Source: a virus
Length of the DNA stretch: 45,229 nucleotides
Direction: 5' to 3' (one strand)
IMG/VR virus record: IMGVR_UViG_3300045971_000674
Span: 1-45,229 of that record
A program made the translations under genes and the position numbers. How positions within the stretch are numbered: the first letter of the stretch is position 1; every line of letters starts with the position of its first letter. The notes below the pieces were generated by a model, which worked only from the letters and a program-made list of their open reading frames with translations, searched no databases and was not told the DNA's origin. This document shows, piece by piece, positions 1 through 45,229 of this stretch.

Positions 1-576
1 CTCTTTGGTGAAGTACTTCTGCGCCTTCTTGTCATGTACCACGGCTTCAGCCAGGGACAGAACACGGCGTGAACCCATTGCTTCAGCCACAACGTCAGGA
101 TAGGCATCAGGAGCCGATGGCTGAGATACGATATCCACAGTCGTGAAGACGAAGTCAGAGACGTCGCCGGATTCATTCACGTTGCCAGTGCCACGTGAGG
201 AAACACCTAGACGAACACCGCCGTCAATCAGCGCCTTGGCGATGTTGCCCGATGGGGTGTTGAGGATCTTCATCTTGCCGATGGCGTTGTTGCCGTTCAT
301 CGCGCATTCGGTGATGCAGTGAGAGACGTTTGCCAGGTTGATCGACAGGGTATCAGGGTGGTTCAGTTCGCCACAGACGGACTGGCCAGACTTGATGCGC
401 TCATTGACCGATTGGATCGCCTTGGTGATCTCGTCGAGCGGGTAGTTGCGGCCGTTGCCATTCTTGATGGCGGCTTGCATCATGATCCCCTTGAGGAAGA
501 GGTCATTGCCCTTGCGCTGCTCCGTAAGGCGAGCAGCAACTGGCGTGAGGTGTTCTTGAAGAAGCAGCATGCTCAT
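1..576 (-). CDS. gp21: Prohead core protease, T4 gp21-like (3' end beyond the window)
   Basis: Absent from the ORF track, translated by hand: MSMLLLQEHL...FLKGIMMQAAIKNGNGRNYP...GELNHPD...KMKILNTPSG...LGVSSRGTG...DIVSQPSAPDAY. The GELxHP, GVSSRGxG and DIVxxPSAPxA motifs are gp21 hallmarks. AAGGA RBS abuts the ATG at 574-576. Confidence 0.95.
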   Translation of the reverse strand, partial: MSMLLLQEHLTPVAARLTEQRKGNDLFLKGIMMQAAIKNGNGRNYPLDEITKAIQSVNERIKSGQSVCGELNHPDTLSINLANVSHCITECAMNGNNAIGKMKILNTPSGNIAKALIDGGVRLGVSSRGTGNVNESGDVSDFVFTTVDIVSQPSAPDAYPDVVAEAMGSRRVLSLAEAVVHDKKAQKYFTKE

Positions 577-581
577 TCCTT

Positions 582-1166
582 TCAACGGAGCCAGTCGAGT
601 TCAGCAGCCTTCTTGGCGCCGAGCCCGTCGCGCAGCAGCTTGTCGAGATTGGAGGACAGGTCGAACAGCTCGGTGGCGTTCTGCTTGTCTTCATTCGATG
701 CAGCTGGGTTGGCGAATGGGAAACGATGCAGGCCCTTCAGGTTGGCATGCATCATGTCGTGGTGGTGCTGGAGCTCAGACTTGATAGAACCGGTGTTCTT
801 GTCACCAGTCTGAACCTGTGCATGCGCGCGATCAACAAGGTGCTTGATGCTGGCACGAATCCAGTTTGGATCGAGACGTTGTTCAGCGGCATCCTTCATC
901 ATGGCTTCACGTTCAGCCTTGACCTTTGGATCGACGGTGTTGCCTGGTGCAAATGCTGGGGCACCTGGCTTCTTCTCTTCACCTGGAGCGCCTGCTGGCT
1001 TGGTAGTTGGAGGTGCCTTATCAGCAGCCTTCTCGCCAGGCTTTGCAACTGGTGCCTTGTCATCAGGCGTCTTGGTCTCGTCGCCCTCAACCTTGCTCTC
1101 GTCATCTTCTTCCATGACTTCGGCCATACCGGCGAGCTTCTTGAGACGGCTCAGATTGAATTCCAT
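582..1166 (-). CDS. Hypothetical head protein, possibly prohead core/scaffold
   Basis: 194 aa between portal and protease (the T4 gp67/gp68 position). It has an AGGAG RBS, an upstream TAAATA, an N-terminal RLKKLAG and an acidic, Pro/Lys-rich low-complexity region. Confidence 0.6.
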   Translation of the reverse strand: MEFNLSRLKKLAGMAEVMEEDDESKVEGDETKTPDDKAPVAKPGEKAADKAPPTTKPAGAPGEEKKPGAPAFAPGNTVDPKVKAEREAMMKDAAEQRLDPNWIRASIKHLVDRAHAQVQTGDKNTGSIKSELQHHHDMMHANLKGLHRFPFANPAASNEDKQNATELFDLSSNLDKLLRDGLGAKKAAELDWLR

Positions 1167-1193
1167 GTGGGATCTCCTAATAGGATTGTTGCC

Positions 1194-1199
1194 TATTTA
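1194..1199 (-). promoter_or_regulatory. Late promoter motif TAAATA
   Basis: GTAAATAG on the minus strand about 30 nt upstream of the 1166 start. Matches the T4 gp55 late consensus TATAAATA. Confidence 0.65.
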
Positions 1200-1201
1200 C
1201 G

Positions 1202-2917
1202 TCAAGGGGCTGCTGGTGGCGTGTTTCCGCCAGCTTCTGGTGGCGGAGTTTCTGCTGGAGGAGCTTCCCCGCCTGGAGGAGCTTCAGGCCCAGCTGGTGG
1301 AGCTTCACCACCACCGCCAAAGAATCCACCGCCAATGTCAGCTTCTTGACCCAAGCCACCGCCGAGGGCATCACCACCAGTTGCTGCTGGTCCACCTTCA
1401 ACCGTCTGTGCTTCACGGTTTTCGTAGACTGACGGGTCATAGATCTGCTGCATCGATGGGATGTTGCCGCTCTCAAGGATGCCACGCTCTTCCTTGATCA
1501 TGACTTCGTTCATCTGGATCTCGTCATCAGTCAGGCCGAGGTAACGCTTCAGGATGAATCGCTTCGACAGGTACTTCGTCTGCTCGATGTTGTTGAACGA
1601 GCTGATCAGGTCGGCATCGAGTGCAGCCTGACGGTACAGAGCGAAGTTGGCTGGATCTGGCAAACGGATGGAGAAGATCTCGTCATCGATCTTCAGGCCG
1701 CAGACCTTCAGATAGATCTTGAATTCTTCGTCAAGCAGGTCATTCATACGCTGTTGCAGACGCATGATGAACTTGGCGAACCGGAGTTCTTCGATGTACG
1801 CGATACCGACCTTGCCGTCGTTGTACTGGGCGCCTTGGCCGTCAGCACCGCCCATGTACGAGGTTGGGATCCGCAGACCGCGGAAGACCTTGTCTTGGAA
1901 GAACTTGAGCAGGTTGGTGCCGAAATCTTCGGTGCCGCCTGGCAGGGTTTCAACCCGTGAGCCACGACCAGTTGCCGTGACTGGGAAGAACATGTCCTCT
2001 TGAATGGACTGTGGATCGTACTGACCGTCAACGACGTCCTTCTGACCGTTGGCTGACTGGCCAGGAACCCGCTTCTGGCGGATCTCGTTCTTGACCTGTT
2101 CGAGGTACGTCTTGACACGTTGAGCTGGCATGTTGCCAACGTCGACGTAGAACACACGACGTTCTGGAGCGCGCACGATCCGGTAGATGATCACAGCATC
2201 TTCGATCATCGACAGCTGACGATAGACACGGAAGATTGGGCGAAGCACTGACTGGCCGAATGGAGCTGAGTCGCCCATCTCGTCACACAGCGTGAAGTGA
2301 ATCATGGCTGCCGCTGGCACCACATCCATCTCTTCGTTGCGAACGCCGTAGCTGTTGCTACCCTGACCTTGTTTGCCTGGGCGCTTGAGGTAGTAGTTGA
2401 GCTTGTCGCCGTGCTCATTGATTTCGATACCGTACACAAGGGTAGGATCGACCCACACCCACTTGCGGGTGTCAGAGATCTTGCGGAAGAAGCAGTCACC
2501 GTTCTTGATGAGACAGCGAGCGATGCCGAACAAACGCTTGTGCATCTCTTGCATTTCAGACCACTGACGAACCGCCTGACGAAGCGTGATAGCAGTGGTG
2601 TCACTGACGTCTTGGTTGTCTTCCTTCTCGTAGTCAATCAGGAAGTGCAGATTGGTCTTCTCGTCGCGAGATGTCATCTCTTCGGCGATGATGTCCATCG
2701 AACGTGCAATGTCGATGTCAGCATCCATTGCGTCGTACTGCTTGTACTGATTCATACGGCTGCCAGGCCCACGCATCACCTGCGAGTACCACGTCACAGC
2801 CGTCATCGACGACATGTCCGTTGATCGTGGATCAAAGGCATCGGTGGAGATCGTCGTATACAGCTGCTTACGCGAAGCCGGTGTGATGATCTTCCAGAAA
2901 CTTTCCAACTGGCTCAT
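1202..2917 (-). CDS. gp20: Portal protein, T4 gp20-like
   Basis: 571 aa with QLSMIEDAVIIYRIVRAPERRVFYVDVGNMP, EDMFFP...GRGSRVETLPGG, LRIPTSYM and EELRFAKFI, all gp20 signatures. Confidence 0.97.
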   Translation of the reverse strand: MSQLESFWKIITPASRKQLYTTISTDAFDPRSTDMSSMTAVTWYSQVMRGPGSRMNQYKQYDAMDADIDIARSMDIIAEEMTSRDEKTNLHFLIDYEKEDNQDVSDTTAITLRQAVRQWSEMQEMHKRLFGIARCLIKNGDCFFRKISDTRKWVWVDPTLVYGIEINEHGDKLNYYLKRPGKQGQGSNSYGVRNEEMDVVPAAAMIHFTLCDEMGDSAPFGQSVLRPIFRVYRQLSMIEDAVIIYRIVRAPERRVFYVDVGNMPAQRVKTYLEQVKNEIRQKRVPGQSANGQKDVVDGQYDPQSIQEDMFFPVTATGRGSRVETLPGGTEDFGTNLLKFFQDKVFRGLRIPTSYMGGADGQGAQYNDGKVGIAYIEELRFAKFIMRLQQRMNDLLDEEFKIYLKVCGLKIDDEIFSIRLPDPANFALYRQAALDADLISSFNNIEQTKYLSKRFILKRYLGLTDDEIQMNEVMIKEERGILESGNIPSMQQIYDPSVYENREAQTVEGGPAATGGDALGGGLGQEADIGGGFFGGGGEAPPAGPEAPPGGEAPPAETPPPEAGGNTPPAAP

Positions 2918-2939
2918 GTGTATCCTTGTAGCGCCGCGA

Positions 2940-5900
2940 TTAGACGGCTCGGCGCGTTAGCTCTGCTGTGTCAGGGAAGGTGGGCAAGACAGACCGCAGG
3001 AAACCTGGCTGGGTATCTTCCTTTGCAGTGGTGGCATCAAGCATCTTCTGCGCAACCTCCAACTGCTTCTTCAGGAGTTCAAGCGCTTCCTTCATGCCCA
3101 CAACCGTCATGCCCTTCTTCTTGGTCTCGTCCGTGTCTTCTTCAACCTGCGGCTTATTTACTTCTGGCAGAGTGACTTTTTGGCGGCCTTGTTGACCTGG
3201 TGTAGCAAGCGCTGCATTTGGCGAAACTGGAGTAGCTTGAACAGGAGTAGCCTTTGCCATGACAGTTTCGCCTGGGGTCAAGCTATCTTCTGGCTTGACG
3301 GGCGTTGCTTGAACTGCAGGCGTTGCTTCGGTCTTCGCATCCTGATCCTTCTTGGCTTGGGCGATTAGCGGTGCTTGTGCCGCGGCGACTGCGCCATGCG
3401 CTTGTGCCAACAGCTCCTTGGTACTGTTGGCAACTGTTCCACTTAGCTTCTTGCCCTGCTTCTTAGCATCTGCAGCCGCTTGTTGATTGGCTTCACCAAT
3501 GCTAGAGAGAGTAGCTTTGCCATCTTCTTGCAGGGTCTTCAGTGTTGCTTCGCCAGTCTTGACTTCTTCTTTGGCTGCATCTGCATTACCCTTGAACGTG
3601 TTCTTGATGAAGTCGGGGGCCCATGATGGCACCAAGCTGGTGAGGAAGTCCCAGAAAGCTGCCTTCGTAGAACGCCATGCAACTTGAATTTCGGTAAATG
3701 TTCGGTCGAACATGTTGGTCAGCGTGCCGCCCAGCAGTTCTTCAGTGTCAAGACCGATGCCCTTCAACAGAAAATCAAGTCCACCTGTTACTGCAGCGCC
3801 AATTCCGTGGAAAGCACCGATGATCATGCCATTGATCTTGTCGCTAACCATCTGACCCATGTCCCAGATCCAGCCCTTCTTCGACATGTCTACTTCCTTG
3901 GCCACCGTGCCAGCGCCTGCTGCAGCCAAGTTTCCAGTGAACAGTTCATCAAGAGCGCCCCATACTGCAGAGACAATCATGCCCAAGCCGAGTACGCTTG
4001 AAAGGCTTCCGAACAATGTGCTTGCGATTCCCTGTGCAGCAGTAGCCATTCCACCACCAGCCGCAACGACAGCGCCTTCACCAGCAATGGCAGCAGGCGC
4101 TGTCGTTGCGACGCTGCCAATCACCGTCTCCATTAAAGTGGTGGCAACTGTGCTTATGTCGCCGGTAATGGCAGCTTCAGCAAGAGTAGCAACCTTACCA
4201 AGACCTGGGAGTTTCCCAAGAGCTCCAGCCATCGGCACGCCCTTTGGCATGTTCGGCATTGGGAGTGTCATGCCCTTTGGAACGCCCGCGCCCGGAACCG
4301 TAGGCAGCGGTTTTGGAATGCCACCAGTTACAATTGGCTTGCCACCTACCGTTGTGGTGGGAGTTGGCCCTGTTGGTGGAGGCGTCTTTGGTGTGGTGGG
4401 CGTAGTCTCCTTCTTCTTGAAGATATCAAGTAAGCCGCCTTTCTCTTCCTTGCCTGTGGCAGGCACTAGACCATCCGTGTTCTTCGCAATCTTGCGGAGG
4501 AAAAGAACCTGGGCAACTGAGCCAGCAATCAACTCGGCAAATTGCTTTGCTGCGTCATACAGTGGGTTCTTGGTAATGCCCGTCAGCGTGGTCATGATGT
4601 TGCCCATCATTTGGGCCAGCGGCCCGGTCTCTTGACCCATACGACTGTTAACAACATCACCCGATTGCTTCTGCAACTGGGCCTTGCCTGCTACTTCAGC
4701 AACGTCGCGCTGCGAGGAACCCTGGATTGCTTCGTTGATCTGGTCAGCAATGTTCTGAGCACCAACGTCACCGCTGTTCTGCATGCCTTGCAAGCGCTCT
4801 TGCATTTGGCCATGTAGCTCAGTCAGGCGTGCATTCTCTTCCTCGGTCTTGTTCTTCTTCTGCGCAAGGCGTGCAAGTTCCTCAGTGTCCTGTGCATTCA
4901 TGCCAGTCATCGAGCCTGCTTGGCGAATGATGCCTGCTGCCTTGAAGCGATCCTTAGCAGTGGCGCGACGTTGCGCAAGCAGCGCATCAGTCAACTGCTT
5001 CGAGGTGTTCGCTGTCAAGCCCATCTGCTGGCCGAGAGTGGCCGTGTGCATGATGTCATCCATGCGAGCCTGACGTTCAGCAGGTGCAAGGCCTAGCAAT
5101 TCTTCCTGGACGTTCGTGTTGTTTGAGATGTCCTCGACAAGTGCCTTGAAGGCATCTGACGTCATCAGCGTAGACTTACGCAGCTGCTTGAACAACTTGA
5201 CTTGAGCCGTGGTGGCATCGGCCATCTGCGCCTGTGGAATGCCGACCGTAGTCGCAGCAGTTTCCATTGAGGCAGACAACTTACGAGCTGCAGGGCCAAA
5301 GATACCGAGCGAGCCGAGTTCCTTCGATGTCTTTGAGATGCTCTTGTCGAATTCTTCGAAGCTGCCCTTACGAGCCACGACAGCCTGATTCTCTTCAAGC
5401 ATCTCCGTGTATTCTGCCAAGGACATGCCTGCCTTGACGGCATTGGCGTACATGCCAGCGAGGTCCTTGGATCCAGAGATGCCACGCCGCTGCAAGCTGT
5501 AGAAGTCATCGATGATCTGGTACAGGAAGCCGAAGCTGTCCTTTAGCTTCTTCGTCTTCTCTTTCAGCAGGTCGAACTGAGTCTTGACTGGTTCAGCCGC
5601 CTTGCCGGCTTCTCCCACCTTCTCGGTGGTAGCCTTCACATTCTTGTTGAGCGAGGTTGCTGCTTGATTGAAACCTTGGGCCGTCTGTTGTGCAGCCTTA
5701 GCAGCCTGTTCACCAGCGGCAGCTGCAACCTGTGGGCAAGGGTCGCAGTTCTGGAGCTTCTTGCTGAAGGCCTCGAGACGACCTACAGTTACTAACAGAG
5801 CCCGATTGAGACGCGTGATGACGCTGACGGTGCCTTCGTCCTTCTTGTTCGGCTTTACTTCAATCTCAGGGGCCGTGCTCTTCGGCGTCTTAACCTGCGC

Positions 5901-6173
5901 CTTAGCGCCTAGACTGCGATTGAGTGCCTTGAAATGTCCAGTAGTTGTCTTGACGGTGCCACCAAGAGTGGACAAGCGGCCATCAACAATCTCGATGGTG
6001 CCGCCAAAGTTGTCGAGTGCAGTTGATGTAGCACGAATGCGATCGTTCAGACCCTTCAATCCCTTTGGACCTGCTGGGGCTGGGGGTGGTGTAGGGGCAG
6101 GCAGCGATGCAAACGCGGAGGCGATCGCCTTACCGAGCTTGGTTGCAATCAGTTGTGCTTCTGCTTCTGTCAT
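2940..6173 (-). CDS. Probable tail tape measure protein (gp29-like)
   Basis: 1077 aa, helical and Ala/Gln/Lys-rich, with hydrophobic Gly-rich segments (GLGMIVSAVWGAL) and Pro-rich linkers. Adjacent to gp26/gp51-like hub genes. Function is inferred from composition and context. Confidence 0.65.
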   Translation of the reverse strand: MTEAEAQLIATKLGKAIASAFASLPAPTPPPAPAGPKGLKGLNDRIRATSTALDNFGGTIEIVDGRLSTLGGTVKTTTGHFKALNRSLGAKAQVKTPKSTAPEIEVKPNKKDEGTVSVITRLNRALLVTVGRLEAFSKKLQNCDPCPQVAAAAGEQAAKAAQQTAQGFNQAATSLNKNVKATTEKVGEAGKAAEPVKTQFDLLKEKTKKLKDSFGFLYQIIDDFYSLQRRGISGSKDLAGMYANAVKAGMSLAEYTEMLEENQAVVARKGSFEEFDKSISKTSKELGSLGIFGPAARKLSASMETAATTVGIPQAQMADATTAQVKLFKQLRKSTLMTSDAFKALVEDISNNTNVQEELLGLAPAERQARMDDIMHTATLGQQMGLTANTSKQLTDALLAQRRATAKDRFKAAGIIRQAGSMTGMNAQDTEELARLAQKKNKTEEENARLTELHGQMQERLQGMQNSGDVGAQNIADQINEAIQGSSQRDVAEVAGKAQLQKQSGDVVNSRMGQETGPLAQMMGNIMTTLTGITKNPLYDAAKQFAELIAGSVAQVLFLRKIAKNTDGLVPATGKEEKGGLLDIFKKKETTPTTPKTPPPTGPTPTTTVGGKPIVTGGIPKPLPTVPGAGVPKGMTLPMPNMPKGVPMAGALGKLPGLGKVATLAEAAITGDISTVATTLMETVIGSVATTAPAAIAGEGAVVAAGGGMATAAQGIASTLFGSLSSVLGLGMIVSAVWGALDELFTGNLAAAGAGTVAKEVDMSKKGWIWDMGQMVSDKINGMIIGAFHGIGAAVTGGLDFLLKGIGLDTEELLGGTLTNMFDRTFTEIQVAWRSTKAAFWDFLTSLVPSWAPDFIKNTFKGNADAAKEEVKTGEATLKTLQEDGKATLSSIGEANQQAAADAKKQGKKLSGTVANSTKELLAQAHGAVAAAQAPLIAQAKKDQDAKTEATPAVQATPVKPEDSLTPGETVMAKATPVQATPVSPNAALATPGQQGRQKVTLPEVNKPQVEEDTDETKKKGMTVVGMKEALELLKKQLEVAQKMLDATTAKEDTQPGFLRSVLPTFPDTAELTRRAV

Positions 6174-6209
6174 CCTAGAGGTGTCCCGGGCAGCCTTTGG
6201 TCAGCTGCG

Positions 6210-6215
6210 TAAATA
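6210..6215 (+). promoter_or_regulatory. Late promoter TAAATA for the gp26/gp51-like genes
   Basis: GTAAATAG about 36 nt upstream of the ATG at 6251 (RBS GAGGA). Confidence 0.65.
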
Positions 6216-6228
6216 GCAAGTCGTAAGG

Positions 6229-6235
6229 TATTTAT
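6229..6235 (-). promoter_or_regulatory. Late promoter ATAAATA for the tape measure/portal unit
   Basis: TATTTAT on the plus strand reads ATAAATA on the minus strand, upstream of the 6173 start. Confidence 0.65.
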
Positions 6236-6250
6236 CCTCAGAGGACGTAT

Positions 6251-7033
6251 ATGGAAACCAACATTCAGAACCCACTGCTCGCAAAGCTAAAGCTGCCGGG
6301 TCGTACCTTCCAGCTTCCCTCACGTGGAATCTTCTACAAGAACGGCGAAGTCGCTTCAGCTGAAGGCGAAATTCACGTTCACCCAATGTCTGCTCTCACC
6401 GAAATCAACCTCAAGAACCCTGACCTGTTGTTCAACGGCAAGGCAATCGAAGAGGTGATGGCTGAGTGTGTGCCTGAAATCAAGAAGCCACTCGAGCTGT
6501 TTGGCCGCGACATCGACGCCCTCATGTTCTTCCTGCGGTTGGTCACCTACGGCTCGGCCTTCGAGATCAATGTCAAGCACACCTGCAAGGATGCGAAGCA
6601 GCACTCGTACGTAGTTGATGTCGAGCAGATGGTCATGGCCATGAAGCAACTCGATCCAACACTGGTCGACCAGTTCCAAGTCACGCTGCCAAATGATCAG
6701 GTCGTTCGCCTCCGACCCGTCACATTCAGCCACATGGTCAAGCTATTCCAGATGAACACGGGCAAGGAAGAGCTGAAGCCTGAAGACATCAAGGCCAACA
6801 TCGTCTTCAACCTCGTCAACCTGATTGAGAGTGTTGATGGACTGACCGACAAGACCATGATCGAGGGTTGGGTTCGTGCCATCCCTACCACGCTGCAATC
6901 CCGCCTGACCGATGTCATCGAGAAGATGAACGATTGGGGTCCTGCCCAGACATCGAAGCTCAAGTGCAAGGACTGCGGTGAAGAGATGGATGTTGAGCTC
7001 CCGCTGAACCCTGTAAGTTTTTTCACCGAATGA
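6251..7033 (+). CDS. gp26: Baseplate hub assembly protein, T4 gp26-like
   Basis: 260 aa with N-terminal NPLL...LPSRGIFY, a DIDALMFFLRLVTYG segment, and HTC plus C-terminal CKDCG...PLNPVSFF motifs, typical of the gp26 family. Confidence 0.8.
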   Translation: METNIQNPLLAKLKLPGRTFQLPSRGIFYKNGEVASAEGEIHVHPMSALTEINLKNPDLLFNGKAIEEVMAECVPEIKKPLELFGRDIDALMFFLRLVTYGSAFEINVKHTCKDAKQHSYVVDVEQMVMAMKQLDPTLVDQFQVTLPNDQVVRLRPVTFSHMVKLFQMNTGKEELKPEDIKANIVFNLVNLIESVDGLTDKTMIEGWVRAIPTTLQSRLTDVIEKMNDWGPAQTSKLKCKDCGEEMDVELPLNPVSFFTE

Positions 7034-7254
7034 TCATCTCCGGAGATACGAGCAGGATCTCCGAGATGATCAATTCGATGGCCCTTGACGTTAGAAGCCT
7101 GCTCAAATCCGCAATCGAAATCTCCTACTTTTCACGCGCTGCAATCGCCTACGAGAAGGTTCTTACCATTTCCGCACTCGAACGGGATCTCTGGGTTGAA
7201 TTCATCAATGAACGCCTGAAGATAGCCGGGAAGTCCCCCTTTCCGGTATTCTGA
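7030..7254 (+). CDS. gp51: Baseplate hub assembly catalyst, T4 gp51-like
   Basis: 74 aa overlapping gp26 by ATGA. The YEKVLTISALERDLWVEFINE segment resembles the gp51 'M.P.ER..y...l' motif. Confidence 0.7.
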   Translation: MIISGDTSRISEMINSMALDVRSLLKSAIEISYFSRAAIAYEKVLTISALERDLWVEFINERLKIAGKSPFPVF

Positions 7255-7256
7255 CG

Positions 7257-7263
7257 ATAAATA
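7257..7263 (+). promoter_or_regulatory. Late promoter ATAAATA
   Basis: GATAAATAAG about 30 nt upstream of the ATG at 7292. Confidence 0.7.
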
Positions 7264-7291
7264 AGCGGTCGAACGAACCGGGATTACACCA

Positions 7292-8938
7292 ATGAAAATC
7301 TTCCAAAGTACCGAGCTATCTCGGCACCCCATTGCTGAAATGGAGGCTGCGACAAAATTCTATGTCGATAGCCAAGTCACCAATGGCGCCATCGTCGGCG
7401 GTCTCTTCTTCACCAACATTGCACCCACTTCTACGGGTATCGTTGGTAGCAAGCAGTACGTCGCTGGCACCACGCCATCCAACATCGTCATCTCTGAAGG
7501 CACCACCGATACCAACAGCGTGACTGTCACGTTGTATGCTGAAGGCGGTTCTGCATTCTTCTCCCCAACAATCACGATCACCACAGTGCCTGCACAGTCT
7601 GGTGGTCCGATCATCGCCACCCTGTCACAGAGCGTGACTGGCGACCGTGTCTACACGGCAACTGCCAACCTCACGAACATCACCGCTGACACCGTCGTCA
7701 ACGCTTCGTCATCGACCAACGCCACTGCAACAACCACGATTCGCCGCGCCGCTGCGGGTCCAGTGCTTGATGTGCTGACAATCGGTGGCTACCCAGGTGC
7801 ACAGACTGCTGTCAAGGCAGGCGACACCGTTACCGTCTCTGGCCGTGTTGCCAACACCGCAACCTACGCCGAAATCGTGGCAGGTGGCGCAGCAGCTTCG
7901 TTGGTCTCCATGACACTGGGTGCTGACAACAGCTTCAGCACTGGCTTCAAGACGATCACCGCAACGGTCACGATCAGCGGTCTCTCAGGTGCTCAGACGG
8001 TTTCTGCTCGTGCACGCAATGCACTCGGTACCTACGGTTCGACCTTCGCATCGACCAACACGATCACGCTTGACCAGGTCTACCCAACCATCGGTGCATT
8101 CTCGATCGCCTACCCAGCCACTCAGTCTGGTTTGAAGACTGGCGAATCGGCAACGGTCACATCGACGGTCACGAACTTCACAACGATCAGCTACTCAGGC
8201 ACGAACCTTTCGATCGGTTCTCCAACGACGTATGCAGCTTCCAAGACTGCTTCGCTGACTGGTGGAACCTACTCGTTCGGTTCCAACAACTACACGATCA
8301 GCGCCAACAAGGCAGCCAACAACTCGACGACGACGACTTCAACTGCCGTGACGATCGCTGCAGTTGCCCCAACCGCTGCAATCACGTACTCGCCAACTGG
8401 TCGCATGCTGTCATCGCCGCTGGGCGTCAGCTACACGGTCACCATCACCGCTGACCAGCGTCTCGCATCTGCACCATCGCTCACTGCTTCTTCTGGCACG
8501 TGGCAAGGTGCATGGACTGGTTCTGGCGCCACTTGGACTCGCGTGCTGAAGATCGTTGACTCTGATCCAAAGGGTTCGCAGACATTCAGCGCACTGTCAA
8601 TGACAGGTCTGGCCAACATGTCCGGTTCGACGATCACATCTGGTGCTTCGTACACTGTTGGTGGCTTCGCTACCCGCACGATCACGTTCCCAGCCTTCGC
8701 TCGCTACGCAGCAATCGGCACGAACATCGTCGACATCACGAAGGTCACCGCATCGTACACCGGCTCCACGGTCCTGACTCGTCAGACCTCGACAGCCGAC
8801 GTGTTCCAAGGTTTCACGATCGTCGACGCAACTGGAACGTACAGCCCAACAGGAGGATACCTGATGATCTCGGACGTTGCATTCGCGGGTTCGAACACAA
8901 CTGGTACACTTCAACTTGACGTGACGGAGGCTGCATAA
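7292..8938 (+). CDS. Thr/Ser/Gly-rich beta (Ig-like) virion surface or fibre protein
   Basis: 548 aa, extremely T/S/A/G-rich with alternating beta-strand patterns (AVKAGDTVTV, TITLDQVYPTI). It has an N-terminal AATKFYVDS fibre-like motif and a late promoter. Confidence 0.65.
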   Translation: MKIFQSTELSRHPIAEMEAATKFYVDSQVTNGAIVGGLFFTNIAPTSTGIVGSKQYVAGTTPSNIVISEGTTDTNSVTVTLYAEGGSAFFSPTITITTVPAQSGGPIIATLSQSVTGDRVYTATANLTNITADTVVNASSSTNATATTTIRRAAAGPVLDVLTIGGYPGAQTAVKAGDTVTVSGRVANTATYAEIVAGGAAASLVSMTLGADNSFSTGFKTITATVTISGLSGAQTVSARARNALGTYGSTFASTNTITLDQVYPTIGAFSIAYPATQSGLKTGESATVTSTVTNFTTISYSGTNLSIGSPTTYAASKTASLTGGTYSFGSNNYTISANKAANNSTTTTSTAVTIAAVAPTAAITYSPTGRMLSSPLGVSYTVTITADQRLASAPSLTASSGTWQGAWTGSGATWTRVLKIVDSDPKGSQTFSALSMTGLANMSGSTITSGASYTVGGFATRTITFPAFARYAAIGTNIVDITKVTASYTGSTVLTRQTSTADVFQGFTIVDATGTYSPTGGYLMISDVAFAGSNTTGTLQLDVTEAA

Positions 8939-9348
8939 TGAGTGCCTTTGAAGACTTCGTCCAGCTTGAACTTCCAAAGCGCCCCTACCTCAGCACTGAC
9001 GTTGCTGAGGAAACTGTCATCGTTCGTCGTGGTGCTGGTCCACGACAGTTGAATGCGGTAACACTTACCAACGGCCAGGTTCTTGGTATGGTTGGTGGTG
9101 TTCTTGTTGGCACTACGGTTGCTTCCCTCGGTAACGGCGTACGCAAAGCCATCTTGAACGTGACGGTTGACGATGCACAGTGGGATATCCCACACGGTTT
9201 GAACTCGACGAACGTGATCGTACAAGTGGTTGATGCTGCTGGGTACGTGATCATTCCGAAGGAGATTCAGATCCTCGATGCGAACAACATCACCGTGTAT
9301 TTCAACACGGCACAGACCGGTACCGCCCGCGTCATCTTCCTCGACTGA
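8938..9348 (+). CDS. Small virion appendage-associated protein
   Basis: 136 aa coupled by TAATG. The WDIPHGLNSTNVIVQVVD...NNITVYF module recurs in phage fibre and structural proteins. Confidence 0.6.
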   Translation: MSAFEDFVQLELPKRPYLSTDVAEETVIVRRGAGPRQLNAVTLTNGQVLGMVGGVLVGTTVASLGNGVRKAILNVTVDDAQWDIPHGLNSTNVIVQVVDAAGYVIIPKEIQILDANNITVYFNTAQTGTARVIFLD

Positions 9349-9365
9349 TCCTGCTTCCAGGAACT

Positions 9366-9395
9366 GCAATGGGCCCAATGGGCCCATTGCTATTT
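9366..9395. terminator. Probable intrinsic (possibly bidirectional) terminator
   Basis: Perfect 11-bp inverted repeat GCAATGGGCCC-AAT-GGGCCCATTGC followed by TATTT, between convergent genes. A smaller TCCTG/CAGGA hairpin lies just upstream. Confidence 0.7.
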
Positions 9396-9419
9396 GCGCG
9401 CGCTATCTTGAAGCTAATG

Positions 9420-9773
9420 CTATAAATCGCGCGTGGTGGGTGGTGTTGAGTCTCCATCTTCGTCGAACTCGGCACGGAGGATGGCCTTTGCAAGCCACTT
9501 CTTGGCCACCTCGAGTGGAATGCCGTGCACGTTGCTCATCGAGTCGACCTTCTTGCGCTTGCCTTGACCCAAGTTGCGATGCGCATCGCTGTCATCGAGC
9601 CGCTGCAGGTAGAGCTGGACGATGTAACTGTCGCCTGTTGCGCCGTTGGTTCTCGTGTCGAAGAGGAGGAGCAGATGCAGCTCGCCCTGTCGAATGCGGT
9701 AGGACTTGTCATCTGCAATCCAACGTGCGTTGAAGACCTTTCTGAGCATCATGCCCATCTGGATAGTGTTCAT
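9420..9773 (-). CDS. Hypothetical protein
   Basis: 117 aa, ATGA-coupled to the upstream 419-aa gene, with phage-like codon usage. Confidence 0.7.
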   Translation of the reverse strand: MNTIQMGMMLRKVFNARWIADDKSYRIRQGELHLLLLFDTRTNGATGDSYIVQLYLQRLDDSDAHRNLGQGKRKKVDSMSNVHGIPLEVAKKWLAKAILRAEFDEDGDSTPPTTRDL

Positions 9774-11029
9774 GTTGTCACCTTCAGACCTATCTTCTGC
9801 ATGAGGGCTGGCAAGTTGTCGAGGTACTCTTGCGGAACTCCGTCGATGCCATCATGCACCATGATCCCATGGTGGCCAACCTCTTTCCAGATGGCGTAGC
9901 GAGCTTGTCGTTCCCATTCGAAGTAGCCCGAGAACACGAGCTTCTGGTTCGTGCGAGATGGGTGCAGCCCGTATTGGGTGATGCAGACCAGGCGGCGCGC
10001 ATCCGAGTACTGACGGGAGATGCGTCGAAGCCTCATTCCAATTGCGTCGAGGTTCTCCACTGACAGATCATCAGTGGCTTGGATGACGAGGTCTGCAGTG
10101 ACCGAGAATCCATTGTTGCCTGACAGAATGGCGGGAGAGATGCGGGAGCCGTTGGCCAGACTCATGCACAGCTTCTTGACGATCGAGATGTTCTCGTCGG
10201 TCCATTGCAGACCCATGAGAGCACACAGCTCTTGGCGGAATGCTTGCTTGTCCTTCACTGAGCGCACGATGTCAGGATAGAAGAGCAGAATTCGCTCCTC
10301 CGACTCCGTGCGCTGGAGTTGTGACAGGAGGTATTGGGTGTAAGCGGCCTCGATATCGATGCCCGGGCCGAACAGTTGCTCACGTAACCATGCTGGCCAG
10401 GTCTCGATTGCAGCGACCGGCCACACAGAGGTGTCACGTTGCTGCAGCTTGCCAGATCGTTGGAAGATGAAGTTGACCTCGGTCTGTCGAAGCAACCAGT
10501 CGGTGGCTGCACGCAGGTCGGCACGATTCTCTTCAGCGAGGCGAAGTCGAATCGTCTCGGCGTTCTGCTGTTGGATGTGTACCTTGGAGATGGTCCCATC
10601 ATCCGGCCGTTCTGGCGGAACGTAGAGGAGACCGAGACGGATCATGCCCTCACCGAAGTTTCGGCCACCAGCTGGGGCGTACTCGATGTTCTTGGGGATG
10701 AGGGTGGAGACCTCATGCGCACCTTCACCGAAGTTGAAGCCGATCTGCTTCACCTCGAAGAAGTAGTCAAGCACGACGCGGTAGTCGTGTACCCAATCAC
10801 GCAGCGTCATCAGCCGGAACGGCACCTCACAGAAAGCACGTGGCTTGTTGGAGATGGCGCAGTGTTTGACAGCAGTGGCGTGGAGCTGCGCGAGATAGAG
10901 GATCAAGTCCTGCCGATCTTGCATCTTGCTGCGGTGTCGCCGCTGCTTGTCAGGGTAGAAGTTGCAGACATGCAGCGGGTCTGCGGGGTGCAGATCCCGA
11001 TTGGCTCTGACCTTGTAGACCGTGGTCAC
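9770..11029 (-). CDS. Divergent family-A/T7-like polymerase-fold protein (TV-Pol-like)
   Basis: 419 aa with ordered motifs SGKLQQR, GIDIEAAY (motif A-like), KKLCMSLANG (motif B-like), YFEWERQ and IMVHDGI (motif C-like). GTG start coupled to the upstream ORF. Confidence 0.6.
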   Translation of the reverse strand: MTTVYKVRANRDLHPADPLHVCNFYPDKQRRHRSKMQDRQDLILYLAQLHATAVKHCAISNKPRAFCEVPFRLMTLRDWVHDYRVVLDYFFEVKQIGFNFGEGAHEVSTLIPKNIEYAPAGGRNFGEGMIRLGLLYVPPERPDDGTISKVHIQQQNAETIRLRLAEENRADLRAATDWLLRQTEVNFIFQRSGKLQQRDTSVWPVAAIETWPAWLREQLFGPGIDIEAAYTQYLLSQLQRTESEERILLFYPDIVRSVKDKQAFRQELCALMGLQWTDENISIVKKLCMSLANGSRISPAILSGNNGFSVTADLVIQATDDLSVENLDAIGMRLRRISRQYSDARRLVCITQYGLHPSRTNQKLVFSGYFEWERQARYAIWKEVGHHGIMVHDGIDGVPQEYLDNLPALMQKIGLKVTT

Positions 11030-11175
11030 TTTGCCGTGCTTGCTGCCGAAAGTCGCTCGAGTTCTGCACGCACCTGATGCAGGCGGTTGAGCAGTTCGGC
11101 GTGGGTAGTCGGTCGTTGCGCAGCGTAGCTCTGCATCTTGATGATGTAGTCGCGCATGTGTTCGTAGTTGTCCAT
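11026..11175 (-). CDS. Small hypothetical helical protein (49 aa)
   Basis: Below the ORF-track cut-off: MDNYEHMRDYIIKMQSYAAQRPTTHAELLNRLHQVRAELERLSAASTAK. It exactly fills the gap, with TGATG and GTGA overlaps at its two ends. Confidence 0.7.
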   Translation of the reverse strand: MDNYEHMRDYIIKMQSYAAQRPTTHAELLNRLHQVRAELERLSAASTAK

Positions 11176-11582
11176 CACTTGGTCCTCATGATCGCCATGG
11201 CCAGATCGTGGTACTCACGGTGAAAGCGCTGCTCCTTGGCAGCGCGGTTCTTCTGGGCGGTGTTCATCCATTCCCAGGCCCGACCCGCTTCGGCCTGAGC
11301 GGCCACGTAGTCCTGCGGTTCACCGCGCTTCGTGGGCAGGCGGGTGATGTCCTCGAGCCGTTGGCACAGCTCCTTGATCTTCTTCTCGCAGGCCTCGCGC
11401 TTCTCGACCAGCTCGGGCGCCACCTTGTAGAGGTCGCCTGTGACACGGCTGCGCGTGGCAACGGTGGCGATGATGAAGTGGTCGAGCATCGTCTCTTCCA
11501 TCTTCAGCTCGGCCAGCAGTCGAGTACGCTCCTTGCCTTCACCACTTCGGGCGGGGCATTCGCGGTAGTGTGCATAGCTCAT
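11175..11582 (-). CDS. Hypothetical coiled-coil protein
   Basis: 135 aa with an AAGGA RBS and strong GC3 codon bias. First gene after an extended -10 promoter. Confidence 0.75.
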   Translation of the reverse strand: MSYAHYRECPARSGEGKERTRLLAELKMEETMLDHFIIATVATRSRVTGDLYKVAPELVEKREACEKKIKELCQRLEDITRLPTKRGEPQDYVAAQAEAGRAWEWMNTAQKNRAAKEQRFHREYHDLAMAIMRTK

Positions 11583-11604
11583 GGCTGTTCCTTGTCAGAG
11601 AGCC

Positions 11605-11613
11605 ATTATATCA
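11605..11613 (-). promoter_or_regulatory. Sigma70-type extended -10 promoter (TGaTATAAT), probably early
   Basis: The minus strand reads GTGATATAATGG about 23 nt upstream of the 11582 start. No good -35 element. Confidence 0.6.
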
Positions 11614-11889
11614 CGCAACCGAGCGCTTGAGTTGCTTGTAGATGCCCTTCAGGCTGTCCTCACGCACCAACAGTTGGTAGGTGGGCGGATTGAAGGGATC
11701 GGTGGGGAATGGGTTCTCGCCTGGCAAGACACCCTTCGGGTCGGAATGGATGCTCGAGGCACTCAGCTTCGTTCCACCGTGCTTGATCACCTTGTAGCCG
11801 GCTTCCTTGATGTCCTTGCCCTGCTCGGACAAACTGACAGCCAACCCCATAGCTGCGCGACGCAGCCGCTTTGCTTGTCTACCGTTCAT
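11611..11889 (-). CDS. Small basic hypothetical protein (92 aa)
   Basis: Start re-assigned to MNGRQAKRLRR (ATG at 11887-11889), immediately after the stop of the 197-aa gene. It ends with KGIYKQLKRSVA. Confidence 0.7.
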   Translation of the reverse strand: MNGRQAKRLRRAAMGLAVSLSEQGKDIKEAGYKVIKHGGTKLSASSIHSDPKGVLPGENPFPTDPFNPPTYQLLVREDSLKGIYKQLKRSVA

Positions 11890-11890
11890 G

Positions 11891-12484
11891 TCACATGATC
11901 CCAGAGTAGCGTGGGTTGATGGTCGTATCGACCCAGTCTGGGATGTAGCCCAGGTTGGTGCGATAGAAGAGCACTTCCCAGTTTGTAGCCGAAGCCGTCC
12001 CAAGCTTCGACAGCTTCGGGCGGACGATGATGAACTTCACTTCATCGGGCTGGCGCAGTCCACGTACAACGATAGGAGTCGCGACACCACCGATTGAGAT
12101 GATTGTATCACCGCTGCCACCAGATTGCAGCGAAAATGCAGGTAGCGGGAGCTGGATGGAGTGCACTACTGATGGGTGCGGGGTCGGCAGGGCTCTCAGC
12201 CCCTTCGTCTGTTCGCAGAACCTGACGATGGAGTTGAGGAAGGCGAAGTAGGTGAAGTCATTCACACCACTCTGACGGATGATCTGTCGTAGCGTTTCCT
12301 TGTCGGGTGGTGTGTAGTGTTTGGCTGATCGTTGACGGGCATTGTAGGGCCCGAGAAACTCGACAGCCTGTGACAGCATGTTGTAGTGGTGACCGATGAC
12401 GGGGATCAGGTCAGAGAAGCCGTGCTCATTCGCAGGCCGCTGCGCATCGAGCCGAACGGCCCAGCGTGGGAGAGTTGATTCCAT
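11891..12484 (-). CDS. Hypothetical protein resembling the N-terminal (WED/REC) half of TnpB, with no RuvC
   Basis: 197 aa. AVRL...HYN, P...S.Q, IISIGGV..IVVRG...VKFIIVR...WEV follow the order of TnpB N-lobe motifs. The CDS is well supported, the family call is tentative. Confidence 0.45.
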   Translation of the reverse strand: MESTLPRWAVRLDAQRPANEHGFSDLIPVIGHHYNMLSQAVEFLGPYNARQRSAKHYTPPDKETLRQIIRQSGVNDFTYFAFLNSIVRFCEQTKGLRALPTPHPSVVHSIQLPLPAFSLQSGGSGDTIISIGGVATPIVVRGLRQPDEVKFIIVRPKLSKLGTASATNWEVLFYRTNLGYIPDWVDTTINPRYSGIM

Positions 12485-12486
12485 GA

Positions 12487-13083
12487 TTAGGCTGGTTGAA
12501 ACCAGAAGTCGGGAAACTTGAGGAGGTCCTCAAGGTAGTGGATTGCGAGGGTCCGGGCGAAAGGTGCTCGTCCGGTCAGGGTAAAGAGCGCAGTTGGTGC
12601 GAATGCAGCCCGGCTCTTGTCATGGTAGATGTCAAATGCCACGAAGATTGGCGTGTGATTCCATTTGAAGATGAGGAGCGGGTTCTTCTCGATCTTCTTG
12701 GCATCGACGACGATCTCCTCATACCACTTCCAGACATTGGCAGTGCCTGAGGCGAGTGAGGTGAAGTTGTCAGGTGTAGCGTAGGACTTGCACTCGATCG
12801 CATGCAGGAAGGTCAGACCCTCCTTGCGTTCGTTCACGGGCACCACGTCGCCGACAAAGATCTTGAGGGCATCTTCGCCAAGCATCTGTCCAAGGGTCTC
12901 GAAGTTCTTACCGCCTACGCGAGCGCCAGAACCAGGTGTACGCATGAAGTTGAGGGGTTGCAAACCTGCGATTAGCTTCTTGGCGACGGTGCCTTCGAAG
13001 CCGTTGCCCTTGGCCTTGCCGCCGCCAGGTCGCATCTTGCGTTTGGCGGGTTTAAGCGCCACAGGTTTTTCTGTATCAGCCAT
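12487..13083 (-). CDS. PD-(D/E)xK nuclease, Holliday junction resolvase-like
   Basis: 198 aa with KAKGNGFE, RTPGSGA, GDVV and IECKSY...W, the Hjc-like phage resolvase pattern. Confidence 0.8.
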   Translation of the reverse strand: MADTEKPVALKPAKRKMRPGGGKAKGNGFEGTVAKKLIAGLQPLNFMRTPGSGARVGGKNFETLGQMLGEDALKIFVGDVVPVNERKEGLTFLHAIECKSYATPDNFTSLASGTANVWKWYEEIVVDAKKIEKNPLLIFKWNHTPIFVAFDIYHDKSRAAFAPTALFTLTGRAPFARTLAIHYLEDLLKFPDFWFQPA

Positions 13084-13112
13084 GAGAGTAGATTGTAGGG
13101 TGGGGATGCAGG

Positions 13113-13118
13113 TATTTA
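13113..13118 (-). promoter_or_regulatory. Late promoter TAAATA upstream of the resolvase
   Basis: GTAAATAC on the minus strand 30 nt upstream of the 13083 start. Confidence 0.55.
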
Positions 13119-13136
13119 CAACCTACCCAACCTGTT

Positions 13137-13799
13137 TCAATCGTCGTTCTGTGCCAACGAGATGTAGAAGAGACCAATACCCCGCATGGCATTGACGGTA
13201 ACGTCGAACACTCCGCCTTCTTCACGAATGAATTCGTCAGCCATCTTCTTCAGACGATCCTTCGCATCGTTCCAATCAAGTGAGCCAGTTTTCTGCTTGC
13301 GCACTAGATCCAAGCGGATCACTGATGCACGATGACTCTCATCTGCGGGCATGAACTTCAACGTGTATGGTGGAGTTGTGCCATTCTCTTCATAATGACT
13401 TTCCTCGGCGTACTTGAAGTTCGTGTACAACTGCTGGGCCAGATGGTTGAGGATCTTCGGGCTCTCTTGAAGCAGACTTTCCTCAAGCGGTTCTTGCTTC
13501 AGCACGAGGTGCCGCTTTTCAGTACCGCCCAGCCACGTTGCAGAAAGTGGATGCAGCCCACCATGAATGACTTGGTTGATGACGTCACTTGCTCGTTGGA
13601 ACGCCGTTACCCAGCTACTGTCAGTCATTCCCGCCGGGCGCACACAACGAATACACAACGTAGAAGTTGCCGGTAGATCAAAAGCTTGCCTGGTACCTGG
13701 CAGTAACCGATCAAGCTCGCAAGTAATCCCCACGTAGCCCAACGTTTTCTCGACAACGGGAAAGATTCCTTTTGTGACGTTGTCAGAGAAGCTCGCCAT
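13137..13799 (-). CDS. Hypothetical protein
   Basis: 220 aa, TAATG-coupled to the upstream gene. No recognised motif. Confidence 0.7.
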   Translation of the reverse strand: MASFSDNVTKGIFPVVEKTLGYVGITCELDRLLPGTRQAFDLPATSTLCIRCVRPAGMTDSSWVTAFQRASDVINQVIHGGLHPLSATWLGGTEKRHLVLKQEPLEESLLQESPKILNHLAQQLYTNFKYAEESHYEENGTTPPYTLKFMPADESHRASVIRLDLVRKQKTGSLDWNDAKDRLKKMADEFIREEGGVFDVTVNAMRGIGLFYISLAQNDD

Positions 13800-14269
13800 T
13801 ACTTCTCTTCGATGTAATCAGCTTCGAATGTCTCGGTGGACGAGATGGCGTAGATGAAGTTGTCGCCTTCGGTGGTGCGGATCAGATAGTCGCCATTCTT
13901 CAGCTTGCCGACCTGGCCCTCGAGGTCCACCTTGGTGGTGTCGCCATCGTACTGGAATGATTCGACATCACCTGCTTCGCGGTACAGCTTGTAGCCTTCG
14001 GCATCTTCGTTCTGCTTGGCCCGGACCGGCTCGTATTTCTTGTTAAACTTGTCACTGTCGAACTTGCCGACAAGTTTGCGCTTGTCATTGGCGTCCTTGT
14101 AGACCTCGTAGCGCTTCGGGTCAGAGCCATCAATCACACGAGCCTGGAACGTGGCAGACGAGACGTAGGTCTTGACCTTGTCCTTGTTGTCCTTCCACAG
14201 ATCGGAAGCCTTCTTAGTTTCGATGGCTTCTTCTGAGACGATGGTAAGCAATTCTTGGAGCAGTTTCAT
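13799..14269 (-). CDS. Acidic/Lys-rich protein with a PGDYG-like C-terminal motif and capsid-targeting-like N-terminus
   Basis: 156 aa with an AAGGA RBS. It starts MKLLQELL...EE and ends KNGDYLIRT...YAI...FEADY. Confidence 0.7.
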   Translation of the reverse strand: MKLLQELLTIVSEEAIETKKASDLWKDNKDKVKTYVSSATFQARVIDGSDPKRYEVYKDANDKRKLVGKFDSDKFNKKYEPVRAKQNEDAEGYKLYREAGDVESFQYDGDTTKVDLEGQVGKLKNGDYLIRTTEGDNFIYAISSTETFEADYIEEK

Positions 14270-14739
14270 TTCGTTTCCTTGATGTTTAGCGAACGACGCA
14301 ATTTTGCACTACACTGGCGCAGTTCTCTCTGTTTCAGCTTGTTGTATTTCTGGAGAGATATGTCAGCGCCTTGGTAAGTAACGGTCTCGGGGTCGTCTGG
14401 CAAAATGCCATGCTGACGATAACTGTCAAGATAGTTTTCAAGCCTAAGTATATGGGTAAGTTCTTGATCAAGATCTACTCCTGCTATTTCGGCGCGCCGT
14501 TCTACTTCCCGAAGCGGCAGATGAATTCCTGCAACTTCTAATGTATGCTGCAGGGATGCTTCTAGATCTGCTAGCTCTTTACGCTTCTGTGCAGCTTGGA
14601 CATTTAGCTCCGCTGCTTTGACATTGTCCTGGGCTATTTTTATCAGGCGGCGGCGGCTTGCCGCCGCACTGTATAAGCGATACGCAGCATAGATTGCTGC
14701 GACGGCAACGATCTCACCAACAATCTCGTTCAACTTCAT
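14266..14739 (-). CDS. Hypothetical protein with an N-terminal hydrophobic helix and coiled coil (157 aa)
   Basis: Start re-assigned to MKLNEIVGE (ATG at 14737-14739), because the longer track ORF overlaps the endonuclease. Visibly more AT-rich than its neighbours. Confidence 0.65.
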   Translation of the reverse strand: MKLNEIVGEIVAVAAIYAAYRLYSAAASRRRLIKIAQDNVKAAELNVQAAQKRKELADLEASLQHTLEVAGIHLPLREVERRAEIAGVDLDQELTHILRLENYLDSYRQHGILPDDPETVTYQGADISLQKYNKLKQRELRQCSAKLRRSLNIKETK

Positions 14740-14750
14740 CCCAAGGCCCC

Positions 14751-14822
14751 ATAAATAGCTGTGTGCCACGGGTTGCAGCCCTGCACACTCTAGTTCGAGA
14801 AGGGAACCAGCATGACTATTTA
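14751..14822 (+). promoter_or_regulatory. Late promoter and structured 5' leader of the GIY-YIG gene
   Basis: ATAAATA at 14751-14757, then a GTGTGC...GCACAC stem enclosing GGGTTGCAGCCC, then a GTTC-GAGAAGG-GAAC hairpin over the RBS. A reverse TAAATAG lies at 14816-14822. Confidence 0.6.
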
Positions 14823-15597
14823 CAGCATCTACCGCCTGACCAACATCCTGACAGGTAAGGTCTACATCGGTAAGACAACCACCGCTCTGAAAAATCGGCT
14901 GAAGGGTCATCTTCGTGATGTGTCCGAGGGTGCGCAGACAATTCTGCACCGATCAATCCGCAAGCATGGCTTCAGCAACTTTACCGCAGAAGTCATCTTC
15001 AACTGTTTTCGGGAAGAAGATCTGTCTGACATGGAGAAGTTCTTCATTGTTGAACACGACTGCTGTCTACTAGATGGCAAAGACAAAGGTTACAACATGA
15101 CCCGAGGTGGTGAAGGCTTCTCATCCGAAGAGGCTGGAAATCTAGCACACCGTTTACTTGAAGAGGGTAAGCATCCATGGCAAGGAGAACGTGGATCAGA
15201 AATGGCGAAGGTCCGAGAAGCAAAGAAACTTGCCGAAGGCAGACATCACCTTGCAGGAGAAGCTTCATTCGATCTTCATAGTCGAATAGCTAAGGCTCGA
15301 GTTGCAGCTGGAACACACAATCTTCAGGGTCCAGCTGGCGCAGCTAAAACATCTGAGCAGCAGAAAGCGCTCGTGTCCTCAGGAAAGCATGTCCTACAAG
15401 GTGAACGTGGTAAGGCAATGCACGCTAGACTTCTAGCAGAAGGTAAGCACCCCGGTAAGAAGGTCTATGACTGCCCGAACTGTGGCAGATCTGGCAAGGG
15501 AAACCGGTTCAAAGGTTTCCACTTTGCCAAATGCAAGTCACTCACCAATCACGCTCGAGAAGCCGTTCTCTTTGCGAATAACGATCTCGCGATCTAG
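14812..15597 (+). CDS. Free-standing GIY-YIG homing endonuclease (Seg-like)
   Basis: IYSIY...KVYIGKT, conserved R and E, GYNMTRGG, repeated GxH units and a C-terminal CPNC...H...C zinc finger. Antisense to all flanking genes. Confidence 0.92.
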   Translation: MTIYSIYRLTNILTGKVYIGKTTTALKNRLKGHLRDVSEGAQTILHRSIRKHGFSNFTAEVIFNCFREEDLSDMEKFFIVEHDCCLLDGKDKGYNMTRGGEGFSSEEAGNLAHRLLEEGKHPWQGERGSEMAKVREAKKLAEGRHHLAGEASFDLHSRIAKARVAAGTHNLQGPAGAAKTSEQQKALVSSGKHVLQGERGKAMHARLLAEGKHPGKKVYDCPNCGRSGKGNRFKGFHFAKCKSLTNHAREAVLFANNDLAI

Positions 15598-17277
15598 TCT
15601 GCCCTGAATTGCTGGGTGATGGCTAATGACAAATATGGACATGTCTTCATCACGGCTCTTCTCCTTCAGCACCCGCACAATTGCATCGATCCCGTTCTGG
15701 TCGAGGGCACCATCAAGCTCGTCGATGAGCATGAGATTTGCGCGTGCATGAAGGTGATGTAGCACATCTCGGAAAGCCAGCATGAGTGCGGTGTTCACCC
15801 GCTTCTTCTCACCTGCTGACAGGTTCCCGAAGTCCAGCTCACGACCGAACTCGGCCACCGTGCAGGACATGTCGGCATCAAACTTCACCACGTGCGGCAG
15901 ACCAAGAGTCTGCGTGTAGTGGTTCAGCCGGCCGTTCAGGAACGGAATGGTCTGGTTGATGATGCGCCGACGGAGGAAGGAGTTCTTGTCCGTGAGAAGC
16001 TTGAGCAGGAAGTTCTGGTGGTCGAGACGCCGGCGAAGAACGTCTACCTTCAGCGTATCCACCACAGCAACGCGTTCCTTCTGGAGCTTGTCACGTGCCT
16101 CGGTGTGTGGGTTCGTGGCGGTCTTGAGCATCGCCAGCTTCTGACGGAGGGCAGCCGCATTCTCACGGGCCTTCAACAGGTCGTCGAAGTCGGGGTGCTG
16201 GATGGCTGCATCTACTTCGGTGAGGCGTGTCTTCTTTGCTGCTGCTTGGGCAGTCAACTCGTCGACTCGGCCCTCAACCTCAAGCAGCTTGTTGCCCTTG
16301 GTTTCCAGATCCACGTCAACCTTGGCCAACTTTGCAGGTGCATCAGCGAATGCTTGCGTGCAGTACGGGCACTTGGCTTCCACCAAGTGGGTCTGCTCAG
16401 CCATCAGCTGCTCAACATCGAGGGTGAGCTGAACCTTGTCCTTGCGGAGTGGGGCAAGCTTGGCAGCCAGGTAGGCGCCCTCTTCCTTGAGCGTGTGGCG
16501 CTCATCGTGCAGCGCCTTCTCGGTATCGAAGTTGACCGTTTCCAGGGCAGCGAGAGTCTCTTCAATCTCGGCGATGTCGGCTTGGCGTGTGGTGTTCCAC
16601 CGTTCGATGCGAACCTCTGCCTCGCGCACGTGCTTCTTGTGCACATCGACAGCGACCTGTTGCTGGACGCAGACAGCCTCGGCAACCTTGATGTCACCTT
16701 CAGTTGCCTTCACCTTCTCCTTGAGGAGCTTGGCCTTCTCGGAGAGCATCGTGATGTTGAACAGCTCTTCGATCTGGTTCCGCTGTTGGTGGATCGGAAG
16801 CTGGAGGAAGGCCTGCGAGTTGCCCGAGAAGATGATGGTTTTCGTGAAGAGCTCGTAGGAGATGCCGATGATGTCTTCAATCAGGTGGTCGCATTCTGTC
16901 ACGCCCTTGCCTGGGGTGATGTCCTCGCCGTCCTTGCGGATCTCGATGCGGTAGTCTTCGCCGCGAGCACGATAGATCTCGTACTCGATGCCATCCTTCT
17001 CAAAGCAGAGCCGCACCTCCATGAGGGTGTTCTTGGTAGCGTTCGTGCTGTTGATCAGACGCTGCAGCGAGATGCTGTCGAACGGCTTGTTGTAGAGCGC
17101 ATAGCAGACGGCATTGATGATCGTCGTCTTGCCAGCACCGTTCGATCCACCGATATCGACGTTCTCGCCAGTCACCATGACGGTGCCTTGGTCATTGAGT
17201 TCGATGACTTGCGGGCTGTTGCCGAACGAGAGGAAGTTCTTGATCTCGATCGTCTTGAAGATCAGTGGGATGCTCAT
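15538..17277 (-). CDS. gp46: Recombination endonuclease ATPase subunit, T4 gp46 / SbcC / Rad50-like
   Basis: IKNFLSFGN, Walker A NGAGKTT, zinc hook CPYC in a coiled coil, signature LSAGEK, Walker B LIDE and H-loop ISHH. Confidence 0.96.
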   Translation of the reverse strand: MSIPLIFKTIEIKNFLSFGNSPQVIELNDQGTVMVTGENVDIGGSNGAGKTTIINAVCYALYNKPFDSISLQRLINSTNATKNTLMEVRLCFEKDGIEYEIYRARGEDYRIEIRKDGEDITPGKGVTECDHLIEDIIGISYELFTKTIIFSGNSQAFLQLPIHQQRNQIEELFNITMLSEKAKLLKEKVKATEGDIKVAEAVCVQQQVAVDVHKKHVREAEVRIERWNTTRQADIAEIEETLAALETVNFDTEKALHDERHTLKEEGAYLAAKLAPLRKDKVQLTLDVEQLMAEQTHLVEAKCPYCTQAFADAPAKLAKVDVDLETKGNKLLEVEGRVDELTAQAAAKKTRLTEVDAAIQHPDFDDLLKARENAAALRQKLAMLKTATNPHTEARDKLQKERVAVVDTLKVDVLRRRLDHQNFLLKLLTDKNSFLRRRIINQTIPFLNGRLNHYTQTLGLPHVVKFDADMSCTVAEFGRELDFGNLSAGEKKRVNTALMLAFRDVLHHLHARANLMLIDELDGALDQNGIDAIVRVLKEKSRDEDMSIFVISHHPAIQGRLDREIVIRKENGFSSVIGE

Positions 17278-17609
17278 GCTTGTAGTTCCAGAAAATCTGA
17301 CATCTTGACAAGGCTGATGGTGAACGTCTTGGCCTCTTCAGCTTCTTGCACGAAGCTGGAGTAAATGCCGGCCATGATGCCAGACATGTGCTCGTTGTTC
17401 TTGTGGCAGAGGTACGTTGATCCACTTGACTGCGGCATGGTGTAGAGCACGTCGCCAACGTCCACGCCTTCAATGCCTGAACTCAGCTTCCACGAATCGC
17501 CAGTGGTGTAACCGCCGTACCAACTTGCAAGCACCTTGTAGACCTTGCCGTGTTCTTGCGAGTCAAGCAAGACGATGACCCAGGAATCGGGTTGGTATGC
17601 GCGGCTCAT
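17274..17609 (-). CDS. Conserved phage hypothetical protein
   Basis: The YQPDSWV...YKVLASWYGGYTTGDSWKLSSGI...SSGSTY.C pattern recurs in T4-like phages. The start at 17609 is favoured by the ATGA overlap. Confidence 0.8.
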   Translation of the reverse strand: MSRAYQPDSWVIVLLDSQEHGKVYKVLASWYGGYTTGDSWKLSSGIEGVDVGDVLYTMPQSSGSTYLCHKNNEHMSGIMAGIYSSFVQEAEEAKTFTISLVKMSDFLELQA

Positions 17610-17908
17610 CGGTGCATCCACATTTCGATTGTGACGTTGCCATCACCGAAATCGGTGATCTTGGTTTCGTCTGCACACACGAGATACGAGTTGATGGTGT
17701 TCACCAGCGCCGGAACATTGATGCAGTCTAGCGCCGACTTTGGCTTTATCTCGATATGCGTCCACTGCGGTTCAGCAATCTTGGGAATATATGGACAGTA
17801 GAAGAATCCCCCGCCTTCAACTTGCGTTGCGAGACCAGTGAACGGCAACTCGTCAACTACCACTAGGGAGTTAACACGGGCAGGGTGACGCTTAGATAGG
17901 ATCTTCAT
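17606..17908 (-). CDS. Hypothetical protein with a GFFYCPYIP motif
   Basis: 100 aa with ATGA overlaps at both ends. The motif resembles the C-terminal segment of T4 gp23-family capsid proteins. Confidence 0.65.
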   Translation of the reverse strand: MKILSKRHPARVNSLVVVDELPFTGLATQVEGGGFFYCPYIPKIAEPQWTHIEIKPKSALDCINVPALVNTINSYLVCADETKITDFGDGNVTIEMWMHR

Positions 17909-19008
17909 GATAGTTCCTCGTAGAGCTTGATGAGGGTTTCAGGATCGATGGTCGGTGAGGGCGCTACGCCCTCAGTGATAAGCTTCCGTACCGTGTTGTC
18001 GAGTGAGGTCAGATCGATCTCGCCTTCCAACTCCAGTCCTTCGCTCAGTAGTTCCTTGCGGGCGAGGATGTCTTCCTCAACCGAGAACTCACGAAGCTGA
18101 AGACCCGTCAGCATCTCCTCGCGCAGAGCCTGCACGTCTGAGTAGCCGATGTCCATGTCCAGCAAGCACCGCACTCGGCTCCGTGGTGGAAATTCGCAGT
18201 CCCCGTCCAGCACTCGACTCAGTCTCGTCTTGAAGAACAGCGGAGCTTCTTCCCAGTCATGGAAGTAGACGTCCTCTTCCTCGAGGTTGAAGATGGCGCA
18301 ACCGCGTTCTTTGTCACCTGCATCGCCGAAGTTCGTGGGGAACGTGTTGCCGATGTAGATGATGTTCTTGTTGGCTTGGCGCTTGTGGAAGTGGCCAGAG
18401 AAGATGTACTTCGGACCGGCGAAGTCCTCAGCATCCGGTCCATGTTCCATCCGACGGTCAGCACCGGTCACCACGAAGTCGCGGAACTCGAAGTGACCGA
18501 GCACGTACTTGTGGGAGTTGATGTCCTTGACCAGACCTGGGTACTCGTCCTTGAAGAGATATGGCGTTGCGAAGATGTCCTTCGAGATCTCCATGGGCTC
18601 GCTCACGATCAGGAAGTTCGCGAGGTCACTGAACATGTCAGTCGAGAAGATGGTTCGGTTGGCGCGGTGGTAGAGGTCGTGGTTGCCCACGATCCAGATG
18701 ATCGGAACACCAACTGCATTCAGTCGACGGCATGCTTCAGTGGCATGCTTCATCGTGCGCACATTGATGGCATTGCGGTTCTCGAAGAAGTCTCCGAGGA
18801 ACGCGATGCAGTCCACCTTCTCAGTCTTGCAGATCCCGATGAACCAGTCGATGTAGTCGAGGTTGTCGAGGTTGTGCAGATCCGAGTTGTTCCGCGCGCC
18901 GAAGTGGATGTCGGTGAACATCGCCATCTTCTTGATCTTGCGATAGTCCCCGAGCTTGCCACCACCCAGCCGGCTGTTGTAGCCTCCTGTGATGATCTCC
19001 ATGCTCAC
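17905..19008 (-). CDS. gp47: Recombination endonuclease nuclease subunit, T4 gp47 / SbcD / Mre11-like
   Basis: Metallophosphoesterase motifs DIHFG, LGDFF, GNHD, GHFE and SGHFH. An alternative ATG start at 19002 has a better-spaced GGGGAG RBS. Confidence 0.95.
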   Translation of the reverse strand: MSMEIITGGYNSRLGGGKLGDYRKIKKMAMFTDIHFGARNNSDLHNLDNLDYIDWFIGICKTEKVDCIAFLGDFFENRNAINVRTMKHATEACRRLNAVGVPIIWIVGNHDLYHRANRTIFSTDMFSDLANFLIVSEPMEISKDIFATPYLFKDEYPGLVKDINSHKYVLGHFEFRDFVVTGADRRMEHGPDAEDFAGPKYIFSGHFHKRQANKNIIYIGNTFPTNFGDAGDKERGCAIFNLEEEDVYFHDWEEAPLFFKTRLSRVLDGDCEFPPRSRVRCLLDMDIGYSDVQALREEMLTGLQLREFSVEEDILARKELLSEGLELEGEIDLTSLDNTVRKLITEGVAPSPTIDPETLIKLYEELS

Positions 19009-19478
19009 TCCCCAGAAGTGTTGGTCTGGGATGTGAATGCGGTTTCGTCAGAGGTCTTGCCGCGCGAACGATCTTGGTAGGAGAAGGATGGATTGGCACC
19101 AGCTTCTACCAGCAGGTTGTCGCGAATGTCGCGCTGCTTCTTCTCATCAGCAAGGTACTGAAGGAAGGAACGGTACGCGGCCGTCGTGTAGAAGGCAAAT
19201 GGATTGTCCGACTTGGCAGGATCGAACTTGTACCAGTTGGCGCACAGGTTCACCACGGCAAAGCTCACCATGTCCTCGCGGAAAGAGTATCCGGCAAAGG
19301 AAGGGCTGTACGAGTAGCGCTCGGCGATCATGTGCAGGTACTTCGCCAACTTCGACGAGAGTACCCGACCGTTCGCTTTGTCCTCCGCGATAGCTTCGAG
19401 AAGCTGCGCGTTGGTCACGTAGTGACCGCGAGTTGTTGTCGATCGTGGCTTTTTGTAAACTGTGGGCTTGGTCGCCAT
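19005..19478 (-). CDS. gp55: Late transcription sigma factor, T4 gp55-like
   Basis: HYVTN..L, F.GYSFREDMV, KFDPAKSDNPFAFYT...SFLQYLADEKKQ are gp55 motifs. The gp55-gp47-gp46 synteny matches T4. Confidence 0.92.
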   Translation of the reverse strand: MATKPTVYKKPRSTTTRGHYVTNAQLLEAIAEDKANGRVLSSKLAKYLHMIAERYSYSPSFAGYSFREDMVSFAVVNLCANWYKFDPAKSDNPFAFYTTAAYRSFLQYLADEKKQRDIRDNLLVEAGANPSFSYQDRSRGKTSDETAFTSQTNTSGE

Positions 19479-19518
19479 ATGACTCCCTACTTACGGGTGG
19501 TTAGGTGACCAGAAAACT

Positions 19519-19542
19519 ATTGTAACATAAGATCGTATTTAT
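19519..19542 (-). promoter_or_regulatory. Tandem extended -10 (TGtTACAAT, 19519-19527) and late ATAAATA (19536-19542) upstream of gp55
   Basis: The minus strand reads GAATAAATACGATCTTATGTTACAATAG. Confidence 0.5.
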
Positions 19543-19579
19543 TCCCGTAGAAGCGCGATTGGTCGCGTTTGACCAACCC

Positions 19580-19586
19580 ATAAATA
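19580..19586 (+). promoter_or_regulatory. Late promoter ATAAATA for the rightward baseplate operon
   Basis: CATAAATAC 22 nt upstream of the ATG at 19608 (RBS GGAG). Confidence 0.7.
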
Positions 19587-19607
19587 CTTGACAGTCGGAG
19601 ACTCCCC

Positions 19608-20300
19608 ATGCATGACGAAGACCTTTACGAAGCCAAAGCCAAGAAGACCGTTGGCGTGCAAAACAAGCGCGCGGTGGTTTCACCTGGTCGCTTCCAGCCG
19701 CCCACCCGGGGTCACTTCAAGATGATCGGGGCCATGAAGGCTTTCATCCGTGATAACCCAGAAATGCGTCTAGACAAGGCCATCGTTGTTGTAATCGCCG
19801 GCGAAAAGACCGGTGAAGACAAGGTCAAGAACCCTCTCACTGCTGAACAACGGAAGAGCTACATCGAAGCTTCAGGCAAAGCCAATGGGGTGTTGGTCCT
19901 GACTGCAAGCAACGTCTTCGCCGCCTTCGAGGAGGTTCGCAAGGCTGGCTATGAACCGATCGCTGTTGCTGCCGGCTCTGATCGTTCCCCTGGTTACCTG
20001 AAGATGCTGGACAAGTACTACACTGCCAAGGATGGTAGTCCCATTGTACACCATGTGGTGCCTGATCTGGCTCGCGACCAGGATGACAGTGACGATGGTG
20101 ATGCCTACTTTGATAAGGTCATCGACATGATCAATGACGGTGACAAGGTTGACGATGCGCAGATTAGCGCATCCCTTGCTCGCTACGCAGCCCGCAAGGG
20201 TGAAGACAAGGCCTTCGCCTACATTGCTGGCTTGGAAGATAAGCCGAAACTGGCTCTGAAGATTCAGGCCAACATCAACTCAGCCGGTAAGGTAGTCTGA
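19608..20300 (+). CDS. Cytidylyltransferase-like (HxGH) nucleotidyltransferase
   Basis: PGRFQPPTRGH, KNPLT, AGSDR and ISAS are the pattern of the T4-like phage 'cytidyltransferase' family. Confidence 0.85.
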   Translation: MHDEDLYEAKAKKTVGVQNKRAVVSPGRFQPPTRGHFKMIGAMKAFIRDNPEMRLDKAIVVVIAGEKTGEDKVKNPLTAEQRKSYIEASGKANGVLVLTASNVFAAFEEVRKAGYEPIAVAAGSDRSPGYLKMLDKYYTAKDGSPIVHHVVPDLARDQDDSDDGDAYFDKVIDMINDGDKVDDAQISASLARYAARKGEDKAFAYIAGLEDKPKLALKIQANINSAGKVV

Positions 20301-21643
20301 TGACCCCGTCCCCGCTGACACCTGACGAGCAGGCTCTTGTAGATTCAGCCAAGAAGTTGCCGCTGGGAATCTCGATCATTCCGCCGGCCGAGATGCAGGT
20401 CAATATGTCCCCTGCCCTGCAGGAAGCATACCTGCAAGCAGAACAGGAACGCAAGAATCAATCACCACTGACAAGCCCAGCTGGCGGCATCGGCGACTTC
20501 TTCAATGGAAAGGCGTCGCTTCCACAGGCAGCAGGAAACGCCCTGGGCGGGCTTGTCGATAAGGTTCAAGAGGGTTGGACAGATCTCAAGGCGAAGTTCA
20601 GTGGCAAGGGTCCATTCGACAAGCTCGGCGCCAAGACAGAGACCGTTGAAGAGGCAGCCGCAAAGCATGCATTTGCTAAGGCAGAAGTGGAACGCGCTGC
20701 TGGTGATGATCGTGTCAAGGCTATGGAAGAAGAGAGTCGTCTTTCTGCAGAAGATGTGATGACGCACAATGACGTCACTGACGATGCAGCAACCAAGATG
20801 GTGCAGGACCAAGTCGATGCTGACGTATCTGCAGCTGAACTTGCTGCTGCTACGAAGACAACTACCACAGAAGCAGATGACCACAAAATTCGGCTGACCG
20901 AAAAGGGTGGCGGCTTTGTGATGTTTGACATCATGCCCGAGATCTATGAAACTCGGTCTGTCGAATACGAGGCAATTGCGCCACCACAATCGCCTGCTGC
21001 TTTCCAGAAGTACAAGGGAACTGGCAGCACTCAATGGACCATCAATGCCACCCTCGTTTGTCGTACCAACGATGAGGCGACAACCAATCTGCAGGTCTTG
21101 AACATTTTGCGGGGTTGGACAATGCCGTTCTTTGGGCAGAACACGGCAACGCATTTCAACTGGGGTCAGAAGATTGGCGCACCACCATCCGTGCTCACCC
21201 TGTCGGGCTGGAGAAAGGGCGTTGTTGGCCCCACCCCTGTCGTAATCACTGGTCTCAACTGGACATTTCCAGTTGATGTCGACTATTTGCCAGCACTGGC
21301 CTTCGATGGAACTCTCGTTCCATTCCCAACGGTTCTGAAGGTTGCTATCAACTGCGTTGAGACCTATTCGACTGATCAAATGAATGGCTTCGATCGTTTC
21401 AAAATGATGATCGGCGACATCGAAGGTACATGGGCTGCTTTGGCAAGCGGTGCGCAACTCGCACAAGCTCAAACAAGTTCGGCCACTCCTCAGGCGCAGA
21501 GCATAGCAGGTTCAGGTACACCAGTCCCAGCAGATCCTGGAGTCATATCGGAACCTCCTACGGCGATGGATGGTGAAGGTGGGCGATTGCCGATAGGTTC
21601 CCCTTCCACCGAAGGTAACTCAACAGATTTGGGATTGGGTTGA
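20300..21643 (+). CDS. Baseplate tail-tube initiator/cap protein (gp48/gp54-like)
   Basis: The C-terminal half (P.I.E.R...Y; GAPPSVLTLSGW; PVVITGLNWTFP.DVDY; PTVLKVAINCVE) fits the contractile tube-initiator fold. It lies directly before gp53. Confidence 0.6.
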   Translation: MTPSPLTPDEQALVDSAKKLPLGISIIPPAEMQVNMSPALQEAYLQAEQERKNQSPLTSPAGGIGDFFNGKASLPQAAGNALGGLVDKVQEGWTDLKAKFSGKGPFDKLGAKTETVEEAAAKHAFAKAEVERAAGDDRVKAMEEESRLSAEDVMTHNDVTDDAATKMVQDQVDADVSAAELAAATKTTTTEADDHKIRLTEKGGGFVMFDIMPEIYETRSVEYEAIAPPQSPAAFQKYKGTGSTQWTINATLVCRTNDEATTNLQVLNILRGWTMPFFGQNTATHFNWGQKIGAPPSVLTLSGWRKGVVGPTPVVITGLNWTFPVDVDYLPALAFDGTLVPFPTVLKVAINCVETYSTDQMNGFDRFKMMIGDIEGTWAALASGAQLAQAQTSSATPQAQSIAGSGTPVPADPGVISEPPTAMDGEGGRLPIGSPSTEGNSTDLGLG

Positions 21644-21644
21644 T

Positions 21645-22013
21645 ATGGAAACCAATAGCACGCTAGTTCGCACATCTAGATACGTGGCCGGCGGCACCAC
21701 AGAGGTGAATGACTGGGGTATCGAATGGTGGGATAGGGCCATCTTCCGTCCGGCACCTGATGATATCCGCTACACAGTGGACAAGAAGTTCGAGGGGCGT
21801 CTTGACATGATCTCTGATCTGTTCCTCGGTGAACCTCGGTGGTGGTGGATCATCGCTCAGATGAACAACATTCTGGATCCGCACAATGAGGTGCGTGAAG
21901 GGGCAGTGCTGTCAATTCCAACTGCAGATCGTGCAAAAAGTATGTTGACTGGCCAGCTTGGTGGCGTTGCATCTACCCGTGAACTTACTCCATCCATTCT
22001 TCCAATCGTATGA
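21645..22013 (+). CDS. gp53: Baseplate wedge protein, gp53/LysM-like
   Basis: YTVDKKFEGRLDMIS..FLGEPRWWWIIAQMNNILDP...G..LSIP is the gp53/LysM pattern. Confidence 0.85.
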   Translation: METNSTLVRTSRYVAGGTTEVNDWGIEWWDRAIFRPAPDDIRYTVDKKFEGRLDMISDLFLGEPRWWWIIAQMNNILDPHNEVREGAVLSIPTADRAKSMLTGQLGGVASTRELTPSILPIV

Positions 22014-24130
22014 GCGATACAGGCTTCGGTCGCGTCAATAACCCGCTCGATAAGTTCACCTCTTATTCGACGCAATTCATCATGCTTGCTTGCCGGTCCA
22101 CTGATCGTGCTCGCAAGTTTGCTGATGCACCATCGATGGAAACTCTAGATGCCATTAACCGTGTCCAGTTTCTGGGCGATCCTGTTGTATGGGGTGGATC
22201 TGCAACCGATATCTACCTGGCCATCGATACCCGCCGGTTCTCTCAATTCACCATCGAGCGGCTACGCTATGAGGTGCTGATCAACGGGCTGCAGCAGGGC
22301 GGCGAACATGGCAATCTGTCCAATGAAATCACCATGACGGTGCTGGACAGCGTGGGCATCTCCTTCATCAACTACATGCAGTGGCTGATGGACACCAAGA
22401 TGCAGACAAACTTTGACGGCTTGATGTTCATGCTGCAGGTGTTGTTCATTGGCCACCATCCTGATGGCTCTACGGAGACGGTTAGTCGCGTGAACATTCC
22501 GATGCACCTCTTCAAGATGGACTTGAACCTTGACCTGGCCCAGGGAAAGTATGAGTGCACGTTCATGCCGAACATGAACTTTGCACCGAACCATCACCAA
22601 CGTTGGCTCAACATCGGCACTGCCACCAACTTCACAGCCAATCAGTCCAAGCTCGGCATGATGATTGACAGCTTCGAGAAGGAGTTGAACGATGCATCAG
22701 CCTCCTTCTACAAGAACATGTCAGCGAAGCTGCTCAAGGCGGGAAAGCTCCCAATTGACGGCCGTCCTGGTGAGTTCGGCCGGATGGTCCAGTACCAGAT
22801 CACCATCCCAGAACAGTGGAAGGAATTCACGTACACTGGCGGATCCATTGGCGCTGCTGTCGAGAAGGAATTTCCGAAGTCAAAGACTGCAAAGTCGACC
22901 AAGCCCGACCCCAATGCTGGGAAGTCCATGACAGAGGGCAGCTTGCCAGCCAAGGATGTCAAGTTGGCTGTGCAGCCAGGTCGCACTATCGTTGAGGTGC
23001 TTGAGATCATGCTTAAGCAGACCAATGAAACTCGTGCCTTCGCAAATGCAGACAAGCTGACGTCCAAGGACAAGGTCATTACGTTCTACAAGTTCCTGGT
23101 CGGTATCACGAGCGATGAGAAGTCATTCACGGTTCACGTCGACGTAATTCCGTTTGAAGTACCAAATGTTCTGCCGCCGCCAAAGCAGGGTGCAGCTGCC
23201 GCTGCTGAAGAGGCACAAAGCCGGTTTTACGTTACCATCACTGACAAGCAACACGGTACATACCGCCGCCCGAAGAACTACTTCGAACTGGACTACATCT
23301 TCACAGGCCAGAATCTGGACATTCTCAGCTTCGACATGAAGATGCAGGACCTTCAGTTCCTGCTTGCCTCGAACGTGAATGTTGGTGAAGGCGCCATCTT
23401 CAATGCGGTCGGTGAAGGTCAGGGCGAACCGAAGGATGACAACGGCAAGCCATACCCGAAGCCTGAGATCATGTCAGCTCGTCAATACGATCCGATCATG
23501 ATGCCGCTCGTGTCGAAGGACCAGGACAAGAATTTCTCGGACTACGTGACCGCTCGTCAGGGCGCCCAGAACCAGAAGTTGATCGTGGATGCGCAGTCGT
23601 ATTCGCGCAACCTCTCTGCATTCTACGCTCAGTCGCCCATCATGGTGAACATCGTCATCAAGGGCAATCCCGACATCATGGAGAAGTTCAATCTCGGGAA
23701 GCCACTTGACCACACAAGTCCTACTTCTGTAGGATCTACTGGCACCAGCACCACGAACCAGACTGTCAAGACTGCGTATCGTGAAAAGCTGGTCAAGGAG
23801 ATCTTGAACACCGAAGAGGGTGTCTCTGTCAGCGAGAAGGGCAACTTCTCCATTAAGGCACCACTCGGCAACCAGTCCTACGTCTCCACCCCAGTGTTTG
23901 TGAAGCTGAACATCAAGGGGCCGAATGTCGACTTCCGATCCAATCAGATGCGTGATGGTGAGAGCTTCGCAACTGAAGTCCTCTACAACAACTACTACGT
24001 GGTGTTCAAGATCGTCAACACCATCGAGCGTGGTGTGTTCACGCAGGAGCTGGAGCTGTGGTCGCACAACGTCTACGGCACTGGCAAGCTGACTGCAGAA
24101 CAGATCAAGCCCACACCAGAGAAGAGATGA
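22010..24130 (+). CDS. Baseplate hub protein (gp27-like)
   Basis: 706 aa between gp53 and gp5. NPLDKFTSY at the N-terminus; IKGNP and YVVFKIVNTIERGVFTQELEL at the C-terminus, typical of hub proteins. Confidence 0.65.
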   Translation: MSDTGFGRVNNPLDKFTSYSTQFIMLACRSTDRARKFADAPSMETLDAINRVQFLGDPVVWGGSATDIYLAIDTRRFSQFTIERLRYEVLINGLQQGGEHGNLSNEITMTVLDSVGISFINYMQWLMDTKMQTNFDGLMFMLQVLFIGHHPDGSTETVSRVNIPMHLFKMDLNLDLAQGKYECTFMPNMNFAPNHHQRWLNIGTATNFTANQSKLGMMIDSFEKELNDASASFYKNMSAKLLKAGKLPIDGRPGEFGRMVQYQITIPEQWKEFTYTGGSIGAAVEKEFPKSKTAKSTKPDPNAGKSMTEGSLPAKDVKLAVQPGRTIVEVLEIMLKQTNETRAFANADKLTSKDKVITFYKFLVGITSDEKSFTVHVDVIPFEVPNVLPPPKQGAAAAAEEAQSRFYVTITDKQHGTYRRPKNYFELDYIFTGQNLDILSFDMKMQDLQFLLASNVNVGEGAIFNAVGEGQGEPKDDNGKPYPKPEIMSARQYDPIMMPLVSKDQDKNFSDYVTARQGAQNQKLIVDAQSYSRNLSAFYAQSPIMVNIVIKGNPDIMEKFNLGKPLDHTSPTSVGSTGTSTTNQTVKTAYREKLVKEILNTEEGVSVSEKGNFSIKAPLGNQSYVSTPVFVKLNIKGPNVDFRSNQMRDGESFATEVLYNNYYVVFKIVNTIERGVFTQELELWSHNVYGTGKLTAEQIKPTPEKR

Positions 24131-24131
24131 T

Positions 24132-25277
24132 ATGGATATCGGATTCGTTGAAGGCGTAGTAAAGGACACCTCTGATCCCCAAGAAATGGGTCGTGTCAAG
24201 GTGTGGTGCCCTGCAGTTGACGGAGAAGGATTCAAGGTAGAGAACCTGCCATGGGCCTACTACGTTTCACCACTCGCCGGTCAGGTTTACGACTACCCTG
24301 CCGGTCCTGCTGGCATGGAAACTCCAGGCCCAACGTCATACGGTTTCTGGGCCATTCCGAAGGTCGGCGCGTCTGTCATCGTCGGCTTCCTCTATGGTGA
24401 CCGCAACCAACGGTTCTATCTAGGCTCGTACTTCCCAGACCATGGCAACCGGTCGCTCCCCGCTGGGCGCAACACTGCAACTGGTCCACAGTCAGACAGC
24501 TACGAAACTATGAACCCGGCGACCACAAGTCTTGGTGCACAGTTCCAGGGAAACCTTGCAGCGTCAGAAGCCCAGACCCGTGGCGCGTACGAACGCCAGG
24601 TGGCTCAAGCCGCCACTGAGAAGACGGTGGCTGAGGGATACCAGAAGGATGTGAAGGGCGTTGGACTTGATCCGCAGACCTACTGCATCACTACTCCAGG
24701 CCGCCACTCGATCATCATGCAGGACAACATCGAGAATGGTCGGGTCCGCATCAAGACTGCTGAAGGTCACCAAGTCATTCTCGATGATGCGAACGAACGC
24801 ATCTACGTCAGCACCGCCAAGGGCCAAACCTGGATCGAACTCGATCAGGACGGTCGCATTCACGTCTACGCCGGATCGGACATCTCGATGACGACAGGCG
24901 GCAACTTCAATCTCTCAGCCAAGGGCAATGTCCGCATTGCAGCTGGTGGTGACGTCGACATTGGCGCTTCAGGCCATGCGCGTATCTCAGCCTGCAGTGA
25001 TCTATCTCTCAGTGGAGATGCCGGATTGTATGCAACGTCTGGTGCTGGCATGGAGCTTCTGGCGGCAGGCGGAACCAACATCTCTGCAGGCAGTGGCCTA
25101 AATATCCTGGCAGGTGGAACCATTCTTCAAACGGGTTCTGCTATCCACCTCAATGGGCCAGGAGCCAGTAAAGCTGCGACAGCACCATGTGCCACAGCAC
25201 CTGACGTCCTGCCAGAACATGAGCCTTGGGTCCGAGCAGGATCGAAGGCAAAGCGGAACAAGAACTGGAAACCTTGA
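24132..25277 (+). CDS. gp5: Baseplate central spike, gp5/VgrG-like (no lysozyme domain)
   Basis: OB fold GVVKDTSDPQEMGRVKVW...LPWA...PKVGASV, then TPGRHSIIMQD, GHQVILDD, beta-helix repeats and terminal IHLNG...HEPW. Confidence 0.88.
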   Translation: MDIGFVEGVVKDTSDPQEMGRVKVWCPAVDGEGFKVENLPWAYYVSPLAGQVYDYPAGPAGMETPGPTSYGFWAIPKVGASVIVGFLYGDRNQRFYLGSYFPDHGNRSLPAGRNTATGPQSDSYETMNPATTSLGAQFQGNLAASEAQTRGAYERQVAQAATEKTVAEGYQKDVKGVGLDPQTYCITTPGRHSIIMQDNIENGRVRIKTAEGHQVILDDANERIYVSTAKGQTWIELDQDGRIHVYAGSDISMTTGGNFNLSAKGNVRIAAGGDVDIGASGHARISACSDLSLSGDAGLYATSGAGMELLAAGGTNISAGSGLNILAGGTILQTGSAIHLNGPGASKAATAPCATAPDVLPEHEPWVRAGSKAKRNKNWKP

Positions 25278-25705
25278 TGCTACTTGAAGAACTTGATGAC
25301 GACGTCCCTATCGCATACTCCATCATTCGGAGCAGGCTTGCGAAGGGTGAGCAGATTCTGTTTGCAAGCGACCCGGAAGAAGTAGATCGTCCCAAAAATC
25401 CTGACACCTCGGTGAAGCCTTCACCTAACAGGAGCACCTATCGAGGAACGATGGGGCTCGTCAAGAGCATTGAGATAGAGCACCATGTTGCCGAGAAACG
25501 TAAGACAAAGGCTAGACCCAGAAGCATCAAGAAGGATCCATTCAGTTTCCAAATGTATTACTGGGAAATGAACAAGCGCGGCGCCGTTGACGATCATGCC
25601 GACTTCACGCGTGTTTCCATGGCAGAGCTTGAGGATGCCGTGCTAAGTCGTCATGGCTCAGGTTGGTATCTCCAGCTGCCCAACTATCTCAAATTCGGAG
25701 GCTGA
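25277..25705 (+). CDS. Small hypothetical protein (142 aa), member of a local paralog family
   Basis: Start re-assigned to MLLLEELDDD (TGATG overlap with gp5). Shares a P..Y.I...RL..GE motif with 29667 and 29998. Confidence 0.65.
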   Translation: MLLEELDDDVPIAYSIIRSRLAKGEQILFASDPEEVDRPKNPDTSVKPSPNRSTYRGTMGLVKSIEIEHHVAEKRKTKARPRSIKKDPFSFQMYYWEMNKRGAVDDHADFTRVSMAELEDAVLSRHGSGWYLQLPNYLKFGG

Positions 25706-25707
25706 CC

Positions 25708-26088
25708 ATGGTCACTGCCGTCTACCGTGGATTCTCCACTGTTAATCACCTCAAGAACCCAGCCAAGGGATTTTCGGTCACGAACGTCGAGCTGATCAAC
25801 CAGGATCTGCTCAACCACATCTACACCATCAAGGGCGAGCGGGTCATGCTGCCGAACTTCGGCACTCGCATTCCACTCCTGGCGTTTGAACCACTGGACA
25901 AGGATACTCTTGCCGTGGTTGAGGAAGACCTGCGCATGGTCTTCAACTACGATCCACGGGTGAAGCTACTGGCTATTGCGGTGATGGCCGTGCCTGACAA
26001 CAACGCAATTTCGGCCTTTGTTGATCTGCAGTATGTCAACCTTGGCCTCAAGGAAACGATGAAACTTGAGTTCCCTGTCGGAGCCTAA
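25708..26088 (+). CDS. gp25: Baseplate wedge/sheath initiator, gp25-like
   Basis: YRGFST...LINQDLLNHIYTIKGERVMLPNFGTRI..LAFEP...YDPRV. ATG at 25708 with a GGAGG RBS. Confidence 0.92.
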   Translation: MVTAVYRGFSTVNHLKNPAKGFSVTNVELINQDLLNHIYTIKGERVMLPNFGTRIPLLAFEPLDKDTLAVVEEDLRMVFNYDPRVKLLAIAVMAVPDNNAISAFVDLQYVNLGLKETMKLEFPVGA

Positions 26089-26091
26089 ATA
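26086..26091 (+). promoter_or_regulatory. Late promoter TAAATA overlapping the gp25 stop
   Basis: CTAAATAGTC 25 nt upstream of the gp6 ATG. Confidence 0.55.
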
Positions 26092-26115
26092 GTCGACTGA
26101 TACATCGGAACAACC

Positions 26116-29100
26116 ATGGCGCTTCGCACAACCTACTCCGCAGAAACCTGGGACAAGATCTACCAAGCGTTTGGGGCGGTCAGCTTTGTGTCGTACGACT
26201 TCGACACCATCAAGCAGTCACTGGTAGATTACACCCGGACCTACTATCCAGAATACTTCAACGACTACATCCAGTCGTCGGAGTTCATCGCCTACCTTGA
26301 AATCTTCGCGTACATTGCCGAACAATTGGCATACCGTGTGGACATGGTTGGTCATGAGAACTTCATCACCACCGCCCAGCGCAAGCAATCCATTCTCAAG
26401 CTTGCCAAGCTCATCTCGTACAAGGCAACTCGCAACATTGCAGTTCGTGGTCTCGTCAAGTTGACTTCGATCACCACCTCTGAGCGTATCATCGACTCCC
26501 GTGGTGTTGACCTGGCAGGTCTGTCAATCGTCTGGAACGATCCAAACAACACGAACTGGAAGGAACAGTTCTTCCTCGTGATGAACCGGGTTCTGAACTC
26601 CCGCTTCGGCAATGCCCAGAAGACGTACCAGATCGGTGACGTTGTCATGGATCTGTACTCGCTGAAGAACACCTCCAGCTCCTTCCCACTTGGCGTCTTT
26701 CCGTTCTCGGTAAGCACCGGTCTTGACAGCTTCACCATGGAAATGGTGCCTGCAGACATCGATGAGAACGGTCCGTTCGAACGTGAACCAGATCCGTCTG
26801 CTGCGATGAGCATCATCTACGCCAATGACGGCGTGGGCGATGGCTCTGACTACACAGGCTTCTTGGCCTATGTCAAGCAAGGTGTTCTTACCCGCATCGA
26901 CTACGACCTAGTGGACAAGCTCCCAGATCGCCGCATCGACTTCGATACCACAAACGTCAACGATACTGACGTTTGGGTCCAAAAGATCAATGGCACTGGC
27001 TCTATCACTGAACGCTGGACACAAGTCGACGTGATTGCTGAGCAGAACCTGGTCTTCAACAGCAACCGCACGACCCGCAAGAAGTACGAAGTTGACACGC
27101 TGGAGAGCGACCGCGTTCGCATCATCTTCGGTGATGGCGACTTCAGCGAGATCCCACAGGGTACGTACCGCTTCTGGGTTCGCCAGTCCATCGGTCGCAG
27201 CATTGTCATCCACAAGAACCGCATCACCAATCAAGCGATGCAGTTCACGTATCCCGGTGCCAACGGGAATGCCGAGACTACCAACGTCACCTTCAGCCTG
27301 ACTACCACGCTGCAGAACGGTTCGGCTGCTGAAAGCATCGAGCACATTCGTCGCTCTGCTCCAGCAACGTACTACGCTCAAGACCGCATGGTCAATGGCC
27401 AGGACTGCAACACGTTCATGCTCAAGGATCCAACGATCCTTCGTCTCAAGGCAATCAACCGCACCTTCGCTGGTCAGCCAAAGTACATCGACTGGAATGA
27501 CGCCTCAGGCAAGTACGAGAACATCAAGCTGTATGGTGACGATCTCATTATGCGCTACGAGACAAGTGTCAACACCCAGACGACAGACGTCTCTGGTCAA
27601 GCACTCATCGACAGCATCATCGAGCCGCTTCTCTCTACAAGCGGCGTCATCAACACGATGATCCACGTCTCTGCTACCGATCCTGCCATGTACGGCGTCG
27701 TCAGCCCTCCGCGCCGTGCCTTCATCGAAGACAACCGTGGCGGTCTCTATCGTGACAAGGCAGGCGCCTACGTTCAGCTGATCCACACCTCCTCAGCTGG
27801 TGACGGCTCGCTGAAGGAAAAGACCGCAATGCAGGGCCTGATCGACCAACACTACTACGGTGAACCACTGGAGTACGTGCTCGACAGCTCGAACAACGTG
27901 ATGGCTCGGATCCCTGATCCTGACCTCGTCCCAACGGATGACAGCAAGATCTACGCAGCCAATGTGCCGCGCACAATTGACGGTATCAATCGCTTCCCAC
28001 CAGGCGACACCGGTTCCGGCACTCAGCTCTTCTCGCAGCAGGAGTTCTTCGGTCTGCGCTACAATCGGTACCTGAAGGGCATCGGCAACTGCACGAACAT
28101 GACATCGGCTGTTACCATCGCCAACACTGCTGGTTCTACGTGGCTGACTGGAAACTTCTGGGTTGCTGGTGAAGTGTGGACCCTCGAGGTGAATGCTACC
28201 GGCGGTATCGACGTTCGTTCCAATCTCCGTGGCACCTTCGGCTCAGGCGAGGTAGCGGTTCCGTACTACATCCAGCCAACCGGGTTCTTCACTCGCGCTG
28301 AGATGTTCACAATGGAAGGCGCGTTCGAACCAGGCGATGCCATCATTCTCGACACCTCTTCGACCGGTCATCTGACGGTACGCAACAATGCTCTCTACAA
28401 CCTCAATGGTTGGTGGGAAACGATGGGTGTCGGCGAGATGACCGATGCGGCTTTCGGCAACGGTGCACCTCCTCCATACCTCTTCACTACATCCAGCGAT
28501 CCTGCCTTGAAGCAGTACAGCTGGGTGATCTTCGTTCGCAAGATTCGCCAGCAACCATCAGGCAACATCATTGGCTACGAGGTCCACACCCGTGACGTGA
28601 AGTTGACCATCGAAAGCCCGACTACAAAGTTCTGGTACAACTCGGTTGATCAGCTGATTGACGGTGAAACCAAGAAGCGCGTGTTCGACAACATCAAGAT
28701 CCTCCGTTCCAACCTCAACTACATCGGCGCGGTGCTCGGTACCAGCCAAAAGTACGACGTTGTTGGCGCTGTCAAGGATGCTGATGGCGTGGTCGACCTG
28801 CACCGTCTGGAGGTGGTGCCAACCGACCTGCTGAATGAGAACAGCTCTGGGGATCTGGTAGCCGACCGCCTCCTGCAGTTTGAGATGTTTGCAGGCTCTG
28901 GCACAGTCTCCCCATCCTATGAGTACTACACCATCGCCAACCCGACTGTCGTGCTCACCTCTATTCCTGGCGTGACATTTGAAGCAGGTGCATTCTCGGA
29001 CAACACCAACACCTACGGTCGCCGGCTGCGGATGCCTGGAACTGGCCGTGAAGCTGGGCTGGACTTCATGTGGCAGCACTTCTCGCCATTCACCCACATC

Positions 29101-29670
29101 ATCGATCCTTCGGTCACGAACATCCATGACGTCTACCTGATGACGCGTGGTTACTACGATGACGTGATCAACTACGTACGTGGAACCTCCACCTCGGTGC
29201 CAACCCCACCAACCCCGCTGGATCTGCGCAACTCGTACGGCTACCTGCTGAACAACAAGATGTTGTCTGACACAATCGTGCTGCACTCTGGCAAGATCAA
29301 GCTTCTGTTCGGTAACCTTGCTGAGCCACAACTGCGTGCCAAGTTCAAGGTCGTCAAGCAGGCTGGTGCATCTCTGACGAATGAGCGCATCAAGGAAGAG
29401 GTCCTGAATGTCATCAACACGTTCTTCGACATCGATACCTGGGATTTCGGCGATACGTTCTACGCCACCGAACTGATCACGCTGATCCACCAACGGTTGC
29501 CAGCTGATGTCGCCGCTGTTGTGCCGGTTCCAATCTACTCGACCAACTCCTTCGGCTCGCTCTTCACTGTTGAGAGCGGTCATGATGAGATCATCCAGTC
29601 AGCTGCTCTGCTGTCTGACATCGAGGTGGTTGATGCTCTCACCCCAACGGTAATTCGGCAGGTGAAGTGA
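26116..29670 (+). CDS. gp6: Baseplate wedge subunit, gp6-like (expanded, 1184 aa)
   Basis: YDFDTIKQSL...FNDYIQSSE...ENFITTAQR..SILKLAKLISY, IIFGDG.F..IP.G, and ESIEHIRRSAP..YYAQDRMV...D. Confidence 0.9.
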   Translation: MALRTTYSAETWDKIYQAFGAVSFVSYDFDTIKQSLVDYTRTYYPEYFNDYIQSSEFIAYLEIFAYIAEQLAYRVDMVGHENFITTAQRKQSILKLAKLISYKATRNIAVRGLVKLTSITTSERIIDSRGVDLAGLSIVWNDPNNTNWKEQFFLVMNRVLNSRFGNAQKTYQIGDVVMDLYSLKNTSSSFPLGVFPFSVSTGLDSFTMEMVPADIDENGPFEREPDPSAAMSIIYANDGVGDGSDYTGFLAYVKQGVLTRIDYDLVDKLPDRRIDFDTTNVNDTDVWVQKINGTGSITERWTQVDVIAEQNLVFNSNRTTRKKYEVDTLESDRVRIIFGDGDFSEIPQGTYRFWVRQSIGRSIVIHKNRITNQAMQFTYPGANGNAETTNVTFSLTTTLQNGSAAESIEHIRRSAPATYYAQDRMVNGQDCNTFMLKDPTILRLKAINRTFAGQPKYIDWNDASGKYENIKLYGDDLIMRYETSVNTQTTDVSGQALIDSIIEPLLSTSGVINTMIHVSATDPAMYGVVSPPRRAFIEDNRGGLYRDKAGAYVQLIHTSSAGDGSLKEKTAMQGLIDQHYYGEPLEYVLDSSNNVMARIPDPDLVPTDDSKIYAANVPRTIDGINRFPPGDTGSGTQLFSQQEFFGLRYNRYLKGIGNCTNMTSAVTIANTAGSTWLTGNFWVAGEVWTLEVNATGGIDVRSNLRGTFGSGEVAVPYYIQPTGFFTRAEMFTMEGAFEPGDAIILDTSSTGHLTVRNNALYNLNGWWETMGVGEMTDAAFGNGAPPPYLFTTSSDPALKQYSWVIFVRKIRQQPSGNIIGYEVHTRDVKLTIESPTTKFWYNSVDQLIDGETKKRVFDNIKILRSNLNYIGAVLGTSQKYDVVGAVKDADGVVDLHRLEVVPTDLLNENSSGDLVADRLLQFEMFAGSGTVSPSYEYYTIANPTVVLTSIPGVTFEAGAFSDNTNTYGRRLRMPGTGREAGLDFMWQHFSPFTHIIDPSVTNIHDVYLMTRGYYDDVINYVRGTSTSVPTPPTPLDLRNSYGYLLNNKMLSDTIVLHSGKIKLLFGNLAEPQLRAKFKVVKQAGASLTNERIKEEVLNVINTFFDIDTWDFGDTFYATELITLIHQRLPADVAAVVPVPIYSTNSFGSLFTVESGHDEIIQSAALLSDIEVVDALTPTVIRQVK

Positions 29671-30008
29671 AAGTAGCCCAACTCTTCGAAGAGGAGGGTG
29701 GAACTCCTGAAGCTCTTGTCACTAAGTTGGTGCAGCAGCTACTCGACAAGGGCGAGCTCGTCTACCTGAATGCAAAAGCCTTTGGTGTCAACCAGGTGCG
29801 TGTGTCTCATGTCGACTACAATCGCGGCCCAAATAGAAATCACGTGACAGGCACGGTGGATAAGATCACAGTGCACAATGATGGTGCCACCTACTTCGTG
29901 GTGGTCAACGGCGGATGGGCACGGGTCATGGATGAAGATGCTGATGAGCTGCTGACGCTTTCCAAAACACCGGGCGATCTCGGCTGGGGGTTGACAAATG
30001 CGCCTTAG
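29667..30008 (+). CDS. Small hypothetical protein, local paralog family
   Basis: 113 aa, GTGA-coupled to gp6. Starts MKVAQLFEEE...LVQQLLDKGELVYL. Confidence 0.7.
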   Translation: MKVAQLFEEEGGTPEALVTKLVQQLLDKGELVYLNAKAFGVNQVRVSHVDYNRGPNRNHVTGTVDKITVHNDGATYFVVVNGGWARVMDEDADELLTLSKTPGDLGWGLTNAP

Positions 30009-30297
30009 TGAAATTACTGTTGAGGGACGGCCTCCACTTCTCTACACCATTCTGGCAAAGCGTCTAGCTGATGGTAAGGAAACTTGGGCATCCATTATGG
30101 GTGACCAAGCTACCGGCCATTGGGGCGGCAAGATCGTAAATCTCGAACTGAACGAGACCGTCGGCGCTGTCTGGATCTTTCGTGCTGCCCAGCACCGCGA
30201 CGACGACCCGATCTACGATACGCCCATTCGGACATTCGACGACAACTTCACCATCACCACTGACAAACGTGGCAACGCCACCCTGGAGAAGGTGTAA
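29998..30297 (+). CDS. Small hypothetical protein, local paralog family
   Basis: 99 aa starting MRLSEITVEGRPPLLYTILAKRLADGKE. Confidence 0.7.
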   Translation: MRLSEITVEGRPPLLYTILAKRLADGKETWASIMGDQATGHWGGKIVNLELNETVGAVWIFRAAQHRDDDPIYDTPIRTFDDNFTITTDKRGNATLEKV

Positions 30298-30339
30298 TCA
30301 CTTTTTCTGGTAAGCCTCCCCGGGCAAACTGTCTGAGTC

Positions 30340-30346
30340 ATAAATA
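30340..30346 (+). promoter_or_regulatory. Late promoter ATAAATA
   Basis: CATAAATAGC 27 nt upstream of the ATG at 30373. Confidence 0.7.
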
Positions 30347-30372
30347 GCCCATCAACAGATGGTGATGACCTG

Positions 30373-33300
30373 ATGGCCCAGAAGCTCGATTACGCACGCC
30401 CTTACAACAACCTGACCCAGTATGTGCCGCAGAAGTTGCGGAACATGGTCAATTTTGGGCTGTTCGACAACCTGTTCAACCGTTTCATGACACGTGACGA
30501 AAGCGTGCCATTCTACGGCTACGTGGGCCGTAAGCCATCCAACCCAGAAGACAAGTCACCCGCAATCTACCAGCCAACTGTAGAGCGTGATGTCAATGCT
30601 GTCATCCCAGTCCTGAACTTCAAGCAGGGTTCCGAGACGGTTGCATTCACGGTGCAGGACCTGCTGAACAAGGCCAAGGTTCTTGGTATGGACACGAATG
30701 ATCTGAGTTGGCTCTACGCTCAGGCAAACAACTTCCGTCCACCAATCGACTTCGACAAGTTCACGAACTTCTTCAACTACTACTGGATCGGTGCATCTCT
30801 CCAGCCCGACACCGCCTGGAATCCAACTTGGCAACCAGAGTACTACATCATTGCCAAGCCACAAGCATCTGATCTGGACAAGATGAACGTGATGGCTGCC
30901 ACGATCAGTGGTCAGAACATCGTGCTGACCGGCACCGGCTTCCTGGACCAGACGTTCACGATCACATTCACCGATGCTCTCAACTTCACGGTCACCTCGT
31001 CAGTAGAGAGCGGCAACACCCAGCCCGGCCCAAGCGGTACTTACACTCCACTGACCCACAACTTTGCCCTTCCTGCACAACCGGGTACCGTTTCGGCTAT
31101 CGACCTGGTAGACACCTTCGAATACAAGGTCACCGGCTTTGATGGTGTCAAGACCCTCGTCACCTTCAAGATCACACGTTCCCCTGCCTACAACGAGTTC
31201 AATGCCCAGACCGGCTGGACCGCTTGCGTTGCTGGCGACAAGTTCACTGTCGCAACGACCATGATGTCGTCGAACTACAACGTGACCTTCATTGGTTCGG
31301 CTGGTGTTAAGCCAAGCATCTCAGGTGTTACCACTCTCAAGACTTTCCAGAACATCGACGGCTACATCCCTGAAGTCGGTGATCGGGTGCTCATCAAGAA
31401 CCAAAGCAATGGTGCTGAGAATGGCATCTACGTTGTGGGTCGCCAAGCATGGGCCCGAGCAGAGGACTTCAATTCGTCTACCTGGTCTGGTGGTGCAAAG
31501 ACATTTGATCGGCATCGTTCTGTGCTGTGGGTATCTACCCAAACTGGACCAACAACCTTTAGCTGGACTTCAACAGCAGGGGACAGCAACACGAATGACT
31601 GGCAAGAAGGCAACTTCTGGATCAAGGGTGAAGAGCTCATCAACTACAATCTGGACCGTGCTTCTGTCCAGCAAGCCGTTCGCCCAATCATCGAGTATGC
31701 TTCGAACTTGCAGCTGAACTCCCACGTGTCAAACGTTGGTGCACCAGCTGAGACTGGGTTCTACTTCAAGCAAGTCAAGACCGAGTTCAACCAGCTTCCA
31801 CTGTTCGATCTGTTCCGCTATGACGGCACCCATGCTGGCATCGTCAGCTCAATCTTCTACTACGTCGAAGACCTGACCGCCAATCTGGATGTGGCTTTGC
31901 AGAAGCGTGTCAAGATCAGCACCAACGATAGCGCTGACTTCGTGTTCAATCATGGTTGCGCTGATGCAGCCGGAAACTTGCTCTTCTTCAAGCGTGATGG
32001 TTCACTGCACACCGTCTGGCATGCAGGCTACCTTGGCCCAGAAGTCATCGACACGATGCTCGTCGGTACTGGCAACGGCACGATCACTGCTCTCACTGCT
32101 GCCGACAACACACAGCAGCAGGTCTGGACAGTCACCGCCGATACTGCATCCACCTTCACTGTCACTGGATCCAAGCTCGCTACACTGCCATCTGCTGCGT
32201 CGCACTCTGTTGCGGGCGCCCCATATGACAATGGGGAAATCGGTTTCACGATCACTAGCGGGTCTACACCCTTCTCAGTAGGTGACACCTTCGTCATCCG
32301 GGTCGGCAACATGGAGCGTCCTCGCTACGTCTTCCGAGCCGCTGACACCAGCATCCAGGATCTGTATGGTGGGGCGGTGGCTGACACGGCCAATGTGGGG
32401 GCACACCTCGTATCGCGCACCTTCTACAACAATCCGTACAACGATAGTCGTGCCGAGATCCTGGAAGGTTCACTCTACACTCACTTCCGTAGCGTGCTGG
32501 CCAATGAGATTGCTGGGCTGCCACTCGACTATGCCTTCGGTGGCAACATCAAGCTCTGGTCTGAACAGCACACGCTCCTTGCATCTCTGCTGATGCAGAA
32601 GGATCTAACACCAATCTCACTCATTGATATGGCGAAGCGCCAGTACGATAACGGCCTGAACAGCCTGCGCGATCTGTACATCACCCATATCGTTGACTAC
32701 TTCTCCACTACCCAGGTGGTGAGTTATGACGGCTCTCCTGACCAGTCCGCAAAGACGGCTGCCCTACTTGATGCTCTGTTGGCTTTGCGTGCCAAGGACA
32801 ATGACTCTCGCCTGGTTCTCTTCGACACTACGGCGGCCTGTGTCGGATTCCCAATCACCCTGCCGCAACTTGGCCTGGCGCCACTTGTCGAACCGGCGGT
32901 TCGCTTCGACCGTATCCTGAATCAAGACGTGCTTGTTCACCATGACGGTCACCTCTCCAGTCTCGTCGCCGAAACAAATGACTTCCGTGGTCGCATTCTC
33001 GGTGGCTACGTTGGTAAGCCAGTGAAGCGTAGCGATGGCACGTCAACACCTGCCATCGGTTCATCCACCTGGATTCCACCAATCAACCCATACAAGGGCG
33101 AGCTGTGGCTCCGCCCAAGTGAGACAGCGCTGCCTGATCTACTGGCATTCGATGTCACGTATGACACCGTCGCTACTCCGCCAGCAACTCCTGCAGGCCT
33201 GCTGTGGTACAATCGTACCACGGGAATTCTGTCGCAAAGTACTGGTAGCACCTGGGTGGCACTGCCATCAAAGGATATTGCTTGGAAGACGGTCAATTTG

Positions 33301-36300
33301 GCAGACACTCTCAACGAGATCATCTACCAAACTGAACACCGCCTGTATCACGGCATCAATCCAAATCAGCGCCGCTTTGACTTTGCTGATCCAGTACTTT
33401 CTGCTGACCCAGTATTCAAGAGTGAGCTGCAGCGTGAGCTGTTCACCTTCGCTTCTCTTAACAATCTTGATCCGCTCGGCACCAATTACACTGCAGCTGA
33501 TGCATTCACCTGGAACTACGCACAGGCCACGTTCTTTGCACCTGTAAACACTGCCACCATTCCTGGCCGCTGGTACAAGGCGCTGATGGCACATCAAGCA
33601 ACAATTGCAGGCGTAATCCCAACAGAACGTCCAGACATGGAACCGTGGAAGCTGTTTGGCTTTTCTACGTATGCCGCTTGGAAGGCATCTCCACAGTGGT
33701 TCGCATCCTATGAAGCAGCAGTGTCAGCTGAGAGTCTCTACGATCCAACGTATGTAGATTCGGGCAGTGTCAAGGTTGTGGCAGTTGATTCAATTGGATC
33801 CCTTGCAGGGTTGCAGGTAGTTGATGGCATCTCACTGCAAAGTGGTGATCGTGTGCTCGTTCAGAACGAAGCGGTGTCAGCCAACAATGGCATCTACCTT
33901 GCATCTACTGGTGCATGGACCCGTACCACTGCACTTGTGCAGAAGATGTTCGTTCGTGTTCTCGGTGGTGCTCGGTATTCTGACACTCTCTGGTACCTGT
34001 CCGCTGCTGTTCCGTCTGTGGGTGTGAGCCCAGTCCTCTTCCAGCAGGTACGTCAATGGTCGACTACAATGTGGACCTCCTTGATGCTCTCGAAACCAGC
34101 ACTCAAGCTGAGCGTCAATCCTTGGTCTGATTTGCTTTTGCCGCCTTACGTTGCTTCATCGGCTCTGACGTCTAGCTTCGCACTCACAAATGTCATTCCA
34201 ACTGGCGTTGCGCTGCCGTACGACTTTGGTGGCGGCTCACCTGTTGAAGAGGTCTGGGAACGGTCTATCGAATATCGCTACGCTCTCGTGAAAGCACTGC
34301 TGCGCTTTGATCCGCTTGCAGCTCTTGGCTTTGCTTGGGGGTTCAACTGGGTAGAAGTCGACAACATTCTCTATGACGGCTACGACATCAACCTGCCTGG
34401 TCACAAGCGGTTCCGACTGCATGGTGATGCTGTTACGATGGTCGATCGAACTGGTGCACTAACTATCGGAACCATCTCCGGCCCTGCTGCGATCGACATC
34501 ATGCTCACATATGATGCCTACACAGCAACACGCGCCCAGAGTTTCGGTGTTCGTACTGTTGATGGCACCTTGCTAGGATCTATCCAAGAGGGTGGTGCTT
34601 GGAACTTCAACAGCTCGATAGTCAACATCACCAACATTCGTATTGAGGACTTTGGCCAGCCATTCCACATCGGTGATAGTTTCCACATCACCGCCACTAC
34701 AGCAGGGTCAGATCTGGTAGTGACGTTCGTTCCTGCACCGACACACCGGATTCTTGGTCTCGGTCAGACATTTACGAACGCGCTGCGCGAGATGTCTGTC
34801 GATTCGAAGAGCAGCTACGCCAATGCCGCCTTCCGCGATTGGGACGTCAACATGGGTTACCGTGCTGGCAGCCTCGTGGTGACTGATGATCTGAACGTCT
34901 TCAATGAGAACGAGACTCTCAACCCGTCCTCGTACAACCTGATTCTCAAGAAGAATGCCATTGCGGCTGATCACTGGATCCAGGCGCTGCGAGTTACAGT
35001 CTTCCAGACTGGCAACTTTGCACTTAACGAATCCACCAAGGTGGGCGATGCCTACCGCGGATCTATCTCGAACCGTCCAAAGGATGATGCATCTGACTGG
35101 GTCTTCCGTATCGAAGGCTACAACCCACGCTACAACGACATCAGCTACTACGGTCTGCAGAACATTGCATCTGGCATGGCATTCCCAGGCGCCGCGCCAA
35201 TCGGACAGCGATTCTTCCGTCATGACACAGGCGAGCTTTACACGTTCAGCGGCACCTCGTGGGACGTTACGTCATCAAGTGATCTGATGACGTTCAACGT
35301 GCTGGATCAGTCCAACACAACATTGACTTGGTACCAATCCACAGTCCGGACTGGTGTGATCACCACCGGCTTGCCAATCACTATCACTGGTGTTCAGAAC
35401 CTGTTGAATTTCCTCTTTGGTTACGCGCAGTATCTCGAAGATGCAGGCTGGAGATTCAACACCAACAATGAGTTCAACATCGATGCACTCACTGGACGCC
35501 GTCGCAACTTCCAACTGGAGATTGAGAAGGCCGTTCACTCGATCTTTGGTGGCATCAGCGTTGGTCTCGGTGCTATCATCAACCCATTCATCGATCGCGT
35601 GTGGTTCGAGCAGAAGGCAGGCATGATGTCGGAGTTCACCGACACCGCCATCTTCGACATCACTGGCGATACGGGCGTCTTTGACATTCTAGGCATGCGG
35701 TTCCGCACTGCAGACCTTCGCCCTGTCCGCGGAAATGCCACATCAAGCATTGCATCCATCGGCCCAATGTATTCGGCTCACATCCAATTGGATGAGTTCG
35801 AGCACCTCTTCGTCTTCAACGACTACGTGAATGAGTCGACCCAGAGCGGGCTGCTCTATGACGCATTCTCTGGTTCCCGCGCTGTCACCTACAAGTTCAA
35901 TGGCCGCAAGCAGGGCAACACGAATCTGCGGCTGGAGTTTGGCGGTCACTACATCGTCGGTCACGAGGTTCGCCAGAATCTACAGTTGTCGACTGACAAT
36001 CTGGCCCGGGTGTATGATGCCGACTATGCCTTCGAGAATACCACGACCAGCAAGCACGCTCTTGCTTTGCTCGGCTTCTCGACCAAGGACTACTTCAACA
36101 ATCTCGACATCACTGACAAGACGCAGTTCAATTTCTGGCGGGGTCTCATCCACTCGAAGGGCACGAACATGTCCATCGATGCATATCTCAACAGCAACCG
36201 ATTCCAGGAAGCCAAGATCGACGAGTACTGGGCGTACAAGATTGCCGAGTATGGTGACTCACGTCAGAACTCGTACCCTGAGATGCGCCTCCAGGTCTCT

Positions 36301-39300
36301 GACACCCTTCAGCAGTTCACGCAGCTTCAGTTCGATGCTGCTCCTGCAACTGAGCTGAACAACTTCACGCAGATCAACCGCTTCATGGAAGACCGTTGGT
36401 TCTCCATCGATGACCTAGATCAAGACGCCTACTTCAAGGCAGAGCAGGTTGGTCAGCTGACGTACACTGCAACCACCACCGAACTGATCACACTGCCATT
36501 CATCGCTGACAAGCTTGTCATCACTGGCCCAGCCACGCAGGTGAATGCAACATCGCTGAGCATCACCGCACCTGGCACGATCACGGTTACGGGCTACGGT
36601 CCAGCCACACCACGCTACAACCCAGTCAAGCTGTTCAACTACGTGGCTGAGGAACTGGTGGAAGAGATTCCGATGTGGCACCCAGCCGTGGGTCAACACA
36701 CACCGACGGCTCTCGAAGCCATCAATGTCATCGGCCCTCTGGATCCAGCTCGCTACAACTACTCGACCTTGGTCGCTGACAACAACTCCTACGATCCGCT
36801 TCGTGCTTGGGGCGACAAGGAACTTGGCCGCGTTTGGTTCGACACACGCAAGCTCGACTACATTCCGTACTACGACACCACCATCTTCACGAGCCGTGCA
36901 GAACGCCTGTCACGTTGGGGTGCCCGTGCTGACTATGCCACCATCGACATCTACGAATGGGTGAAGTCATCGGTGCCGCCGTCTGAATACGCAGCTTTGG
37001 CCAAGGTCGAAGCCCTCGATGCTGACATCGCAGCTGCCAACAAGGCGAGCGGCGAAGTGGCTCTGCAGGAAACGTACTCGCGTGACCGCATCTGGAGCGT
37101 TCGCCCAATTGCCTGGTCACAGTCAGGCACTGTCACGGGTGGTCATCCGGCCTTTGGTGAATCCTACAGCTCGACAAACACTCGCCTCTACATCGGTCCA
37201 GGCAACACGTACTCGATCGCAGTGGCTGATGGTGCTGGCCAAACTGGTCTTGGCACATTCTCCGGCCAAGGTATCACCGTCGGCATGCACATCGGTGCAT
37301 GGGATCCTGACACCAACGGTCAGCGTGCAATCTCTGAGGCCGTCATCACTGGCTTCACGAAGCGGATTCTGTATGACGGAGATCTGAGCGGTGTGGTTCC
37401 ATCTAGCATCATCACGAGCACCGTGCCAGGCATCTGCTCAGTCACTCTCAATGAGTACACTCAGCAGTATGGTCAGTTGATCTTCGTGCCAGAACCTGTC
37501 TCAGCTTCGGCCATCGTTGATGCTAATGGTGCGCCAGTCGGCTACACTTTCAACATCGCCCTGCGAGTCACTGACTTCAACACTGGCGTCTCTGAGGTTC
37601 TCGAACTCTCGAATGAGTTTGCCACCATCGTAACTCCAGGCGTGATCCCGAATCTGCCTAACATGGAGCTAGTGGCCGGCCAACAGTACACATTCACTGC
37701 GTTCGGCTTGAAGATCGTCTTCACTGTTGGCACAACAGGCACCTACTCGCCCGTAACCGTCGGTGTGAACACCTACTCGCCAGTTCAGTACGCCCTGTGG
37801 CATGCACTCAGCACTCACATCGAGGTGTGGGATTCCTGTATCGTTGAGCACATCGTCGAGAAGACCATTCCAGGAATCCGTTACTTGACCAACAACGTTG
37901 ATGATCTCGGCTTTGCTGCAGCGGGGTACAATGGTTGGGCAGCTTGGACAGTTCCAACTCAGGCTCAGCTCGATGCTGATGGTAAGCAACCGAAGTCTGT
38001 GTGGAAGCCATACCCTGGACTGTGGACTCAATTCTGGCCAGATGACGTGCAGCTTGCTGCTGCCGTGGCCTATGAAGCTGCACCTCTAACTCTCAATGAC
38101 GGCACTACCATCTCTCGTTACTCCACCACGTGGACTGACTGGGTGGTGTTGACTGACATCAAACCAACCGACAAGTTGGACACCAAGGTCCAAACTGCAA
38201 CCGGTAACGTCGTCTTCACATACGACGATAACGTAGACTCAACACGCACAACCATCTACATCAATGGAATTGCACAGCTGAAATCCGCTTACAACATTGT
38301 GGGAACCGAGATCACGGTCTACAGTGTTCTTCGTGGCCACGTAGTAACGGTGGTCGTGCGCAAGTACAGCCCCACGGCCGACGAACTGAGCTTTGACCCC
38401 ACAGTGAAGGACGATCTGACCTTCCAACAACAATTCAAGGTCGACTATGAGTACGTATCAGTGCCTGTTCGTGATAGCGAAGGCTCGCTTGCTACAACAA
38501 ACTACTACTTCTGGGTCAAGAACAGAACAGTCCCAGCAGGCGGCAAGAAGCTCTCAACCTCTTCTATTGCCCAATCCCTCAAGGACGGTCCTCCCAGCTA
38601 TCTGACGTTCCAGACACTGGACGCTGGCATGATCGGATCGGGCAGCACCTCGGATCCGTACCGCTACGATGCCATCACCCTATCAGGTCTTTCATATCTC
38701 GTCACCAAGAACGACACGTTCAAGCTGCGCTTCACCCGCAATTTCACGCTGCGTGACGATCCGCTGGAGCTCGACCTGAAGAACACCCATACAGAATGGG
38801 GTCTCATTCGTTCTGGTCAGAAGGCCCGTGTTCCTGAGTTCCTGTGGACGAAGCTGACTGACAGCATGGCTGGCCAAGATGCTGCTGGCAATACGGTTCC
38901 ATCTCTTCGGCGCGCACTCTACGATGAACGCACCGGTAGCTTCACGTCGTTTGGTTTTGGACCTGAACAGACGCTTGCTCCGGCCGATTTGCTCAGGTTG
39001 TCAGTTGCTCATACGATCCTAAATACTCGACTTACGGTTACGAGCAACTCTGCAGTGGTCCCTGACTTCATCTCCTTCCTCGATACGTCTTACGGCAGCA
39101 CCGAAGAAGCAGCGCTGGCTTGGTTCCCGAATGCACCGGCAGTTCGCAACATCATGGCTCAGATCTGGAACCAAGCAAAGACGTCTCAAGTCAATGAGCT
39201 CTTCTTTGCCGCCCTTGAAGATGTGCTCGCCTCCAATTTGGAGATGACGGACATCTTCAAGACATCTCGTCTGTCAGCCTACTCCATTCGCACCGTCACA

Positions 39301-39330
39301 GAGACTGCATCGGTACCGACCTATGAGTAA
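30373..39330 (+). CDS. Giant baseplate/virion structural protein (2985 aa, gp7-like position)
   Basis: Uninterrupted ORF after gp6. It has PPIDFDKFTNFFNYYW and IDEYWAYKIAEYG motifs of the kind seen in giant jumbo-myophage baseplate proteins, plus many beta-rich inserted repeats. Confidence 0.8.
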   Translation: MAQKLDYARPYNNLTQYVPQKLRNMVNFGLFDNLFNRFMTRDESVPFYGYVGRKPSNPEDKSPAIYQPTVERDVNAVIPVLNFKQGSETVAFTVQDLLNKAKVLGMDTNDLSWLYAQANNFRPPIDFDKFTNFFNYYWIGASLQPDTAWNPTWQPEYYIIAKPQASDLDKMNVMAATISGQNIVLTGTGFLDQTFTITFTDALNFTVTSSVESGNTQPGPSGTYTPLTHNFALPAQPGTVSAIDLVDTFEYKVTGFDGVKTLVTFKITRSPAYNEFNAQTGWTACVAGDKFTVATTMMSSNYNVTFIGSAGVKPSISGVTTLKTFQNIDGYIPEVGDRVLIKNQSNGAENGIYVVGRQAWARAEDFNSSTWSGGAKTFDRHRSVLWVSTQTGPTTFSWTSTAGDSNTNDWQEGNFWIKGEELINYNLDRASVQQAVRPIIEYASNLQLNSHVSNVGAPAETGFYFKQVKTEFNQLPLFDLFRYDGTHAGIVSSIFYYVEDLTANLDVALQKRVKISTNDSADFVFNHGCADAAGNLLFFKRDGSLHTVWHAGYLGPEVIDTMLVGTGNGTITALTAADNTQQQVWTVTADTASTFTVTGSKLATLPSAASHSVAGAPYDNGEIGFTITSGSTPFSVGDTFVIRVGNMERPRYVFRAADTSIQDLYGGAVADTANVGAHLVSRTFYNNPYNDSRAEILEGSLYTHFRSVLANEIAGLPLDYAFGGNIKLWSEQHTLLASLLMQKDLTPISLIDMAKRQYDNGLNSLRDLYITHIVDYFSTTQVVSYDGSPDQSAKTAALLDALLALRAKDNDSRLVLFDTTAACVGFPITLPQLGLAPLVEPAVRFDRILNQDVLVHHDGHLSSLVAETNDFRGRILGGYVGKPVKRSDGTSTPAIGSSTWIPPINPYKGELWLRPSETALPDLLAFDVTYDTVATPPATPAGLLWYNRTTGILSQSTGSTWVALPSKDIAWKTVNLADTLNEIIYQTEHRLYHGINPNQRRFDFADPVLSADPVFKSELQRELFTFASLNNLDPLGTNYTAADAFTWNYAQATFFAPVNTATIPGRWYKALMAHQATIAGVIPTERPDMEPWKLFGFSTYAAWKASPQWFASYEAAVSAESLYDPTYVDSGSVKVVAVDSIGSLAGLQVVDGISLQSGDRVLVQNEAVSANNGIYLASTGAWTRTTALVQKMFVRVLGGARYSDTLWYLSAAVPSVGVSPVLFQQVRQWSTTMWTSLMLSKPALKLSVNPWSDLLLPPYVASSALTSSFALTNVIPTGVALPYDFGGGSPVEEVWERSIEYRYALVKALLRFDPLAALGFAWGFNWVEVDNILYDGYDINLPGHKRFRLHGDAVTMVDRTGALTIGTISGPAAIDIMLTYDAYTATRAQSFGVRTVDGTLLGSIQEGGAWNFNSSIVNITNIRIEDFGQPFHIGDSFHITATTAGSDLVVTFVPAPTHRILGLGQTFTNALREMSVDSKSSYANAAFRDWDVNMGYRAGSLVVTDDLNVFNENETLNPSSYNLILKKNAIAADHWIQALRVTVFQTGNFALNESTKVGDAYRGSISNRPKDDASDWVFRIEGYNPRYNDISYYGLQNIASGMAFPGAAPIGQRFFRHDTGELYTFSGTSWDVTSSSDLMTFNVLDQSNTTLTWYQSTVRTGVITTGLPITITGVQNLLNFLFGYAQYLEDAGWRFNTNNEFNIDALTGRRRNFQLEIEKAVHSIFGGISVGLGAIINPFIDRVWFEQKAGMMSEFTDTAIFDITGDTGVFDILGMRFRTADLRPVRGNATSSIASIGPMYSAHIQLDEFEHLFVFNDYVNESTQSGLLYDAFSGSRAVTYKFNGRKQGNTNLRLEFGGHYIVGHEVRQNLQLSTDNLARVYDADYAFENTTTSKHALALLGFSTKDYFNNLDITDKTQFNFWRGLIHSKGTNMSIDAYLNSNRFQEAKIDEYWAYKIAEYGDSRQNSYPEMRLQVSDTLQQFTQLQFDAAPATELNNFTQINRFMEDRWFSIDDLDQDAYFKAEQVGQLTYTATTTELITLPFIADKLVITGPATQVNATSLSITAPGTITVTGYGPATPRYNPVKLFNYVAEELVEEIPMWHPAVGQHTPTALEAINVIGPLDPARYNYSTLVADNNSYDPLRAWGDKELGRVWFDTRKLDYIPYYDTTIFTSRAERLSRWGARADYATIDIYEWVKSSVPPSEYAALAKVEALDADIAAANKASGEVALQETYSRDRIWSVRPIAWSQSGTVTGGHPAFGESYSSTNTRLYIGPGNTYSIAVADGAGQTGLGTFSGQGITVGMHIGAWDPDTNGQRAISEAVITGFTKRILYDGDLSGVVPSSIITSTVPGICSVTLNEYTQQYGQLIFVPEPVSASAIVDANGAPVGYTFNIALRVTDFNTGVSEVLELSNEFATIVTPGVIPNLPNMELVAGQQYTFTAFGLKIVFTVGTTGTYSPVTVGVNTYSPVQYALWHALSTHIEVWDSCIVEHIVEKTIPGIRYLTNNVDDLGFAAAGYNGWAAWTVPTQAQLDADGKQPKSVWKPYPGLWTQFWPDDVQLAAAVAYEAAPLTLNDGTTISRYSTTWTDWVVLTDIKPTDKLDTKVQTATGNVVFTYDDNVDSTRTTIYINGIAQLKSAYNIVGTEITVYSVLRGHVVTVVVRKYSPTADELSFDPTVKDDLTFQQQFKVDYEYVSVPVRDSEGSLATTNYYFWVKNRTVPAGGKKLSTSSIAQSLKDGPPSYLTFQTLDAGMIGSGSTSDPYRYDAITLSGLSYLVTKNDTFKLRFTRNFTLRDDPLELDLKNTHTEWGLIRSGQKARVPEFLWTKLTDSMAGQDAAGNTVPSLRRALYDERTGSFTSFGFGPEQTLAPADLLRLSVAHTILNTRLTVTSNSAVVPDFISFLDTSYGSTEEAALAWFPNAPAVRNIMAQIWNQAKTSQVNELFFAALEDVLASNLEMTDIFKTSRLSAYSIRTVTETASVPTYE

Positions 39331-42300
39331 CCCGCTCAACAAGTCTTCCCAGTACGTTCAGTCGCTGGTCGACTACATCGCCGACACCAAGCCATACCAC
39401 TCGAAGCTCACCGAGATTGTCGAGGAGTACCAGTTTGCGGAGACGATGCGCGTCAAGATCACCGAGATCACCTCCATGCCAATCATGCAGAAGGCTGCAT
39501 GGCGATACGACTTCTTCTCTGGCGGCAATTCGACCTATCGCACCATGCTGGGCAAGCAGGTGCTGTCTCCTGACTTCCTACGCACCTACACGAACAATAC
39601 GGCTGATGGCGCCTTCAAGGCGTTCCGTGACGAGAACACCGACATGGGTCTGGTGCCGTTCGTCTTCAACAAGAAGCAGTTCGATGGTCTGGGCATTGCT
39701 GATGGTCGCATCGAGCTGAACGGAACTGACATCATTCCGTACACCGATGGTCATGACTTCTTCCACAACTACGGTTCGTTGGAATTCCAGGTCAAGCGCA
39801 TCAATGACATCAACGGTCTGAACCCAGCCTGGACAGAAACAAACCTCGATGGGATCATTGCCACTGCTACACTGAATACGACGGCTCTTGAATCGGATCT
39901 GAGCCGTCCACAGAGCGCTGTGAATAAGCTCATTGAATTCTTCACTGGCATTCAGCAGCACATCACGTCCCCAGTGTATGCTCGACCGAGCGATGCGAAC
40001 TGGGTAGATGCTGTTGCTGCTTGTGCTTCTCTGTTGACCACTCTAAGCACAGAAACCCCTCCGGGCTCGCAAGTAGGCACCATTCCAAATCCATACACAA
40101 TTGACAACACGGGCTACGTGTTGGTTGGTGAGTATGAACGCATTCTCTACGGTGCAAGCAAAGCGCTGCCAGCAATCCCGGCTCCACCTAATTATCAAGG
40201 GTGGATTGGCAACGATACTGGCGGCAGTTACGTTGACGAAGTTCTGGCCAATCTGCTTCCGCCACTCCTCTTCAATGCTCACAACGACATCAATCTCTAT
40301 GAGAGCGGTGTGTTGTGGTACGATGACGTTTCGATTCCATCGCTGCAGGTCCGCAACATAATCGCAAATCCTGCAGCAACAGTCTATGACGAATGGACTA
40401 TTCGTTGCGTCTCTTCAACCCCATCCCTATGGGAAGTCTCTACAACCCAAGCTGGCATTGTTGGTGGATTTGAGAGCGGCAGCAACTTCAGCAGTCCAGG
40501 ATTTAGTTTCGAAAGTGTGGCATTGGCAACGCCGAATGTCGGCGAAACTCTTGTCCTAACTCCACGCAACAAGATTAGCATTCATCAGAGCGCCAACCTT
40601 GAGCGGTGGAACGTCATCAAGACTGATCCAATCTCCTACACTCGGCCAGTCTTCACCTCCACCCGTTACGGTCACATTCAGAACCTCAGCGGTTCTGTCG
40701 GCACCATCGATCTGTTAGACGACACCCTGCCATCAGGCACTGTCGTTCTTACTGCCACATCGCCAACCACGTTCTCGGTGACGCATACTTCAGATGTCCT
40801 GAGCGGAAGTGCCACAGTCGGTATCGCCTACTCTGACAAGGTTGGCTTCGTGATCGTAGCAGGATCTGTGCAATCCTTCGTAGCAGGTGACCGCTTCCTG
40901 ATCGAGATCGTCAATGGCCCAGCAAAGCCTGTTGATTTCGATCTCTACTACGGCTATGATCTAGATAGTTACGACAATGCGCTGCTCGAGTATGACGTGC
41001 CGGCTGGCCAAGCGCTAGATTTCAAGTACGATAGTCGGTTCACGGACTATGATTTGACATTGATGCTGCTGACCACTACACAAGCAGCGCATGATGGTCG
41101 GGTCTTTAGGTTGATGGCTGAACCAACCGGGGCAGTCATTAACACTGTGGCGCCACCCGGTGAACCACCGCTTGATGCTTCACTCACGCTGCACCGGTCA
41201 ACCAGCTTTCGGCTTGAGTATTCGGACAATGGTTTCCAAACCAAAACGGTAGTTGCTAACGTTCCCGTGGGCGGTACCTTTAGCGATGCTGCATTGGGCA
41301 TCTCCTTCACACTGCCGGCTGCAAGCAAGGCCTTCATCTCTGCATCCTCAGCCGACAGTGTTACTGGTGGTGACGTGTTCTCATGGCGCATTTCGAACCC
41401 GCCGCCAGCCATCACCTCCCTTCCCGTTGGCCTGATGGGCGCAACAGTTCCTCGCCTCGTGATGTACGGTGGTTCCTACTGGCGTTCCGCGCCTGCAGAT
41501 TGGACCATCACCTTCTCTGCATCATCCACGTACACAATCACCGGTTACTACACGACTGGTGCCCTCTACGGCACGCTGGTTCCAGGCTACACAACACCGA
41601 TCACGTTGGCTGATGGTGCCACCTATCGTGACGACAACCTTCACTTCACGGTGAAGCCAGGTCGTGGTCTCGGATCCGGTGACACGTTCACCCTCTCGAC
41701 ACTACGCCAGCACCCATCATTCATGGTCCATGGCTCAGTGACGGGCTGGACACCGAATGCTGAGTACGGCAAGTGGTACTGGAACGGCAGCATTGGTTTC
41801 AAGATTCACCCATCGATCATCAGGATCTTTGCAACCTCTGACACGAAGCAGTTCAAGAAGGTCAACGTCTATTGGCAGCGTGATCCAGTTCCAACGGGCC
41901 ACATTCAAGAAGTCTTTGTGCGTCCCGATACACCAGCGCTGGTGTACACTTTTGCTCGCACCACTGGGCGCACAACTGCTCCAATCACCGCTGGCGGTTG
42001 GATGGTGTCTCGCTCTGACATGGGTGTTGTGGGCTTTGTTGCCTACAACGGCACCTTCAAGGACGAGTACATCGAGTTGGCTATCACTGACGTGCATGAG
42101 GACTTCCATGTCCATGCCATCCCTGACACGCTCGATTTCTGGAATGCGCAAGACACGGTCGTCGTGCGTTCCAACTTCACGGTGCTGAACCCAACTGCTT
42201 CTGACTTCGTCTCATTCGTGAAGACAGAGATGGGCACGCTGCGCTTGAGCCTGAACTACCAAGGTGTGCAGTCCGTTCCAGACATTGCCTCACTGTACCC

Positions 42301-43879
42301 AATTGCGATCGACACCCAGTTCATCGACATTGACACACACTCCAGCATCGCACTGGCTCGCACTTCACCAGAAGTAGCATTGCTTGATACATGGCTGCCG
42401 ACTTATCTGGTGAAGCGTGACACAGCCACTTCTGTTGCCGAGTTCCCAGATGCCACTGCCTACTTCGATGTTCGCAGTGCTGCAACTGGCCAGTTGATCG
42501 GTACCCTGAAGCCGCTCAACACCGTGCTGCAAGAACCAACTGTGCTGGAGTTCGACAGCGGCTTCTTCACCACCTATCTGCCGCTCAATGCCAAGGCGCA
42601 CTTGGTCACGTACGGCACAGGCCTTGATGACAACGTCTCTGTGAACATCACCGAGCGGATCGCCTTCCTCTTCAGTGGCGACGTACTGTTCGAGAACGCA
42701 ATGTTCAAGGACAGCATCAACGTCACGATCATCGACACCGAACAACTTGGTGCTACGTCGTTCTCGGCGATCAACGATCCTCTCCAAGGTAGCAACACTA
42801 TCCTGGTGCCGGCTGCTTTCAATCCGCTAACCAACATCCTGAACCCAGGCGATGGCGTCTTCACTCCTGGTTCTTGGCGCTTCCGTTTGACTCCATCGCA
42901 TGATGTGACCATCAACACGGCTGTTGCTGATGGCCCGTTCGGCGGCTTCATGGCTGGCTACGACAACTTGCCGTACGATGCCGAAGATGTTATCGGCATC
43001 GATTCTATCATGTCACAGTTGAGCGTAGATAATGCGGCACAACTCCAGTTGATGAACGCCGCTCTCATTGTTGCTGGCTTGATGAATGCTGACAATGAAG
43101 ACCCTCTGCGCCTTGCAATTACTCAGCCATACTATGCACAGATTCAAATCAATGCAGATACCGCTCACGCCCAAATCACCGCATTGGTGGAAGCAGCACA
43201 AGGTGCGTACGACACCGGGTATCCGCTTGTCGATCAGTTCTTCCGTGCGCAATATCTTGCCACCCTTGGCACACCAACTACGACCGAGGCAAGTGAACTC
43301 TCGGTTCTGACCAGCCAACTTCAGTCCTATCTCCAACCTGCAGGTCTTGCAGCCACCAGTCTCGCTCAGTTCTTGGGCGCACTGGACTCGGTAGGTTTCG
43401 CTACGGGTGGCACAGCACCAGGCTTCGGCTTCCCGATCGTTGGCCATGCCACTGACATCAGCCAGGGTGAAACAGAACCGGTCTCCCATGCATCGATGTC
43501 AGAAGCCTTCTCCGTGCAGGTTGCTGACACTGCTGGTACTATGGACAGCTTTGGTGGTGGCTTCGACAGCACTCCGCTTGATGCGTATGGCGAACGAACC
43601 GCCTTGCTTTTCAGCATGTCTCTCCCTCCAGTTCCAGCCGGTGCTATTCCGCCTACTTGGGCTGATTTCATCACTCCCCTAGAAGTAAGCGGTGTTGGGG
43701 CCCGCATCTTTGAAGTGTCCTTTGCCAACCCGCCAGTCAACATGCCGACCCCCACCTTCAAGATCTGGCGGCCGACTGATCCTGTACCTCTCACCGTCAA
43801 CATCGTTCAAGTGGTGTCTAACGGCCGGTTCCGTTTCAGCTTGCCCAACCTATCGGAAGTTAAAATCGTGGCAACCTGA
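39323..43879 (+). CDS. Large baseplate/virion structural protein (1518 aa)
   Basis: Overlaps the preceding stop. It has an N-terminal LVDYIADTKPYHSKL motif, repeated beta domains and GYD..xYD motifs. Confidence 0.8.
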   Translation: MSNPLNKSSQYVQSLVDYIADTKPYHSKLTEIVEEYQFAETMRVKITEITSMPIMQKAAWRYDFFSGGNSTYRTMLGKQVLSPDFLRTYTNNTADGAFKAFRDENTDMGLVPFVFNKKQFDGLGIADGRIELNGTDIIPYTDGHDFFHNYGSLEFQVKRINDINGLNPAWTETNLDGIIATATLNTTALESDLSRPQSAVNKLIEFFTGIQQHITSPVYARPSDANWVDAVAACASLLTTLSTETPPGSQVGTIPNPYTIDNTGYVLVGEYERILYGASKALPAIPAPPNYQGWIGNDTGGSYVDEVLANLLPPLLFNAHNDINLYESGVLWYDDVSIPSLQVRNIIANPAATVYDEWTIRCVSSTPSLWEVSTTQAGIVGGFESGSNFSSPGFSFESVALATPNVGETLVLTPRNKISIHQSANLERWNVIKTDPISYTRPVFTSTRYGHIQNLSGSVGTIDLLDDTLPSGTVVLTATSPTTFSVTHTSDVLSGSATVGIAYSDKVGFVIVAGSVQSFVAGDRFLIEIVNGPAKPVDFDLYYGYDLDSYDNALLEYDVPAGQALDFKYDSRFTDYDLTLMLLTTTQAAHDGRVFRLMAEPTGAVINTVAPPGEPPLDASLTLHRSTSFRLEYSDNGFQTKTVVANVPVGGTFSDAALGISFTLPAASKAFISASSADSVTGGDVFSWRISNPPPAITSLPVGLMGATVPRLVMYGGSYWRSAPADWTITFSASSTYTITGYYTTGALYGTLVPGYTTPITLADGATYRDDNLHFTVKPGRGLGSGDTFTLSTLRQHPSFMVHGSVTGWTPNAEYGKWYWNGSIGFKIHPSIIRIFATSDTKQFKKVNVYWQRDPVPTGHIQEVFVRPDTPALVYTFARTTGRTTAPITAGGWMVSRSDMGVVGFVAYNGTFKDEYIELAITDVHEDFHVHAIPDTLDFWNAQDTVVVRSNFTVLNPTASDFVSFVKTEMGTLRLSLNYQGVQSVPDIASLYPIAIDTQFIDIDTHSSIALARTSPEVALLDTWLPTYLVKRDTATSVAEFPDATAYFDVRSAATGQLIGTLKPLNTVLQEPTVLEFDSGFFTTYLPLNAKAHLVTYGTGLDDNVSVNITERIAFLFSGDVLFENAMFKDSINVTIIDTEQLGATSFSAINDPLQGSNTILVPAAFNPLTNILNPGDGVFTPGSWRFRLTPSHDVTINTAVADGPFGGFMAGYDNLPYDAEDVIGIDSIMSQLSVDNAAQLQLMNAALIVAGLMNADNEDPLRLAITQPYYAQIQINADTAHAQITALVEAAQGAYDTGYPLVDQFFRAQYLATLGTPTTTEASELSVLTSQLQSYLQPAGLAATSLAQFLGALDSVGFATGGTAPGFGFPIVGHATDISQGETEPVSHASMSEAFSVQVADTAGTMDSFGGGFDSTPLDAYGERTALLFSMSLPPVPAGAIPPTWADFITPLEVSGVGARIFEVSFANPPVNMPTPTFKIWRPTDPVPLTVNIVQVVSNGRFRFSLPNLSEVKIVAT

Positions 43880-43885
43880 TGCGGG

Positions 43886-43892
43886 ATAAATA
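43886..43892 (+). promoter_or_regulatory. Late promoter ATAAATA
   Basis: GATAAATAGTC upstream of the AAGGA RBS and the ATG at 43921. Confidence 0.7.
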
Positions 43893-43920
43893 GTCTTCAC
43901 AGATCCTCAAGGAATTGAAC

Positions 43921-44559
43921 ATGCAAGAAACTCTCAAGACCGTCATCGCCGGTCATGTCAAGATTACTGATGCCAAGACAGGTGAGGTCCTTGTCGATCA
44001 TCACAACGCCATTCACCCGAAGAACATGGCTACAGCCATCGCTCGGGGTCTGTCGAATGCTCCCAACTTCCAGATCTACAAGATCAAGCTGGGCAACCAA
44101 GGCACGTACATCGACGGCACGCAACAGATCATCTTCCGTCCGCCTGTCACGACTGGCGACACCGCTGACCTGTACAACCCAACCTACGCCGAGATCGTTG
44201 ACGATGCCAACGTAGCAGTTGGTGTTGGCAACAGTGTGACGTTCACGAACATCCCTGCCTCGACGAACACTCGTGTGATCATCACTGCAGTCATCTCCTC
44301 GAACGAAGCCATCAACAACCCGACAGACACTGGCACAGCTGGCCAGATCTCTGGTTCTGGTGGTGGTCTTGGCAATGCTGGTGGCGATACTTTCTTCTTC
44401 GACGAGCTTGGTCTCTTCACGAAGGAAACATCAGGAGCTGATCCTCTCCTGAACGGTGTTGGCGAGCTGATGCTGTCACACCTGATCTTCTCTCCAATCG
44501 AGCACACTGGCAATCGCGAGTTGACCGTGGTCTATAGCTTAACCGTGAGCGTTTCTTAA
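43921..44559 (+). CDS. Baseplate wedge/fibre-attachment protein (gp8-like position)
   Basis: GHVKITD...NAIH..NM...IARGL, FFFDELGLF and LSHLIFSPIEH...RELTVVYSL. The ATG at 43921 is preferred over the TTG at 43915. Confidence 0.65.
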   Translation: MQETLKTVIAGHVKITDAKTGEVLVDHHNAIHPKNMATAIARGLSNAPNFQIYKIKLGNQGTYIDGTQQIIFRPPVTTGDTADLYNPTYAEIVDDANVAVGVGNSVTFTNIPASTNTRVIITAVISSNEAINNPTDTGTAGQISGSGGGLGNAGGDTFFFDELGLFTKETSGADPLLNGVGELMLSHLIFSPIEHTGNRELTVVYSLTVSVS

Positions 44560-44568
44560 GGATCGTTG

Positions 44569-45229
44569 ATGTTCGCCGAGAACAAATACTCTCGGTGGTA
44601 TTTCTCGATCGTTAACAGTGCTCGTGCTTATCCACGAGAAGGGTATGTCGAGGAACACCACATTCATCCAACGAGCATGGGTGGTGTAGACACGCTTGAG
44701 AACACTGTCAATCTTTCTGCACGTGAACATTTCATTGTGCACTTGCTATTGCCGAAGATGGTCATTGACAAGAAGCACCTAATGCAGATGCGCAAAGCAA
44801 TTCGTTTCATGATGTGCGTACCTAAGAAGATGCAGGGTCTTCGGTGGATCCCGACTGGTAGAACATTCGAGATCGCCAAGAAGGAAGCAGCACTTGCCAA
44901 CAAAGGTAATAAAGATATTGCTGCAAAGATCAGCGCTTCACATAAAGGTAAGGTTCTGTCAGAAGAACACAAGCGCAAGATCAGCGAAGGCAATATGGGT
45001 CGTGGACGCGCATTGGCTTCAATCGAGGCGCAGCGGGGTCAACCAAAGTCGGAGCATGCGAAAGAAAAGATGCGCCTCGCATGGATTGAACGACGTAAGC
45101 GAATTGCAGCCGGTGAAGAAACTCGTAAGCCTATGTCTGAACAGGGACGAAAGAACATTTCAATGGGCAAACTTGGAAAGCCGGCAACAGAAGAACAAAA
45201 ACGCAAAAACGGTATTGCCCATACGAAGT
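44569..45229 (+). CDS. HNH homing endonuclease with NUMOD3-like repeats (3' end beyond the window)
   Basis: Not in the ORF track, translated by hand: MFAENKYSRWY...YVEEHHIHPTSMGGVD..ENTVNLSAREHFIVHLLL...HKGKVLSEEHKRKISEG...SEHAKEKMR...SEQGRKNIS. TAAGGA RBS. Confidence 0.92.
   Translation, partial: MFAENKYSRWYFSIVNSARAYPREGYVEEHHIHPTSMGGVDTLENTVNLSAREHFIVHLLLPKMVIDKKHLMQMRKAIRFMMCVPKKMQGLRWIPTGRTFEIAKKEAALANKGNKDIAAKISASHKGKVLSEEHKRKISEGNMGRGRALASIEAQRGQPKSEHAKEKMRLAWIERRKRIAAGEETRKPMSEQGRKNISMGKLGKPATEEQKRKNGIAHTK

Follow-up and report, generated by a model that had tools for sequence, protein, structure and literature searches.

"Extra" divergent PolAs have been known in phages since 2024 (Yutin et al., PMC11348598). 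The divPolA2 group is carried by barbaviruses, ICP1, and Vibrio phage 1.063.O (AUR84708); its members, of about 430 aa, have an exonuclease-free PolA palm and an unrelated N-terminal domain, are extra to a PolB replicase, occur in variable neighborhoods with paralogues, and were proposed to be repair DNA polymerases or RNA polymerases. The TV-Pol enzymes, which include D5-fused virophage forms and CcPol, comprise a minimal family-A core with two Asp residues and no nuclease fusion, and they are said never to adjoin nucleases (Iyer, Abhiman, and Aravind 2008, PMC2579912). An obligate OB-fold partner and a helicase accompany the PolA-SSB (CcPol-MP) primases (10.1101/2022.12.02.518924). Group 2.2 jumbo phages carry a minimal split PolC (Pol III) beside PolB, which was proposed to serve in repair or in the synthesis of one strand (Iyer et al. 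2021, PMC7824862).

The stretch of DNA analyzed here (the window; 45,229 nt) comes from a 131-kb IMG/VR record (IMGVR_UViG_3300045971_000674) with an estimated completeness of 36%, of which it makes up the first 45 kb. It contains genes for a T4-like portal, baseplate, gp55 sigma, gp46, and gp47, and its source is an uncultured T4-like jumbo myophage. By portal, the nearest cultured phage is Ralstonia phage RsoM2USA (48%); related contigs of 343–368 kb have terminal repeats. A minus-strand ORF of 419 aa with a GTG start occupies positions 9770–11029. At its start it overlaps the end of a 50-aa ORF (11026–11178), and at its stop it overlaps the start of a 117-aa ORF (9420–9773). The gene is conserved across a clade of 300–370 kb phages. 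Its features are as follows:

9770..11029, minus strand: gene for a minimal family-A-fold polymerase, 419 aa, of an unannotated family (from the ORF, homologues, and predicted fold)
10694..10933, minus strand: N-terminal extra domain, residues 33–112 (from DSSP and alignments)
10436..10453, minus strand: pre-motif-A hairpin, G193-K/R194-L-x-x-R198 (from alignments and motif comparison)
10340..10357, minus strand: motif A, D225-I-[DE]-[SA]-A-Y230 (from alignments and motif comparison)
10145..10177, minus strand: motif B, K285-x3-M289-S-L-A-N293-G-S (from alignments and motif comparison)
9842..9856, minus strand: motif C, H392-D393-G-I-D396 (H392, D393, and D396 invariant)

All five motifs named in a preliminary description of this DNA were found in the 419-aa translation, in the order given there: SGKLQQR (residues 192–198), GIDIEAAYTQYL (223–234), KKLCMSLANG (285–294), YFEWERQ (369–375), and IMVHDGID (389–396). 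A protein search with the 419-aa query returned 248 metagenomic homologues at E ≤ 0.001; the best 120 of them were mostly 405–423 aa long and were unnamed or "hypothetical". For alignment A1, five shorter sequences among the 119 listed homologues were left out, and the remaining 114 (52–69% identity to the query) were aligned with the query, giving 115 sequences; alignment A2 featured 39 (the window and IMG/VR loci, at 34–66% identity). Residues R198, D225, R265, K285, M289, N293, G294, E373, H392, D393, and D396 were invariant in A1 (115/115) and in A2 (39/39). Because the key residues are invariant throughout, the motif conservation is beyond chance. The two putative catalytic Asp residues that had been pointed out earlier, D225 and D393, are kept in every aligned homologue, down to 34% identity.

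No PHROG, Pfam, or PDB match to the 419-aa protein was obtained (the PDB was searched by sequence and by profile), which agrees with the earlier statement that it has no exonuclease or helicase domain. The 39 members of A2 likewise gave no Pfam match, DNA_pol_A (PF00476) included, and the phage's own 131-kb record, which is ca. 36% complete, gave no PF00476 match either. The query had no tblastn match in 50,697 cultured/GenBank phage records. No fused long form was detected among 7,999 scored candidates of 841–2,400 aa, a result that is weak evidence by the tool's own note; the earlier description of the gene as stand-alone is supported. A search of 185,579 prokaryote genomes yielded three matches, all on 5–14 kb MAG contigs, and these are probably mis-binned phage DNA. 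The 419-aa family was not found described in the literature on TV-Pol, divPolA2, jumbo phages and RsoM2USA, or accessory polymerases, coverage of which was thin for subscription journals.

The AlphaFold2 model calculated from A1 had a pLDDT of 93.1 and a pTM of 0.87. When it was compared to the PDB with Foldseek, all 48 listed rows were family-A DNA polymerases; the best E-value was 0.017, and no row was at E ≤ 0.001. VIA-align, which covered 832 of Foldseek's own candidates, gave Z-scores of 11.2 for Pol theta, 10.5 for KlenTaq, and 10.1 for T7 DNAP. Overall, the VIA matches had Z-scores of 9.5–11.2 over ca. 240–250 aligned residues with an rmsd of 4–5 Å; a Z of about 11 is below VIA's caution line of 13, and the protein is largely helical. 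The polymerase match was confined to residues 137–419. In BFVD, 10 rows were at E ≤ 0.001, the best being an uncharacterized Caudovirales protein (E 1.4e-8, TM 0.50). Lower rows included a Zamilon replication protein (E 1.8e-3), a Qinghai Lake virophage helicase/primase/polymerase (E 1.6e-2), and proteins of Aeromonas/Rheinheimera phages whose source organism and length agree with those of divPolA2. The Atlas search returned TV-Pol-like and DNA_pol_A clusters at TM 0.41–0.49, and in the cluster of the top structure neighbor (TM 0.49) 38% of members have D5_N.

Profile-profile comparisons in hhalign against Klenow, a 13-sequence PolA set, a divPolA2 set, and T7 RNAP were all non-significant. 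Because the structure searches agree and none gives a strong score, the fold assignment rests on their agreement rather than on any one score. On this footing, a predicted RRM palm and fingers of the Pol I/T7 type in residues 137–419 is well supported, and the family-A/T7-RNAP superfamily fold claimed in the preliminary description, palm and fingers included, is upheld by the model. According to DSSP, D225 is in the strand 223–226 of the model and D393 is in the turn between strands 389–391 and 394–396, a predicted placement that is canonical for a family-A palm. The ca. 135 N-terminal residues form an extra domain in which VIA gave no polymerase match. Its DSSP order (long helix, strand, two helices, strand-wing-strand) suggests a winged-helix-like domain, and R39, Q40, F90, F91, and G97 are invariant in it.

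The motifs were set beside the sequences of Pol I, T7 DNAP, T7 RNAP, and divPolA2. As the profile comparisons were non-significant, all residue equivalences, that of the gate included, were drawn from the order of the motifs and from DSSP rather than from superposition. The pre-motif-A hairpin is the counterpart of G667-R668 in Pol I, and the basic equivalent could be either of two residues: the G-R position is Lys in 33 and Arg in 6 of 40 sequences, and the invariant R198, compared here with the conserved Arg of TV-Pol, follows four residues later. Motif A of the query is D225-I-E-A-A-Y230. The position five residues after the motif-A Asp (D+5) is the sugar gate, and an aromatic residue there, as in PolB, excludes rNTPs; Gly at this position and the motif-B Tyr serve rNTP selection in T7-type RNA polymerase. 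Whereas D+5 is Glu in Pol I, T7 DNAP, and divPolA2 and Gly542 in T7 RNAP, it is Tyr or Phe in the 419-aa family (36 and 3, respectively, of 39 in A2). The aromatic residue at this likely gate suggests a preference for dNTPs over rNTPs.

Motif B of T7 RNAP (K631-RSV-M-T-L-A-Y639-G-S) is close to that of the family, which has an invariant Asn at the Tyr site. The T7 RNAP motif-B 11-mer scored 27.3 at query position 285 (next best, 5.8), and only 4 of the 872 T7 RNAP 11-mers scored as high anywhere in the query. For the Pol I 11-mer, 285 was again the top position, though with a weak score (9.9; 308 of 917 as high). Motif B thus appears nearer to T7 RNAP than to Pol I, which would fit an RNA-making enzyme and counts against the DNA-polymerase reading. 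The preliminary description had noted the exchange of the motif-B Tyr for Asn and taken it as a hint of altered substrate selection. The exchange is real and, being invariant in all aligned homologues, is a family trait rather than a quirk of the query; as to selection, it is the aromatic gate that would point to dNTPs. At position 281, which corresponds to the motif-B Arg, Ile is the usual residue (86/115 in A1; Ile 18, Arg 9, and Lys 3 of 39 in A2), and the RxxxK pattern is therefore not maintained. Loss of this Arg and Asn in place of Tyr might cripple templated synthesis. D225 and D393 would carry out two-metal catalysis, and low fidelity or processivity would be expected from the absence of an exonuclease, the short thumb region, and a motif-B Arg that is missing from many members.

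Pol I Klenow/Taq/Bst, Pol theta, and T7 gp5 have the palm/fingers fold that is predicted for the 419-aa protein and the same hairpin-A-B-C order. The spacing is similar: 60 residues separate motif A from B (47–53 in family A), and 108 separate B from C (124–132). The protein also differs from family-A DNA polymerases in having no 3'-5' exonuclease, no PF00476 match, and an extra N-terminal domain, and in three replacements: the gate Glu by Tyr, the motif-B Tyr by Asn, and HDE by HDG. Of the canonical PolA motif B (R-x3-K-x7-Y-G), the Arg is retained in 9/39 members, and Asn replaces the Tyr in 39/39. T7-type RNA polymerase shares the pattern K-x3-M-[ST]-L-A-x-G-S with the family, but the 419-aa protein is less than half as long, such polymerases are absent from its listed structural matches, and Y230 and N293 stand where the rNTP features of those enzymes (Gly at D+5, motif-B Tyr) would be.

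The divPolA2 proteins are like the 419-aa protein in size, palm, possession of an unrelated N-terminal domain, and coexistence with PolB (PMC11348598). Two whole-length structural matches correspond to divPolA2 by organism and length: a 434-aa protein of Aeromonas 4L372D (E 8e-3) and a 435-aa protein of Barba31A (E 1.3e-2). With hhalign, E-values of 0.16–0.5 were obtained against one and against 8 divPolA2 members; these profiles are shallow, and a control of divPolA2 against PolA reached only E 0.002. GGR, the Glu at D+5, and the motif-B Tyr are all preserved in divPolA2, whereas the 419-aa family has Tyr at D+5 and the Asn. In contrast to the variable surroundings and paralogues of divPolA2, it is present in one copy with a fixed place in a recombination block. 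The 419-aa family lacks tested features of canonical PolA, TV-Pol (RxxxK, mobile/D5 context), divPolA2 (sequence homology, gate Glu, motif-B Tyr), and T7 RNAP, and it is most suitably classed as a family of its own in the PolA superfamily, new to it.

The phage has a replicase of its own. PolB was located in its genome at 73,027–75,870 and was present in 11/11 related genomes, so the 419-aa protein is not the replicase; it is a polymerase that stands apart from the main replicase, as had been proposed. All five near-complete relatives (5/5) encode the gp41 helicase and, adjoining it, a gp61-type primase (phrog_47, E 6e-37). With T4 gp61 as the direct query, the primase was recovered in 1/7 genomes only, and a re-query with that match recovered it in 5/5; the phage's own record, 36% complete, gave no primase match to T4 gp61. 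Because the primase role is already filled in these relatives, the 419-aa protein is not needed as a primase, and the earlier suggestion of such a role has become less likely. A PolC-family piece of ca. 190 aa with a PF07733 match was also detected in 5/5 near-complete relatives, and it fits the minimal split Pol III described for group 2.2 phages (PMC7824862). The PolC fold is Pol beta-like, unlike the predicted family-A fold of the 419-aa family, which is a third polymerase atop PolB and the PolC piece.

Fifty IMG/VR loci encode relatives of the polymerase, 32 of which have at least 8 kb upstream; some are near-duplicates. Neighbors in other loci were labeled by single-linkage BLAST clusters, and the domain scan covered the 34 window proteins. 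The features upstream of the polymerase gene in the window are as follows:

11611..12003, minus strand: small ORF of the h79 family (h79/h84 in 28/32 loci)
11891..12484, minus strand: h197, a conserved hypothetical protein of 197 aa (26/32 loci; homologue in RsoM2USA)
12487..13083, minus strand: PD-(D/E)XK/RusA-like Holliday-junction resolvase (phrog_244, E 1.2e-14; PF24608, E 3.2e-20)
13113..13120, minus strand: TGTAAATA, a site resembling a T4 late promoter, 30 nt before the start of the resolvase gene
15538..19478, minus strand: gp55 late sigma, gp47 (SbcD), and gp46 (SbcC) (28, 30, and 31 of 32 loci, respectively)

The true start of h79 is probably downstream, near 11888, and in relatives the h79-family ORF is usually directly upstream of the polymerase gene. 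A resolvase-type gene was present in 30/32 loci, of the PD-(D/E)XK type in 22 and endoVII-like in 9; the endoVII label is one that we presume from our own reading of the sequence. In 38/43 loci the gp26 hub gene is found downstream, normally in convergent orientation. Exceptions are the loci L032 and L033, in which the polymerase gene is carried away from gp46/gp47. Pairwise identities of the polymerase track those of gp46 (n = 29, rho 0.85), gp47 (n = 26, rho 0.90), and gp26 (n = 35, rho 0.89), and 0/499 permutations reached the observed values. Because of this tracking and the single copy of the gene in 5/5 near-complete genomes, we regard it as vertically kept, unlike the mobile TV-Pols. 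Neighborhoods in jumbo phages can be kept for operon reasons alone.

These observations bear on the TV-Pol label used in the preliminary description. Structural matches to the TV-Pol-type proteins of Zamilon and Qinghai Lake virophage cover the C-terminal part of the 419-aa protein, and the minimal core, the two Asp residues, and the lack of a nuclease fusion are shared with TV-Pol (PMC2579912). The RxxxK Arg of TV-Pol is mostly absent from the family, however. No helicase, D5 helicase, integrase, or transposase was found among the 34 window proteins scanned, and the linkage of TV-Pol to D5 helicase, resolvase-integrase, or transposase is missing from the context of the gene. Unlike TV-Pols, the gene adjoins gp46/gp47/Holliday resolvase and is inherited with core genes. 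The label is thus unsupported, as its context is absent and the gene looks vertically kept. As for the adjacent OB-fold partner and helicase of the PolA-SSB (CcPol-MP) primases, the neighbor h197 occurs in 26/32 loci, and no helicase is adjacent here.

RsoM2USA keeps gp46, the resolvase, the h197 homologue (E 5e-16), the small ORF, and gp26, with their order unchanged; its polymerase slot is occupied by 1.4 kb of DNA that lacks a long ORF. No polymerase remnant was found in this gap in six frames, the gap had no Rfam match, and the polymerase profile had no match in the whole RsoM2USA genome. From this layout, a viable relative manages without the polymerase gene, which is accessory, and h197 is not an obligate partner. 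The candidacy of h197 as an obligate subunit was dropped, given that it is missing in 6/32 loci and is present without the polymerase in RsoM2USA.

Late-promoter signals were sought as TAAATA from 120 nt upstream to 30 nt inside a gene at 30 unique loci; the consensus behind the label of TGTAAATA is what we take to be that of T4 late promoters. TAAATA precedes 13/19 PD-(D/E)XK resolvase genes and 9/10 endoVII-like genes (22/29 together), as well as the tail genes gp26 (21/25) and tape measure (21/23). It is rare elsewhere (gp46, 0/31; h197, 1/23; the polymerase gene itself, 0/30) and occurred in 371/6,000 background windows (6%). No minus-strand terminator-like site was detected between 13,120 and 9,770. 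With TAAATA before the resolvase gene and no terminator-like site in between, the simplest reading of the sequence would be a late transcript of resolvase-h197-h79-polymerase; co-transcription of the polymerase with the resolvase over 3.3 kb is assumed. All 30 loci have a TAAATA somewhere in a 6-kb range, but at a background of 6% per 150 nt this is uninformative, and it was not used as evidence.

We favor, with a probability of roughly one-half, an accessory DNA polymerase that fills gaps late in infection and is free of proofreading. The upstream resolvase would cut branched, recombination-generated phage DNA, and the family-A polymerase core, made late by co-transcription with the resolvase, would fill short gaps or extend the 3' ends left by it, before ligation and packaging. 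It would thereby help to debranch and seal the concatemers that recombination generates before they are packaged, with duplex-DNA binding supplied by the N-terminal winged-helix-like domain. The PolC-family piece could do repair synthesis instead. It is doubtful that an enzyme with T7-RNAP-type fingers motif and PolB-type Tyr gate starts or joins DNA without a normal primer-template, acting at ends cut by the resolvase or gp46/47 in a lineage with A-fold, B, and C polymerase genes. If it did, it would be the phage counterpart of end joining by Pol theta and an extant intermediate between the DNA and the RNA polymerases of family A.

Several other roles were weighed against late gap filling. 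A primase-polymerase of the TV-Pol/CcPol type, starting DNA or RNA chains de novo, might restart synthesis at recombination intermediates, possibly with a neighboring small protein as its ssDNA-binding subunit. The minimal exonuclease-free PolA core, as in TV-Pol (PMC2579912) and the PolA-SSB primases (10.1101/2022.12.02.518924), is compatible with it, as are the BFVD matches to the two virophage replication proteins, the D5_N share of the top Atlas neighbor cluster, and the conservation of h197 and h79 upstream. We consider this role unlikely nonetheless, in view of the gp61-type primase beside gp41 in 5/5 near-complete relatives, the lack of a helicase among the 34 window proteins, the dispensability of h197 (6/32 loci, RsoM2USA), and the late-type promoter signal. 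A specialized nucleotidyltransferase, which could carry out template-independent tailing, Pol-theta-like microhomology end joining, or counter-defense by modified nucleotides, is of similarly low probability. The nascent-base-pair pocket is altered by the invariant Asn in place of the template-stacking Tyr and by the frequent loss of Arg, the invariant acidic D396 and basic K261/R265 are specific to the 419-aa family, Pol theta tops the VIA results, and end-processing nucleases adjoin the gene. The rank of Pol theta is a tie within 1 Z with KlenTaq and not a signal, though; conservation of the template-binding hairpin (G193-K/R194, R198) is in keeping with templated synthesis, and the conserved block has no nucleotide-modification gene.

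A miniature single-subunit RNA polymerase of the T7/N4 type, making short RNAs or primers at sites recognized by the N-terminal domain, is rather improbable. In its favor, motif B closely matches K631-G640 of T7 RNAP, the extra N-terminal domain has a helix-turn-helix-like order, and Yutin et al. raised the same option for divPolA2 (PMC11348598). Against these points are Tyr/Phe at D+5 where T7 RNAP has Gly542, Asn at the Tyr639 site, and the absence of any RNA polymerase from the 48 listed Foldseek and 50 listed VIA rows (VIA re-scored Foldseek's candidates); moreover, the phage has a gp55 late sigma, which implies use of the host RNAP. Least probable of all is a catalytically dead DNA-binding or decoy protein with a polymerase fold, or a wrong fold assignment. 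The non-significant profile comparisons, the weak PDB Foldseek E-values, and the lost RxxxK and motif-B Tyr would be expected of either; the invariance of both Asp residues, the His, and the Lys down to 34% identity, and the unanimity of the structure matches across the PDB, BFVD (best E 1.4e-8), and Atlas would not.

The family, unannotated and so far known from metagenomes only, belongs to phages with a PolB, a primase, and a PolC piece of their own. Its combination of a T7-RNAP-like motif B, Asn for Tyr, and an aromatic gate is absent from the four polymerases compared. At 419 aa the protein is easy to express, which makes the choices of family-A enzymes between dNTPs and rNTPs and between primer and no primer directly testable, and it may be useful as a compact polymerase. 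Among the neighbors, h197, for which no Pfam, PDB, or Atlas match was found, may resemble a nucleic-acid-binding lobe of the TnpB/Cas12 kind.

Three polymerase families were found per phage genome in the near-complete related genomes G001, G002, G004, G005 and G006, each of which encoded PolB, a PolC-family piece of ~190 aa and the PolA-fold protein considered here. The PolB match extended across two separate open frames in G002 (C1:246837-249098; 587 and 482 aa) and in a further related genome, G008 (C1:54942-56630; 600 and 415 aa), which suggests that these PolB genes are split or contain introns. Several gp46 and portal genes among the loci were also enlarged or split.

The surroundings of the polymerase gene in the window included the following features:

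7292-9348, (+): a 548-aa tail-associated gene and a 136-aa gene, inserted so as to separate the gp26 operon from the polymerase gene
11891-12484, (-): h197, a conserved gene of 197 aa
14812-15597, (+): a GIY-YIG homing endonuclease (phrog_314, E 9e-26)
19608-20300, (+): a cytidylyltransferase-like protein, whose sequence cluster covered 23 loci

The insertion of the 548-aa and 136-aa genes was shared by some relatives only (L006, L008, L013 and L029). At one locus (L047:1-495), the polymerase-family member was convergent with the resolvase-h197 block rather than downstream of it, an exception to the common arrangement. In the cultured Ralstonia phage RsoM2USA, the polymerase slot (251,624-253,024; L052:19625-21025) was filled by 1.4 kb lacking a long ORF. 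This stretch began with a 36-bp hairpin and featured two nested inverted repeats ca. 250 nt apart; neither an Rfam match nor a remnant of the polymerase gene was found within it. It is possibly a non-coding RNA or an origin-like element.

h197 was present in 26 of the 32 loci used for neighbour counts and in RsoM2USA (RsoM2USA_373), and had no match in Pfam, PHROG, PDB or Atlas. At the resolvase position, a PD-(D/E)XK resolvase (22/32) and an endoVII-like gene (9/32) interchanged among loci L004-L048, usually preceded in either case by a TAAATA motif; L043 carried both. The homing-endonuclease insertion was located immediately downstream of gp46, on the opposite strand. The conserved cytidylyltransferase-like gene headed the baseplate operon and was divergent from gp55.
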